A DNA stretch of 64,000 nucleotides. Origin: Octopus vulgaris (taxonomy: Eukaryota). Positions 1 to 64,000 of the stretch are shown here, piece after piece; within the stretch, counting starts at the first letter, position 1, and each line of letters starts with the position of its first letter. The position numbers and the translations under genes are program-made. The notes beneath the pieces are model-generated. The model saw only the letters and a list, made by a program, of their open reading frames with translations. It was not told the DNA's origin and ran no database searches. The stretch covers positions 67,456,001 to 67,520,000 of the forward strand of contig OX597818.1 of assembly GCA_951406725.2 (NCBI GenBank), written 5' to 3'.

Positions 1-287
1 TGTGTACCTTTAGCGTGGTTCTCGGTGAGACTCAATGTGACACAGTGTGACACAGTGTATGACAAGGCTAACTCTTTGAAATACAAGTACAACTGAAACA
101 CGAGGAGATAGTGAGAGAAATTTGTGGTGAAAGACTACGTCACGGTTCGCCACCACCCCTTGCCGGAATCTCGTGGAGCTTAAGGTTTTCGCTCAATAAA
201 CACTCACAACGCCCTGTCTGGGAATCGAAACCGCGACCCTACGACCGCGTGTCCGCCACCCTAACCACTGAGCCATTGCGCCTTCAC
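1..287 (-). mobile_element. tRNA-derived SINE, family A (3' end beyond window edge)
   Basis: Minus-strand head with A-box-like TGGCTCAGTGG and B-box-like GGTTTCGATTCC; body matches copies at 19343, 31500, 43523 and 48945. Confidence 0.85.
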
Positions 288-314
288 ATTAGTTTAGTAT
301 ATTTGTTCTAGTAA

Positions 315-830
315 GATAAGCCTTCAGCCACCGTCTCTCTTCCGCAGATACATTCTACCAATATGTTTTCAGATGGTGCATTTTGCCCATTGTTAGTTTT
401 TTGTGTGTTTCAGTATCCGGTTCTTTTTTCAGATTGTTAACTGCACAGTTGATGATTTTGACGGCAGAGTTATAACTGCTACTGCCCGTGTGCTGATGGC
501 TTCAGAATTGTTAACAACATTCACTTTATTCGGGAGAACCATCCTGATATTTAGGTAATTCCTTTTGAAAAACGTATTCTTTCATTAAATAGTTTTTTCC
601 TTCCATCATTCCGTCATCTTCATTGACACTAGGATATTTGTCGGGGCCTTTGATTCTTCGACGGCGGAGAAATTTTATAGCAATTTTCCATGTTTGATAG
701 TGAATTTGCAAGTTTATCTAGAACAAACTCTATACCTATATCATGACTGGATGTCTTTACTCTGTTCAGGTCTCTCTGCACGAATGCCAGTGAGTTTAAT
801 AAGAAGTGCTTCGTCGATAGCATCGATGCC
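315..830 (-). pseudogene. Highly decayed R4/Dong-like reverse transcriptase fragment
   Basis: Frameshifted minus-strand peptides match the RT C-terminal half of the element at 3662-5482: SHDIGIEFVLDKLA (vs SNDIGMDFGLDKCA), KYPSVNEDDGM (vs KYLGINEGDGI), RMYLRKRDGG (vs RLYLPRSSGG). Confidence 0.65.
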
Positions 831-834
831 ACGA

Positions 835-981
835 CTAGACTGGAGCATTATTTTTCGACCGTGAAAGGAGGCAAGTCAAAATTGACCTGGGCGAAATTTC
901 GATTCCAAAAGTTAACACGTGGAACAAATATTCTAACGTATTTTGTCCAACGCTGTAACGCTTCGGCCAGCTCACCGTCTT
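835..981 (-). mobile_element. SINE family C, diverged copy
   Basis: Reverse complement resembles the family C head GGCGGCGAGCTGGC and the GTCGACTTTGCCTTTCATCC core. Confidence 0.65.
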
Positions 982-991
982 TGACCGGTTG

Positions 992-1055
<64 letters not shown>
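992..1055 (+). repeat. (AAT)n microsatellite, 5' flank and likely target of the Dong-like element
   Basis: Perfect trinucleotide run seen directly. Confidence 0.95.
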
Positions 1056-4000
1056 GGATGTTCCCTGGGAGCCTCTCTCCAAAAAACGAATTTAATCCAA
1101 CAACATCGTTGCAATGGAAGAAAGGTTCCACAAAATATATTTTCCAAACTTTCTTTTAAGGCAAAGTAACCAAAAAAGTCCGAACTATTATTGCCATATA
1201 TAGTATGGTTTTCTTTCTTTTATGCATAATAATTCCATGTGACATGCATAAGAAATAGAAGCGAACATCAGAGCTCTTGAAAGACAGTAAGTACATAAAT
1301 TAATTAATTAATTAATTAATTAAATAAGTATACATGCAACTGTTTATGCATACACGTAGACATTTTAATTGTAAAGTATACATGCAACTGTTTGTGCATA
1401 CATGTACACATTTTAATTATAAAGCATAAATAATGCATACACGCGCTCACACGTACACACAGAAAAAAAAACCACGTTACGCGGACGAAAACAAAACAAA
1501 AACAAAGCGATTTTTCACGAACAAACGCAAAAAAGAGCAAATTGGTCACTGAATTTAGAAAGTCACTGAACAGTTATGCCCGGAAACATGACTACCAAAA
1601 TAAATAGAGGCGAATTTCGATCTGTAAGTCTTATGCGAGTTCGATATGAACAATATATTAATTCGGAGAATTCAGAAGCGGTGTCTTGTCAAAAAATTGA
1701 CCCTGTACAAACACTCCCTTCTTCTAACGACACCGTCACAGAGGCGGCGTCTTGTCAAAAAGTTGACTCTGAAAAAATGGACCCCTCTGATGTCGCCGTC
1801 AATCATTTAATGAAAACAAGCCAAAAATCATGCCGGATCGGTCATCGCCCGGGACAACAAGGACCGCGTTACCCAGTAGGGAACCAGACTGGGGTCGAAA
1901 AGTTTGCTGCTGGAACAAACTCTCAAAAAGACGATCTACCAGGTGACCAGAACCAGAATACTTCTAACTCTGGACTTGTAGTGACACCACCAAAAACACC
2001 ACCTAAAGCAAAACGTATAAAATGGACCAGAGAGGACTATAGAGATGTGTTGAAAGCTTTTTATACAGCCCAACTAAACCCAAGTAATAACCTCAGTGTA
2101 CAAACATACATCTCATGGAGACATTCAGTAGGCAATGACGTACGTAGATATATAGACGCAAATAAATTAAGTAATGTACGCAGAGATATAATTAAAAACA
2201 AAAGACTAACTGACGCTGAAATTGACAAAATTAGGACACTGATAGCTCATGGTAGACCAAAAGAAAACAGCAACAATGTAGACAAAATAGGTAACAGTAG
2301 CACAGAAGCCAGTGTACAAGCGGCAAATCAACTTCCCAATGGGGAAGTTAAACAAAGAATAGCGAAGACGAGAGATTTGAAAACAGAGGAGAACGTAGAC
2401 CTTCCTCAAGAAAACCAAAATAGATATGACATAGAATTTGAGGTGAATAATAGAGAAAAGATTATGGAAGCAAAAGTGGACATTATGAGAGAACTCGGCA
2501 AGATTGAGCTCACTGAGATGGTTAATAGAGAACCACTACCAAAGTTTTCAAATGGCACAAGAAATAACAACACAATCATGACATATAACGTTGCCCTAGG
2601 ACAGATCTTAAGAAATACGGGGAATGATTTGATAACCTTAAATAATCTCATTTATTCCACTGCTAAAGTAGTAACTACCCAACTAGGTATTAAGATGACA
2701 AAGAAAAAGGCCAGGCATGTCAATGAACCTCCTAAGTGGAAAGTAGCGATACAAAAAGAGATTGAATCTCTGCGGGCGGATGTTTCAGTTCTCGATGAGC
2801 TTGCTAGAGGAGTGAATATTAAGCCGAGAAAAGCTAGAAAAATCAAGCAAAAATATAAAATCAAAGATCTCATAAACCTCCCTGCAACTAAGGAACTGTT
2901 GAAACAACGGATACAGTTGAAAGCTCAACGGCTTAGAAGGTATGACAAAAGAAACAAATTTTATCGACAAAATAAATTTTTTTAAGACAGATGCAAAGAA
3001 ATTTTATTGGGAAATTGGCAAAAATAAAATACACATAGAAGATCCACCTAAGATTGAGGAAGTGGAGGAGTTCTGGAAGAAGGTATGGAGCAACGAAAAA
3101 GCGTTTAATGCTGAGGCTGACTGGATAGAACGTGAGAAAGAGAGACTGGATGAACTTGAAGAACAGAAATGGGAAGCAATAGGAATAGAGGAGCTAAGGT
3201 GTGTCCTTAGGAAGGCTCATAAATGGAAAACCCCAGGACTGGATCGGATCCCTAACTTCTGGCTGAATTGTTTGACAGAGGTACACGAACATCTCGCTGC
3301 ATCTCTGTCTGATGTCATTCAGAACCCAGAGCAAATACCTGCTTGGCTGACTGAAGGAACCACCTACCTATTACCTAAAACCGAAGACACAAAAAACCCA
3401 AAGAATTACCGGCCAATAACATGTCTCAACACCACCTACAAAATCCTCACATCCATAATAACGGAGAGAATGTACGCTTTCCTTGAACAAAATTCTATCC
3501 TTCCACAAGCTCAAAAAGGTTGTAAAAGAAACTCTTATGAGTGCAAAGACCAATTGCTCATAAACAGAATGATTGTAGAGAATTACCGGAGCAAAAACAA
3601 AAACCTGAGTATGGCATGGATAGACTACAGGAAAGCGTATGACAGTGTCCCACATAAATGAATACTCAAGGCCCTTGAGATATACAAGATCTCTCCTGTC
3701 GTCTCAAAATTCTTAGAGAATAGCATGACCATGTGGAACACACGTCTCTTTTTAAGCCATAGTAATGGAATGAGCCAGTCCAACAGCATCAACATCAAAC
3801 GAGGCATCTTTCAAGGTGACTCCCTCTCTCCATTACTTTTTTGCATGGCACTGATCCCACTCTCAAACGAATTGGATAGTACTAGATATGGGTACAAAGT
3901 TTTTAGTAAATTAATAAACCATCTTTTCTATATGGACGACCTAAAGCTGTTTGCCAGGAATGACCAAGAGCTAGAAGGGCTGCTAACAACTGTTAAAGAG

Positions 4001-5637
4001 TTTAGCAATGATATCGGAATGGATTTTGGCCTTGATAAGTGTGCTAAAGCAACTTTTGTAAGAGGCAAGCTCAGGCAAACAGCTTCTGTTAAGTTAGATA
4101 TTGACACTACCATCAAGGAACTTGACCCACAGGAAAGTTACAAATACCTAGGAATCAACGAAGGAGATGGTATACATCATGCTACTATGAAGGAAAAAAT
4201 AAGAAAGGAATACTATAGGAGAATAAGACTTGTACTGAAGACTGAGCTCAACTCCAAAAATTGCATTGAGGCCATTAACACCCTGGCACTTCCAGTAGTC
4301 CAGTACAGTTTTAATATCATTAACTGGAACCTTACGGAACTCCAACGCTTAGACAGGAAGACAAGAAAGTTACTGACATCCAGGAGCATGCACCACCCTA
4401 AGGCAGATGTAGACCGCTTGTACCTACCTAGAAGCAGCGGGGGGAGAGGAATGATGCAATTAGAGCTGTGCTATAAGACCTCTACTGTAGGAATGAACAT
4501 GTACCTATCTAGTACAAAGGACTGGATGCTGCGACTTGTGCGCGAACACGAAAGCAGCAAAAAGCTGCATTCTATTGTCAAGGAAGCTTATAAGTTCGAA
4601 AGGGAACTAGACATTAACCTTGAATCAGATGAAGAGCCGGAAACCACTGCTACCAAGCAAGCAAAGCGAATCAAGCAGACTGCAAAAAAGAACGGGCAGA
4701 ATCAAATTGAGAGGCGGTGGAGCCAGAAGCCCCTGCATGGACAATATATTCTCCGAAGCCAAAATGCTGATGTAGACCAAGCAACAACCCATCAGTGGCT
4801 GAAGAGCTCTGGATTGAAAGCAGAGACTGAAGGTTTCATAATGGCAGCACAAGATCAAAGCTTGTTTACCAGAAATTACCAGGCTAACGTTCTCCGAAAC
4901 GGTACTGACCCTAAATGCAGATTCTGCGACACATTTGACGAAACGATAGACCATCTCGTTTCGGGATGTCCTGTGCTGACACCAAACGAATACAAAAATT
5001 GCCACGATAGGGTAGGACAGTATATACATTGGAAGATATGTAAACACTACAAATCCGACACTCCTGCTAACTGGTACGAACACCATCCTCAGCCAGTTGT
5101 TGAAGGTAAAGATGTCACCATCCTCTGGGATTTTCCAGTCAACACTGACAGAACGATCAAGGCTAATCGACCAGACATAATTGTTAAGGACAGGGAAGAA
5201 AATACCTGCAGACTAATAGAAGTAAGCGTCCCCACTGATAAAAATGTATCTGTCAAGGAATTTGACAAACTTAGTAAATATAAGGACCTGGAAATCGAAA
5301 TACAGAGGATGTGGAATCTTAAAACAAAAACTGTTCCTGTTATTGTAGGTGCCCTAGGTATGATAAAAAAGGGATGTCAGAAACACCTAGACAATATCCC
5401 TGGAAAACCATGTCTCAAGGAAATCCAAAAAATTGTGCTAACAAGTACTGCCCACATCCTTAGAAAAACCCTATCAATGTAAATGTCTGTGTTTGCATTA
5501 CATGGAGATATATCTCTACTTCCCCTCCCCAAGCTTTCAGCTGTATTTCAACAACTCTTAACCTTCACTTGCCCTAGGGCGCTGGGTGTGCCCCGGCAGG
5601 TGATTGCATCAAACATGCAGATTAAAAGTAAATGACA
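1056..5637 (+). mobile_element. R4/Dong-clade non-LTR retrotransposon (single ORF, RT plus restriction-like endonuclease), near full length
   Basis: Flanked on both sides by (AAT)n. RT motifs: PGLD, KNYRPITCL, WIDYRKAYDSVPH, GIFQGDSLSP, YMDD (3929-3940), YKYLG. C-terminal CCHC (CRFC..HLVSGC) and RLE motifs HDRV, RPDI, IEVSVP, KLSKY. Dong elements are known to target (TAA)n. Confidence 0.93.
1576..5482 (+). pseudogene. Retrotransposon polyprotein ORF (~1300 aa if repaired), broken by a +1 frameshift in the T7 run at 2977-2983 and a TGA at 3659-3661
   Basis: ORFs 1576-2985, 2942-3661 and 3725-5482 join into one ORF on deleting one T (NKFFKTD) and reading the TGA as Trp (VPHK*ILKAL). Confidence 0.88.
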
Positions 5638-5661
5638 ATGATAATAATAATAATAATAATA

Positions 5662-6210
<549 letters not shown>

Positions 6211-7267
6211 GTTTCAGATTGAAACACAAAGCTAGCAAATTTGATGGGAGGCATATCGTCGATAATATTGAACCCAATATTTCGCGAATACTTTACTTGA
6301 TACTCTCTGAATTGATGAAACGTGAACATTTGAACCGGAACAAATACGGCAACACATACTTCGTGACGCTTAATTTATTCTCTCCGTTCTTGGCTTTCGA
6401 CCTAGCAATAAAAATAAACATAATCAAATATTCTGATAAACCCTCTAACTATGTTCATTTGGTCTATAATCAAAATAAAAAATATCAGAATCGCATGATT
6501 ATATTATACGTTAAAGATTGAAATGAAGCGGTCAAGATGTTGGAAACCTTAACATATTCCGTGTCTGACATTCTGAGATTTCCTAAGAAATGCAACATAC
6601 ACTGATTCTAGATAAATCTGTGGAGAAATGACAAAAGATTGCAAAAATTGTCGAAGCAATCGGTGTAGTAGTGAAAACGTTGAAGGTAGAGTAAATGTTT
6701 GAATAATTGAATGTTGAATATAAGGTTCATAACAGACTCTTTTATTCAGAAATATTTTAAAGTTTATAATGGTTTCCTCATTATCAATTCAGCTATATTA
6801 ATAATTTACTACAGTAAAAGCTTGGGAGTTATAAAATTCACTTTGAAACAATATACAATAAAAGATCAAGCCATCGAAAACATTAATATACGACAAAAGA
6901 ACACAAAGAAAATTTCAAAATAAAGCTCAGGTAGCAACAATGTTTTTAAAAGAAAAGGAAGGAAAACAATAAAACTACATAATTGTAAATCTGTTTTGGT
7001 AGAGTCCTGTGATTTCCAAATCCATAATTTTAATGCAAGAATCTCCTTCACAAAATCCTTTTACATTGTTTTGTCAATAATTTAATTCAAAGATAATATA
7101 ATGACGATCAATTATTTGGCTTGGAAGTACATAAAGAATAATTATTAACAATAGGAGGAGGATAACAGTTACATGCACAGGTAAATAGATGAAGGCGTCT
7201 ATGTATCTGTATATGCGCGTAAATGTGTGCTCCAGTATGTAACACTGAATATAGGTATGTGCTGTAG

Positions 7268-7488
7268 ATACACACACACATAGACACACACACACACACA
7301 CACACCTATATATATATATATAAACATATATGTATATTTATGCATATATAAACATATATATATATATGTACACCAAGATGGATATATATATATATATATA
7401 TATGCATATATGCGTATATATGTATATATAAATCAGACTATATGATTACATATATGTGTGTGCATAAATACATGCATACGCACGCAGG

Positions 7489-7536
<48 letters not shown>

Positions 7537-7863
7537 AAAGAGGTGGATATGGATGTTATTGTGAGTTTGGAAATGAATTCACTCAGACCAAGTGTATACG
7601 TGTGCGCTTCTGTATGTGTATGATTTCGCGTGAATATATGCATACATACAAGCACATAGAAGCATGTGTATATATGCGACTTTACGTAAGTATGTATGTA
7701 TGTATGTCTATACATATATGTATATATATATATACACGCACATATATACATACATACACACACTCACCTACACACACCATTATATACACACACACACACT
7801 CACACACACACATATATATATATATATACATACATACACACACTCACCTACACACACCATTAT

Positions 7864-7900
<37 letters not shown>

Positions 7901-7945
7901 CATAGATACACACACACACATACGCGCGCGCACACACGCACACAT
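7268..7945. repeat. Compound (CA)n/(TA)n/(GA)n microsatellite region with a local ~50-bp duplication
   Basis: Dinucleotide runs; CACACACTCACCTACACACACCATTATA occurs at ~7757 and ~7837. Confidence 0.85.
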
Positions 7946-8918
7946 CACTCGTTCCGGCCTCAATGTGTTCCGAATCTTCAGATGTTGTAAAGAAATAAGC
8001 GCAACTTTGCATCGTCTCCTCTCAGAATCTCCATTTTATTATTTTATAATTACTCAATATACTGTATAGCAGATCTTTAATACTATGTTACGCTGAGTTT
8101 TAATCATTCATAACTGGAATTTATTAGAATAGTCTTTGGTGTTTAGACTTTTTGAAAGTTTGTTATATCTGTAATGTAGTTTTAATTTTTAACAAAAGTT
8201 TTAGCATTTATTATACTCATTAAACAATAGCATTGAAATATGTCTGACTTTTTTTTTCATCATATTTTGGTTTATTTGTTGACTAGTTCCATCCTTCTCA
8301 TATTTTCATGATTTAATTTTTTAGTATTTTTGTTTCTTATTTTAAAGCAGAATATCATCCTACACCAAAACAGGTAAAAATATATGAATAAATAAATAAT
8401 ATACACGAAAAAGTGATATAATTAAAATTTTCCAGAAAATATCACTTCCATCTTCACATAAAATACGATAATATTCAAGTGTTATTTATTAATTTTATTT
8501 AAAAATATTCAATTCACTTTCTGTTTGTCTTTCTTTTTTTTTTTGCTGTTGCTTTGTTTTTTTTTTATAATTCTGTGAACATTTACTTTTTGTATTTTTG
8601 CAACAAAATTAATCTTCTTCAATAATAATTATAGTGTGTTAATAATTATAGATTTTTACCCACTAATGACTATAAAGATTGTGATATTATATTATATTAC
8701 AATTTATTATTATTATTATTATTATTATTGTTATTGTTGTTGCTTGTTATTGTTATTATTACTATCTTCATCATTATTATTACGTATATTTTTTATAGTA
8801 TAAAGATACATGCAGTCTAAGATATATTACTCAACAATGATGATTGTCGCAACAATAATGGCAAAACAAAGCTGGTTATTAAACAGTTATGTTATTCGTT
8901 GTATTATGTCTCATAGAT

Positions 8919-8994
<76 letters not shown>

Positions 8995-9017
8995 CATATA
9001 TATATATATATATATAG

Positions 9018-9230
9018 ATATACTTTATATAAAGCAGCAGAAAATTCAACAAAACTTGTTACTCTGAGTTTCCCGTTACCGTTCAAAAACTGTCCGATGA
9101 ACGGCAAAGGGAAACTCAGAGTAACAGGCTTTGTTGAATTTTCTGCTGCTTTAAATAAAGCATATTACTTTACCACTGGTATTTGAGTACTCCTTTTTCC
9201 ACCTTGTTTCACATTTATGTGTTTACTCCA

Positions 9231-9232
<2 letters not shown>
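9018..9232 (+). mobile_element. Fold-back element: ~67-bp inverted arms (9018-9085 / 9098-9165) containing a hammerhead-like motif
   Basis: The arms are near-perfect reverse complements. Plus strand reads CTGT-CCGATGA-ACGGCAAAGG-GAAA-CTCAGAG-TA-ACAG. Embedded in (TA)n. Confidence 0.7.
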
Positions 9233-9289
<57 letters not shown>

Positions 9290-9367
9290 AACATATATTC
9301 ATACATATACACACACATATATATATATATATATATACATACACATTTATATGTATGTATCTATATA

Positions 9368-9447
<80 letters not shown>

Positions 9448-10852
9448 TATATATGTGTGTGTATACGAATACATGTGTGATCTTAAATGAGATTCATCCA
9501 CCATACTGTAATTATACTGTAGCAAATTGACCATGACATTTCCACAGGCTCACGCTTTCTGTTACAAACATTACCGTGCCAAATGTATAAGGGGTTAATA
9601 TTTAAGGATCCCTTTTATTGAAAAACTTTAATAAACTGAAACAGGCACACAACTACATATTCGTACGTACACACGTTCACACACCCACAAACGCTGAAGC
9701 AATCAGTCATATATATTGTTTAGAATAGGTGCATGTATTTCACCTATGGATCTTATATATGCAAGTGTTCCTTCGACCTGGCTGAGGGGCATACTTTATC
9801 GTATTTGTGTTCTTCAAGAGTAGCCTGCCATTCTTTCCTACCACATCCTTCTTTTCTCCTTGAATACCCCGCTTAAATTCGAAATAATTATTATTCACAT
9901 CTTCATAACTTTATCCTAAAAACATTAAATTTCTATCGACATATTACAGGATTGTTACTAAAACTTCTGCTTTTGTGTTGCCTAGCTACAATACATACCT
10001 TACATATCTGTGTATGGTGCGCATGTCTGAACTAAGTGAATTATTAACAGCACACTTATAGCCAATCTTGCATTTCTTTCAGTAAATTTCATTGATTTTT
10101 GCAGTAATTCGATAAAGAATATTTCAATTGCAACAGTCATTATTCGACTTCTGTTTAAAACAGTTTTTAAAAATATTATAAACATTTTGATAATTTTAAA
10201 ACTCTATTTAATATCTAATTTCAATTTTCCTCGAATATTTATTGCGTTTCGTTTTGTTTCGTTTTACATTTGGTCGCGCCAAAAATTAGTATTTGTTACT
10301 AGTTTATGTTTTCTCCATAACACTAAATTGTTCTTGATATGATTTAACATGATTCTAATTGGGGAGACAACATGAAATACATTTTTATATTTTAGTTAAT
10401 TATATTTCATAATTAATACATGAAAAAATAAATATTATTTCTGCAACATTGTACTCGCTGATGAAAATTGATTTCACAGGAAATATTCTCCACAAAGCTT
10501 AACGGAGTTATGTTTCATGATATTCTTTAACATCATTATTGTTCTCATTAACGTGTGCCCACTTTTACAGATTTCTAATTCAGTTTTAGCAGTTTGAGAT
10601 ATTTCGTATATTTCTTCACAACGAGATTCACCATCATTTGGAGTTTGATACTTCTTTTTACTCTCTGTGATGTTATTTAAATATGCTTATTGAACGTAAT
10701 CTAACAATATTTCACGTTCACAGTACCTCTCGCTTTAATTTCCATGAACGTCATGGGAAAGTCAGGATAACCGAAATTAATGTACGTTTTATTTTCACAA
10801 TATATTTAGATTTATATATCTGCACCTATTTTTATAACTATGTAAACATATA

Positions 10853-10897
<45 letters not shown>

Positions 10898-11039
10898 TTG
10901 AATAATAACACCTATTATCAATTAAATTAGAACATTTTGAATCATTATGTATTATAGAAAGATTAAATATAAGAGAAAAGATACAACAATGATTACGTAA
11001 TGTGCAAAATAATAAATAAAACGTATATATTTGGTTGAA

Positions 11040-11122
11040 TAACGACACGTGTTTCGTGGCTATATTTAAGAAAGGATATTAGTAAAATCAATTCAATATA
11101 AATATAGCCACTTATCAGGTTA
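11040..11122 (-). ncRNA. Minimal type-I hammerhead ribozyme motif (G8->A variant core)
   Basis: Minus strand: stem I TAAC/GTTA; core CTGATAA; perfect 13-bp stem II GTGGCTATATTTA/TAAATATAGCCAC; GAAA; palindromic stem III ACACGTGT; cleavage triplet GUC. Confidence 0.8.
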
Positions 11123-11257
11123 AAGATAACAACAATAATAAAATGATTAATTAGATAACTTAATAAATATACGTAAATACTTTTGTAAAATACGAAGTAG
11201 CTTAATAAATATATTCTTGCTTAAAAAAGAAGATACAACTAATTAAAATATTAAAAT

Positions 11258-11340
<83 letters not shown>

Positions 11341-11489
11341 CAAAATATACATTAAGTGAAAATTAAATACTATAAATAAAACTATATACATTAATTTAAA
11401 TTATTGATTAATTACTTAATCGAATAAACATCGAAATAAAATCTTATACTTATTAAGTAATTTATATTACAACCCTTCATGGTAAGTGA

Positions 11490-12072
11490 TATACATTCCC
11501 TCCGCCTTTATATAACCTACCACAGCTGCATGGGATGGAATACACGCAGTCTTTGTTCATATTGTCTTCTATTGGTGGTTTTGCTCGAAGGAGATATTTG
11601 CGAAGCGTTGTATTACACTTGAATACTGTCCTGATGTCATATGGGCCTCCTATCTTTTGTATCTTTTCAGTGAGGCCTTTGAAATAGAGTAGACAGACTG
11701 TGGATAGTTTATTGGCCTCATCCTCTCTCTTTTCCAGAATTGGAGTGGAGAGTATGCTTTTGGGGTAGTTCTTGCTTAACAGATCGTTATTGAGCTTAAT
11801 CATTTCTTTGTGGTGTGTATCACGATCGATGCTTATATACTTTGCACGATGTTTTAGTCGCTGAGCAATCCCTCTCTTTACACTGTATGGATGGTGGGAA
11901 TTGAAGTTGAAGTATCGTACAGTGAAGGACGGCTTCCCGCAAGCCGATATACGGAAGTCCCGAATCCATACTTGGTGCGTGTTTTTATTACGTCCAGGAA
12001 TGCCAGGTGATTGTCTTTTTCCTTTTCTATTGTGAGCTGTATGGGTAGATTTATTGAGTTCACATATGACAC
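11490..12072 (-). pseudogene. Penelope-like element relic: RT C-terminus, linker and start of the GIY-YIG endonuclease
   Basis: IQLTIEKEKDNHLAFLDV..FGTSVYR; RYFNFNSHHPYSVKRGI; NYPKSIL; CVYSIPCSCGRLYKG (GIY..YIG-like). Frameshifted. Confidence 0.88.
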
Positions 12073-12188
12073 GAGGAGATATTGATAAATCGGGTATAGC
12101 TGAGCATGTATGGAAAAATGGTGACCCCTCCCCGTGGGATGAAGTTAAAAAAATAGACATAGTACACCACTGAAAAATTCGAAAATTA
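12066..12188 (+). pseudogene. Inverted fragment of the PLE GIY-YIG C-terminal region
   Basis: Plus strand reads TRGDIDKSGIAEHVWKNGD..PWDEVKKID..*KIRKL, matching the S-x-I-A-E-H..W pattern of PLE endonucleases; it abuts the minus-strand piece. Confidence 0.75.
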
Positions 12189-12299
12189 ATCTGCTTTCAA
12201 AAGAATGACTAGGAAGTATTTGCGGTTGTTTGTGTATGTATAGATGTTGGGGTAGATGATGCACAATATGTTTGTAGCACGAAGCTAGAGGTTATAAAT

Positions 12300-12720
12300 T
12301 TACTCTTTACTCTTTTACTCTTTTACTTGTTTCAGTCATTTGACTGCGGCCATGCTGGAGCACCGCCTTTAGTCGAGCAAATCGACCCCGGGACTTATTC
12401 TTTGTAAGCCCAGTACTTATTCTATCAGTCTCTTTTGCCGAACCGCTAAGTGACAGGGGACGTAAACACACCAGCATCGGTTGTCAAGCAATGCTAGGGA
12501 GACAAACACAGACACACAAACACATACACATATATATATATATATATAGATATATACGATAGGCTTCTTTCAGTTTCCGTCTACCAAATCCACTCACAAG
12601 GCATTGGTCGGCCCGGGGCTATAGCAGAAGACACTTGCCCAAGATGCCACGCAGTGGGACTGAACCCGGAACCATGTGGTTGGTTAGCAAGCTACTTACC
12701 ACACAGCCACTCCTGCGCCT
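12300..12720 (-). mobile_element. tRNA-derived SINE family B with internal (TA)n/(TG)n
   Basis: Head TGGCTGTGTGGTAAG..GGGTTCAGTCCC, CTTGGGCAAGTG segment and (GTAAAAGA)n-like tail; matches copies at 44136 and 47462. Confidence 0.9.
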
Positions 12721-13855
12721 GTTTCAATTGTTTCATTTTAGAAATGAATATGGAAATAATTAGACAGAAATAAATGATAAATTAAGCATCAAGGCACGTG
12801 ACAGACATAATATAAACTAAAAGAAATTTGGGATCATTCAACGCTAGTTCAAAGCACACATTACCTTTCCAATTGATTTTTAAAACGGCTCTCGATTAAA
12901 GCGCAATCTATGGCCACAATATTTATATAGGAGATGAATTTCAACCTCTGCATGTAGAAATAAATGAAACCCAACAAAAGAAATTTAACAAAATAAATAT
13001 TTACATAACAAATGTTACATAACGTTGTTGAATTAACGAATTTAAAGAATGCTGCGTGTTTCAGTTGACAGGCAAGAGATGTAGCTACGAACACAAGGAT
13101 CTACGCTTGAAAACGTACATAGAATTTTGAGATGGCAAATTTTCATTGAAAAGAGTTAGCGTCATTGTGCCTCATTACACAGAAAACAGAGAAGCAGAAT
13201 TAAACATTTTAAGACTTAGCTTATCAGTTATCATTCGTAAGAAAACAGAATAAGATTGAATAATTATATAAGAAAAAAGCCTTTAAACAAATATATCCTA
13301 ATGTAAGAAAAGTAAAAATAATCTTTCTATTAGATTAAGTTGAAAGATACGTACACTTATATAGGTTAATAGTGTGAGAAAATGAGAAAAAAGTACAATA
13401 ATCAAATGAAGAGGTAATATGAAAGAGCGTAATGAAAAAGGTGTTATTATCGACGAGGAAAAATACTTATGTGAAGTAAATAAGCAAAATGAAAAGAATG
13501 GCAGAGTGAAGGCGAATATGTGTTAGTTCCGAGTGCATGCATATATGAAAGCATACGCCTGCTTTGTAGGAGTTGAATAAGAAGGAAAATGGTGAAACAA
13601 AGACGGTGATTAAATATGTATAGAATTATAATAAAAGAAATTTAATTTGGATTGGAAAGCATTAAGTATAGATCTCGAAATTACAAAAAGGTATAAAGCA
13701 TACAAAAAGTTAGGTTATGCCCTAAATTTTACGTATAATAAATTTCATGCAAATTACAATACAGCAGACAAAAGTGCACGAATATTTATATATATGTGTG
13801 TGTGTGTGAGTGTGTGTGTGTTTGTGTGGGTGTGTTTGTGTGTGTGTGTATTGTA

Positions 13856-13888
<33 letters not shown>

Positions 13889-14137
13889 ATGTGTGTGTAT
13901 GTGTTTGTAAGGTATAAGTTAGAGGTGTTTAAAACATCCAAGGGATACAAGTATCCAGAGGCACCTCTGGTAATTTACTTCAGTATGTATGGTCCTTATT
14001 ATAACGTATATGGTAATAGATAATTTAAAAGGTAAACTGTAGCATAATGTATATATAGACGATAAGAAAAAGGAAAAATAAATAACAATGAGAAGTGTGT
14101 CTTAGAAGTGTGTCTTAGTGTTTTCCCTCCATTTTCT

Positions 14138-14182
<45 letters not shown>

Positions 14183-14274
14183 TATATATATATAATTAAA
14201 ATTACTCACCTCTTTTCGTGTCAGAATTTAGGTCTTTCAAAGTTAAGACGTCGTAAACCTTACATCCAGTTGTT

Positions 14275-14399
<125 letters not shown>

Positions 14400-14918
14400 A
14401 CAAGATTTCTTTATAATGTTCAGTTATATTCAAGACGTGTACATAGGAGCCCCCGAAAACCAATCAAGGTCGGCTATCGCAACGATGTCAGCTCATCTCG
14501 AAAGATAAGCCGTCCGGCGACAGGCAAGATTACTAGCGGATCTAATGAGGAGATTAAAAGGAAGTAAAATAAAATATGAAATAAAATGGTCAATAGAAAG
14601 ATAAATGCACGCTCGTGTGATATATTATACAGCGTATGTATGTTGCGCCTTGAGCTTGGCTTGTGTATTCTGTTACTGTTAAGGAACGGAAACTTGATAA
14701 ATAAGCATGATGTGAAAGTCCGAAGATGTTGCCACCGCGCCAAATTTGCATTTTCCAGATTCAATACAGTGGAACAATAACAATAATAATAATATTTCAG
14801 TCAACTCGATCGCTCCCCCTTCCCCTTTCCATGTGTGCGTGTGTCTGGTTCTATTTCTATATGTACATTTGTGTGCCCGTTCGCGTTTATAGTATTCAGG
14901 GTTGTATGTATCCACGTG

Positions 14919-14953
<35 letters not shown>

Positions 14954-15691
14954 GTGTGTGTGTGTATGTGTGTGTATGTAAGTGTGTGTGTGTACGAGCG
15001 TTAGTAAGAATATGGATATATATATATATATATGAACGACCATGCACTCTTAATGTCACCTAAGGACAATCGCGTGTGTAAGCAACCATGAAGCGCTAAT
15101 GAACAGTAAACAGTAACCAAATGCTAATCAATTTAATTCGTTCATTTCTCTCGACTTCTTTTCAAAATCTCTTATAAATTAAAAAATAACCCTGTCGCCG
15201 ACCACGAGCTCTCCAACATATTGTACATCATTTCTCTCCCCACATGCATACACACACAACTACAAATACTTCGCTGGTCATTCTGATTAGAACAGATATT
15301 TTTAGGTTGCCAATTTCAGATTTGATATATTAAAAACTCAACAAAATTTGCTGATCCATCATTCAATACGCTTACGTTCCAGTCACTGTGCAAATAGAGT
15401 AGCGGAATAACCATACCACTCCATCAAACATTCAAAGCAGTTAGCCAACAATTCTTCAGCGTCAACATACGTTTCATAAACTCATTGGTTACTTCTAAGT
15501 CCAGTCCACGACAAACAGATGGAATGCTCTTGAAGCCTAGAATTTGAACCTACGAAAACATTATTTACATATCGTCTGAGGAAACACTAGATCTCATAAT
15601 GCAGGGAAATGGTTGCTTGATGAAGTACCTGCACGCCTGGAGAACTATATTGCGTACAAAGAATTATAGTGATTGAAAATAAACCGCTCGA

Positions 15692-15749
<58 letters not shown>

Positions 15750-15782
15750 ATATGTATATATATATATATACATATGTACATA

Positions 15783-16125
15783 TGGTGGCCGCCCCATCGT
15801 TATTGAGTATGGCCATAGCACGAAGCTTAATCAATGTTGTTATCGTGCAATGCCTGTGCAGGAAGATTTTTTTAAAGTGAGGAAAGGCTGTGCACTGAGT
15901 CAATCCCACTGACTAAGCAACAGCAGTGCCATAATCCGAAAAGAGGAACAAGTCAACGTCATCGGTAACCACTGAACCGCAGGTTTTATGTCAGAGTTAT
16001 CCTAGTTACCTGAGTTACCTTCTCGTAGAAGGATGCCCTAACAAAGGCTAGGAGTCCTTCACTCCCAATGGTTTAACCGCGCGATCGGGTATTCAATCCG
16101 ATTATTTCTATGACCCCGCGCATGA
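15783..16125 (-). mobile_element. Non-autonomous element sharing its 3' tail with the RTE-like LINE end at 34934
   Basis: TGGCCGCCCCATCGTTATTGAGTATGGCCATAGCACGAAGCTTAA vs TGGCTGCCCTCTCGTTATCGAATATGGCCATTGCATGAAGCTTAA; both abut microsatellites. Confidence 0.6.
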
Positions 16126-16153
16126 TATAGCATATACATATACATACATACAT

Positions 16154-16225
<72 letters not shown>

Positions 16226-16830
16226 GAATATTGATATTAAATACGAAAAGAAATGTAATATTAAATTAAATATGCTGATATTTACGCTTGTAAATATCTG
16301 CAGGCCCATCAGCGTGGTCTGTCTCTTACAAAACATACTTTTTTATAATTACACATCAAACGCGTACCCGAAAGAGACCATGTATAAAGTTTTGCAAATT
16401 ATATTTTGCGTATTTTTCAAATGCTTCGTTTTGGCGCCCCGGGACGGGAAATAACTCTGCACTTAATGAATTTCTGCAGCACTTTACTAGTTAGAGAACA
16501 TCGTTATTTAAAAATTAAATAATGAATGTAGAAATTGATATTAATCAATTAGAACTAGTGGTTTAGCATATTTTTAAAAAAATCCGAAGATTAAAAATTA
16601 TATTACATACAAAACTAAGAGGATTGAGCACCAAAGTGGACTCTTAATATGCTAGATATTGAGGTCAAATCACCTAATCACGAAGCGGGTGTTCTCAAGT
16701 AAAAAATTCAGCAAAAACGCCAGAGTGAAAAAATGAGCAAGACAAATGAAAATATACGAAATAAAGAACGATTACCTACATAACAGTAGGTACGCTTGTT
16801 AATATTTATACATGTAAATATATGTGTGTT

Positions 16831-16861
<31 letters not shown>

Positions 16862-16869
16862 GTGTGTGT

Positions 16870-17085
16870 GTGTGTTTGTGTGTATGTTTGTCCCGTCATC
16901 ATCACTTACAATCGATGGTGGCGTGTCTACGACCCCTTAAATTAGCTGTTCGGCAAAAGAGATCGATTGAATAAGTACTAGGCTTACAAAAAATAAGTCT
17001 TGCTCTCGATTTGCTCGACTAAAGGCTGTGCTCCAGCATGGCTTCACTCAAATGACTGAAACAAATAAAAGAATAAAACAAATAA
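16870..17085 (+). mobile_element. SINE family B, 3' half
   Basis: GTTCGGCAAAAGAG..ATAAGTACTAGGCTTACAAA..GTGCTCCAGCATGGC..AAATGACTGAAACAA. Confidence 0.8.
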
Positions 17086-18857
17086 AAAAATTTGCTGTAT
17101 TTTGGGGATGGTCTTGTGGCACCACTCGCTGCTGAAGTGCTCGTCGGCTGAAACGAATGAAAAATATGCTTGCTGTAATATAGCATAATTATTCAATGGA
17201 GAGTGTGATACTGCATGCTGTTTTGAGCAAATCTTTGGTCCCCTCTTGGTCCAAATTTCAGAGAATGGGTTCATATCGTGGACTTGAGAGTAGCATTGTA
17301 AATTTCTTAAGCACTCAGCCATACTTCCCTACGATTTCAGCTAGCAGAAAATGCACCTGTGATATCGAAGGAGATCTTTATCTACACACCCATAACTAGA
17401 TTCAATTGAATTAGTTGATAGCTTCATATGCTTGTTGCATTATTCAGTAGGTGATAGTTTTTAGGTCATATATGGTTTGACTTAATGACGCAGATATAAT
17501 GTCGTATGAGAGATTTTCTTTAGAAGCATCAGAGTAGCAATTACACGCAGTTAGCTACTTCTATGTACACTGTCCTCAATTGAATCCATAGGATGCTGCT
17601 CAAGTCTGATGATTTTTTATGTTCCCATTCTTGAAGTTCCTGAGATAGGTTGAGAGATGTCAGGATTCAATAATATTTTCAATCGATGATATGTGATATT
17701 TTCACTCATGATATTTGATCTTAACTTTGGCAGTGACACTGAGACATAAAATTGAAAGTCTGACGCTGCAGTTGTTTTGGAATCGTTAAATCAAGGTTGG
17801 TTCGAGTGAAAATGACATGTTCTAGAATTTGGGTCGTCTGCAATCCTCTCCGAGCTCGAGGTTGCTGCCCTGCGAGAATTTAACACTTCCTGATTGGAGT
17901 TATATACTATGGGTGAGAAGAACCTGCAAAAGCGATGTACATAACACTTTCTTCTTGTGTGTGTGTGTGTGTGTGTGTGTGAGTGTATGTATACATACAT
18001 ACATTTATTCATCCATCCATCCGTATATACATACATGCATACATACATATTACATACATACATACATACAAATATTCCAAAAGGCCGATGGTACATTTTC
18101 AGTTAAAGTTCAGCATTGAGGGATCGTACACTATAAATCCTATTGTTTGAATTAAGTTACTCTCTATTGATCTAATATTCTGTTCTTCCCAATCATTCAA
18201 TTCTAATTTGACACAGCTTAACAAGGAACAGACAAAACCATTGTCTTTCAGGGAGCATTTTCCATTCGCTTATCCTCAACTTAGGTACCATTTGACAAGA
18301 TATTGTATTTCTTGAATTGATAGAGCTGCCAACATATTTGAAATATGGGGGGCATTTCAATCGCATTTTAATGAAAGATCAATTCTCTCTGTTAGAAATG
18401 AATACAAACCTGAGCGTCTATGTTATGATTGTTCCGCCATATAAGCTACGGAGTGGATTATATCAGAGAATCTTTTATTTAAATATTTATGCTCGGAAGC
18501 TACAGGCTTAGGCATCAATTCAGTCATATTACAAAATGTACTACGACTGAATTTTGTTTTTATTGAGTAGGAAATTCAATGCAGACTTTGAAGTAGTATG
18601 TATATATTAAGGATTTTGTAAGTGCATCTGTAAATGAGTGCAGTGATTGTAAATGTATGATGATATTGTAGATTAAATTACGATTGCGTTGAGGGGGATT
18701 TGTAGCATCCTTATCACTATAAGATTGCCGTACTCGAGATTCCGGATAAGGACAATTATTGTTAGCATCTAAATTTAACATATTTCCTGGACAACTGAAT
18801 TTTGTTGCTTTAGTCTTCACAGTAAATTTATCTGAAATTAACATAACGCCGAGTAAT

Positions 18858-19005
18858 ACAGATCTATATTTAAGAGATGTGGAATTATGTACATTATTTA
18901 CATTATTTACATTTGACAGATACTTATCCTCATCTTGTTTGTTGTTAACGCAACATTTCGGCTGATATACCTTCCAGGCATCATCAGGTGCCTTGGGGAA
19001 ATTTG
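18858..19005 (-). mobile_element. Family D hammerhead-bearing tail (HHR at 18947-18992)
   Basis: Minus strand GGCAC-CTGATGA-TGCCTG-gaaggtatat-CAGCC-GAAA-TGTT-GCGTT, followed by the shared tail ACAAGATGAGGATAAGTATCTGTCAAATGTAAATAATG. Confidence 0.85.
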
Positions 19006-19342
19006 GAATCACAGAGTAGTGAAATTGGCCCAACACCTCTCTTGTTTTATTAGTGTCTATGCCTGCGTTAGTGACTGCTCCCGATTTGTGAGGTCTACGC
19101 TAATGCCTTATTTGTTCTTCGAGGCTGTTCTTGTTGTTTTTGCTGATATTATTGTTGATGTTGAGCGGGCTTGTTTGTTTGTTGAGCGAAGCGGTCTTCA
19201 TCCCGTCTGTAGTGGGAGGAGTCCGAAACGTGGTCCTTTGCTATTCGTAAAACCCGCAGATAAGAAAGCAGGTCAACACCCGACATCGAGAGCATCGACG
19301 GATGAATGAATGCGCATCCAGGCTCAGTGGTTGCGTAAGAAG

Positions 19343-19548
19343 TCAGGTACAAGAAACAGGAAGAAAGAGTGAGATAAAGTTGGGGCGAAAGAGTATAACA
19401 GGGGTCGCCACCACCCTTTTGTCGGAGCTTCGTGAAGCTTTAGGTGTTTTCGCTCAATAAACACACACAACGACCGGTCTGGGAATCGGAACCGCGATCC
19501 TCCGACCGCGAGTCCGCTGCCCTAACCACTGGGCCATTGCGCCTCCAC
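19343..19548 (-). mobile_element. SINE family A, 5' part
   Basis: Matches 43707-43915. Confidence 0.9.
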
Positions 19549-20075
19549 TGTAGTTGCTGGTTTTTTCGTGGGGTGATGGTGTTGTCGTTGCTGCCGTTGT
19601 TATTGATTCTGCTTCTGGTTTCGCCTCACCCCGAGCGGATAAATCTTTCGCCCTTTACTATTGTTGTTACAGTTCGGTGTACTTTGTACCATGAAAGTCT
19701 TCTTTTCTCCTCCTCTTCTTCACCTATATTGTTTCCAGTAACGAAGGGAAGGGGAAGGAATCTTCAGCCGTTACCCTATTTGAAGTAGGGGTTGTTTTGT
19801 TTTATTTCAACTCTTTCAAGACGCGCTCCGCCATTTTCTTGAGTTGTATTTGATTCAACTAAATAAACTCCAACCAAAATTATTTGTTGGCGCGAAAATC
19901 TCTCTTCTGAGGGCTAAACACCCAGAGAAAACCAGTAACATTTCCTGGTGTTTCTTGGAATAAAATGCTTATTGCCAAAAATATTAATCTTGGTGTAAAT
20001 AGATATTTTAAGCTGAATTTTTTTGGAGCGTTCGAAAACACATCCGATGTGTTCATCAGCAAATATAATAAGGAT

Positions 20076-20077
20076 AA

Positions 20078-20110
<33 letters not shown>

Positions 20111-20118
20111 TAATGATG

Positions 20119-20170
<52 letters not shown>

Positions 20171-20648
20171 TAATAATAATGCAGTGAAAGTAGGCTATAA
20201 AAATAAGACTAATGAATCATAATAACAAAGATTTTAAATTTTGGCACAATGGGAAAGAGATGAATATATTATTTTGGGTGAGGGGTTGAACCAATTATAT
20301 CGGCCCCTGTGCCTAACTGGTACTTAATTTATCGAGCCTGAAAGGATGCAAGTCAAAGTGGACCTCTGCGGAATTTGAACTCAGAAGCATTTTTCTGGCA
20401 TGCTAATGATTCTACCTTTATAATAATTATAATAATGGTTTCAAATTTTGACACCAGGACATGAATTTCGGTGGAGGGGATGTGTCGATTACGTCGACCC
20501 CATTGCTTCACTGGTACTTATTTTACTGATCCGGAAAGGATGAATTGAAAAGTCGACCTCGTCAGAATTTGAATTCAGAACGTAGCAGTAGGCGAAATAT
20601 CGCTATGCAGTTTGTCCAGCGCGCTAATGACTCTCCCAGCACATCACC

Positions 20649-20714
<66 letters not shown>

Positions 20715-20900
20715 GTAATAAAAATCATAATAATAATAATAATAATGATAGTAATGATAATAATAGTAATAATAATGATAATAATAATAATGATAATGAT
20801 AATAATAATAGAGTCAGGAAGAGTCGCAGGAGTCGGGAAGACACTCGGCAAGAAATGGAAGCAAATTTGAAAGAAGAAAAATAAAGTAATAATGGTAATG

Positions 20901-20937
<37 letters not shown>

Positions 20938-20948
20938 TAGTAATAATA

Positions 20949-20986
<38 letters not shown>

Positions 20987-21022
20987 AATGATGATGATGA
21001 TGACGACGATGATGATAATAAT

Positions 21023-21063
<41 letters not shown>

Positions 21064-21240
21064 TAATAATAATAATTAATATTATTATTTCAAATTTTTG
21101 CGACAAGGACAGTTGTGGGGGAGTGGGGATTGGTCGATTACATTGATCACAGTGTTCAACTGGTGCTTATTTTATCGACCCCAGAGGATGAAAGGCAAAA
21201 TCAATCTCAGAAGATAGCGCCTGAACGATTCTACCGATTC
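20076..21240 (-). repeat. Cluster of (AAC/AAT/ATG)n arrays interleaved with three diverged SINE C copies (~20230-20417, 20435-20650, 21085-21240)
   Basis: AAAGGATG..AAAGTCGACCTC..GAATTTGAA-type cores sit between trinucleotide arrays. Confidence 0.8.
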
Positions 21241-22864
21241 TTAAACATAAGATGACGTTTACTTTGAAATTTAGTATTCTTTGCATTTTGAAATCATGTC
21301 AGTGCGTAATATGTTAATTGGCGTTTCTGAGAATACATGTCTTTTAAAATACCTATTTTGAAGAATTACGTGAATTTTCCTTTATTATTTCTCTCAAAAC
21401 CTGATTAATGATGGAATGAGTTAATATAAAATTGAGCTGGCATATTTCCAAAATTCTCTTCAACTTTTCCGTGCTAGGCATTTTCTTTCTCTGCCCTCGT
21501 TATTCTCAGTTTTCTTATCAGATGCAGTTTTTCTCTTTTTGTCTTGATAGACTCTCACCTAGAAACAGAGTATTTGAAAACAATTTTATGACGCTACAGT
21601 AACCCGATTAAACCGACATATTTACGCCATTGTCTCTTTATCGCACCTCCCTATCATAAAATGTAAGTCAAAGTTGACCACAGTGGGATTTGAAAGTGAA
21701 TTGGCAGAATAAAGACCATCTACTAAATCAATAATAACATTACGAAACATTGATTCACCGTTTACACACAAGCTGTATGTGTGCCCACTCACGATAATAC
21801 ATAGTGACTTCATACTACCAAAATAAACAAACGGCAACACCACTAAATACATTTTCTGAAACAAATATAAACTTCAATATCATCAACGGCATTGACAAAA
21901 AGTTAACGTAAGATATATTTGTTAAGAAATACATTGAAATAAATATCATCTCCAAGAAAAGTCTGATTCCACCTTTCACCAGATTTCAGGCCATAAATCT
22001 TTCGCATGTGTTTACGAGGAAGAAAAGACAAAAAAGAGCAACTATATATTTTCAATACTTTACAAAATGAAAGAATTTATTTTGTTCTGACATATAAGAA
22101 AGCTTAAAAGCCTGATATTTGATTATGTTTGTCTATATGTTGGTTTAACTTATGTTCCAAAATAAAACAAAATTTAAAAAAGTAATTAAACGACCATATG
22201 TCTTAGAAGTGGTGTATCTATTTATTTATCTGACTGTCTGAAAATTGTAACTATCTTCCTATGACGAGGAAAAAAAGGCACCTTTACCACCTTTGTCTAC
22301 AAACAAATCTATCTATCAATCAATCTATCAATATATCTCCTTATTGATCGTTAACTTCGCATAAATGTCCCTTTTCTCTCTCTCTCACTCTTTCACTATG
22401 TGTATATGTGTGTATGCGTGCGTGTAAGTATGTGTGTATATGTGTGTGTGCTGCGTGTGTGCATTTGTTGCTGTATGTCTGGTTGAAAGATGTCTATGTC
22501 CATGTGTGAGAGTCTTCGTTTCTATTTATATATCCCTGTGTCTATATGTTTATATCTTTCCATCGATTCATCCATTAGTGACATTCTGAATCTAATCTGT
22601 TTCAATATCTTGTTTTGTTAGTGTAAATATTTCTTAATTCTTCTTTTATTCTTTGTTGTGTCTTTATCAATCTTTTGGACTGCCTGCTTCTACGCCTTCG
22701 CCATCTTCCTCCATCAAACAAGACATATTTATTTGTAGCTTTTTATATATCTATACGCTTATCTTCTGTCTCTATATATACTCATATCTCTTCAGCATTT
22801 ATAGTGTATCTATATGTACGTATGTAACATGTCATTGCAGTCCACACACGCGCACACACACACA

Positions 22865-22922
<58 letters not shown>

Positions 22923-22934
22923 CATATATATATA

Positions 22935-22973
<39 letters not shown>

Positions 22974-23809
22974 GGAGAGAGAGAGAGAGAGAAAGAGATG
23001 GATAGATAGATAGATAGATAGATTTCTTGGGATGATCGACAAGCTTTCATTCAGGTGTGTATGATTTCTGAGATTCTGTTTTCGGTTTCTCGTACAATTG
23101 TAATACTTTATGGTTTCAAAAATTTCTTTCCGAAACTCACCATTTCTAATTCAATGTTGTTAACGGAAAAGTTATTTTCAATTCATTTTACATGTAAATT
23201 TAAGATTTATGTAGAATGTTTCCAAAATGATCACGAGAACAATGATGAATGTTATTCTGAGTTCTATTGTCTGAAACAACCAATTCTGTGTCTATTTTGG
23301 TTGCAATATAAAGAGGCAAAGTTTTCAGGATATTAGGTGAGGTGAGTTGAAATAAACATCTGTTTAATAAACAGGTCAAGCAAGTTGTTATTGAATATAT
23401 AATTCATTTTAGGTTTCCCCTTTAATATTGAATACTCGGAAAGTGATAGATACATATTCAGATATATGCCAATGAATTGTAGTACAAGACTCACACAGGT
23501 GTGTGTGATTGTCTGAGAGAGTCAGAAAAGATCGATAGTGAAAGAGTCATCCAGAGAGTAGCGCGTGAGAGGGGAAATGAGTATGCGTGTGTGTGTTAGA
23601 TTAATAGGTAATAGGTTATTGAGTACGGAGAGGTTGCATTTGGTGCATGGATTATATTCACGTGTCTAAAGAATTACAATCCTCAACAAACTCAGATATT
23701 GCACCTGGCAACGGTATATTATAGAAAACATCCTAATGCACGATATTTGTAAATACCTCATTGAAATGGAAAAGTGGAAATTATCGAAAACTCATATGTA
23801 TTGACCTTG

Positions 23810-23845
<36 letters not shown>

Positions 23846-23891
23846 AGTGCGTGTGTGCGTGTGTGTTTGTGTGTGTGTGTCTATGTCTATA

Positions 23892-23963
<72 letters not shown>

Positions 23964-25017
23964 TGTATAAATGTATGTATATATGTGTGCATATTTATGT
24001 AAACTTGTTCGTGTGTATGTGTGTGCGGTCGTTTGTCTGTGTAAGTAGTTAAGTATGATTATGTGTATGTTGGTGTAACTATTTATATGTAGATATCCAT
24101 GCATAATGTGTATGCATAAAAACTCATTTTGTTAAACTAAGCAAAGAATCTTTCTTTGAGAGCAGATTTTCGAATTGTGTTGAAAAATTAAACGCTTCAC
24201 ATAAATAATTGGCTCTGTAATCTAAAGAATAGGAAGATATATAATACGTAAGAGAGAATTATTACAAAGCGCCACTAAAAAGAAGGGCATTCGTGAGAGA
24301 AGGACTGTGATCTATATACGAATCACAGTAGTTGATATGATGAACGGGTAGATATTATGTCATGAGATTTGGGAAAATTTGGCGTGTATCGAAACAATGA
24401 CATATTATTCTAACCGTTTATGTAATAAGAAAATAAAAGCCTCTCAGATCACTATTTCATATACAGTATTTTAATAGACAAGAGCTCCAAGAATATTATT
24501 GCGGATTCAATGTTCATCTTATGTATTAAAATGTCAAATAAGTTCTTACAAAGTAGAAAACTTGAAGAAATGGGAAAAGGATCCTGCGGATATTCGGTTT
24601 TTACTGATTACAATGTGAATTGTATAAAGGTTATATATTATTTCATATTCTAATTGAAATATATAAATTGTAGATAGCCAATATATTATTGAATCGGAAT
24701 ATGTGGTGAAAGAAACTAAGTTTTATGAGTCGTTATTCTTAATCGAACGAGTAACCATGATCAAACTCTATCAACGAAAATGTTCGAACATTTACCTTGT
24801 GAATATGAACTGTTAAGTTTTTAAAGTATACGAGTATGTATGTCTTCAAACAGGATTGATTCCCTTAGTCAGTTATTGGTCAGCCACGAAGGAATTGTTA
24901 ATAACTGTCGAAAATTTCATTAACATGTAATCGAATTAATCCAGGATATGTAGAAGCAAAACAAAATTCTATCAACAAAATCTTGAATTAGCTACATTAG
25001 CAATATCCATTGTATTC

Positions 25018-25207
25018 AAGGCGGCAAGTTGGCAGAAACGTTACCACGCTGTGCGAAATGCTTAGTGATGGTCCGTCTGCCGCTACGTTCTGAGTTCAAA
25101 TTTCGCCGAGGTCGACTTTGCCTTTCATCCTTTCGAGATCAATAGATTAAGTACTAGTTGTCTCTGCCCCGCACATTTCGGGCCTTGTGCCTAAAGTAGA
25201 AAAGAAC
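25018..25207 (+). mobile_element. SINE family C
   Basis: AGGCGGCAAGTTGGCAGAAACGTT..GTTCTGAGTTCAAAT..GAGGTCGACTTTGCCTTTCATCC. Confidence 0.85.
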
Positions 25208-26207
25208 ATTCATTGTATCCAATTCTTTAATATTCCATCTGTTGATTTCATGAAATGAGCACTATTTAAAGAAATCAATTTCACCAGTGTAACATCAAAT
25301 TGGTTTCCAATTTTAGGCACAACCTCAACAGGTTCGAAGAAGAGGGCTAATCGATTACATCGATCCCATTACTCAACTGCTACATATTTTCTCAACCCGC
25401 GACACGACGTAAGACTACCCCGTCAGAATTTGTACTCAGAAATTCTGCCGAGGCGTAACATTAATGCCAACATTAAAAATCCCCCACTTACATTACTAAA
25501 TGGAGCAACCGCTAACACATGCTCAAATTTTCTCTATAGTCAAATTATGAACGAACAAGCATTTTAATACGCAATAATTTTGCAGTTTAACAATTAATGT
25601 TCTGACGTATTTTACTGACAAACTAACAAAATCATGATTATATCAAAATAAACGATAGTAAAAGCTTAGTCTCGTTATCGAACGAAATTTAAAAGCCGAT
25701 TCATAAATTATATATAAAAAGAATTAAGCTTATTATAACACGAAGCGACAATACTAATGAGGCATTTTGTAGTTTTACAGACTAAGATTCTCATTTGAAA
25801 CATTGCAGAATTGTTTATAAACCAATGTCTTATAAACTCTACAATAATACAAACCATTGTACATTGAATATCCCACCAAACGCGCGCTTCCATCAAACGA
25901 TGACTTACACGTCATGTAAGGCCAAATATCTTATCTCTCCCCATTAAATATATGTTGAATATACCCCCCCCCCTGATCAATCTTTATTGTTCGTCATGGT
26001 TTCATTATTAGTGCATAACTATAATTACTAGCCATACACTATAAAAGCAAAAATAATTTACAAACTTCGGCATTCGTAACAGGCTAATATACACCAAATT
26101 GTAAAACATTCCGAAATAGAGAGTATATAAAAGAAAAGAATAATGCATATATTGGTGCGTGTGTGTATATATGTGACTGTGCGTTTTTATATATCTGCAG
26201 GTTTATG

Positions 26208-26249
<42 letters not shown>

Positions 26250-26378
26250 CACGCATATATATATATATGTATATACACATATATTTATAAATATATATAT
26301 ATATATCCATACATATATGTGTATATGCATATATTACACACACACACAAACACGCGCACACACACACACGCACACGCA

Positions 26379-26449
<71 letters not shown>

Positions 26450-27718
26450 TTACAGTTTAATTGAAACAGTTTACCTCGTGGCAACTTTAGAAATGTTCCT
26501 GATATTGTTTCTTCCCTTTCAAACTTAAACAAGAATATTCTAAAAACTATATTTTTACTGACGATGTTTTCCTTTCAATATTATCCCCTCCGCAATATCG
26601 CCTGTTTTCTTTTTATGTCGATGGTACTTAATCTTGTCTGCAGTATTGTTACGTTTTTACTACATCCGAGATCACAATTTCACAATGCTTGTCAGACATA
26701 TATCCCGTTTCACTGATGCTTTGATGTTTTTATTCTGCCCATGGTAATTATGTCTGTATTAGGTCTGACATTCTTCTATATCCATGTGTATCTATTCCAA
26801 GCCAGTATACCTATTTGATTTGGATAGTTCGGTAAATATATTTCTGTAAGTTAGTTTCCAAACATTTGCTTGGTCTGCACCACATCTTGGTAAAGGAATC
26901 TGCACAGTCAATAACTCATATTCAAGTTATTGCAGAGAATTACTTTCTCTTAAACTATGACAGAATCCTAATTACAGAGGGTTTAATAGTCACAGCAGCA
27001 GCAACTGTATTTACCTTTAAACATCAAACTAAATTTACCCCTTACTTCAAAGTCAGTTTGTAGAATTCATTAAGGGTTTACGTTGTACTTATCTTTAAAC
27101 TAACTCCTAAGGTGCTGGCATGTTAATGTTTTATTTCTCAGAGAAGGAATAGGTGCCTATTTAGGAGTGTTCCAGGAAATTTTTATGATTAGTTAAAGGA
27201 CAGCATCTATGAAATATTTCACGTTCTAGTAAGAGAAAGATAGGAAAGTTTCATTATGCTAAACGCTTGCTACAGAGAATAGCCTTATATACCCAAGAGC
27301 CGCTTTATTGTTGTTAAATTATCTTAGAGCTTAAGTCTTTCTCACAAACACAGGAAAACTATTGATGACCAATCATCTAGTTTCTGTTCATTCAATATGC
27401 GGTAAAGGACTTGAATGTTGTACAACTTCAATAACTTACTACTTAAGCTATCATGTAGTAGAATGCAATAACAAAGAGCCTGATTCTAGAAGCGATTTAA
27501 CGGTAACCCATCATGCGGACATCAAATATGTTTCATGTTTAATTACACTCGTGAAATTGTCGTATAGATGTACATTGATAGGGTCTACCCAGTTCATACA
27601 GATCGATGCGTTGACTGATGGATTTTAAATTCTCGCTCGTTTACAGTCAACCCTACTGGAACTCATACACAATGCTCAACAATTCATTTGCATAAATATG
27701 CTATGAATTTCTTTAACC

Positions 27719-27894
27719 TTACGTTATTTACATTATTTACATTTGACGAATATTTGTCCTCTTCTTATTGGTTGTTAACACGTTTCTAGTAATATAACCT
27801 CCAGCATTCATTAGGTGTCTTGGGGAGATTACGAACCTGGGTTCCCATTCCTAAAGAATTTTTCGATGTTAATATTATTATTATTATTATTATT

Positions 27895-27952
<58 letters not shown>

Positions 27953-28077
27953 CCATTATTATTGCGTAGTGGTTAAGAGCGCGTGCTACTAACCACAAGC
28001 TTCCGAGTTCGATTGCAGTCAGTGAACTGAGTAATAACAACAACAACAACAACACTAATAATAATAATAATAATGAT

Positions 28078-28138
<61 letters not shown>

Positions 28139-28238
28139 TCGAATTCCCCAAGACACCTGATGGAGGCTGGAGTTTATATCAGCAGAAACGTTGTGTTAAC
28201 AAACAAGATGAAGAGAAATATCCGTCAAATGTAAATAA
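27719..28238. mobile_element. Family D fold-back insertion: inverted partial copy (27719-27960, -) plus tRNA-headed HHR unit (27962-28238, +)
   Basis: Plus unit: GCGTAGTGG..GAGTTCGATT head, (AAT)n, then GACAC-CTGATGG-AGGCTG..CAGCA-GAAA-CGTT-GTGTT at 28152-28197. The left arm is the reverse complement of the tail. Confidence 0.85.
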
Positions 28239-30539
28239 TATGAGATTTTACTATCTAATTCCTTGATAAATATTCAGCGCCAAAGAAAGAAGTGTAGACA
28301 GGATGGCCATCACCAGAATGCATTTGTAAATATAGGTTCTCTCCCTAAAGAATCGACTGGTGACAAAATGCAACAATATAGGTCTGCCACGTGTCCCACA
28401 AGTGCAACAAACAATTCCGCGTTAACCACCTGAAAATATCAATATTCTGGAAAAATGGTATTTTATTAAATATCTTGGAATAATGGAAAATAAAAATAAA
28501 TCAGAATGAAAGAAAATGAAGGTCGAAACAGATCTCCATCGCCATTGTAATGGTCCATTGTTAGCGTTTCAAACTGCTGCTACAAATATAGCTCAGTTTT
28601 GAAATATTATTTTGATCAACATTACAGTGCCATTTTTATGTAAGGACGCACACGTGTGTGTGTGTATGCGTGTGCGTGTGTGTGTGCTTGTGTTTGCGCG
28701 TCTATGTGCGCGTGTGCCTGTGTATGTGTATGCACATATTATACAAACTGAATGATGATGATGACGATGATGATGATAATGAGAAACAATAATTGAAATG
28801 TGGATAACAACAGCTGGAGACGAGATACTAACATTAAAAGTATATTATACCGAAAATGTATAGAATTGTTCCAGAAAGAATGCTCTATAACCTTTGCATG
28901 TGACATATTAATACTTATTTTCTATACAACTGCTTATAACCAGAAGGGGAAAAAAAACAACTTCAAAGTCGTCAACACTGCTATTAACATAGTCATCGAT
29001 GATAGATCAATATTGAACTGAGCCAAAATTCAAAGCGATTCTTGCAGACAGTTCAGACAATACCAAAATAGGGTAAAGGAAACAATATATACCAAATATC
29101 AAGTATTGAATAACAATTCGTGCATTTTTGGTAAAAGGCCACATGTTTTTACAAGAAGGATCAGTCTACCACCGTAGTAGAGTGTTAGATATCTAAATGC
29201 TGTTCCATGCTAGAGTATATATTCTATAGAGATTTTAGTTAACTCGAGGGATGCAGAAGTGACAGATGCATTTGATACTGCTCATTAGAGAATCGTAATG
29301 CAGCTATAGTTATTTTCTTTTACAACGAATCAGTAATTCCTTGCATATTTCAGCGGCCACAAAAGCACAAAGTTAATATTGGCAATATTTGAAACTAGGA
29401 TCTGAAGAATAATTCTTAAATATCGGAGAGCTTTTTCTGTTCTACAAATTTTAAAGGTGTATTATTTTAAATTATATAAAGAGACAACAAAAATACGTTT
29501 ATCACCCTAGTATGAATGTAATTATTTTAAATGTTATTTCTTTCCCCATAGACTTCCTTAAAAACATTTTGATAAAATATTCTCGTTAATTTTAATTATA
29601 TACACTACAGATAATTTGTCTCCCCTTGTGAAATATAGGCACATGAAATATTTGAGTAAAAAACGACTTTGATAAAGAATTTCCGCTTCCTTTCTCTTGG
29701 CTATTATTTTGGCAAATAAGTTGTGTTAATTACATACACAGTTTTTGAAAGGAAATTTGCAAGAGACGGGAAGGTATGCACAATGGTTCCACACCGCATA
29801 ATTTGAGTTTGGGGCTGAATCAAATGTTTTGCAATATTTTGGTAACTTATTTGCTTCTTTTGTCAACTTACAAAAAAGTGCAGCCTAGTATTCAAAATAG
29901 AAGCGATTGTGTTGCACTGTGTGAGGCAACTTTTCTCTCAGTTATTTTATCCGGCTCTGATATCAGTTCTTAATTTTCGAGGCGAAGAACTACTTCACTG
30001 AAACTACCACCTCTTCTTGTGTGACCAAGTGTTTCGAAATAGTAACCAAACCTCCTTGAGGTTGCTCTTGACATCTTTAATCAAGAAAGCTATAAACTCA
30101 TTACGTAGCGATAAAATAATGCAATCTTGAACAAAAAATCTCTAAATGAGAGATGAACTGTTCACAGCTTGGTTATAACTTAGATTATTTCTATTTCTAT
30201 ATTTGTAATTCTGTTTGGTCTGGATCAAAATTGACTTGTTTCTATATAATAACACACACTCATATGTAGAAACTATTTGTCTAAACGCAGTTTTTTTCTA
30301 ACACAAACATGTTCAAGAGAATTGGTAAAAATAAATATTTCAAGTTTGAAACTCGTGATCCCTATTCTTTTTTTTTCTTTGAAGTAAGTTATGTTTATCA
30401 AGAAAAGCTCTCCCTTGTGACAATTTTCAAAAATTCGTTAATATAATTTTGAATGTATGGTGGTTATCAATATATTCATAACTGCCAATACATGGAAAGA
30501 TTTTATCTACATTATCACTAATATACTATAAATTCGCTT

Positions 30540-30757
30540 CAGGCAGTGAACTTCCAGAATCGTTTGCACAACGGGCAAAATGTTTAACGGTATTTCGTTT
30601 GTCTCTTTGTGTTCTGAGTACAAATTCTGCCGTGGTCGACTTTTAACTATCATCATATTTGGAGGGAGTAACTAAGCACCAGATGAACTCTGGGGTCAAC
30701 GTAATCGACTTACCTACCTCTAAATTGCTGGGCTTGTGACGAAATTTGAAACCAATA
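30540..30757 (+). mobile_element. SINE family C, diverged
   Basis: GGTATTTCGT..GTTCTGAGTACAAATTCTGCCGTGGTCGACTTT, with tail GAAATTTGAAACC. Confidence 0.7.
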
Positions 30758-31497
30758 TACAACATATATATATATATTATAAATTTCTCCAACATGTAAT
30801 ATATAAATGTGTATATTCTGCATCGGTGCAACAATGACGAAAATAACACTAGAAATGTTCTCTATATTTGTACTTCGGATCTGAGTTAATATAGATGATT
30901 TGTTTGACAATTTTCCATTTTAATTAACCCTTTGCAGCCAATGTACATATTTTAATTACATACAAGGTGAAAATGCGACATTTCTATCACTCACACAGAA
31001 CATATTGATTCATTGAATAAATTAAGACACAATTGCGAGCTGAATTTGTATGCTATTAATATCATTTGTAACTCTAAAAGGGAACATATTTGGAAAGAGA
31101 AACTCATTGCAGAAAGTGAGTGTGAAAGGCTATTCAATGAATCGCTTGATATGAGTTCACAGAAGTTATAAATTGAAGGTCTTTTTGTGTTTTTATCCGA
31201 CAAAATTTGTAATTCTTTTCTATTCTCAGGTAAACTACTGTAGAGCAATGTACTACCGTATATCAAAATTATATACATAAATGTATGTATATAGGAGTGT
31301 ACATGTATTTGTATATATTAACGTTGGTACGACAGGATAAGGCATCCAGTTAGAGCCCTGATTCGAGATTTCCATCGTTTTCAGGTGTGTGAATCCATTC
31401 CTTCGTCACTGTTGCTCCCCACTCTGCTATGACATGGAATATTAGCAACTGGGAAGATCACACTTTTAAGGCAATTACCATATAAATCTGGAAGCTT

Positions 31498-31730
31498 TGG
31501 TTAGGGCAGTGGACTTGCAATCGTAGGATAGCGGTTTCGATTAGCAGACTGGGCGTTGCGAGTGTTTATTGGGCGAAAACACCTTAAGCTCCACGAGGCT
31601 CCAGCAGAGCCTGTTGGCGAACCCTGATGTACTCTTTCACCACAACTTTCTCTCACACTTTCTTCCTGTGTCTGCTGTTGTTGTATTTCAAAGGGACCAG
31701 GCTTGTTACACTCTGCGTCATGCTGAATCT
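31498..31730 (+). mobile_element. SINE family A, partial
   Basis: TGGTTAGGGCAGTGGAC..GCGGTTTCGATT..AAGCTCCACGAGGCTCC..CACCACAACTTTCTCTCAC. Confidence 0.85.
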
Positions 31731-32011
31731 CACGTGCCCAGAGCTCGCCAGACCGCGACCTGTGACTAGGCACTACCCACAGAAGTGTGTATTACTGAAA
31801 TCCAGTGACGCACAGGCGATATATTATGAATAACACTTATTTCAATCAATCTACCTAAAGGACCACAGTGCTAGTAGACTGACACTGAGTGCACGCTTGA
31901 CAGATAAGACACCACACAAATCAGCCGAGTGACTGAGAAATACAAGGTGATAGCAGCCATCAGTGAAAATAAAACAATCATCGTTGTATACATAGCGTGC
32001 ATGCATAAATA

Positions 32012-32412
32012 TATTTATTTCTTTATTGCCCACAAGGGGCTTAATATAGAGGTGACAAACAAGGACAAAGGGGTTAAGTAGATTACATCGACCCAAGTGC
32101 GTAACTGGTACTTAATTTATCGACCCAGAAAGGACCTCAGCGGAATTTGAACTGAGAACGTAGCCGCAGACGAAATACCTATTTCTTTACTACCCACAGG
32201 GGGCTAAATACAGAGAGGACAAACAAGGACAGGCAAACGGATTAAGCCGATTACACCGACTCCAGTGCACAACTGGTACTTAATTTATCGACCCCGAAAG
32301 GATGAAAGGCAAAGTCCACCTCGGCTTAATTTGAACTCAGAACGTAGCGACAGACCAAATAACGCTAAGCATCTCACCTGGTGTGCTAACATTTCTGCCA
32401 GCTCACCACCTT
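32012..32412 (-). mobile_element. SINE family C tandem dimer
   Basis: A full unit (32412-32182) is followed by a head-less unit beginning GGTATTTCGTCTG. Confidence 0.85.
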
Positions 32413-32769
32413 TTATATGTAAATATATATTTATGCTGTGACTGACATGTTACTCCAGTGAGTTCTATGCTCCACGTCTTGGACTGGTTGCAGAGTTGTC
32501 TTCTTAAACTTGTATTTCATCTCTCGTTCCTCTGCATCGGGCAACATTTTAGGCAACGCTGGTGTGATCAACTGAATGAACCACTGGACGCTAAATACAT
32601 TTGAACAGCATGAATGAATTATTCCCAGTGATCTACTTCATCAGAGACCTCACAGAATGCGCAAGATATATCTCCGGTCCCGCGCTACAGATCACATTCA
32701 TAACTAGTGGGTTGCTTTGCTATAATCTTTATGCAAACTCTTGAACTAATTACTGTAGAAATTTGAATA

Positions 32770-34031
32770 CAGGGTGCGTAAGGGAATAGAGGGCATACAT
32801 TTTGGGGTCATTGCTGCATGTTTTGCCAACTCTGTTTAATCCTTGTTTTAGAAAATTATAATAGCAGACTCTCAGCTTACTGAAGAAATGAAGAGGCATC
32901 CTGTTATTGTGCCTACAAAGTCTGAGCATAGCGATTTAGAAATATCTCGACTTTTACAAGTTGCCATATCTGGCATCTACAAAGTGTGTAAGGAGTTTGA
33001 GACTGAAGATGGAAACGTATCACCAGTATCAAAGCATAAAAGAAACATTATAATCGGTCTGAAACGTGAATTTATCCAGGAAGTTCAACAGACCATTTAT
33101 TACAATCCCAGAAAGTCCATGAGGTCAATTGCAAAGGATCTCCATGTGTCAGAAGGAACAGTCATAAATGTTGACCACGAATACTTCAGATAGAAATCTT
33201 ATATGATGAGAAAATGCCAATTTGTCAGAAAAAGCAAAATATCACAACATCAGATCTAAAAGGCTCTTAAACTAAAAATTCCAGCAGAAGATTTCATTTG
33301 GCCTTTCTGATACGGGAAAAACTTCAACCAAGACCAATACGTTCACACAAAAAATGACAGATGTTTATGTGCAGACATTTCTGAGGTTCCAAGTGTCACG
33401 CCTAGAAAATATCCTGCAACTGCCATGGTTTTAGGCGTCATCAGCAATGAAAGACATGTGATACGTCCTTACTTATTTCTACAAGGACTCAGAGTTAACT
33501 CTGCCGCCCGCATTGAGTTCCTGTAAATAATTGTTAAGGCTTGGATAGACAGTGCATGGAATGGAAGGCCATATGTGTTTTAGTAAAACTCTGCACAATC
33601 ATACATGGCTCTAGTAAAACAGGAATGGATGGCTGAAAAATTCCATGATCAAATAAACCCTAACATTTGTCTTCCTAATTTCCCAGATCTCAATTCATTG
33701 GACTATTACATGTAGACCGTTGTTGAGAGATAGGACAATGAACACGCCCATAAAACCAAACATTCTTTCAAAGCTGCCATAGTCAGAGTAATGTCCAAAA
33801 TGAACCAGGACCACTTGATTCGAGCATGTAGATGATTTAGATCCCATACAGAATTAATTGTTGAAGCTGAAGGTTGCTTCATCGAATATCATTATAGAAA
33901 AGAAGGTTTATTTTTATGCTGATAGAACTTTTGATAAATTTATTATAAATTATTATATATCTGTTTTTTATTAATTTTTATTAATTTTTTTTATAAATAT
34001 AAATCTGTCCTGAAATATCTTACGCATCCTG
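32770..34031 (+). mobile_element. Decayed Tc1/mariner DNA transposon, DD37D (maT) family
   Basis: TIRs CAGGGTGCGTAAG / CTTACGCATCCTG with left TA flank. HTH NPRKSMRSIAKDLHVSEGTV. Catalytic region YVF**NSAQSY...LPNFPDLNSLDYY has 37 residues between the mutated second D and the third D. Multiple stops. Confidence 0.88.
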
Positions 34032-34104
34032 CATATTATCGTGCTTCATTTGATTTTATACATGCGATCTCATTCCTTCTCCACATATCCTTAACACTTC
34101 AACA

Positions 34105-34385
34105 GAAGAACCTGCCCCGTGATATTAACGTGTAAGTGGTTGAGCACTCCATGGACACGCATACTTTAACGTAGATCTGAGGGCAATTCAGCGTGACACA
34201 GAATTTAAAGATTTTGGCCTTTTAAATTATAGGTACAGCAGAGTACCTGTAATTTAACTGAGTGGACTGGATCTAGTCGAAATAAAGTGTCTTGTTGAAG
34301 GACAGAAAGCACCGCCGTGAATTGAACGCATGACCTTAGTGTCTTGAGCCGAATACCCAAACACAACGGCACGCACCTTCACACA
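34105..34385 (-). mobile_element. Diverged SINE with a family A-type 3' part and a different central/head region
   Basis: GTGGTTGAGCACTCC..CAGCGTGACACAG is shared with 43610-43690; it is followed by GAAATAAAGTGTCTTG and a decayed tRNA-like end. Confidence 0.6.
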
Positions 34386-34413
34386 AACATGCATTCAGAC
34401 ATACACACATACA

Positions 34414-34445
<32 letters not shown>

Positions 34446-34933
34446 CACGTGAAAATTAAAGGGAAAGAGGATAACTACGGACATCTGTTTTGAAACCCCA
34501 TCACCTATATACTGATTATAAATTCATATTTATACTAGTACGAACTGTCGCACCTGCTTTTGTGAGTAAATGCCTAAAAGGCAATACGGATAAGGTAGAC
34601 TTTTCAGGGAATGAAATCAAAGAATGAACTCGCACAAGAGAAATGCAATCTTTAAGTGGAAGTGCTAAGATATGCAAGATGTTTCTCAAGCGAAAAATGA
34701 GACATTGATTTAATTATCTATTTTCCAACGATGGAACTTTGTATCATTGTTAAAGACCTGGTCGTTCCTCTGAGGGAAAATTCAAATAATGCAACACACA
34801 AGAAAACATTTATACATACATACACACACACATGCATACATACATACATACATACATACATACATACATACATACATACATACATACATACTTACATACA
34901 CACATACGTACATATTCATACATACATACATTT

Positions 34934-35256
34934 TGGCTGCCCTCTCGTTATCGAATATGGCCATTGCATGAAGCTTAACTGTTACTGGTGCTGTGATCGA
35001 ATGTGACTTTTTAGCCCAGCTAAAGATCTACAATGCCTTGTACAGAATTGGCAACTGATACCTTTACCGGTAATAGCCGGCTGTAGTTGTAACTGGGCTT
35101 TATGTTACCTTTGCATGTTTAAGTCCTCCTGCCGAATTACACTCTTTTTCACATGTCCGACAGATATGATAAGCATGGTGTGTTACACCACCAGCAGAGG
35201 CCAGGTTGTCACTCATCTGTCTCGCTTTATGACTACGAAGATGCCTCTTGAGTCCA
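34934..35256 (-). pseudogene. 3' end of an RTE-like LINE (C-terminal C2H2-like fingers plus 3'UTR)
   Basis: GLKRHLRSH..HICRTCEKECNSAGGLKHAK resembles the C-terminal Cys/His motif of RTE/BovB-type ORFs; the short 3'UTR ends in (ATGT)n. Confidence 0.55.
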
Positions 35257-35343
35257 TACATACATACATACATACATACATACATACTGAGGTTTTGATC
35301 AGTTATACTTTTACCTTCGTCGCTGTGTGCATTTTGCTTTCTA

Positions 35344-35575
35344 TGGCGGTGAGCTGGCAGAAACGTTAGCACGCCAGGCGAAATGCTTAACGGTATTTCG
35401 TCTGTCGTTACGTTCTGAGTTCAAATTCCGCCGAGGTCGACTTTGACTTTCATCCTTTCGGGGTGGATAAATTAAGTACCAGTTACGCACTGAGGTCGAT
35501 GTAATCGACTTAATACCTTTGTCTGTCCATGTTTGTCCCCTCTGTGTTTAGCCCCATGTGGGTAATAAAGAAACA
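35344..35575 (+). mobile_element. SINE family C, full length
   Basis: Canonical head, GCC/GACTTTCATCCTTTCGGGGT core and GTGGGTAATAAAGAAA tail. Confidence 0.9.
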
Positions 35576-37117
35576 TATATATTAATATGATAATCTCATA
35601 ATTCCGTTGGAAGCTCAGTTATTCACCGTAATTACTTTTAGTATAATTTCATAGACTCACACGCACACACACACACACACTTATGCACATACATAGAAAC
35701 ATACACGCATATATAGATACATAATTTATTTGATCGGGACGAGATATATCAAAGAAAGCGACGAACGAGAATGAGAATTGAGATACATGTAGAACAGCAA
35801 CTGGAACTGTAGCTGGAAGGAAACAGAATTACTTTGCTAATCCATAGAACAAAGTGAGGACGCTGCCTGTGAGTGACAAATGAAAAGCTTTGATGGAAGT
35901 GAATGGCTGATGATAGCCGTTGAGAACGAACTTGATAAAGGCAAAGATTGAATAAATCTCACAGTGCGAATGTAGAATCAATGAAATGAAGACGAAACCT
36001 TTAAGCGGTTGAGAAATTTGATCCAAAGAGTGTACATTCAATGCTATGAGAATTTCAGTGAAAGAACTCATCGGGATTTAAGGCTGCTTAGTGGATTTGA
36101 AATGATACCAAATTCGTATGGCCATCAGTTAGATCTAGATGCTCTTCTTTTATTTTAATGGTTTCAATCATTGGACTACTGCCATGCTGGAGCACTGCCT
36201 ATGTTTTTGGATGATAATTGTAGACATCTATGGGATTTCTGCATAGATAGATATTGACCGTAGTGTTGAAGCAGAAATTCAGATATTTTCGTAGAAGGCA
36301 TAGAAAAACTTTTCATTTCATTAGATCATAAAGTTGTAACCATTATTCGGATCTGGAAGCACGTCCCATGGTATTTCTTTTGTTTAGGTGTTCATGGACC
36401 ACTTGGTGTCATTTCACTCTTGATCCAGTGGGACATTGAGAATGTGATGCACTGGACGCAAGCGAGAGGGAGGTAGATATAGATAGATATAGAGTGACGT
36501 ACTAGCACTGGCTTAGTACAGTTTTCAACCCGGATACATAAATGGTCCTGGTGAAATTTTAATTCGGAACACAGAAAAACCGGGAAAATGGTAGCAAAAT
36601 TATTTTCCCTGATGCTGTAACCACTCTTCCAGTTCAACTTTATAAACACCGTGGATATCCGTTAATAAATATAAAATGAATTGAGAGCCAATTAAGTAAG
36701 ATTCTAAGTTCAAATTCTCATTTAGTTGAAACATTTCCATTAACGTATATACGTGTATATGCGTGTGTACTGGGTTACATGTAATTCCTCTTCAAATTTA
36801 CGCAAAAAACTAAATGACAATGGCTCTAAAACATTAATGATTCGCCTTCTACAGTTAAGTGTAAAGAAATCGATAGGCGTTTTGTTCGTTGTTGATATTT
36901 TAACATGAATGGAGATCGTCCATTGTATCCTCGGTTGTGTATCTTTGAACATTTTATTACTTGTCAACCTACGAAATACTTTACAATTTGAACATGTTAA
37001 TATTTTCCTTGAAAGATATTTTCTTTTGTATTCCTTTTAATCAACAAGAAAACTTACTGCTTATTTATATCGTTATTTTATTTTCAGCGTGTATACATAC
37101 ATGGTTGTGGGTTGGTG

Positions 37118-37243
<126 letters not shown>

Positions 37244-39181
37244 TACGTATGTGTTTATAGGTGTGTTGATGTTTATTGGTGCAGTTTATGAATACCATTT
37301 TCTTTATATCTGCCTCACGTACCATTATTTTTTCCCGCTATAAAACTTGACACCTGTTTCCCTGCTTTATCATCCAAAGTAAACAGCTGAGTTCAACAAG
37401 AACACTTTAATGAAACTAATGCAACTGATAATATATAACTCTCTCACCCTTTCTCTCTCTCTCACTTTAATATTCTCTTTCTCTTCATCACGTGTTATCT
37501 CTTTCCACATCTTCCATCGAATAGACATATCTTTTTTAATACATTGAGTTTCCATCGAGGCATCCATATCTACAAATAATAGAGTTTCGTTTCCTTGGTA
37601 ACAAGAATTTTATGTTTGTGTTTGCCACTTATTCTCAACAAGAAATGAGCCTCGAATGCACAGATGGCGTTGCATCAATTATTAGTTTTGCCAATCAGCT
37701 GATGCACTTGACAACACCATTTGCCAGTCAAGTGATTAGGCGTTTTGATTAGCTCTGATAACTGTATTTCCTACGCTCTTAATAGCTGAACGGTTTAGAA
37801 ATGAATTGCTAATTACTTCGTTTTCTTTGCACTAAATACAGTTTGTTTACGTTTCTCTATGGATTACTGAGGTCATAGCCACAAATTAACAGTTTATTTC
37901 TTTGTCAGACGCAGATACTCACACGTTTGTGTATGAACGCATCATATTGAAGTTATATCAAATGTGAAAGGAAGAACTTACATACGAACCATCATATATA
38001 ATACGGTTTTGCAAACTATACTTGCACACACAATTCATCTATACTTACATGCTGTGTATATATGTTCTTGTACACGAATTGATTAATGCAAACACTTCTA
38101 ATCTAATGAAATAACATTGAAACTTGATATAAATTGACAAAATTAAGTAATGTGATATGGGTATAATGTTTGCGTCTTTAAAAATATTGTCGACTTTAAT
38201 TTCATTATGGCATATCTTGTACTTTACTACAAAAATTCGAAGATCATTAGGAAGGTTAATTGTGTGTATTATAGCTAATTATGTACAAACAGTCTATTAT
38301 ATAACTAAATAGAATTCATTAGTAAAATTATGTTCTTTGCATTTTTCTTTGCTACATTTGAAATTAATTTTACAATAGATTTTTGCATTAAGCAGCTAGC
38401 TACGCTGTTAAATATGAAGGACTTACCTGGTAACAGATGAAGAAGCTATACCCGGTTGCCCTAATCCCTAGTAATAGCAGCCCAGTTTCCTTCATACCAC
38501 ATTCGAATCTCTTAAGTTACGAAAGGACGTATCAGTTAATGCAATCTTTATCCCAAACATGTTGTAGTCAGATGAATGTTTTGAAGTTGTACATTCGTAA
38601 TTATTCTTACCTCTATTCGATCCGTACACCGTGGTCTTCTAAGGTGTGTAGCAGAAACCATTAATGTTCTCAACATAATAACACTCAATGAGAAATATTT
38701 GGTGTAACACTTTGAATCCGCTCCTATTTTCATTACAGTAATTAACATACCGAAACTGTATTCAGCATTTCCTTCAAGCATAACTCATCCAATATCGTTG
38801 AGATTCATTCGACGGGATATAATCTAATCTCATACAAGTTGTATTTTCTCCATGCTTAACGCTGAAACACCAAATGAAGATAATATGTGTGTGCGTGTGT
38901 GTGCGTGTGTGTGTGTGCGTGTGTGTATTACAAATTTAGAAACTGGTATAGACACAAGAGCGCAACAACAGTATAAATAAGTGAATCTCTTTTGTTTTCT
39001 TATTGACCTGTCCACGTTTTTCTATGGAAAGACAAAGAATCTCACGGCCTTCAGCGTTCTCTCTGTTTTGCATTTCCCACTTTACAACGTACATGGATTG
39101 TTTTTTACTTGTCTTTTTTTAGTGAATTTGGTTTAGATTTGGCTGCAAAATAAGTTCCGAAATACTTTATGATACAAATTC

Positions 39182-39617
39182 GGATCATTTCGGTTTGAAC
39201 GGCAGTTTGTCTAGCGATGTCATATGAAATTGCCATCCATAATTATGACCCTAGTATCGATCTGTTGCATTTCTATCTGTTTTAGGGTTACGGTTAGGTT
39301 TAGGATTAGGGTTAGAGATGAGAGGAAGGGTATCTTTTTTTCTTCAGAAATGTAAATAAACCCAACCTGTTTCTTAAACGAGGAATATATTCATACGGCA
39401 CAGAATGTTTTTTTTACCCCAATGGACGTAATTGATTGGTTGAAATTGCAGAAATTGAAGAGCAAAAACAACAAATATCTTACAAACAATTGAATTTTCT
39501 CAATAAAGCCAAGAGAAAAAGATGTTTTATAAACACATTGTACCAGTATACGAAGTTTAAATTTATTTAGTTACCTAGAAATTATGTTAAAAACTGCCAT
39601 TCAAACCGAAAAGACCC
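39182..39617. mobile_element. MITE with ~25-bp GG...CC TIRs and 8-bp TSD (Merlin-like)
   Basis: TIRs GGATCATTTCGGTTTGAACGGCAGTT / AACTGCCATTCAAACCGAAAAGACCC; exact TSD ACAAATTC at 39174-39181 and 39618-39625. Confidence 0.85.
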
Positions 39618-39654
39618 ACAAATTCTACTTCTCTGATATTTTAATGTAATAAAG

Positions 39655-39910
39655 TGAGGGCGAATGAAGCAGTGATTAGGATCTTGAAATCACGATTTCG
39701 AAAACGCGGTTTCAATTCTTGGACGGGGAGGTATGTTTTCTTCTTGAGAAAAATACTTCATCTCAAGCTGGTCTGCAAACACTTCGACGCCTGGCGTCTA
39801 CTACACCGCGTACCTGCAAAGGTAATGTCGACTCCGGGGAGCTCATGTACAGCACAGGCATTTGAGTACTATAAGCAATCATTTACGCACGAGTGTTCAG
39901 CAAGAAACTG
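39655..39910 (+). mobile_element. Old tRNA-derived SINE-like element, related to 59860-60080
   Basis: Decayed B-box (GGTTTCAATTC); shares CACTTC..ACACCG..CTG..AATGTC with the 59860 copy. Confidence 0.45.
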
Positions 39911-42900
39911 GAGAATCTTTTTCTCGTAAAACAAGAGATTTTCTTTCGTTTCTTCGAGCGAAAATATCTTCTTGTTATGTAGGATGGCTAAGCCAGTTTT
40001 TAATGGTTTAAAGATAAGTGTTTCATTAGCATGTAAAAATTAAAAATAGCAGGGGTATTTTGGTATTGCCATTTACATCTGGTAGTCCCTTTTCCCGTGT
40101 GTATAAAAGAAAGATTAAATTGGTTTAACTCACAATCAATTGCCTCCAGGATTTTTCTCCCTTAAACTCTTCATGAGCGAAAAAATCTCTGCTGACGCAA
40201 ACCATTTGGACACGGCATAAGTAGATTGTTTTTACTTTTCTTACTAGTATCTGACCTTTGTGTTCTAGCTTTGAGACACACAAATGTATTCATTTGGAAC
40301 TAATACCACCTCTGACAATAATTGATGCTGTTCTGCCGGATCCAAAATGCATATTAAAACCAAAATGCATATTATGCAGCAGCAAAAATCAATAATGGCT
40401 ACGAAGCAACAAGTGAACTTGTGGTGAGTCTCACGATCTGCTGGAAATAGCAAGTAAAACTATTATTGTAACTTTAAACAAATTATATATCAGATAATAA
40501 GTTCCTAAGAACACTTTTCCAGGAATAACATTTGGATTTCTATGTTCAGGTTTCTTGTACGCAGTGACCTGATATGAAACAGCAAAAGCAACGCTAGAAA
40601 CGCTTAAAATTGCGCAAGAATTCGGACAAGAAAACAAATGTATCAGATTAATTGTCACTATGAAAGAAATAAACTGAAACCACTTGCGCAAATTGATAAC
40701 AAAGCGATCAATGAGAGTAGTGATTCGCCCTTTGATATCTTCCAAATAGCAACAAAATCTTCCTAAACTACCCTATGGCAACTTAAAGAGGATAAGACAC
40801 AAAAAGAAATCTTGCAAAAACTTTGTCGGAAATTGCAACATTTACAAGAAAAACAGAAAAATTACGTGGTTGCTAACCATACAAGACAAAGCAGAAGAGA
40901 CATTGATTGTTTGTAGTTTTTAAACTGTGAGGATAAACAAAATATATCAATGTCTCTATCACACAAAGTTTTTGTATTTTCTTAGTGTAAAAGTTAGCAA
41001 ACAAATCTTTCTCATATTTCACCTTGATATTCTGAAAAAGTGAAATAGCCTCTTTATAAATGGAATTTGCCTATTCACAAAAGCATGTTTTCTGTGAATG
41101 CCTTTTAATGATTTTCTTATTGAGTGCGCGTTGCAAACAAGTGATCCACGTGGATATTGATTAGGAATATCGATTGAATTTTAGAATAACATCAGTTTTA
41201 CTGTGATCGTAATAGGTGTGAATCTGTGTAATTAGTGTTTATTTCGCGCTATAGTTACAGGAGTCGGGGTACATTAGAAGATGGAATAACGGTTATCCTA
41301 TTCTTTTTTGTGTGACTGATGCACTAAGAATAAGAGCGCTTCATTGTTAGCGCTTCATTCATAATCTCAAAATTCACAGATATCGTTTACCATGCTAAAA
41401 GATACTAAATAAATCTTTAATTTCAGGGCCACACGTGGGTATTGAGCCACACGTGGGTAAATAAGGGCTGAGTGTTAAGTATAGTTGTGTATGTTTGATC
41501 AGAGGAAGGTGACATCCTCAGCATTCGTCAATATGTGAAAATCAATTGGGAGGAAGACGAAAAGTTACAATGAGTCTGGGGAAAGACTTCGAAACTTACA
41601 AACAAAATTTAATATGCTAAGTACCCGAAAGAGCTAGGTGCAAAGATAAGTTTATGGCAAAAGGTAAGGTGAGCACCGAAAGCAAGCGATGTGCTAAGTC
41701 TACCGCGTTATATTTCCATCGGTGATTTTCGCTGAGCTTATCATTTATTATTGGTAACAACGCTCTCGTTTTCAGCTATTAAGGAGCAGCTGATAGTCAT
41801 CTAAATGCAGATACTCAAGAACATTAACAATATCCGTGTCCCGCATAAATACTATTTTTGTATTAATAATATTTCGGCGTTTTTTTCATTTGACTGCTGT
41901 TGAACCAAATGCCAGCTGTGAATACATAGACGTATGATGAATGTCGTTCTAAAGGTGACTACATGGTTAATTTATGTACTCTTTGTATTATGTCTAGTGG
42001 CTATATGAAGGTCCTTTAGATGCTATAGAATTTGGGTGTTAATTCTAGAAGATAAAGTAGCTTTATATAAGATCTCTTGCTGGTTTCCTTTCTTTATTGT
42101 TGTTACTGTTATGGTGGTGTTGTTATTGGTAAAAGACAGTACAGGTGTGCAATTTGAAGAGTTGTGAATGAATTATTAATTTCACTGCAATGCAGAGGAG
42201 AGTGTGTGTGTGTGGTTTCGTCATTGTTAGCCATTGAAACAAGCCGTAGTATTTAACTTTAAGCTAGGCAAGTTGTTAGAATTGGATTAATGTTTAACTT
42301 GTGTGTATTGCTTAAAAGCATAATGAAATTCTGTTGACAGCGCTCTTTACTAGTGGATTATCAGTACACTAACTTAACCAATCAGACAGTGAAGTTCTTT
42401 ATTGAAACTGTATCCAGTATTTTTTTCTTTTGTTGCAAAGTTTCTATACCGAGATGTGATAATAGATGTTTTCCATTATCATCTCAGTTTTCTTGTAATA
42501 CAATTAAAATACGCTCAGTAAATATTTGATGGAATTTTCTCAGCAATTTATGGAGATGGGGTAGATTACTTCTCATCAGATGTCACCAGAGTTCCTCACT
42601 TCACAGAATTTGCAGTGAATTTAATATAATTTCAAAGATGTCAATTAAAAAGCTTTTGTGAAAGAGTAAAAAAAAAAATAATAATAGAAATACTAAAATG
42701 AAACAAAAAAAAATTTTAAATTTATTTTCTTAAGTTATAGACTTTTTTTTTTATATTGCAAAGTTAATTATTTCTTGAAGTAATTAACTACTGGCATATG
42801 ATTAATATTTATTTTGAAGTAGAGTATACGCGAAACTGTACAAGTTTGCGCGCACACACGCACGCTCACATACAGACACACATATATAACATATATATAT

Positions 42901-43048
42901 ACATATGTTTATGCATGTGTATATATATATATGTGTTTGCGTGTGTGTGTGTGTAGACATCAACATATATATGTATATGTGTATGTGTGTCTATATATAT
43001 ATATACACACATACATATATATATACATATATACATACATATACATAC

Positions 43049-43104
<56 letters not shown>

Positions 43105-43308
43105 TATATATATATACGCATATTAATATAGATAGACATGTACACGTATATTACATGTTCAAACGTTAAGGGAACACTCATTACTGGTTGTTGAGTATAA
43201 ATTTTATTTCTAAGGAATTCTCTTCCCCTGAATTTTATGTTTTATTTCGCTACGATCGCATATATATAAAGCATGCATGCCTATGTCTATATGTCTATAT
43301 ATAAGTAT

Positions 43309-43342
<34 letters not shown>

Positions 43343-43522
43343 TCGTGAATATATGTATGTTCGTGTTTGTGTGTGTGTGTGAGCGCCTGTCTATAAGCGT
43401 TTTTATAATGTTGCTACGTGTATATTCTCTAATACCGGTCAATGGTAGCACTGTCTCTGAGTGCGTCACTTCCATTATTACATTGAAAGAATAAGAACGG
43501 GTTCTCATCACCTCACCCTCAT

Positions 43523-43915
43523 TAATGGTTGGAAGCACTCCGTCGGTTACGACGACGAGGGTTCCAGTTGATCCGAATCAACGGAACAACCTGCTCGTGA
43601 AATTAACTTGGAAGTGGCTGAGCACTCCACAGACACGTGTACCCTTAACGTAGTTCTCGGGGATATTCAGCGTGACACAGAGAGTGACAAGGCCGGCCCT
43701 TTGAAATACAGGTACAACAGAAACAGGAAGTAAGAGTGAGAGAAAGTTGTGGTGAAAGAGTACAGCAGGGATCACCACCATCCCCTGCCGGAGCCTCGTG
43801 GAGCTTTAGGTGTTTTCACTCAATAAACACACACAACGTCCGGTGTGGGAATCGAAACCGCGATCTTATGACCGCGAGTCCGCTGCCCTAACCACTGGGC
43901 CATTGCGCCTCCACT
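43523..43915 (-). mobile_element. SINE family A, full length with 12-bp TSD
   Basis: TSD CCTCACCCTCAT at 43511-43522 and 43916-43927; tRNA-like head with A box TGGCCCAGTGG and B box GGTTTCGATTCC. Confidence 0.93.
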
Positions 43916-44135
43916 CCTCACCCTCATAATTTCCGATTTACCCGTCTCCCACTCTTAATATTGCTACTCTTTCTTGCTAGAAAAATCCCGCGCTGAAATT
44001 GAAACAAGGTACCGTGTGTTCTATTCCAACGAAATGCACTCTTCCCACCGAATTTCGAACACTCAGCCTATGTCCCCACTTTGGTAGGAGGCATGTTCAG
44101 AGCGCTTCTATTTAATCACTACCCGATCACTACCC

Positions 44136-44293
44136 AGGAGTGGCTGTGTGATAAGTACCTCGTTTACCAACCACATGGTTCCGGGTTCAGTCCCACTGCG
44201 TGGGACCTTGGGCAAATGCCTTCTACTATAGCTTCGGGCCGACCAAAGCTTTGTGAGTGGATTTGGTGGACGGAAACTGAAAAGAAGCCCGTC

Positions 44294-44344
<51 letters not shown>

Positions 44345-44568
44345 TGTGTGTGTTTGTGTGTCTGTGTTTGTTCCCCTAGCATTGCTTGACAATCGATGCT
44401 GGTGTGTTTACGTCCCCGTTACTTAGCGGTTCGGCAAAAGAGACCAATAGCATAAGTACTGGGCTTACAAAAGAATAAGTCTCGGGGTCGAGTTGCTCGA
44501 TTAAAGGCGGTGCTCCAGCATAGCCGCAGTCAAATGACTGAAACAAGTAAAAGAGTAAAAAGAGTAAT
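44136..44568 (+). mobile_element. SINE family B, full length
   Basis: Head, internal (TA)n and AAGTAAAAGAGTAAAAAGAGT tail. Confidence 0.9.
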
Positions 44569-44805
44569 AGTAGTGAATTCACGTTGCCTACGACTTATGT
44601 TGTTCGACTCATAATTACCAGAACGCAGTTTCGATTCAGGAAGCGAGCATTGAGCTCTTCAAGAAACAACTGCATTGCACGTTGCTCCAGTTCCTTCCGC
44701 TGAAAACTGAATGACTAAGCGGTGAAGAGGTGTGATGTCGGTCTCTTCTGCGCTATAGAAATGTATCTCGGAGTTTTAGGACCTGAGAAAACAACGTTCA
44801 TGTTT

Positions 44806-44866
44806 TGATGATGATGATGGTGATTACGACGACGACGACGAAGAAGAAGAGCAAAAAGAAGAAGGG

Positions 44867-44957
<91 letters not shown>

Positions 44958-45066
44958 AAGCAGAAGAAGAAGAAGAAGAAGAAGTAGAAGAAGAAGAAGA
45001 AGAAGAAGAAGAAGAAGAAGAAGAAGAAGAAGAAGAAGAAGAAGAAGAAGAAGAAGAAGAAGAAGA
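44806..45066. repeat. Compound (GAT)n/(GAC)n/(AGT)n/(AGA)n microsatellite
   Basis: Seen directly. Confidence 0.95.
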
Positions 45067-45118
45067 CATATCATATGAGTGGTCTTCTCTCTCTCTCAAT
45101 CTCTCTCTCTCTCTCTCT

Positions 45119-45171
<53 letters not shown>

Positions 45172-45220
45172 ATGGAGAAATCTTCAACAGTCTCATTTCA
45201 TTATAATGACTCATCGAATC

Positions 45221-45316
<96 letters not shown>

Positions 45317-45905
45317 TTGGAATGGTCATATTAGTTTAGAATAAAACACCATATATATTTGGTGTTATTTGCTTCAGTGATATTTATTTTACATTAATCT
45401 TAATCTTATTTCCAAGTTCTTTCGTCCACTCCTGTGACCGCATCAGTGGTCCTTTGTTTTCTCACACTTGTGTCTCTCCTTACTAACCGTCAGCCATTTT
45501 ATATTTCTGGTCATTATAATGGAAATGTAGATCTTCTGGTTATATACATTCTTGGATGGAGAAATCTTCAACAGGTCTACATTTACACCATTATAATGAC
45601 CACCTTGTATTTATTATGTTTGCAGGATCCACTATTGTCATATGTTGTGGTGTGCTATTTCCATTCTAGTTTTCTATTCAGGCTAGGTTTATTTCTATTA
45701 TATGTGTAGCTTCTGTAATTTTTTCCATTAGATTTATTATTATTATTACTAATATTGTTGTTATACATACATATCATATGTAATGATAATAAATAAACAC
45801 ATGAACAAAATTAGAACAAAGAACAACAACAAAAACAAATACAAATTACAAAATGTATATGAGCATCCCACACACACTAAATAAACATAGAAATGAGCAA
45901 ATGAA

Positions 45906-45951
<46 letters not shown>

Positions 45952-46006
45952 GAAACACAAATATAGTGCGTGGGTAATCATATGACCATTCGCTCTTAAA
46001 CAGGAA

Positions 46007-46065
<59 letters not shown>

Positions 46066-46699
46066 ACTCAGGAAAATAAAGATAAACTGTTCCAGTTCCT
46101 CCATCAAAACTCTCAGCCAACATAGCTGGGACCTTCCTGACGCTAATTAATAAATACTTCAATGAAACCATGGCTATTTTAAAATGTTCAACACCCCATA
46201 ATGTCAAAGGGTCACTTACCTCTGTTTAATGTGGTTTTGTTTTTTATCACTAGTTATTCTATTGTTTTAAAACTAAATCCTTACATAGCCTTTAGGAAAT
46301 GTTATAATAAGAGAAAAATACCTTCATCACATATCAGGCCATCATCAGTTACTATTTTCGGAAAAACAGTTCCCACTTTGATTTTTAGCTAGAATGGTGA
46401 TTAATCCTTTTTTTTTTCTTTTTTTTTTTCATTATATATTTTGCAAACACTTTGCTTATATACCTGCCTGAAGCATTGCGGAAAAATTGCTTCTATTGAC
46501 TTCGTATCCTTACTTTCGTGTTCTGTCAAGTTTTATTCAGTATATTTATTTTTAAATTTATTTTTATACACTTGATAATTTCAGAAAATTATTTGAAATA
46601 TTTTTCAAGCATATTGATATTTCGTTTGAAAATGTTTCTTATTTTTGTCTTTGCAAATTTACAACATAAGACAAATGGAAGGCGAAAAGTAAAAACAAA

Positions 46700-47070
46700 A
46701 TATTAATATTTGTCACTTTAAGAAGTTATGAAATGAAAACAGTCGGCAATTGACAGAATTGTTCAGGTGAAACGTTTGTGAATTAACAGATTTGCATTTC
46801 TTGTAAAAATATTCTTTGTCAATGTGAGTTAGAATCTAAGATAAACAGGCTCGCGCTATGGGATTATTGTATGAGCGACAGCAAGGGTAAATGGATCCCT
46901 CAGCAAAACTATTATAGAAGCAGGATTCCCAAATTTTCCACTGCAGGACACATGTTGTTTAGAGATTACACGATATTCTTCGATAGCGAAATAGGAAAAT
47001 ATCATGAAATCGAACAAATAATGTATTTTCTAAACAAATTATTTCGCTAATTAATCATGCAAATAAAAGT
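46700..47070 (+). repeat. Diverged ~370-bp repeat, copy 1 of 3
   Basis: Shared blocks AAGTTATGAAATGA, TTTGTGAATT-ACAGATTTG, GACAGCAAGG-TAAATG and TAAACAAAT. Confidence 0.7.
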
Positions 47071-47461
47071 GATGTTGCCCATACCTCTTTACAAAATTGC
47101 ATTCCCAAGAAATTTCAAGAAATAATTAGCAATAAATGCTGAAAAGAGTCGAGTCAACAAAGTATAAAACACATGCTCTGTAGCTTTCAATAACAGAATG
47201 AAAGTCTGTCATCATTAAACTACACCTTGCATTGTGGGTCATTCAATTCTGCTGCTGCTGACAGCAGATCGCCAGCTGCAATATCACCATCTCCAGTGTT
47301 TTATGGCAGGCAGGATTTATGCAACAAGAGGTGGGCTGAGTTTATTTGAACAACATCGAAGCGCTCGTCTCTGTCTTCCGAGTACATTTGAAGTTAAAGT
47401 ACCGAAGACATTTTACAGTTCCATTTCAGATAGAGTTTCATTCTTTGATCAGAAATCTCTC

Positions 47462-47870
47462 TTTTTCTATTTTTACTTGTTTCAGTCCTTTTGACTGCGG
47501 CCATGCTGGTGCACCGCCTTTAATCGATTAATTCGACCCCGGGACTTATGCTTTGTAAGCCCAGTACTTATTCTATCGGTCTTTTTTGCCGAACCGCTAG
47601 CTGACGGGGACATAACACACCAGCATCGGTTGTCAAGCAATGCTAGGGGGACAAACACAGACGCACAAACATATACACACATACATATATATATATTTAT
47701 ATACATATATACAACGGGCTTCTTTCAGTTTCCGTCTACCAAATCCACTCACAAGGCTTTGGTCGGCCCGAGGTTATAGTAGAAGACACATGCCCAAAGT
47801 GCCACGCAGTGGGCTTGAGCCCGGAACCATGTGGTTGGTAAACAAGCTACTTACCACACAGCCATTCCTG
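47462..47870 (-). mobile_element. SINE family B
   Basis: Matches 12300-12720. Confidence 0.9.
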
Positions 47871-48004
47871 TATTTTCCTCATATGCGTTTGCCAGCTTCA
47901 AGATGCGGTGTAGACGTTTGGATAATTTGAATATATAACATTAACATGAGCAACTACAGAATACCAATAGCTCACCGTCCAAATATTCTTTAATGTCATT
48001 TTTA

Positions 48005-48290
48005 AATGAGAACTTCATCTACGTTCTCATGCGCCGGTTGCCAACAAAATTGTGTTGGACAAACGAGCCCTCCTTTACGTAAAAGAGTAGCGGTCCATAA
48101 AGAACAGATAAATCCTAGAATACCGTCAAATTCCACTAAGTAGCCACATAGACTCCTGCGCTAGAGACAAAAAATCCTGAATTTCACAAATTCCCCTTTC
48201 TACCAATGTAAAGACGGAATCACTACACACTAAAGAATCAACAAGGAGAATCCTTTTATTGAAAAATTCCAAAGGCATCTTAATATGCAA
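48005..48290 (+). pseudogene. Penelope-like GIY-YIG endonuclease relic (a second PLE family)
   Basis: Frameshifted: ENFIYVL/CAGCQQNCVGQTSPPLRKRVAVHKEQI/EYRQIPLSSHIDSC/PFYQC..RINKENPFIEKFQRHLN, following the GIY-YIG..R..H..H..E..LN pattern. Confidence 0.75.
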
Positions 48291-48944
48291 ACTCCACGAT
48301 GACCATACTCTTTTTCTAACATCCTATCTGACAAAAAATTGATAATCCCAATTGAAGAGCATAAAATCCACAGAGTTGTTTCCCCTTACTCACAGGAACT
48401 GGATAACTCCTACCCCATTTTGACATTCATTTAACAAATACCTTAAACTAAGCACCACGTTTAATCACATGGATCTTAATCCTCCAAAGAAATTTTTCCA
48501 AGGACTATTATTGAATTCAAAAAACATAAAGACTCTACAATGTATCGGTACTCTTATTTTTTAATTTTTGTATATGTTTATTATTATTTTTTTGAAAAAA
48601 ACATTGTAAATTTCTTTTTTCCCCTTCCTCAATTATAAAACTTTCTTTTCACCTTTCAAATCTTGAAAATTTGCTTTACGATTAAAACCGGTTAGAGTTA
48701 ATATTTTTGAATCATTTTTGTCATTTTCCTTACACCCATTTTTATTAAAATTTGCCTTCAATTTAGCATTCTGCCGTTTTATGATTTTTCCTTGCCTATC
48801 ATTTCTCCACGTGCGGTCAACACAACCCCACCATTTATTGATTTATATATATATACGAACACCTCCATCACCCGTCATTTTCACTTGGCGAACCACTCCA
48901 CCTCTAATATCGCCGTCTTCGACCTTGCCCTACATAATGGGTGT

Positions 48945-49135
48945 GGGGGTTCAATGGCCCAGTAGATACGGCACCGGACTCGCAATCGTAAGATCGCGGT
49001 TTTGATTCCTAGACCGGGCGTTATGAGTGTTTATTGAGCGAAAAAGAATTAAGCCCAACGTTGCTTCGGCATTGGTTGGTGATGAACCCTGCTGTACTAT
49101 TTCACCACAACTTTGTCTCATTCTTTCCTCCTGCT
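48945..49135 (+). mobile_element. SINE family A, diverged 5' part
   Basis: CAATGGCCCAGTAG..GATCGCGGTTTTGATTCC..GTGTTTATTGAGCGAAAA..CACCACAACTTT. Confidence 0.75.
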
Positions 49136-49554
49136 TTTGTTTGTTCTTAAAATTTTTACCTGTTTTATTTCAAATTTCTTATTTTATTTTATATTTTATT
49201 TTCATTTAATTCTGTTACTATTCCATTAATTTATTTTGACATTGCTATTATTTATTATTTTTTTGAATGACTTTTATTCATGTTTTTTTTTTGTTTTATT
49301 TCATTTTGTAATTTTATGTATTTATTTCTGTTACAGATTTCATCGCTACCTTTTTCCTGGCTGCTTTATCTTACCATTTTTTTATTATTTACCATATATC
49401 ATTTATTTTAAATTATTAATTGTATTACTTTTTATGTTTTATATTACCATACCACACACTACATGTCACATACTACAAATCACATACACACCACACACAT
49501 GCACAACTATACACACACGCATACACGCAGACACAGACACACAAGTACACACAC

Positions 49555-49595
<41 letters not shown>

Positions 49596-49612
49596 AATAT
49601 ATATACATATAA

Positions 49613-49643
<31 letters not shown>

Positions 49644-49758
49644 CAGATATATATATACATATATATATATCAATATCAATAATACAGTGATTGTTTCTTG
49701 TCAGGAACAAAACGATTAATAGGACTGCTATAGAAGTGCTCTATTGAAAGAGATAAAA

Positions 49759-50381
49759 ATATCAAATTAAAGTTATTGAACAAACAAATGCAAGGTCATC
49801 CGCATATCATTTCATAATTCGAACATTTAATCATAGAATATACATATAAACATCCCACAAGATGGAACATAATTCATCTGTACAAGCAGACAAGCATATA
49901 ATAATAATAAGGTGCGGGAAAAAAATACACCTCTGAAATGGCCATAGGGATAAGGCTTCTATTACTTGAATAATTATTTAAAAAGATTTCTAAACGATGA
50001 ACTTTCATTTTATTTACATGATATATATTATATATTTTTTTTATACTACTATATATATATATATATTTTATATATTTTTATATACATATATATTTTTATA
50101 TATTACTTTATATTATAGTTTTACTTTCTAGGTGTTGTAAGGTTTTTTTATTAAAAATGTATTTTTCTGAATCGCTAAAGTATTAACTCTAAACAGTGAT
50201 GAAAAAAAAAGAATTTTTCTCGCACCTTATTATAATCATTATATGCTTGTATGCTTGTACAGATGAATTATGTTCCATCTTGCGGGATGGTTATATGTAT
50301 ATTCTAAGATTAAATGTTCGAATTATGAAAGGATATGCGGATGACCTTGCATTTGTTTGTTCAATAACTTTAGTTTGATAT
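49759..50381. repeat. Long inverted repeat: ~165-bp arms (49759-49925 / 50213-50381) around an AT-rich spacer
   Basis: The arms are clear reverse complements, e.g. AACAAACAAATGCAAGGTCATCCGCATATC / GATATGCGGATGACCTTGCATTTGTTTGTT. Confidence 0.9.
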
Positions 50382-50447
50382 ACATATATATATATACTAA
50401 GAGAGGGAGCAACAGAGGGACGCACAGAGATAGATAAACACACACTC

Positions 50448-50615
50448 ATTTAGCGGTATTTCGTCTGTCTTACTGTTCTGAGTCCAAATTCCGCCGCGCT
50501 CGACTTTGCCTTTCAGGTTATATAAATTAAGTTCCAGTTGCGTACTGGGGCCGATTTGATCGAATGGCCCCCACCCCCAAAATGTTGGGCCTTGTTCCTA
50601 GAGTAGGAAGGAATA
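50448..50615 (+). mobile_element. SINE family C, 5'-truncated, alternative tail
   Basis: GCGGTATTTCGTCTG..GACTTTGCCTTTCA..GGGCCTTGTTCCTAGAGTAG. Confidence 0.8.
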
Positions 50616-51619
50616 TTTTACATATATACAAGATGTAAAACATTGTTAAATCTAGAATAAATCTGATTAAACATTGTTAAAACTAGGATAATATCTGATT
50701 GTAACTTTCAGATGATATTCAATTTTTGCACTAGATTAAAATTGATAAGCCATGTACCGATGTTGAATATTTAAACCGGAAGCACACCGTTTTCTCAGGG
50801 GTATTTCGTCGAACATTTCAAACTACCACTTCGAACAGTTCTCTTTAAAATATGTTTGGATATCATTTCCCGAAGTTTGACGGAAATCTCTGAAGTACTC
50901 CTGTAGCTAATTAATATGATTATATTAACCAACCCATAAACAGCTGTAGAAACATCACCGCTTATCTAATGCCGTTGTTCTTGTCATAGTTGTGAATGTA
51001 TTCTACACTCTAATCAAAGATAGAAATGCGAAGCAGCACCTGAAGGCCAAATTAAAATTTTATGGCTCTGTATGTAAAAGATTTTTGTTTTCTAATGTTT
51101 TATATGTTATAGAACTCATTGTTTTATACATGATGCGTACGATCAATACTTACATTAAAAAAAGGCCATATAAATATGAATTCTTATTTGTTAAATCTTT
51201 GAATATTTTCTGAATCTAACTCTGGTAGTCGTTTTAATACTTACGACGAAGAATAGATCTCATGTTTTTGGTTTTCTTCTCTTATTATTCAATTTATTTA
51301 ATCTGAAATTCATTTTGAAGATTTCAGTTAACCTAGCAATTGATTTCGTAAATTTCGGATAATATTTCTCACTCATATTATTATTCCAAATTCACAGATG
51401 CCTTTCATTTTCTCAGATAAAAATTGAAATACAACACCGAGAGTATGAGAGTAAGAGAGTGAGAGAGAGAGAGAGAGACAGAGAGAGAGAAAGAGAGAGT
51501 GACAAGGTGAGAGAGAGAGCTGGTGAGAGGGAGTTTGAAAAAGGGGAGAAAATGTTTGAAGGAGAGTTGGTATGCGAGAAACAGAATGAAGGAGAAAAGA
51601 AGAGTAAAAATACAACCCT

Positions 51620-51995
51620 TAAGAATTGGTAATTTTAAAAGTTATGAAATGACGTAATTGCTTGACGGAGTTTTTTAGTTATTCCATTTGTGAATTGACA
51701 GATTTGAGTTTCTTGTAATTTTATTCTTCCCATAAAGATATTAGTTCGAGTTTAACTTAAATGGACACCGTCAATAGGTTTATTGTTACAGAGAGACAGC
51801 AAGGTTAAATGAGCCTAACAACAAAACTATTATACGAATGGAATTTCAGGATTTTTCCACCTCAAAACACATTTCATTTTGCAGATTAACTGACATTTTC
51901 AAATATCGGAAAAACAAAAGTAAATGGAATCGAATAAAGGAAATAATTTGTAAACAAATAGTTTGTTAATTGCGCAAGAATAATAAAGGGAAAAC
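51620..51995 (+). repeat. Diverged ~370-bp repeat, copy 2 of 3
   Basis: ATTGGTAATTTTAAAAGTT..GTTATTCCATTTG..GACAGCAAGGTTAAATGA..ATAATTTGTAAACA. Confidence 0.75.
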
Positions 51996-52200
51996 AATGG
52001 AGTTAATAATTTTTCTTCGTGTACATTGCCAATGCACATATTGAAATGATTAGTATGAATCCACTGCACAGTATTTTAGATATTCTGTGTATCTTGAAAT
52101 ATGGAGATGCTGTTAAAGGTGATTGTGATGAGTATTAATAGAACAACAACAACGGTGAACAGAAACGAAGAAACACCGATGATAACAATATTGGTGCTAT

Positions 52201-52592
52201 AAGGCGGCGAGCTGGCAGAAACGTTAGCACACCGGGCGAAATGCGTAGCCGTATTTCGTCTGCCGTTAGATTCTGAGTTCAAATTCCGCCGAGGTCGACT
52301 TTGCCTTTCATCCTTACGGGGTCGATTAAATAAGTACCAGTTACGCACTGGGGTCAATATAATCGACTTAATCCGTTTGTCCTTCGTTGTTTGTCCCCTC
52401 TGTGTTTAGTAAAAAAAAAAAATAGGTATTTCGTCTGTCGCTACGTTCTGAGTTCAAATCCGCCGAGGTCGACTTTGCCTGTCATCCGTTTGGGGTCGAT
52501 AAATTAAATACCAGTTGCGTACTGGGCTCGATCTAATCGACTGGCTCCCTCCCCCCAAAATTCGGGCTCTGTGCCTAGAGCAGAAAAGAATA
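52201..52592 (+). mobile_element. SINE family C tandem dimer
   Basis: A full unit, then AAATA|GGTATTTCGTCTG and a head-less second unit. Confidence 0.88.
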
Positions 52593-54049
52593 ATGTTGGT
52601 TCTATACCTTTTACTCAAGACCAGTAACTTTGGGGAACGGAGAATCCAATTGCATGCAGACCAGGGCTCAGCTAGGACTTATTTTCTAAGCCTTGGAAGC
52701 ATGAAAGGACAAATCTTCTTAGGCAGATTTTGAACTTGGTACGTCCGCTCTACTTGATATTTACTATGAAAAGGTCACAAATAGCGAAGAAAGAAAGTTG
52801 ACAAACAAACAACTGATTGATTTTTTTAACCACCTCATTAAACAAGCCTACGTTAAAATGCGTAGATCGTCAGACTAACAATAAGGCAACGATATTGAAC
52901 GAGTGTAAGTGTTCCTTGGCATTATAAGCTTCCCAAACACGCAATTTCTTTACTTTCATTTTATGAATTTCACCGTGTGTTAACTAACCTTTTGTCTACA
53001 AATATTATTTCTACGTGATGATGACATTGTATTACTGGTGGAGTTGGTGTACTTTCATTTATTTCTAATACTGGACCATAACTTTAGGAGGCACAAATAC
53101 ACACAAACACACACACATAAAAAACTCACATACGCGCATACACGCACGTGCCTCTAAACCACACATATTTACGTATATGATGGCTGAAACTTTATTGAAA
53201 TTAATGGCACGATTTGATTGTTCTCTAAGACATAAATACCACATGTGTGGCCTCTTAGACCTGATTGAAAATTACACTATTTTAAAAAGATGTCGGGACG
53301 ATAGTCACGTGGCATACTTGGAAAACCTGAAACCACGATAGCAGCAAAATAATTGTAAATTTGCAATTTTCAGAATATCTGTAACAAGTAGGGAAACTTC
53401 ATGATATGTGGTACTAGTGAAGCCTGTCGGAATACTGTCAAACTGTAAACCTCGCCTCAACAATGGGATGTTTACTTTATATTCTCTATTTGCTCTTTCT
53501 TTAAATTGGTTCGGACACGTTTCAAAGGAGATTTGGCAGCACATTTTGGAACTTAGAGCGGAAAGGAAGAACTTGCAGCAGAACAAAGTAACGGAGGAAG
53601 AGGGTTAATGCACAAAACTTTTCTAAGATACAGCCTCATTATTGGTGTAAAACACTGAGTTGAATCCTACTCAGTTATAGACAATTTCGGAATGATTTCC
53701 TGCAACTGTGTAAATACATATTCTGCATTTCCTCGAGATTTTTACATTTTTATTTTGTACATTACCGAAGTTAAATGAAAATCTGAATCAAATTTGTTCC
53801 GATGCAAATTCCTTGGCTCTACCTCTGGAACACCTACACATAAAATCCCAAGCATGAACTCAATTATCTTTCATTTTTAGCTTTCTCTCTTATGATTCAA
53901 TATAACTAATCTGGGTTCCTTTTTACACTTTCGTTTAATCTATAATTTTCTTTCAATAATTCACTTTACTGTTCTATATTGAAAATTGTCTCGCATTTGC
54001 GTCTGTATTAAAAGAAACATATTTGTAAGAGACAGGAAAATATAACCTT

Positions 54050-54440
54050 TAAAGATTGGTAATTTTAAAAGTTTCGGAATAATACAATTGGCTCCTATTC
54101 ATGGACTGACAGCATTTTTGCAGTTATTCCATTTGGAGTTGGAAATTTTCAATTTCTTCTAATTTTATGCCATCCAATAATAATATTAGTTAATGTCTAA
54201 CGTTAACAGACGTGCACAATAGTTTTATTGTCAGAGTGACAGCAAGGTTAAATGAACCTATCAACGTGATTATTACAGGAATGCATTTTCAGGATTTACT
54301 CCTGAAAAGACATTTTATTATAACATTTTTTGACATTTTCCAATCTCAGAAAACCAAAACCAAAAAGAAGACCCATAAAATCTGGCAAAGAGAATAATTT
54401 GTAAACAGATAATTTGTTAATTAAGCAGTGGAATAAAGAA
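54050..54440 (+). repeat. Diverged ~370-bp repeat, copy 3 of 3
   Basis: Same colinear blocks as the 51620 copy. Confidence 0.75.
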
Positions 54441-56044
54441 ATCCGATGGGGTTCGAGCAAGGTTCTATGAACAGAGTCCCTCTGCGTTGATTAACAACAG
54501 AAATACAAAGAACACACTGCACAAATTCTAAAATGTGCGTTCAACTCCTTGCAATATGAAGCTGATACCATATTATTAATTTCAAAATATATTATTATTC
54601 TGAAATCCTAGAGAAAAACGAGTTGCATAATCAGCTGTGAATTTCTTTGAGAATTTGAATCAGAAATCAAAATAATGTAAGACTGGAGGTCACTAACTTC
54701 ACATGCTGAAACTATTAAAAGCCGAGAAATAATGTATAGCATAGAAAATGTTTATTTACAAATTTGAGGAAGGCTGAAATGCTCTAATATGAAACTTTCA
54801 GTGTTTAAACTCCTGCACGCACTGAACTATTACAGATCAACTTTATCCAGAAAATTACTTTGGAAACCTGGATGCAATTTTAAATCTCTGCTATTCTAAT
54901 CTATGTAAAAAATAAAAGGTATTGAAATTAATGATCTTTCATTGTCAACGAGGAACAGTGTCTGGCAATGAATACTATTATCTCGGCCAAATAAGTCAAT
55001 ATGGTCAAATACGTCAATAAGGTTGTCAAACTTCTACGAAGGAAAACAAACCTCCTGCACTCTGCTCTCTTCTCTCTCGATAGAGAACTGCTTCTGGAAC
55101 TAGAGCAAACACTCGCCATATCGCGGTGCACCTCTCGCGGTTCATCTGTTGTAGTTTATTATCTAAGCTTACGTCGATCCACCTGTGGTGTTTTTTTTAC
55201 ATTTAATAATAAAATAGATATACACAAATTATAAAGATAATTTCAAAAATATAAAGTAATGTTTCTACTTCGCTTATTTTCACATATCGCGGTTGGGTGT
55301 TAGTAAGCCCCGCGATAGTCAAAGGATTACTTTATTTCTGAAAATGAATGGAAATTTAATGGCAGGAGAGCCTTTAAATATATGTTTGGTTGTTTAGGAA
55401 TGACGAAGGATTATATGATAACAGAATGACTAAATAATTTCCAGTTAATGGGTGACGTGTTTCAATCGGCACGAAAACACAAATGCAATTATAATTAGAT
55501 CCAACCAAGCTAAAGCAGAGGTGGTCAGGCTTGGAAATCCTTTACTGTTTACCCTACTAAATTAAAGCTACTCTGGGAAATAAACGACACCCGCTACGAT
55601 AGCAACATCGCTGTACACAAATGTTATGATTATAGAAATATAAAGCAGAATCTTGAGAACGGAGAAGGCAAGAGTTTGAAATGAGATCAAATCCACTACA
55701 GACATTCGAGCATATTGTCCAATAATAAGCTGTGCCTCATTAACCTTTTGACGTCTTTGTTAATTACAAATATAGTCGCCAATATTTCTTGATCATCGAG
55801 AATGGCAAATGATTATTGAAACAATTTATTATCTAACATTACACACAATTCTGTTACACTCCTTATCAGAAATATATATGTATATATGTATCAAAAGTAT
55901 ACACACACAGGCACACATTTGCAAAGACAGATGATACATCGAAATATGTGGTGCATTTACGTCAGTTTCCCTACAACATATAACAATGTTAACTTCATAA
56001 TATCCTCCAAATTCTTTACGGTATCTGTCCTGTGGTTATAGTCC

Positions 56045-56260
56045 GCGAAGTGGCAGGTCGTCAGAAAGCTGCGCAAAATGTAAAGCAATATTTCGTCCGT
56101 CTTTAAATCTTAAGTTCAAATTTCGCCGTGATAGTTTTGGCTTTCGTATCGTTTGGAGTCGATGAAATAATTACCATTTGAGCACAGGAGTGGATGTAAT
56201 CGACTCATTTGTTATCCTGAAATTAAAGACCTTATGCAAAACCTGAAACCAATATTAAAT
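56045..56260 (+). mobile_element. SINE family C, old copy
   Basis: AAGTTCAAATTTCGCCG..GTCGATGAAATAATTACCA..GATGTAATCGACT..TGAAACC. Confidence 0.6.
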
Positions 56261-56326
56261 CATTCTTGAGGGACCACCTGCAAGAATCGTCGGCACGCCA
56301 GGGAAAATATTTAGCAGTATTTAGCC

Positions 56327-56467
56327 TCTATATTTAAGAGATGAGAAATTACGTACAATATTTACATTATTTACATTTGACGGATATTTATCCTCATCTT
56401 GTTTGTTGTGTGAACAACGAACAACATGAGATAAATATCCGTCAAATGTAAATAATGTAAATAATGA
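56327..56467. mobile_element. Family D collapsed fold-back (two inverted tail ends) nested inside a SINE C copy (~56280-56630)
   Basis: TTTACATTATTTACATTTGACGGATATTTATC..GATAAATATCCGTCAAATGTAAATAATGTAAA, with a SINE C head upstream and the SINE C body downstream. Confidence 0.8.
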
Positions 56468-56793
56468 GCATTTCGTATGTCTTTACTTTCAGTGTCCAAG
56501 TGCCACCAGGTCGAATTCGCCATCGTTCCTTTCCGGGTCAATAAAATAAATGGTAGTTTGTGCAATGTAAAGGCCTTGACTCTTTCCTCGATTTTGCAGG
56601 CCTCTTCACAGAATTTGAAACCAATATTATAATGCTCTTCAGCATAAATTTAAATAAGCAAACGCATATAAATATATATTAAGTACTTTATTGATTTTTA
56701 GAAAAACGTTTTTATAGTACATGTGTTTTCTATATGGTGTGAATAACGCCTTTCACTATTGAATTGCTTAATGGAGGATTTTCTTTCAATTTT

Positions 56794-56902
<109 letters not shown>

Positions 56903-57564
56903 CACAGGCGGTAGGCAATGGCGAACATTCTGCAAACTTAATTTACAAAGCATTGGCTACTCTGGGACTACAGTTGAAAATATTTGAGATAGAACTCGAG
57001 ACGACCTGGTTGCGAAGAGAATTTGTAATAAACACAGTCATGTTTGCGCCTATAATATATAATCAAGGTAATTATTTATTTTGTTTTTGAAATGCGCAAA
57101 AAAGTTCATTTTGGTCGAGTAATTAATATAGGTAGCAATTACCTTTAATTACGTATGATTGATTCTAACGTGAATTAGGCAGGGGATTGCCAAGATTGTA
57201 TTAATTTATTTATTTTTAATTAACTTTGGAGTTGCTATTTCAATTAACCCGAGAAGAACAACTGCGGGAAATTAACCCACTCTGATGGGATACCTCTAAA
57301 TGGGGGACGTTTTTCGCTAGAAATAGCAACCAGATATCCCCGAAATCATATATTTTGTTAATTAAAGTAGAACCGATTAAATAATGTAGAGTTAAGATAT
57401 TGTGGATGTTCATGAATGAGGTATGGTACGTGCGGAAGGATTACTCTTTGGATAAGACCTATAGTTAAAAAAAAAACCAATCACAACTCCAACACAAAAT
57501 GGAGAAACAATGTTAGCGAATTCATTCGTTTCACATTTTGACACACGAACATCAATTTCGGGCA

Positions 57565-57740
57565 AGGGGAAAGTCGATTAAATCGAACCCGGTGTTCAAT
57601 TGATACTTGTTTTATCAGTTTCAAAAGTATCAAGGTAAAGTCGACCTCGGCGCAATTTCAACTCAGAGCCTACACACGGAAAAAATATTGCTAAACGTTT
57701 CGACCGGTATGCTAATGATTTTTTGCTTGCTCGCACCTTT
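57565..57740 (-). mobile_element. SINE family C, diverged
   Basis: AAAGTCGACCTCGGCG..AACTCAGAG core in reverse orientation. Confidence 0.7.
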
Positions 57741-58004
57741 CGCCCCGGTAATATTATGTAGAAATATACATAGTATGTAGAAAATCTAAGTGTCTGGTTT
57801 TAAATACTCTACAAATACTTTTGCTGCAAGTATTATTTTTTCCGCTCCTCATGGTTTCTGAGTTTACTTTCGGCTACCAACTATCTTGGCGAATGACAGA
57901 AAATCTCGCCGGATTCTAATGTTCCAGATCCTTCCATTCATATATTCATATCTACTTACTTGAATATGTACATAGATACATACATTCATACAGGCACGGA
58001 TCTG

Positions 58005-58355
58005 GATGTATGGTAAAATGTTTGCTGTCAACCATATGGTTCGGGTTTCAGTCCCATTGTGTACCAGCTTGGACAAGTATCCTCCACTGTAGCCTTGTGA
58101 GTGGAATTGCCCAGAGGAAATTGAAAGAAGCCTCATAAACACCACACACACACACACATACACACATACGTGCGTGTGTGTGTGTCCAATCACTGCTTGA
58201 TAGCCGATGTTTTCTTTAAATACCCGTTACTTCGTGGTTCCTCAAAACACACGGATATGATAATACCGAACCATGAAAATAAATACACACTTTGGTTAAT
58301 TGATTCAACTAACCATGGCTGCAGTCTAATGCCTGAAACAAGTAGAAGATAAAGG
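58005..58355 (+). mobile_element. SINE family B, old copy
   Basis: AACCATATGGTT..CAGTCCCA..CCTTGTGAGTGGA..GAAAGAAGCC..CATGGCTGCAGTC..TGAAACAAGTA. Confidence 0.7.
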
Positions 58356-58459
58356 ACTTCAATACAGGCAGTGTACAAATCTTCCCGGCGATTCGAATAG
58401 CACAATATTCTAGCAATAATTTGTAGCCTCGCCTAGATCCGTGACCACTGTATCATATG

Positions 58460-59010
58460 AGATTTCGAAAGCTATGCACCTGGAGTCTCAGAGCAGCAGA
58501 TTGCTACGAAATATCAAGCGAATAAAAGTGACAGTGAGCCCTCAGAGCATCAAGTTACAAGCGAAAATATATATGGTCATCATTCTGTAGAAGACGTTTT
58601 TCATGTGAATAGTAACTGCCTAAAGATGTCATCAGAGTACTACTTCTCTGTGCGACAAGACATTGTTTTCAAAACAATTTACAATGCCATTCTCAAAAAT
58701 AAAGGACAGCGGTTTTTCCCGGAATAGACACAGAGAAACCCTGGCTATTGGATACATAGACACACGTCAACACAAAGAAAGGTTGTAGAACATTCACCTC
58801 AAAACTTCTATCAGCTTTAAGCATAGCAGACCGGATATTATTGCTTTGGCCAGACAAGAAAATGCATGTCCCAGTGTAAACCTAAATAAAATGTATGCAT
58901 ATCACACCTGATATAATGATTTGGATAGAGAAGAGAAACTGTGTACAGTTTTGGAAATTAACTGCCCAGCGGAAGTTAACATAAAGCTGAAGATCGGTGA
59001 ACAAGATTGC
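58460..59010 (+). pseudogene. Decayed RLE-type (R4/Dong-like) retrotransposon C-terminal fragment
   Basis: FESYAPGVSEQQIATKY; VEDVFHVNSNCLKMSSEYYFSVRQDIV (relic CCHC/RHD); KHSRPDII; PDIMIW; LCTVLEINCPAEVNI. Confidence 0.65.
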
Positions 59011-59426
59011 ATGCTCCTTGAGAGGTGAGCCATTGATGTGAAAACCCGAAAAATACTAACAGGCACTCACAATTTCCACATAACAGTGACGTAGACCATC
59101 TCTACCTAAAACGAAATCAAGGCGGCGAATGTTTAGCATCGATTCAAAATGCCTTTCAGTGTCTCATCATATCACTTCGGCTAGATCTTTAACCCACAAC
59201 GTGTCGAAGTCCATCACTTGACCAAATTTGCATACATGAAGCTGATAACTTCATAAATCTTGAAAGGCAGCTCCTTCAGCAACTCTCTTTGGGTGATAAC
59301 CTAGAATACTCGCCCAAAGTATTCGCATGACTCTACTGCAAAGTATCATAAGTTGAAAAGATGGGCCTATATGAGCAGAAGACTATACGTGGATATGTTA
59401 GTAGAAAGCTCCGGGATATGTATGTA

Positions 59427-59482
<56 letters not shown>

Positions 59483-60200
59483 CATATATAAATAAATGTG
59501 AATTACAGGGATATGTCGTATGTGGAGTCCCACTTGTAGAAAATAGAAATAAACAGTCTCCGACTGGTATTTCTAACTTTTTCGGCATGCGGCTAAGCAA
59601 CCTGTTGCCTGCCCCTTCTATTTATATACAATATATATACTGAACTTTACAGAAGTTCCTACCGTCAATGGTTATATTTACATGCCGAAATCTACCAGTA
59701 AATAAATGTTGGGTTTTTGAAAAACCATTGAAGAAATTATTTACTCTTATTATATTATATACCTATATATATATATATTGAGCATGTCTAGATATGAAAC
59801 TATATGCATGAGAATATATGCATATAGTATACATACATAGATACATATGTACAATTAATGGTGCGTGGTTAGGTGTTTATTGTGTATCCTTAATGATCGC
59901 GGGATTGTGGTTTCGACTGCTTACTCAGAGGTGAGTTGCATTTTTCAGCGAAAAAATCTTCATCATAGCTTCTCTCCGATCACTTCAACAAGTGAAGCCT
60001 GACACACCGTGCATCTGTACAATGTCAATTTCAGTGAGGGACTGAGATACTTTGAAGTACAAATACTAGACTACAATAAATAAGTCTCCCTTGTCTCTCA
60101 TCTACGACAGGAGGCTCCACACACGCGCAAACACACACATGTATATATGCACATACATGCACACACACACACACATATATATATATGCACATACATGCAT

Positions 60201-60244
<44 letters not shown>

Positions 60245-60367
60245 CTATATATATATAGATAGATAGATAGAGATAGATAGATAGATAGATAGATATATAG
60301 AGAGAGAGAGAGAGATAGTGTGTGTGTGTGTTTGTGATAGAGAGATAGAGAGATTTGTAAATATATA

Positions 60368-60582
60368 TTGCTTTATTGCCCACAAGAGGACTTAACATAG
60401 AGGGGGCAAACAAAGATATTTAGTCGATTACATTGACCCCAGTGCATAACTGGTACTTATTTAATCGACCCCGAAAGGATGAAAGGCAAAGTCGACCTCG
60501 GCGGAATTTGAACTCAGAACATACAGACTGACGAAATACCGCTAAGCATTTCGCCCGGCGTGCTAACGTTTCTGCCAGCTCT
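60368..60582 (-). mobile_element. SINE family C, well conserved
   Basis: Reverse complement of the canonical family C sequence. Confidence 0.9.
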
Positions 60583-62026
60583 CTTTTATTAGAGAGAGTA
60601 CATGGAGCGCACGTCTATGAAAAGCTTAAGTACTTGTTAGATTTGCTTTTCCAGACAGAGCAAGTACATGGTCTGTGAGTCCTTCGAGCTCTTTGAAATT
60701 TACATGAAAATGAATGCGAACATGCATCACTTCAGTGGCACAAACTCTGGAACAGGAGCTAGAACACTATATTTTTATGTAGTCATTCCAGACATGGATA
60801 GGCCACCACTTGCTTCCGAGGTCATGAAAGAGATATCCAGGGAAATTTTCCAATTTAATATTCTGAACGTGATTCGAATAGTGACATAAATACTACATCT
60901 GAACAATCCAGTGAGGTTTCTCCTTCATTCCAGTGAAAAACACTCAAAGGTTTAAAAATGTCAACCATTCAATTAGTTACTTTCTGTTTCTGTTCATTTT
61001 TTTTTACTTCCATTTCTTAGGACCTCATGTGAGGATATTGGCATCCTTTGCACTAGGATGTTTCATGGAATTAATTAATTTTTTGTTGATTTCAAGAGCC
61101 TCATTGCGAAAGTCCCAATAATGTCCCACCCAGCACATTTGAATAGATACATTTCCTTTATAAAGTGCTTAAACTTGTGCGCATTTTATGTTTCCGACTC
61201 AAATAGTTTCTTTATAATAGAGTATAACCCTTGACAAATTTTCCTGTTGGCTGCTCCTTGTGCATCTCTTGCACAAATGGCATGTGATGCACATCTCTCA
61301 TTTATCTGAAACTATTCGCAATGACACATTTCAATTTTTGTATTTTTCATTGACATTGGGTTTAAAATATTGAGCAAGAATTTGGGCATGACGTACCTGA
61401 TCCGTTTTAAACAGTTAGACATTCTTGAATCATATTCTACAAAACAGTCTGCACATTTCCTTTCCCGAAACCGTTACTCTTTTATGCTCTTTCGTATAAC
61501 TTCACTTTAGAATCATTCTCTAAGTCTTGCTCTGTGGCTACTTATGAATAATACTGAACTGCAAAAAGACAGCAAATTCCAAGCTTTTAACCTTTTAGGA
61601 CGTGTACGAAAACATGTGTTCGAAAACTGAAAAGCAAATAATCAATAAGCGACATTCTTACAATAAGGATAATGGGCAGGGCAGAATGTTGGGCTGGTCA
61701 TAGAATTATAGACTTGTGTGGACCAATGTAGTATCACATTTAAATCAAATATTAAGTATGGACTTTCATTCCATACAGATATATACGGGAAAAACATGTA
61801 CCACCATTAAGTTCAGCTACCCTACTTGTATGATGGGAACATGTCTCCGAAAATGCAAGTGAGGATAACTACGGGGAAACTGTTTCGTAAACCTAAGCTT
61901 AATTACCCAGATTATACCTTCACATTCATACTACCAAAAACAGTGCACTTGGGTTTATAACTAAATGCCAACGTGGCAGCTTGAAAATGCTAGGATTTTC
62001 AAAAATGTAATTAACCAATTAACATG

Positions 62027-62237
62027 CAGTTCTATATTTAAGAGATGAGGAATTATGTACATTATGTACATTATGTACATTATTTACATTATTTACATTT
62101 GCCGGATATTTGTCCTCATCTTGTTTATTGTTAACACAAAGTTCCGGCTGATATACCTTCAAGCTTTCTTCAGATGTCTTGGGGAAATTTCAAATTTGGG
62201 TTCTCATTCCTTAGGCATATTTTGATGTTATTGTTAT

Positions 62238-62289
<52 letters not shown>

Positions 62290-62352
62290 ACTACTACTAC
62301 TACTGCTACCACCAACAACACTATTACTACTACTACTATTACTTATTATTAA

Positions 62353-62400
<48 letters not shown>

Positions 62401-62566
62401 CATTCAAGTCACTGCTTGGAATCGAACTCGGAATCTCGGGGTTAGCAGCCCACGCCATTAACCACTACACCATATCCCCATGGGTATATCAGCCGAAACG
62501 TTGTATTAACAACAAACAAAACGATGACAAATATCCGTCAAATATAAGTAAAGTAAATAAAGTACA
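62027..62566. mobile_element. Family D: tRNA-headed HHR unit (62480->62027, -) plus inverted partial tail (62482-62566, +)
   Basis: Minus-strand head TGGTGTAGTGG (A box)..GGGCTGCTAACCC..GAGTTCGATTCC (B box); (AAT)n/(AGT)n; HHR relic GACAT-CTGAAGA..CAGCC-GGAA-CTTT-GTGTT at 62133-62178. The plus arm starts GGGTATATCAGCCGAAACGTTGT. Confidence 0.88.
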
Positions 62567-62743
62567 ACCAACATGCAGATTACAACTACAATCTCTAAAC
62601 AGAACAGTAAAAATATGAAAGAGTTTTCTAAAGTAAACTTATGATACTTTGTTATCTACTTTCCGAAGACAGAAACACGTATCTTTGTTAGAAATCAGCA
62701 CCTACTTACAAGAAGACTTGAGATAATTAGAAACAGGAGCAAA

Positions 62744-62805
<62 letters not shown>

Positions 62806-64000
62806 AAGAGATACATACATATATACATGCACACATGCAAACACACACTCACACACACGCGGTAACATATACATACGTATGCATACATACGTGGTGCGTG
62901 TGTATGATCTGCAAAAGCCCTCTGATTTTACAAAAAAAAATCAACAACACAAAACCAATTTGACTTCATTGAGAGATAAACTGCTGTAAAACAATTTACA
63001 CCTCTTTATTGTTTCTGGTGTTTAACTCTTAATGTGTTTTCAGTTAATTGAAATATCTTCGCATTAAAGAAGAGAATGGAGTTACCCAAAATAATCAGGG
63101 TTGCCTCGGGCTTTCATACATACATTAGTTGTGCGCTTCACTGAATATTATCATGCATTGCTGAACAATTCGGGAAAGGAAAGGAATCTTTTCTAATACT
63201 TGAGTTGTGGTGCTGTTAGAAATTATACGGTGTATTGAAATTATTTTAAACGGAACACTTAAGGAACCATTCCCATTTATATTCATATCGATACACACAC
63301 ATAGCCTGATGCAGTATCACCACCACTCATCTAATATACACATACTGTCACATGTGTGTATATATATATAATGTTTAGCAAGTAAAAATAGGAGCCTCTT
63401 CATAGTCACTTTGCTAGAAATAGCGACTGTATCCCAATTAAATCCCATTTTACCGTTTTTTAAAAAGAATTCGTTAATGTTCCTAGCTATATCTGGAAAA
63501 CAGTCGGATAGATGATGTTCCGTGTATCGCTTATCATCTGTATCTGATCTCAATCACTGCTCAATTTGGTTGGTTTATTGTAAATTAGTGACCTATTTCT
63601 TGTACTTTAGTGTTAAATAAACAGATCTATTTTGAAATACGTTTTAACCACTATCATTGTATCTGCATTTCTGACTTGAGATTATAATCCCATTACCTAA
63701 TAAATTATAGGCTTAAGGATGTGGAGTGTAATATGATAGATGTTTGTACATATTTCTAATACGTTAACCTACCAGATCGTAATAGCACGTCTGGTTTCTG
63801 AGCCATTGTATTTTAGCAAAGTATATGCGACCGCGCGCGTGTGTTTGTGTGTGTGCGTGCGTGTATGTGTGTATGCATATGCGTATGTGAGTGTGTGTGT
63901 CTCTATGTGTAGGATTCATGGATCGAGATGTAGGAAGCATTCCGTGGTAAATATAAATGAAGCAACTCTCAGGGACAATAGTGGTTTACTGAGACCGAAG

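Follow-up and report, generated by a model that had tools for sequence, protein, structure and literature searches.

A hammerhead-like motif in Octopus vulgaris DNA, with the remains of a Penelope-like element (PLE) beside it, raises three questions: whether the motif is a genuine ribozyme, whether this copy can still cleave, and which mobile element it came from. We analyzed the whole stretch of 64,000 nucleotides in which it lies, referred to here as the window. The reading we favor, with a probability of roughly 0.68, is a decayed minimal hammerhead ribozyme from the 3' end of a multi-copy, TA-targeting PLE.

All elements of a hammerhead were found on the minus strand, running from 11122 down to 11040 (Table 1), and the original prediction of a minimal hammerhead with a TAAC/GTTA stem I, a 13-bp stem II, a 30-nt loop, GAAA, a palindrome, and a GUC site proved correct in each of them. 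Helix II consists of 13 contiguous Watson-Crick pairs, 11111-11099 with 11068-11056, starting with G10.1-C11.1; loop II is AT-rich and occupies 11098-11069, and 56 nt separate the two core boxes. C17 of the cut site is at 11044, with cleavage predicted between 11044 and 11043. Of the features that define PLE minimal hammerheads, the GAAA box, the UH cut site, the G10.1-C11.1 pair, and a helix I of 4 to 5 bp are all present here. This copy lacks the CUGANGA core with its 3-8 pair, C3 standing opposite A8, and A9 passes directly into G10.1, where an extra nucleotide would be expected.

TABLE 1 Features at and around the ribozyme, in window coordinates
Feature	Position	Strand	Evidence
Type I minimal hammerhead ribozyme, A for G at core position 8	11040..11122	-	Type I scan, strict descriptor
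Stem I, 4 bp	11122-11119 / 11043-11040	-	
Core, C3 to A9 (A at position 8 = 11113)	C3 = 11118 to A9 = 11112	-	
Helix II	11056..11111	-	Fold and scan; relatives differ at 11067-11098 by loop variants, gaps, and loose ends
GAAA box	11055-11052	-	
Helix III palindrome, 8 nt	11045..11052	-	Palindromes pair in two-copy co-fold
AT-rich island holding the ribozyme, 367 bp, 20% GC	10896..11262	-	Related contigs from four runs; GC count
(TA)18 tract at 3' end of island	10858..10894	.	
(TA)37 tract dividing island from coding relic	11261..11335	.	
15%-GC stretch, no homology to relatives of coding relic	11336..11490	.	
Penelope/Poseidon-type relic, reverse transcriptase (RT) end to GIY-YIG start; P0001 residues 298-487	11504..12078	-	tblastn, 56-61% identity to P0001-P0003
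Later part of same endonuclease; P0001 residues 504-546	12066..12188	+	tblastn, E 6e-8 to 6e-4

When both strands were scanned for type I hammerheads with a combined stem length of at least 11 bp, 11040..11122 was the only match; in a relaxed scan the motif scored 20 bp, and the other 15 of 16 rows scored 12 bp or less. A strict descriptor, which was drawn up after the motif had been seen, matched once in the window and in none of 300 block-wise dinucleotide shuffles, and a looser descriptor gave 10 matches in 300 shuffles. The ribozyme strand folded with a z score of -3.87, with no equally stable fold in 200 shuffles. The covariance-model check that had been proposed for the motif came out negative: no Rfam family reached its gathering score anywhere in the window, and none of the 11 matches at an E value of up to 10 between 9500 and 13000 belonged to a hammerhead family. 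We are nonetheless almost certain that 11040..11122 is a real member of a hammerhead family, the sole unusual trait of which is its long, variable helix II.

A single RNA copy does not adopt the hammerhead as its minimum-energy fold (-19.2 kcal/mol, versus -12.6 kcal/mol for the hammerhead shape with loop II open). The two-copy co-fold, at -48.1 kcal/mol, kept helix II in each copy and joined the two copies through an 8-bp helix III formed from the palindromes, the duplex of which gave -10.3 kcal/mol by itself. The palindrome is thus predicted to allow dimers, and PLE hammerheads have been described as working through dimers of this kind (PMC4209133; review, PMC6765202).

The motif had been placed on the same strand as a PLE relic and about 370 bp from it, with the suggestion that the two belong together. 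The distance is real (382 nt from the ribozyme to the last homologous codon, at 11504), as is the shared strand where the minus-strand piece of the relic is concerned; the link to the relic found no support. The minus-strand piece carries one frameshift near 11950 and ends mid-endonuclease, and the later endonuclease part is on the plus strand; the two pieces, with GC contents of 42% and 37%, lie head-to-head with a 13-nt DNA overlap at their junction, and their protein segments do not overlap. By its translation and by comparison with P0001-P0003, the relic encodes an RT followed by a C-terminal GIY-YIG domain with two cysteines and no zinc-finger linker, the clade being assigned by inspection rather than from a tree. 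The database protein P0001 carries RVT_1, and Pfam gave no match in three relic pieces. Across 62 window open reading frames (ORFs) (61 of the 95, plus one more), the only Pfam family found was RVT_1, in 2 of 62. Elsewhere in the window, 1570-5948 on the plus strand holds long, nearly intact non-LTR retrotransposon frames of 471, 246, 606, and 115 amino acids with RVT_1 matches.

Could the ribozyme be the 3' pLTR hammerhead of this Poseidon-type neighbor, the last 95 codons having been lost and the AT-rich DNA with its TA tract being the 3' untranslated region? We consider this unlikely, even though the ribozyme shares its strand with the larger coding piece and PLE copies, as described in PMC8557442, often form inverted 5'-truncated pairs. 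The gap does not encode the missing residues 488-582, some of which are on the plus strand, and no tblastn match to relatives of the relic was found between 11504 and the ribozyme. GC content falls over the same interval from 42% to 15-20%, with the (TA)37 tract intervening. In the Poseidon element of PMC11167929, moreover, the ORF begins inside the ribozyme, whereas here the three frames past the cut site are short or stop-ridden. Two non-overlapping pieces also fit a single inverted insertion, and the relic may well be a separate, 5'-inverted insertion whose 3' end would face away from the ribozyme, toward higher coordinates. Insertions inverted at the 5' end are accounted for by the twin-priming model. 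Because the endonuclease end is on the plus strand, the gap is non-homologous, and a TA tract lies between, the ribozyme is probably not part of the adjacent relic: their proximity is real, yet it does not count as evidence that the ribozyme belongs to the ORF of the relic.

A decayed hammerhead from the 3' end of a TA-targeting PLE, the reading we prefer, is suggested by the island itself. The ribozyme lies about 145 nt from the 3' end of the island and its TA tract, and since this TA-flanked layout and the ribozyme design both fit, the island may be read as the 5'-truncated 3' end of such an element. Remnants of the ORF of a parent element were sought in the window by tblastn, profile search, and six-frame scan, and none was found. 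One candidate, a putative decayed end of a Hydra-type endonuclease at 11389-11502, did not hold up: profile searching gave only the tandem-repeat protein P0004, and the four-residue motif of the candidate occurs nine times across the six frames of the window. On the other side of the island, 10477-10686 on the minus strand is a 70-codon open frame of ordinary composition with no Pfam match, possibly an exon or the remnant of a transposon. At 9036-9168, a near-perfect, MITE-like inverted repeat some 130 bp long is flanked by TA tracts, and a SINE-like repeat of about 420 bp recurs at 12297-12715, 44135-44579, 47459-47870, 16860-17078, and 57984-58356, its best copies being 85-89% identical.

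The following sequence of events would account for the locus. A multi-copy Penelope-like family inserting into (TA)n would carry a type I hammerhead near its 3' end, and only about 370 bp of that end would have been copied into this site, presumably by 5' truncation. Where an intact transcript carries the element in tandem, helix III would form between the palindromes of two ribozymes, which would then cut after GUC; such cleavage processes multimeric RNA, as established for the hammerhead class and presumably true of this family also. A later change of G8 to A in the present copy would have left a C3-A8 mismatch and, with no partner copy, probably an inactive ribozyme.

Thirteen of the 24 public sequencing runs listed contain part of the stretch; none of them is annotated as RNA, and X8 is only presumed to be. 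Contigs of four of these (X1, X2, X3, and X8) were aligned to 10896-11262 at 80% likeness, and 876, 868, 829, and 77 contigs matched. Because many related contigs share a conserved core, we take 10896-11262 to be a member of a multi-copy repeat family whose core is intact. Among the contigs listed, none covers the whole island; one X2 contig is identical to its 3' flank over 121 letters. Contig depth peaks at 11000-11025 and drops toward the 5' side of the element, sharply past 11130; summed contig depth is not copy number and was not used as such. Loop II differs in sequence and length among relatives and is rich in simple repeats. A G10.4-to-A variant of helix II makes up about 20-24% of depth in X1-X3 and 6% in X8, with no compensating change at its partner among the variant rows listed, which speaks mildly against strict conservation of helix II.

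The island might alternatively be a small non-autonomous element, resembling a retrozyme or a SINE, that centers on the ribozyme and spreads without an ORF of its own, but we regard this as quite unlikely. Most of the depth indeed lies at about 10950-11130, with an approximately 4- to 7-fold drop immediately 5' of stem I in the three DNA or unlabelled runs, relatives run on into differing 5' sequences, and animal retrozymes have been proposed to stem from PLE ends (10.64898/2026.07.22.740005). Against this, 5' truncation and subfamily divergence give the same depth profile, contig depth being a weak measure, and the retrozymes described in PMC7229834 occur as tandem arrays whose type I ribozymes are of canonical form. 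Tandem repeats that each carry a type I hammerhead mark such elements, and the window holds a single copy. A further thought, which we regard as a long shot, is that an abundant TA-targeting family with a long-helix hammerhead represents an ORF-less mobile RNA or a PLE group thought to be hammerhead-free; if so, PLE ribozymes with long helices would form a class overlooked by current descriptors. The core search of PMC8557442 allowed a spacer of 7-17 nt, and the Naiad "half cores" noted there are of 35-50 nt; the 56 nt between the core boxes here exceed both.

The original prediction had reasoned that A in place of G8 breaks the C3-G8 pair and probably inactivates the copy, and had proposed to look at paralogues. 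The related contigs support this reasoning, carrying G8 in all four runs at 99.4-100% of depth: 11434.9 of 11486.5 in X1 (99.55%, 50 contigs), 23062 of 23187.3 in X2 (99.46%, 33 contigs), 8566.5 of 8620.3 in X3 (99.38%, 46 contigs), and 122.4 of 122.4 in X8 (100%, 7 contigs). Position N7, which is free to vary, reads A in 22-57%, and no variants at other core positions appear among the variant rows listed for the four runs; at the level of the family, the core is therefore CUGANGA. Deletion of G8 was rejected in favor of substitution, since the variant listed at that position among the relatives is a substitution, with no indel. Because the relatives carry G8, A8 at 11113 reads as a lesion, a rare substitution through decay and not a family trait.

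G8 pairs with C3, and its 2'-OH serves as general acid (PMC3088659; PMC12192606). In a Poseidon PLE hammerhead, cleavage is lost with either G8C or C3G alone and returns in part when the two are combined (PMC11167929), the mutants assayed there being G8C and C3G rather than G8A; a published cleavage test of G8A was not found in the literature searched. Natural A8 variants are accompanied by U3 in the collections described (PMC4209133; PMC3088659). Given the C3-A8 mismatch and the single copy of this ribozyme in the 64-kb window, the copy is probably inactive, a dead fossil and ordinary genome debris. That A8 is instead a functional natural variant, or that this copy acts as partner strand in a trans dimer, is highly improbable: no damage is seen in helix II, the palindrome, or the GUC site, and the substrate half of a dimer should by hammerhead architecture need only the 3' strand, which is unchanged, but letters other than G make up no more than 0.6% of depth at position 8, C3 is unchanged and offers no compensation, and the 64-kb window has no second copy to pair with.

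Within the preferred reading of a PLE 3' end, we put at about even odds that the parent element belongs to the Hydra clade. It appears the best match among the PLE groups compared, as judged by layout and ribozyme design; Neptune-type elements likewise favor microsatellites. Nearly all Hydra-clade families have (TA)n as their insertion target and contain a hammerhead (Craig et al. 2021, PMC8557442), and TA tracts flank the island on both sides at this one locus. From Files S1/S2 of that study we calculated that, of 25 Hydra-clade hammerheads on the sense strand, 23 stop 25-148 nt short of the 3' end of the element, the two exceptions lying 350 nt from it and at the 5' end; the corresponding distance here falls within the published range. 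Marks of the Hydra-clade ORF are RWK, DKT, and a CxCX5C linker without CCHH, and no ORF remnant was identified at the island.

The window contains a second repeat with a different, decayed hammerhead-like motif, at 18863-19004, 27720-28239, 56327-56466, and 62070-62566; the loci 27720-28239 and 62070-62566 each contain two opposed copies with trinucleotide tracts between them. The original prediction had called the motif studied here unrelated to a "family D," which we take to be this repeat, and blastn indeed found no similarity between the repeat and the island. Several unrelated hammerhead families per genome are the published norm (PMC4209133; PMC7229834), such motifs number thousands per metazoan genome (PMC4209133), and the giant squid has 235 Rfam hammerhead matches (PMC6962438).

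A description of this hammerhead family was not found in the literature searched, which included the supplement of PMC8557442 and part of that of PMC4209133, and ribozymes go unmentioned in the passages searched of an octopus repeat annotation (PMC13282606). A 13-letter motif was absent in both orientations from the PMC8557442 supplement, where line breaks might mask a match, and three octopus Naiad 3' ends from that source bear no likeness by eye. In the 3' ends of Naiad_Obim and Naiad_Ovul (PMC8557442, File S5), a GAAA box directly follows a short hairpin and is itself followed by CUGAUGA, a permuted order that we read from the sequence alone; the authors give only a "half core" for these elements. 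Metagenomes gave no match to a 19-letter exact motif, nor to a descriptor whose gap range excluded even this copy. Viral contigs gave no match to a 16-letter motif; a looser core pattern found four loci, none of which shares helix III or stem I with the present motif. Phage contigs L004 (1501-1546, minus strand) and L002 and L005 (1501-1549, minus strand) have both core boxes around a helix II and are candidate hammerheads in their own right. A P0001 search returned no loci in viral contigs and one weak match in bacterial sequences (L001, E 7e-4), which was not judged relevant. In one alignment, a row wrongly placed on an AAT repeat was disregarded.

Among known systems, the ribozyme most resembles metazoan PLE minimal hammerheads (Cervera and De la Pena 2014, PMC4209133): at the family level it shares their CUGANGA and GAAA boxes and G10.1-C11.1 pair, a short helix I, a long helix II, a palindromic helix III for dimers, and the dispersal of many single copies from truncated elements. 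It differs from them in its 13-bp helix II with a 30-nt loop (7-8 bp in those described), in the absence of an extra nucleotide after A9, in its 8-nt palindrome, and, in this copy, in C3-A8. Like the Hydra-clade hammerheads Penelope-1_NV, Hydra-1_cRog, and Penelope-17_HM (PMC8557442), it lies in a (TA)n context and no more than about 150 nt from the 3' end, and their helix III of 3-4 bp is a further shared feature. Penelope-1_NV shares with this family the core, the GUGG/CCAC base of helix II, and the lack of an extra nucleotide after A9, and several Hydra-clade rows in that source have no nucleotide between A9 and G10.1. In contrast to these, helix II and its loop are much longer here and the ORF is absent; the Hydra-1_Obim ribozyme also differs from it in sequence. 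A spike-moss PLE from the same study has a 9-bp helix II with a loop of similar length to this one.

The Poseidon element PAc of Anolis (PMC11167929) resembles the neighboring relic in its RT-then-GIY-YIG order without a zinc-finger linker; the PAc hammerhead overlaps the ORF start, while the ribozyme here is not tied to the relic. A hammerhead adjoining a PLE coding relic, then, need not belong to that relic. Animal non-LTR retrozymes (PMC7229834) are, like the island, AT-rich, non-coding, and multi-copy with a type I hammerhead; unlike them, the island has neither a tandem array nor the canonical 6-bp and 4-bp helices. Rfam and the commonly used descriptors overlook family members whose helix II is very long, and genomes of this sort may therefore hold more hammerheads than have been counted. 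That PLE ends carry minimal hammerheads is already known, and what is new here is one further family, with a long, variable helix II.

Follow-up and report, generated by a model that had tools for sequence, protein, structure and literature searches.

SINEs are usually paired with LINEs. PLEs, the Penelope elements, nick and prime on both strands of the target, starting from internal sites in the RNA (PMC11167929). In Anolis PAc the ORF begins at stem II. Each strand of the target is nicked and extended by reverse transcription, which initiates internally, 111-118 nt into the ORF, with the tail situated between two start sites (PMC11167929). A tail at one end is a mark of PLE insertions, with described tails of 30-40 nt (PMC8557442, PMC3846280), and Adineta PLEs are flanked by TSDs of 8-10 bp (PMC3846280). 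In Schistosoma, pairs of hammerhead motifs are found 100-700 bp apart on opposite strands (PMC4209133). Retrozymes have been described as PLE derivatives and proposed as users of PLE enzymes (bioRxiv 10.64898/2026.07.22.740005, PMC7229834), and further non-autonomous examples include MRC1 (PMC8557442) and the short Heliconius Penelopes (PMC6685494). The origin of the tandem and inverted structures of PLEs has been named an open problem (PMC8557442). For Octopus vulgaris, 893 of 900 recently active SINE families stand unclassified in the annotation (PMC13282606).

The stretch of O. vulgaris DNA analyzed here (the window, 64,000 nt) is AT-rich, with a GC content of 26-41% per 2 kb, and dense in microsatellites and dispersed repeats. 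One of these repeats, family D, is probably a tRNA-type-headed, non-autonomous unit mobilized by PLE-type machinery, in effect a Penelope-mobilized SINE. Searching the window by blastn with the three loci named in an initial annotation yields seven arms at four loci:

27720-27956, minus strand: head-less inverted arm, with body (27720-~27868) and microsatellite.
27960-28239, plus strand: headed unit of the 27.7 kb locus, paired with 27720-27956(-).
27960-28033, plus strand: tRNA-like Pol III head of this unit, A box at 27962, B box 45 nt on.
28034-28135, plus strand: internal (AAC/AAT)n microsatellite between head and body, at the same position in the 62 kb unit.
28136-28239, plus strand: pLTR-like body of the same unit, with a ~34-nt internal deletion and tail-less.
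62030-62476, minus strand: full unit of the 62 kb locus, with head (~62400-62476, A box from 62472), microsatellite, body, hammerhead remnant (62133-62178), 9-nt repeats and ~25-nt tail (62030-62054).
62482-62564, plus strand: inverted, 5'-truncated, tail-less arm, beginning in the stem II loop.
56328-56409, minus strand: short tailed arm, paired with 56405-56466(+).
56405-56466, plus strand: short tail-less arm, overlapping the tailed arm at 56405-56409.
18861-19009, minus strand: solo copy truncated at its 5' end, carrying a tail and a hammerhead remnant (18947-18992).

Full units (62030-62476(-) and 27960-28239(+)) run from the head through an (AAT)n-type linker to the body and measure about 300-450 nt. 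No RT/GIY-YIG ORF is present in any family D locus, and tandem units are found at none of the four. Arm lengths are 237/280 nt at 27.7 kb, 447/83 nt at 62 kb and 82/62 nt at 56.4 kb, with 149 nt for the solo copy. In all three inverted pairs the 3' ends point outward, bearing out the initial claim that three of the four loci are fold-backs, and the 56327-56467 stretch is indeed a fold-back, made of two short arms. Two other parts of that description need amendment. The geometry at 62027-62566 is an inverted pair as stated but mirrored, the headed unit lying on the minus strand. At 27.7 kb, where the head is confined to the plus arm, the opposing arm is inverted and head-less but is no plain subset of the headed unit, as it includes the microsatellite, has ~34 nt absent from the plus arm and extends ~12 nt further at its 3' end.

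Chance adjacency had been named as an objection to the fold-backs. Three tail-out pairs within 500 nt arose in 1 of 200,000 random placements of the seven arms, so the inverted pairs stand above chance. In a masked self-comparison of the window, five other multi-copy groups (14, 6, 5, 4, and 4 merged regions) show no inverted pairs within 1 kb. The same comparison returned 10 close pairs, three of them inverted: two from family D and a two-copy pair at 49.8/50.3 kb; it missed the 56.4 kb hairpin, which was found by blastn. The two-copy repeat (49759-50381; 152 nt, 95% complementary, 319-nt AT-rich spacer) is unrelated to family D and possibly the remnant of a DNA transposon.

Both heads contain an A box and a B box spaced 45 nt apart, and the head at 27.7 kb is 78% identical to that at 62.4 kb. 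A consensus scan for combined A and B boxes found 10 matches in the window compared with 0.77 per shuffled window, several of them being other SINE heads with the same spacing. The family D head occurs twice in the window and is joined to the body both times; neither headed unit contains a T4 run, the first such run lying past the 3' end in both. The label "tRNA-headed" given initially is justified by the boxes, but no tRNA is called: ARAGORN reports no tRNA gene in the window at default settings and does not return the heads at -ps 95, 90 or 85, and Rfam searches of the whole window and of two 600-nt stretches give no tRNA match. The head can be called tRNA-like at most, with the A and B boxes as the sole basis for the name.

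Other tRNA-headed SINE families lie at 275, 12709, 43902, and 47864 (minus strand), with A-B spacings of 44-45, and serve as a control for the absence of inversion. A few bases at the boundary between head and microsatellite (28025-28040, 62395-62410) nearly match those at the 3' end of a LINE in the window (6075-6095); head and (AAT)n may originally have formed an independent mini-SINE, which then inserted upstream of a pLTR. Just upstream of the hammerhead, the body contains a further stretch resembling a B box (27827-27850(-), 62187-62210(-)), and the homology of the solo copy stops there.

In the body, two hammerhead core boxes flank a stem. A majority consensus built from the arms in the window, with 4-5 copies behind it, passes a strict type I descriptor in six of six tie resolutions, whereas a looser version is passed by none of 200,000 shuffles. 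The consensus pairs 5 bp in stem I and 6 bp in stem II, leaves a single base unpaired after A9, has G-C as its first pair, and forms a palindromic helix III of two bases (CG); these traits are those given for the minimal hammerheads of PLEs (PMC4209133). Two remnants lie at the 27.7 kb locus:

28152-28197, plus strand: minimal type I hammerhead remnant, predicted cut after 28192; its two defects make it the best in the window.
~27777-27819, minus strand: broken hammerhead remnant, with a core change and a 3-nt loss at the cleavage triplet.

The strict descriptor has no match in the raw window, so no single copy passes (none in 200 shuffles either). In relaxed scans of the window, a family D copy is the single 2-defect match (0.025 expected per shuffled window), one of two 3-defect matches (0.175 expected), and one of seven 4-defect matches (4.1 expected). 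Because no copy passes the strict scan and the relaxed matches carry two to four defects, the genomic copies are decayed and probably inactive. Across the seven arms, 81.6% of the cells are paired, compared with 25-44% when the pairing is slid; covariation among these seven does not exceed that of shuffles (123/500). Rfam, run on the whole window and on two 600-nt stretches, reports no hammerhead and gives sub-threshold matches to microsatellites and hairpins. Judged by its sequence, the body carries a decayed minimal type I hammerhead of the Penelope pseudo-LTR kind.

The 3' end consists of two to five 9-nt repeats followed, in three of the seven arms, by a conserved extension of ~24-26 nt; the remaining four stop earlier. 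This tail is one-sided in two of the three pairs (56.3 kb and 62.0 kb) and is missing from both 27.7 kb arms. In agreement with the initial annotation, poly(A) is absent after all seven arm ends. The tail of the solo copy reaches its end 122 nt past the core ATG and ~117 nt past the start of stem II, a position that by analogy resembles the start of reverse transcription in PAc, with no sequence homology between the two. The initial reading had also found no TSD. This is correct for 27.7 kb (93 of 400 random flank pairs score as high) and 56.3 kb (53 of 400), and the solo copy at 18861-19009 has none either (scores 11 and 9), but at 62027-62566 there is a duplication of 9-14 bp:

62016-62029, plus strand: left TSD copy, with the exact 9-mer at 62021-62029, whose innermost 1-3 bases may be part of the tail.
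62565-62578, plus strand: right TSD copy, with the exact 9-mer at 62570-62578.

These flanks match at 12 of 14 bases, nine of them exact, a score reached by 1 of 400 random flank pairs. As the duplication encloses both arms, it argues for insertion of the 62 kb pair in one event.

Several features support the proposal of PLE-like integration, more strongly than the evidence first offered for it: the minimal hammerhead is of the pLTR type, the 3' tail is optional, and an inverted pair whose junction is palindromic sits within a 9-bp TSD, as in Adineta Pen2a (PMC3846280). The opposition originally drawn to LINE-type TPRT was overstated, as PLEs also nick and prime on target DNA. In the proposed model, family D is a tRNA-type Pol III head and (AAT)n linker fused to a PLE pseudo-LTR, the latter comprising a minimal hammerhead, an AC-rich stretch, the 9-nt repeats and the optional tail of ~25 nt. 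Pol III would transcribe the unit, and a PLE RT/GIY-YIG protein would bind the pLTR part in trans and place a nick in each strand of an AT-rich target, with a few bases between the nicks. Each nick would prime cDNA at either of two internal sites in the RNA, so that the tail is included or left out. The two cDNAs would stop variably and be joined at a short microhomology, giving an inverted pair inside one TSD, while priming from a single nick would give a solo copy.

How did the two arms of a pair arise? Dual priming of this kind has an even chance of being the route to inversion. Alternatively, the same element and the same PLE enzyme may have been at work while the inversion came from self-priming, in which the strand snaps back at a palindrome and copies itself, as modeled in PMC3846280; this is unlikely overall and fares differently at the three junctions. 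Palindromes, which such a model uses, occur at two of the three junctions, with none at 27.7 kb. One of them is at 62 kb:

62477-62484, no strand: perfect 8-bp palindrome at the inversion junction.

At this locus the short arm is also a strict subset of the long arm, and the structure is compatible with dual priming and snap-back alike. The 56.4 kb junction fits the joining of two cDNAs better. Its arms overlap by a 5-nt microhomology (56405-56409), and the 4-nt hairpin loop reads in the sense of the tail-less plus arm with one mismatch of four but mismatches at all four positions in antisense. With a loop in the tail-less sense the tailed arm could not have been the template, and the tail-less arm could not have supplied the tail. 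At 27.7 kb each arm has sequence absent from the other, which would fit two cDNAs from opposite nicks joined at microhomology and speaks against self-copying; the two arms have two private substitutions in common, which none of the other arm pairs (21 in all) does (P=0.018 for this pair), a finding that speaks for PLE-type mobilization and is also in keeping with snap-back. Later deletions could rescue the self-priming model by explaining the exceptions. Overall identity is uninformative on one event versus two, the values within loci (85.7, 85.3, and 95.2%) falling inside the range between loci (78.5-95.3%). The microhomology at 56405-56409 spans the predicted ribozyme cut position, and some copies may start at the cut; this bracketing is seen at one of three junctions, and a local hairpin explains it equally well. 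In vitro, PAc needed no cleavage (PMC11167929).

A more distant alternative is a LINE-mobilized SINE that captured a pLTR, the pairs resulting from secondary insertion, twin priming or rearrangement. The head is typical of SINEs, with the A-B spacing of the other SINE heads in the window, and the variable 9-nt repeats stand near the 3' end as in this reading they might. No PLE partner was found in two protein searches with the reading frames of the body, which are weak negatives (19 and 123 candidates, none with E<=10). The arrangement of the copies makes this reading improbable: the other dispersed families of the window lack close inverted pairs, whereas all three family D pairs are tail-out and one sits inside a single TSD. 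Twin priming on one unit inverts the upstream segment and leaves the 3' end unduplicated, so that it would not produce the duplicated 3' ends seen here. The conserved tail, moreover, comes after the 9-nt repeats, and family D has no match to the LINE in the window (best E 0.11), the 3' end included, this being the one long LINE present. The window also holds coding remnants of both element classes:

11504-12188, both strands: PLE coding remnant, 60% identical to P0002, with an RT bearing a DKG motif followed by a GIY-YIG-like region.
1570-6210 (1.1-6.1 kb in the comparison with family D): broken LINE, with RVT_1 matches at ~1.6-5.5 kb, RT, a C-terminal zinc/nuclease region and a long (TAA)n end.

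The LINE is presumably R4/Dong-like, and a short copy of its 3' end lies within (AAT)n at ~20185-20225. The first remnant is assigned to the PLEs by features given in PMC8557442. It is itself inverted: residues 298-487 of P0002 align to the minus strand (12078-11504), residues 504-546 to the plus strand (12066-12188), and the two 3' ends point outward, an arrangement like a twin-priming product. Its presence in the window speaks for the PLE-type reading of family D. Family D and this remnant have no DNA match.

Inverted arms within one TSD would also be expected of a MITE, or of a fold-back DNA transposon whose terminal inverted repeats are long, but this origin is very improbable. Arm length varies from 62 to 447 nt, and this variability excludes a fixed-arm MITE; the two outer ends of a pair are unequal, one 5'-truncated arm stands alone, the loci have no spacer in common, and both a hammerhead and a Pol III head are found in the arms. 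Fold-backs are also a known type of artefact, but an assembly or library origin from palindromic chimeric reads is scarcely credible, since divergence of 5-15% between arms, indels included, excludes a read artefact, one pair lies inside a TSD, and the inverted arrangement recurs in library proteins.

The PLE-type reading can be followed beyond the window in these proteins. A profile of the open frame in the body has 27 matches among 1.84 billion proteins, read here as chance ORFs over repeat copies; P0042, P0048, and P0051 were dropped as unrelated repeats, and 11 of the remaining 24 have too little upstream sequence for a test of inversion. Most D-type matches begin inside the unit and so yield no inversion frequency. 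One protein, P0032, has antisense family D (residues 49-82) followed by sense (79-105) in one frame, each with E of about 4e-6, a fold-back detected by tblastn only, as its codon-compatibility test failed (27 of 60 shuffles). Six matches (P0034, P0047, P0049, P0052, P0053, and P0054) form a sister family with no copy in the window. In five of them the units lie 41-43 codons (~125-130 nt) apart in tandem, and in three of the four with testable upstream sequence a piece compatible with the antisense stands in front (0, 0, and 1 of 60 shuffles; 3 of 60 for the fourth). This would be the classic partial tandem plus inversion of PLEs and suggests a retrozyme-like relative. At the facing stem II codons W and Q are found in 8 of 12 spans of family D, whereas the sister family has R and R in 3 of 12 (one of the 12 being a junction piece) and otherwise mostly products of CpG decay. 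As far as amino acids can tell, R..R versus W..Q implies a compensatory swap of C-G for U-A in stem II.

Two other library proteins contain family D fused in frame to foreign sequence: P0041 to a LINE RT piece matching 3164-3367 of the window, and P0029 to a stretch that we take to be dystrophin/dystrobrevin-like. Scans of GTDB contigs gave no match and then one, a Lachnospiraceae record with unrelated flanks that was set aside as chance.

The inverted pairs were also expected to yield long dsRNA as a potential ADAR substrate, which amounts to a folding prediction. This applies to read-through RNA, which is predicted to fold into long duplexes at three loci (z -17.0, -13.5, and -8.1; 0/100, 0/200, and 0/100 shuffles), but would not apply to the element's own Pol III transcript. 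At both headed loci the inverted arm is upstream of the head, so this transcript would be single-armed and have no fold-back. Duplex formation would pair away the ribozyme. Repeat-directed editing is documented in coleoids, with data mainly from squid (PMC9068888). Family D would seed near-perfect hairpins in a lineage with widespread repeat-directed A-to-I editing (PMC9068888, mainly squid).

It is possible, at a little below an even chance, that family D represents a SINE class with a PLE rather than a LINE as its partner, in which the tRNA promoter spares the tandem upstream copy of the pLTR and the insertions record both-strand priming from two RNA starts. If true, a headed repeat with a PLE terminus and PLE-like insertion would be a new SINE pairing, one that repeat libraries labeling by head alone would hide, and both-strand priming from two RNA starts would explain the origin of inverted pLTRs and one-sided tails. 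A short dispersed family also offers many natural reaction products, in which counts of arm ends, junction loops and TSDs can tell dual priming from self-priming. The inverted tail-out geometry is textbook Penelope and already known. A dispersed element joining a tRNA-type head to a PLE terminus was not encountered in a literature mostly without subscription papers and repeat databases, and the accessible parts of PMC8967140 and PMC10886601 contain nothing on this SINE family question. As far as these searches reach the chimera of tRNA head and pLTR is new; family D may already be catalogued under a SINE name.

Of the known systems, the LINE-mobilized tRNA-derived SINEs resemble family D in their A/B-box head and as short, non-coding, dispersed elements with 5'-truncated copies. 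In contrast to them, family D has a pLTR-like 3' part, lacks a poly(A) or terminal simple repeat and is frequently duplicated in inverted orientation. The SINE-like Sm-alpha and Sj-alpha repeats of Schistosoma have the same order of Pol III promoter followed by hammerhead (PMC6765202); they are described as tandem, and the available text does not mention a PLE-type tail or inverted insertion (PMC6765202). Non-autonomous PLE derivatives and the non-LTR retrozymes of animals are likewise non-coding and carry a type I hammerhead (PMC7229834, bioRxiv 10.64898/2026.07.22.740005). The retrozymes form tandem repeats with mostly canonical hammerheads, whereas family D occurs as dispersed monomers and inverted pairs with a tRNA head; the words "tRNA" and "promoter" have no occurrence in the accessible text of bioRxiv 10.64898/2026.07.22.740005. 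The EN+ PLEs (Penelope/Poseidon, Adineta Pen2a, and Anolis PAc) share with family D a minimal type I hammerhead in the terminal repeat (PMC4209133), a head-to-head inverted 5'-truncated copy with an optional tail at one end (PMC3846280, PMC8557442), and TSDs of ~9 bp, palindromic junctions and AT-rich targets (PMC3846280, PMC11167929). Differently from these elements, family D has no ORF, measures about 300-450 nt with a tail of about 25 rather than 30-40 nt, and bears a Pol III head in place of a pLTR promoter or an upstream tandem partner.

Follow-up and report, generated by a model that had tools for sequence, protein, structure and literature searches.

What does a tRNA-like segment joined to a hammerhead ribozyme motif represent in the genome of Octopus vulgaris? 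The question is raised by a locus on the minus strand at 62027–62483 of a 64,000-nt stretch of DNA (hereafter the window), for which a sequence-only reading had proposed a non-autonomous SINE or retrozyme mobilised by Penelope-like elements (PLEs).

The focal locus and its relatives in the window

The order of parts is as had been described: a tRNA-like head is followed by a spacer of trinucleotide repeats, a motif resembling a hammerhead, a series of 9-mers and a fixed end. The head of the main copy (62403–62483, minus strand), which corresponds to the UTR segment of a PLE pseudo-LTR (pLTR), begins 4 nt upstream of tRNA position +1 at 62479. Within the head, the A box (62462–62472, minus) differs by one change from the commonest state in the family, and that state fits the published TGGCNNAGTGG, while the B box (62418–62428, minus), located 33 nt after the A box, matches the published GGTTCGANNCC at 10 of 11 positions (both as given in the available text of PMC8969392). 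The expanded (TAA/TAG/CAG)n spacer (62230–62402, minus) leads to an in-frame ATG (62205–62207, minus), assigned to a PLE ORF by similarity to the N-terminus of the homologous protein P0001; in ORF-linked copies the frame runs on through the ribozyme and the tail. The minimal type I hammerhead motif (62133–62178, minus; predicted cut between 62138 and 62137) is damaged in this copy, and the remaining N-terminal segment of the ORF (62027–62132, minus) is composed of in-frame 9-mer repeats and the PLE "tail" extension of about 35 nt. An inverted, 5'-truncated partner (62482–62560, plus) extends from the stem II loop to the 9-mer repeats without the tail extension.

The (TAA)n-type spacer is reduced to 4–5 units in some family copies and is often interrupted by later insertions. 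A recurring unnamed repeat of about 600 nt is inserted there in L033, L034, L085 and L130, which suggests an element that targets the (TAA)n microsatellite. Sequence similar to an RTE-type LINE remnant of the window (1570–5482, plus, in three frames, with Pfam RVT_1 and zf-RVT) occupies the same spacer in L080, L162, L171 and L343.

The claimed recurrence of the unit at 18858, 27719 and 56327 was correct as to family membership, but the loci at 18858 and 56327 lack the head, and those at 62027, 27719 and 56327 are each a head-to-head inverted pair and not a single unit. The headless copy (18859–19008, minus) starts about 20 nt upstream of the hammerhead, the core of which is intact with a mismatch in stem II. 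The second pair comprises a body-only left arm (27724–27870, minus) and a right arm (27960–28239, plus) with the head from +6, the microsatellite, a body with an internal deletion and a mutated hammerhead core. The third (56329–56466) is a short palindrome of two tail-only copies with 5' ends near the predicted ribozyme cut site. An ORF fragment of the same PLE family, from the RT thumb to the start of the endonuclease, is located at 11503–12189 (minus); it is 83% identical at the nucleotide level to L063, retains no pLTR and includes a short inverted piece (12067–12189). Two other abundant tRNA-headed repeats in the window, at about 19280–19550 (minus) and about 12340–12715 (minus), are unrelated to the PLE family and recur in many flanks; we take them to be possibly described octopus SINEs. 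Octopus SINEs were reportedly treated by Ohshima and Okada in 1994.

The unit as part of an autonomous element

The hammerhead–tail body gave 4,368 first-look candidates in the 2.80-Gb genome, and the PLE fragment of the window (query 11480–12070) gave 7,369. In 800 kb of arbitrary sequence (80 stretches of 10 kb, from the larger contigs only), 11 family loci were found, corresponding to about 38,000–38,500 loci genome-wide (95% range 19,000–69,000); ORF sequence was absent from 10 of the 11 and present in one. The proposed linkage of head and tail held: of 30 loci selected by the body, 25 had a head match no more than about 500 nt away, in the same copy or its inverted partner. An assembly or low-complexity artefact, as might be suspected from the microsatellite-rich unit and the absence of Rfam or ARAGORN calls, is extremely improbable in view of hundreds of distinct loci in consistent order, of the reads and contigs of other runs that cover the unit and of an ORF continuous with that of an outside protein (P0001).

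Both ends of the unit connect with a PLE ORF. In L018 the end of the ORF runs straight into the head, and of 30 loci selected by protein similarity, 25 keep the ORF end; in 23 of these the sequence continues directly into the head, and in 20 it reaches the body as well. On its far side, the unit passes from the tail into the N-terminus of the PLE ORF. The apparent head-to-tail "SINE" therefore consists of a UTR and the first ~50 codons, and the unit is the pLTR of the element. It stands directly upstream of the ORF in L086, L089, L090, L098 and L108 and also follows the stop codon, as expected of a pLTR formed by partial tandems. The order in the PLE unit is thus the ORF stop, about 30 nt, the tRNA-like head, (TAA)n, the ATG, the hammerhead, in-frame 9-mers, the tail and the remaining ORF; the spacer between stop codon and ATG holds little beyond the tRNA-like segment, and the hammerhead and 9-mer tail fall within the first ~50 codons of the RT–endonuclease ORF (about 830 codons) of the next unit. 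The ATG precedes the ribozyme core by 34 nt, and the predicted cut is situated about 70 nt after the ATG, inside the ORF. In L096 and L098 the frame is open through the ribozyme and the 9-mers, and its translation can be aligned to the P0001 N-terminus (E to 1e-36; TPDEG..PKRCVNN versus TPDDG..PKRCVNN). In six further loci (L082, L089, L091, L092, L099 and L106) the sequence runs about 400–650 nt into the ORF and then returns to the pLTR body; these are internally deleted derivatives with clustered breakpoints.

The octopus ORF comprises 784 codon columns with one stop. Its protein matches Pfam RVT_1 (E 2e-10) and carries the motifs DKG and YVDD, and the translations include a CSCG..Y.GET region at the C-terminus; the Pfam GIY-YIG model gave no match to the octopus PLE translations, and three short ORF pieces gave no Pfam match. 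Identity is 55% to P0001 and 35% to the Anolis protein P0014, and each of the 46 homologues is an RT protein with the length of a PLE protein. As judged by eye from the translations, the zinc-finger linker of Neptune and Nematis is absent, and the endonuclease, in contrast to that of Naiad, is not N-terminal. In a quick tree with unresolved deep nodes, the octopus protein is placed among Poseidon-like proteins as the sister of P0001. The unit is thus the pseudo-LTR of an autonomous Penelope/Poseidon-type element and not a separate SINE. Within the Penelope/Poseidon PLEs, the candidate tRNA-type promoter segment would be what sets the octopus element apart and makes its short form SINE-like. 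This genome also contains a young PLE family of Neptune type (L215–L240; G000, many contigs), in which many ORFs of about 960 codons are nearly identical and uninterrupted and the coding strand is C/T-rich.

The link to PLEs drawn in the sequence-only reading is accordingly confirmed in a closer form than proposed, whereas its distinct non-autonomous family is lost, since head, spacer, ribozyme and tail are all parts of the autonomous PLE and no unbiased diagnostic sites separate the short copies. An independent tRNA-headed SINE or retrozyme lineage, mobilised by the PLE in trans and with only its 3' part in common with it, would accommodate the preponderance of ORF-less loci in the arbitrary sample, the defined 5' end at the head and the lack of TTTT in the unit, and has a precedent in Sm-alpha (as described in the available text of PMC6765202). 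This explanation is considered unlikely, because the head itself belongs to the autonomous element in the 23 loci noted above and because 48 ORF-linked and 67 other heads have the same commonest base at every position. The one strong skew between the two sets (head position 30, p = 0.001) is biased, being a variant of the query by which loci were picked; no unbiased diagnostic difference between ORF-linked and solo copies was found, and a separate SINE lineage is therefore not evident. A crude test for target-site duplications, which also bear on this question, gave two possible 8-nt repeats among 11 copies and no consistent pattern. Joining of the head to another SINE body was considered and rejected, as in the seven loci with a head and no body the interruption, in most cases by another element, lies within the spacer or immediately beyond it.

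The arrangement and ends of the copies are those of a PLE. In three sets of loci, inverted pairs, which have been described for PLEs (PMC8557442, in the part available), account for 13 of 29, 12 of 28 and 5 of 20, that is, a quarter to nearly half. The 3' ends fall at two places, 85 being short (within the 9-mers) and 66 long (at the fixed end) among 152; the optional 30–40 nt tail extension of Penelope/Poseidon PLEs is thus present in the octopus family, and the two-site ends match those of PAc from Anolis carolinensis in the accessible text of PMC11167929. Tandem arrays of at least two short hammerhead units were seen neither among the 11 arbitrary loci nor among those selected by body or head, and the term retrozyme in its published sense does not apply to these copies; rare arrays may occur elsewhere. 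The 83 ORF fragments differ from the column majority by a median of 5.8% and a minimum of 3.8%, from which the burst is judged to be old. Given this divergence and the retention of both boxes in only 29 of 91 sampled heads, the octopus family may now be inactive.

Head, ribozyme and transcription

The proposed tRNA-like head with A and B boxes was upheld. Its resemblance to a tRNA rests on the boxes, with the A box of the family fitting the consensus, the 33-nt spacing and one mismatch in the B box, and on alignment to the tRNAs of this genome, in which the head scored 61 against a maximum of 51 in 300 shuffles. The best partner among the six isotypes sampled was tRNA-Arg(TCG), with 47 matches in about 70 columns. 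The Rfam tRNA model and ARAGORN made no call on the head in the window, the four loci or short cut-outs. Elsewhere, seven tRNA-Cys-like genes are clustered within 3 kb in L186.

The hammerhead consensus of the sequence-only reading proved to be the commonest state per column among 146 distinct copies, although all four full-span hammerheads of the window carry defects; in the focal copy GAAA is replaced by GGAA, and stem II pairs as well as the palindrome of stem III are gone. The layout of the consensus is that of the minimal type I hammerhead as claimed, and as available in PMC4209133: a 5-bp stem I, an extra nucleotide after A9, G10.1–C11.1 and a loopless palindromic stem III. Among 145 distinct full-span copies, the catalytic core is kept in 78, together with the stems in 50 and additionally with the ACGU palindrome in 25; position 17 is U in 126. 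The stems pair in 91.6% of cells, and the variation among copies is star-like with CpG decay. Covariation among the hammerhead copies was no greater than in shuffles, which is what neutral decay of copies of a single master should produce. The Rfam hammerhead model, recommended earlier as a check, made no call on the window, the four loci or short cut-outs, and the dimeric hammerhead was not the minimum-energy form when two copies were cofolded, a result to which we attach no weight. Of 48 body 5' junctions, 12 lie within 10 nt of the predicted cut (p = 7e-4), at least three of them being deletions or doubtful matches and two joining by microhomology; these junctions weakly suggest cleavage in vivo.

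The 5' ends of head-bearing copies are sharply defined. Among sets assembled without regard to the head, 28 copies reach head position +10, and 24 of them stop at −12 to +10, compared with 9% expected from the truncation rate at +11 to +40 (p ~ 1e-21); the count is conservative, since L006, one of the rows scored as "extended", is in fact a fold-back. The same boundary at +1 is found in 27 of 34 head-selected copies and in six of seven heads of the arbitrary 800 kb, and loose ends peak at this point in sequencing runs of three organisms. The boundary is spanned by a hairpin of about −11.6 kcal/mol, and many of the 5' ends are junctions of inversions; the peak could therefore stem from a structural stop. 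An ORF of about 830 codons, moreover, normally needs a capped mRNA. These points would favour a tRNA-like segment that is a passive tRNA or SINE remnant in the UTR of an element transcribed by Pol II, with the boundary reflecting a Pol II start or stalling of the RT at the hairpin, where the inversion junctions cluster. In the same direction, the one Penelope promoter to have been dissected, in the pLTR of the Drosophila virilis element, is internal, TATA-less and LINE-like and of Pol II character (available text of PMC2377424), and Kojima points to the weak processivity of Pol III and expects Pol II to transcribe the autonomous partners (PMC10886601, in part). A passive remnant is nevertheless improbable in our estimation: seven non-inverted copies (L016, L026, L130, L152, L155, L157 and L173) also start at −8 to +8, the boxes and their spacing are canonical, the absence of T4 runs is specific to the octopus family, and the same architecture recurs in the PLE L247 described below. 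The tRNA-like segment is likely to be an internal Pol III promoter of the PLE.

As to the T4 runs, no TTTT common to half the copies occurs in 2,354 ORF columns, whereas 12 TTT sites are so shared; for this one element, the expectation under synonymous shuffling is 2.64 shared T4 runs (p = 0.036, a modest value). GGGG is likewise absent (1.1 expected). The natural copy L063 has no TTTT in 2,561 nt, and 12 long natural copies have 0–2 T4 runs each (p 0.01–0.41). No such deficit was observed in the Neptune-type PLE or the RTE-type LINE of this genome, nor in the 61 related PLE ORFs with a usable open frame, several of them near-duplicates, from 79 metagenome loci (453 runs observed versus 395.5 expected; one ORF with none). 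The T4-free ORF suggests that Pol III could read the whole unit.

Discrete transcripts, for which the earlier reading had proposed a search, did not appear in two RNA-seq runs: in the roughly 6% of each run that was searched, 9,671 and 7,013 reads mapped equally to both strands, 62–67% ran on into unlike sequence, and there was no pile-up of read beginnings or ends at +1 or the cut site. This pattern fits passive read-through and a library unsuited to discrete ends. No back-joint indicative of circular RNA was present among the joints listed when the two RNA runs were mapped on one copy.

A PLE from another host offers a second instance of the arrangement. L247 is a perfect 2,791-nt tandem on a metagenome contig (JGI1357J11328_10009043; 2828–3030 and 5619 onward), and from this perfection it is probably recent or active. 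Its spacer holds A and B boxes between the stop codon and the hammerhead, followed by a short AAT run, the ATG and the hammerhead. Boxes were found in this one of 21 distinct stop-to-hammerhead spacers (chance 0.00025); those of L247 were detected by the first A/B pattern, and a wider pattern, fitting the B box of the octopus family, was then used on the spacers. A tRNA-like match about 480 nt upstream of the ORF in L313 was not counted. Each unit of L247 contains two TTTT (3.9 expected, p = 0.19), the Rfam tRNA model gives no match to L247, and the quick tree, in which deep nodes are open, does not join it with the octopus family.

From these features, the octopus PLE probably carries, in its pLTR, a captured tRNA-like promoter of Pol III type, and most copies would be ORF-less solo pLTRs derived from RNAs that start there. 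In the proposed mechanism, Pol III would initiate a few nucleotides before head +1, and the PLE protein would prime internally about 110–170 nt past the ATG, as the Anolis PAc protein does in vitro. Use of the first priming site on a head-initiated RNA would give a SINE-like copy of about 300–450 nt, and a longer RNA, if primed at its downstream pLTR, could yield ORF-bearing copies. Inversions may result from fold-back at the 5' hairpin or from template switching, and solo copies whose boxes are intact could be transcribed again and mobilised in trans. A bolder version, which we regard as possible and put forward tentatively as rather less probable than its opposite, is that Pol III transcribes the autonomous PLE from end to end (about 2.6 kb), with a captured tRNA promoter, an ORF purged of T4 runs and internally primed SINE-like solo pLTRs, in more than one PLE lineage (L247). 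If so, it would provide a direct route to the birth of a SINE inside an autonomous element.

Comparison with known systems

The literature searched, including the available parts of PMC8967140, PMC4758252 and PMC5786205, describes neither a PLE whose pLTR holds a tRNA-like or Pol III promoter nor a tRNA SINE that depends on a PLE. Cephalopod PLE hammerheads are likewise absent from the accessible portions of the full-text literature searched, and the available text of the O. vulgaris repeat paper (PMC13282606) mentions neither hammerhead nor ribozyme. The octopus family may already be catalogued under a PLE or SINE name. Tens of thousands of octopus loci are likely annotated as SINE or tRNA pseudogene although they are ends of a PLE. 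A PLE with a tRNA-type promoter would offer a testable route for the origin of SINE-like families and of Sm-alpha-like ribozyme repeats, together with a system of defined parts for how PLE RNA is made, cut and translated.

The closest counterpart is PAc, in which the hammerhead overlaps the ORF start and the RT primes internally at two sites, 111–118 nt and about 35 nt further into the ORF (PMC11167929, in the part available). The two elements have in common a single ORF for RT and C-terminal endonuclease, a pLTR from partial tandems, a hammerhead over the ORF start and two 3' ends. In contrast to PAc as described there, the octopus UTR is a tRNA-like segment with A and B boxes, about nine-tenths of the loci are ORF-less and start at +1, and the ORF lacks T4 runs. 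The putative ribozyme resembles the minimal PLE hammerheads in being of type I with a short stem I, in the additional nucleotide between 9 and 10.1, in the G10.1–C11.1 pair and the palindromic 15.2–16.2, and in its many solo and opposite-strand copies, whereas no Pol III-type head is reported for those hammerheads in the accessible text (PMC4209133).

With tRNA-derived SINEs (SINE2), the octopus copies share A and B boxes, a length of about 300–450 nt, tens of thousands of copies and a 5' end at the tRNA-like part. They differ in that the partner is a PLE and not a LINE, the head resides inside the autonomous element, inverted pairs occur, and neither a regular TSD nor poly(A) was seen. Sm-alpha and Sj-alpha of Schistosoma similarly join a Pol III-type promoter to a type I hammerhead (PMC6765202 and PMC8490949, in part); Sm-alpha is a tandem, satellite-like, non-coding repeat for which the available text names no autonomous partner, whereas the partner of the octopus unit is the element itself. 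Non-LTR retrozymes likewise derive from PLE pLTRs, are non-coding and carry type I hammerheads (bioRxiv 10.64898/2026.07.22.740005), but they are defined as tandem arrays, with no tRNA or promoter in the portion of the text available, and the octopus copies are dispersed singles or inverted pairs. The TRIMp3 elements Cassandra, Helenus and Ajax likewise contain a Pol III promoter derived from a small RNA inside a terminal repeat (available text of PMC10886601). TRIMp3 are non-autonomous LTR elements, whereas in the octopus a PLE pLTR is concerned and the putative promoter is carried by a coding element. In the parts of the cited papers available, Pol III promoters are treated as a mark of non-autonomous elements such as SINEs and TRIMp3, and a PLE with a tRNA-type promoter would break this split.
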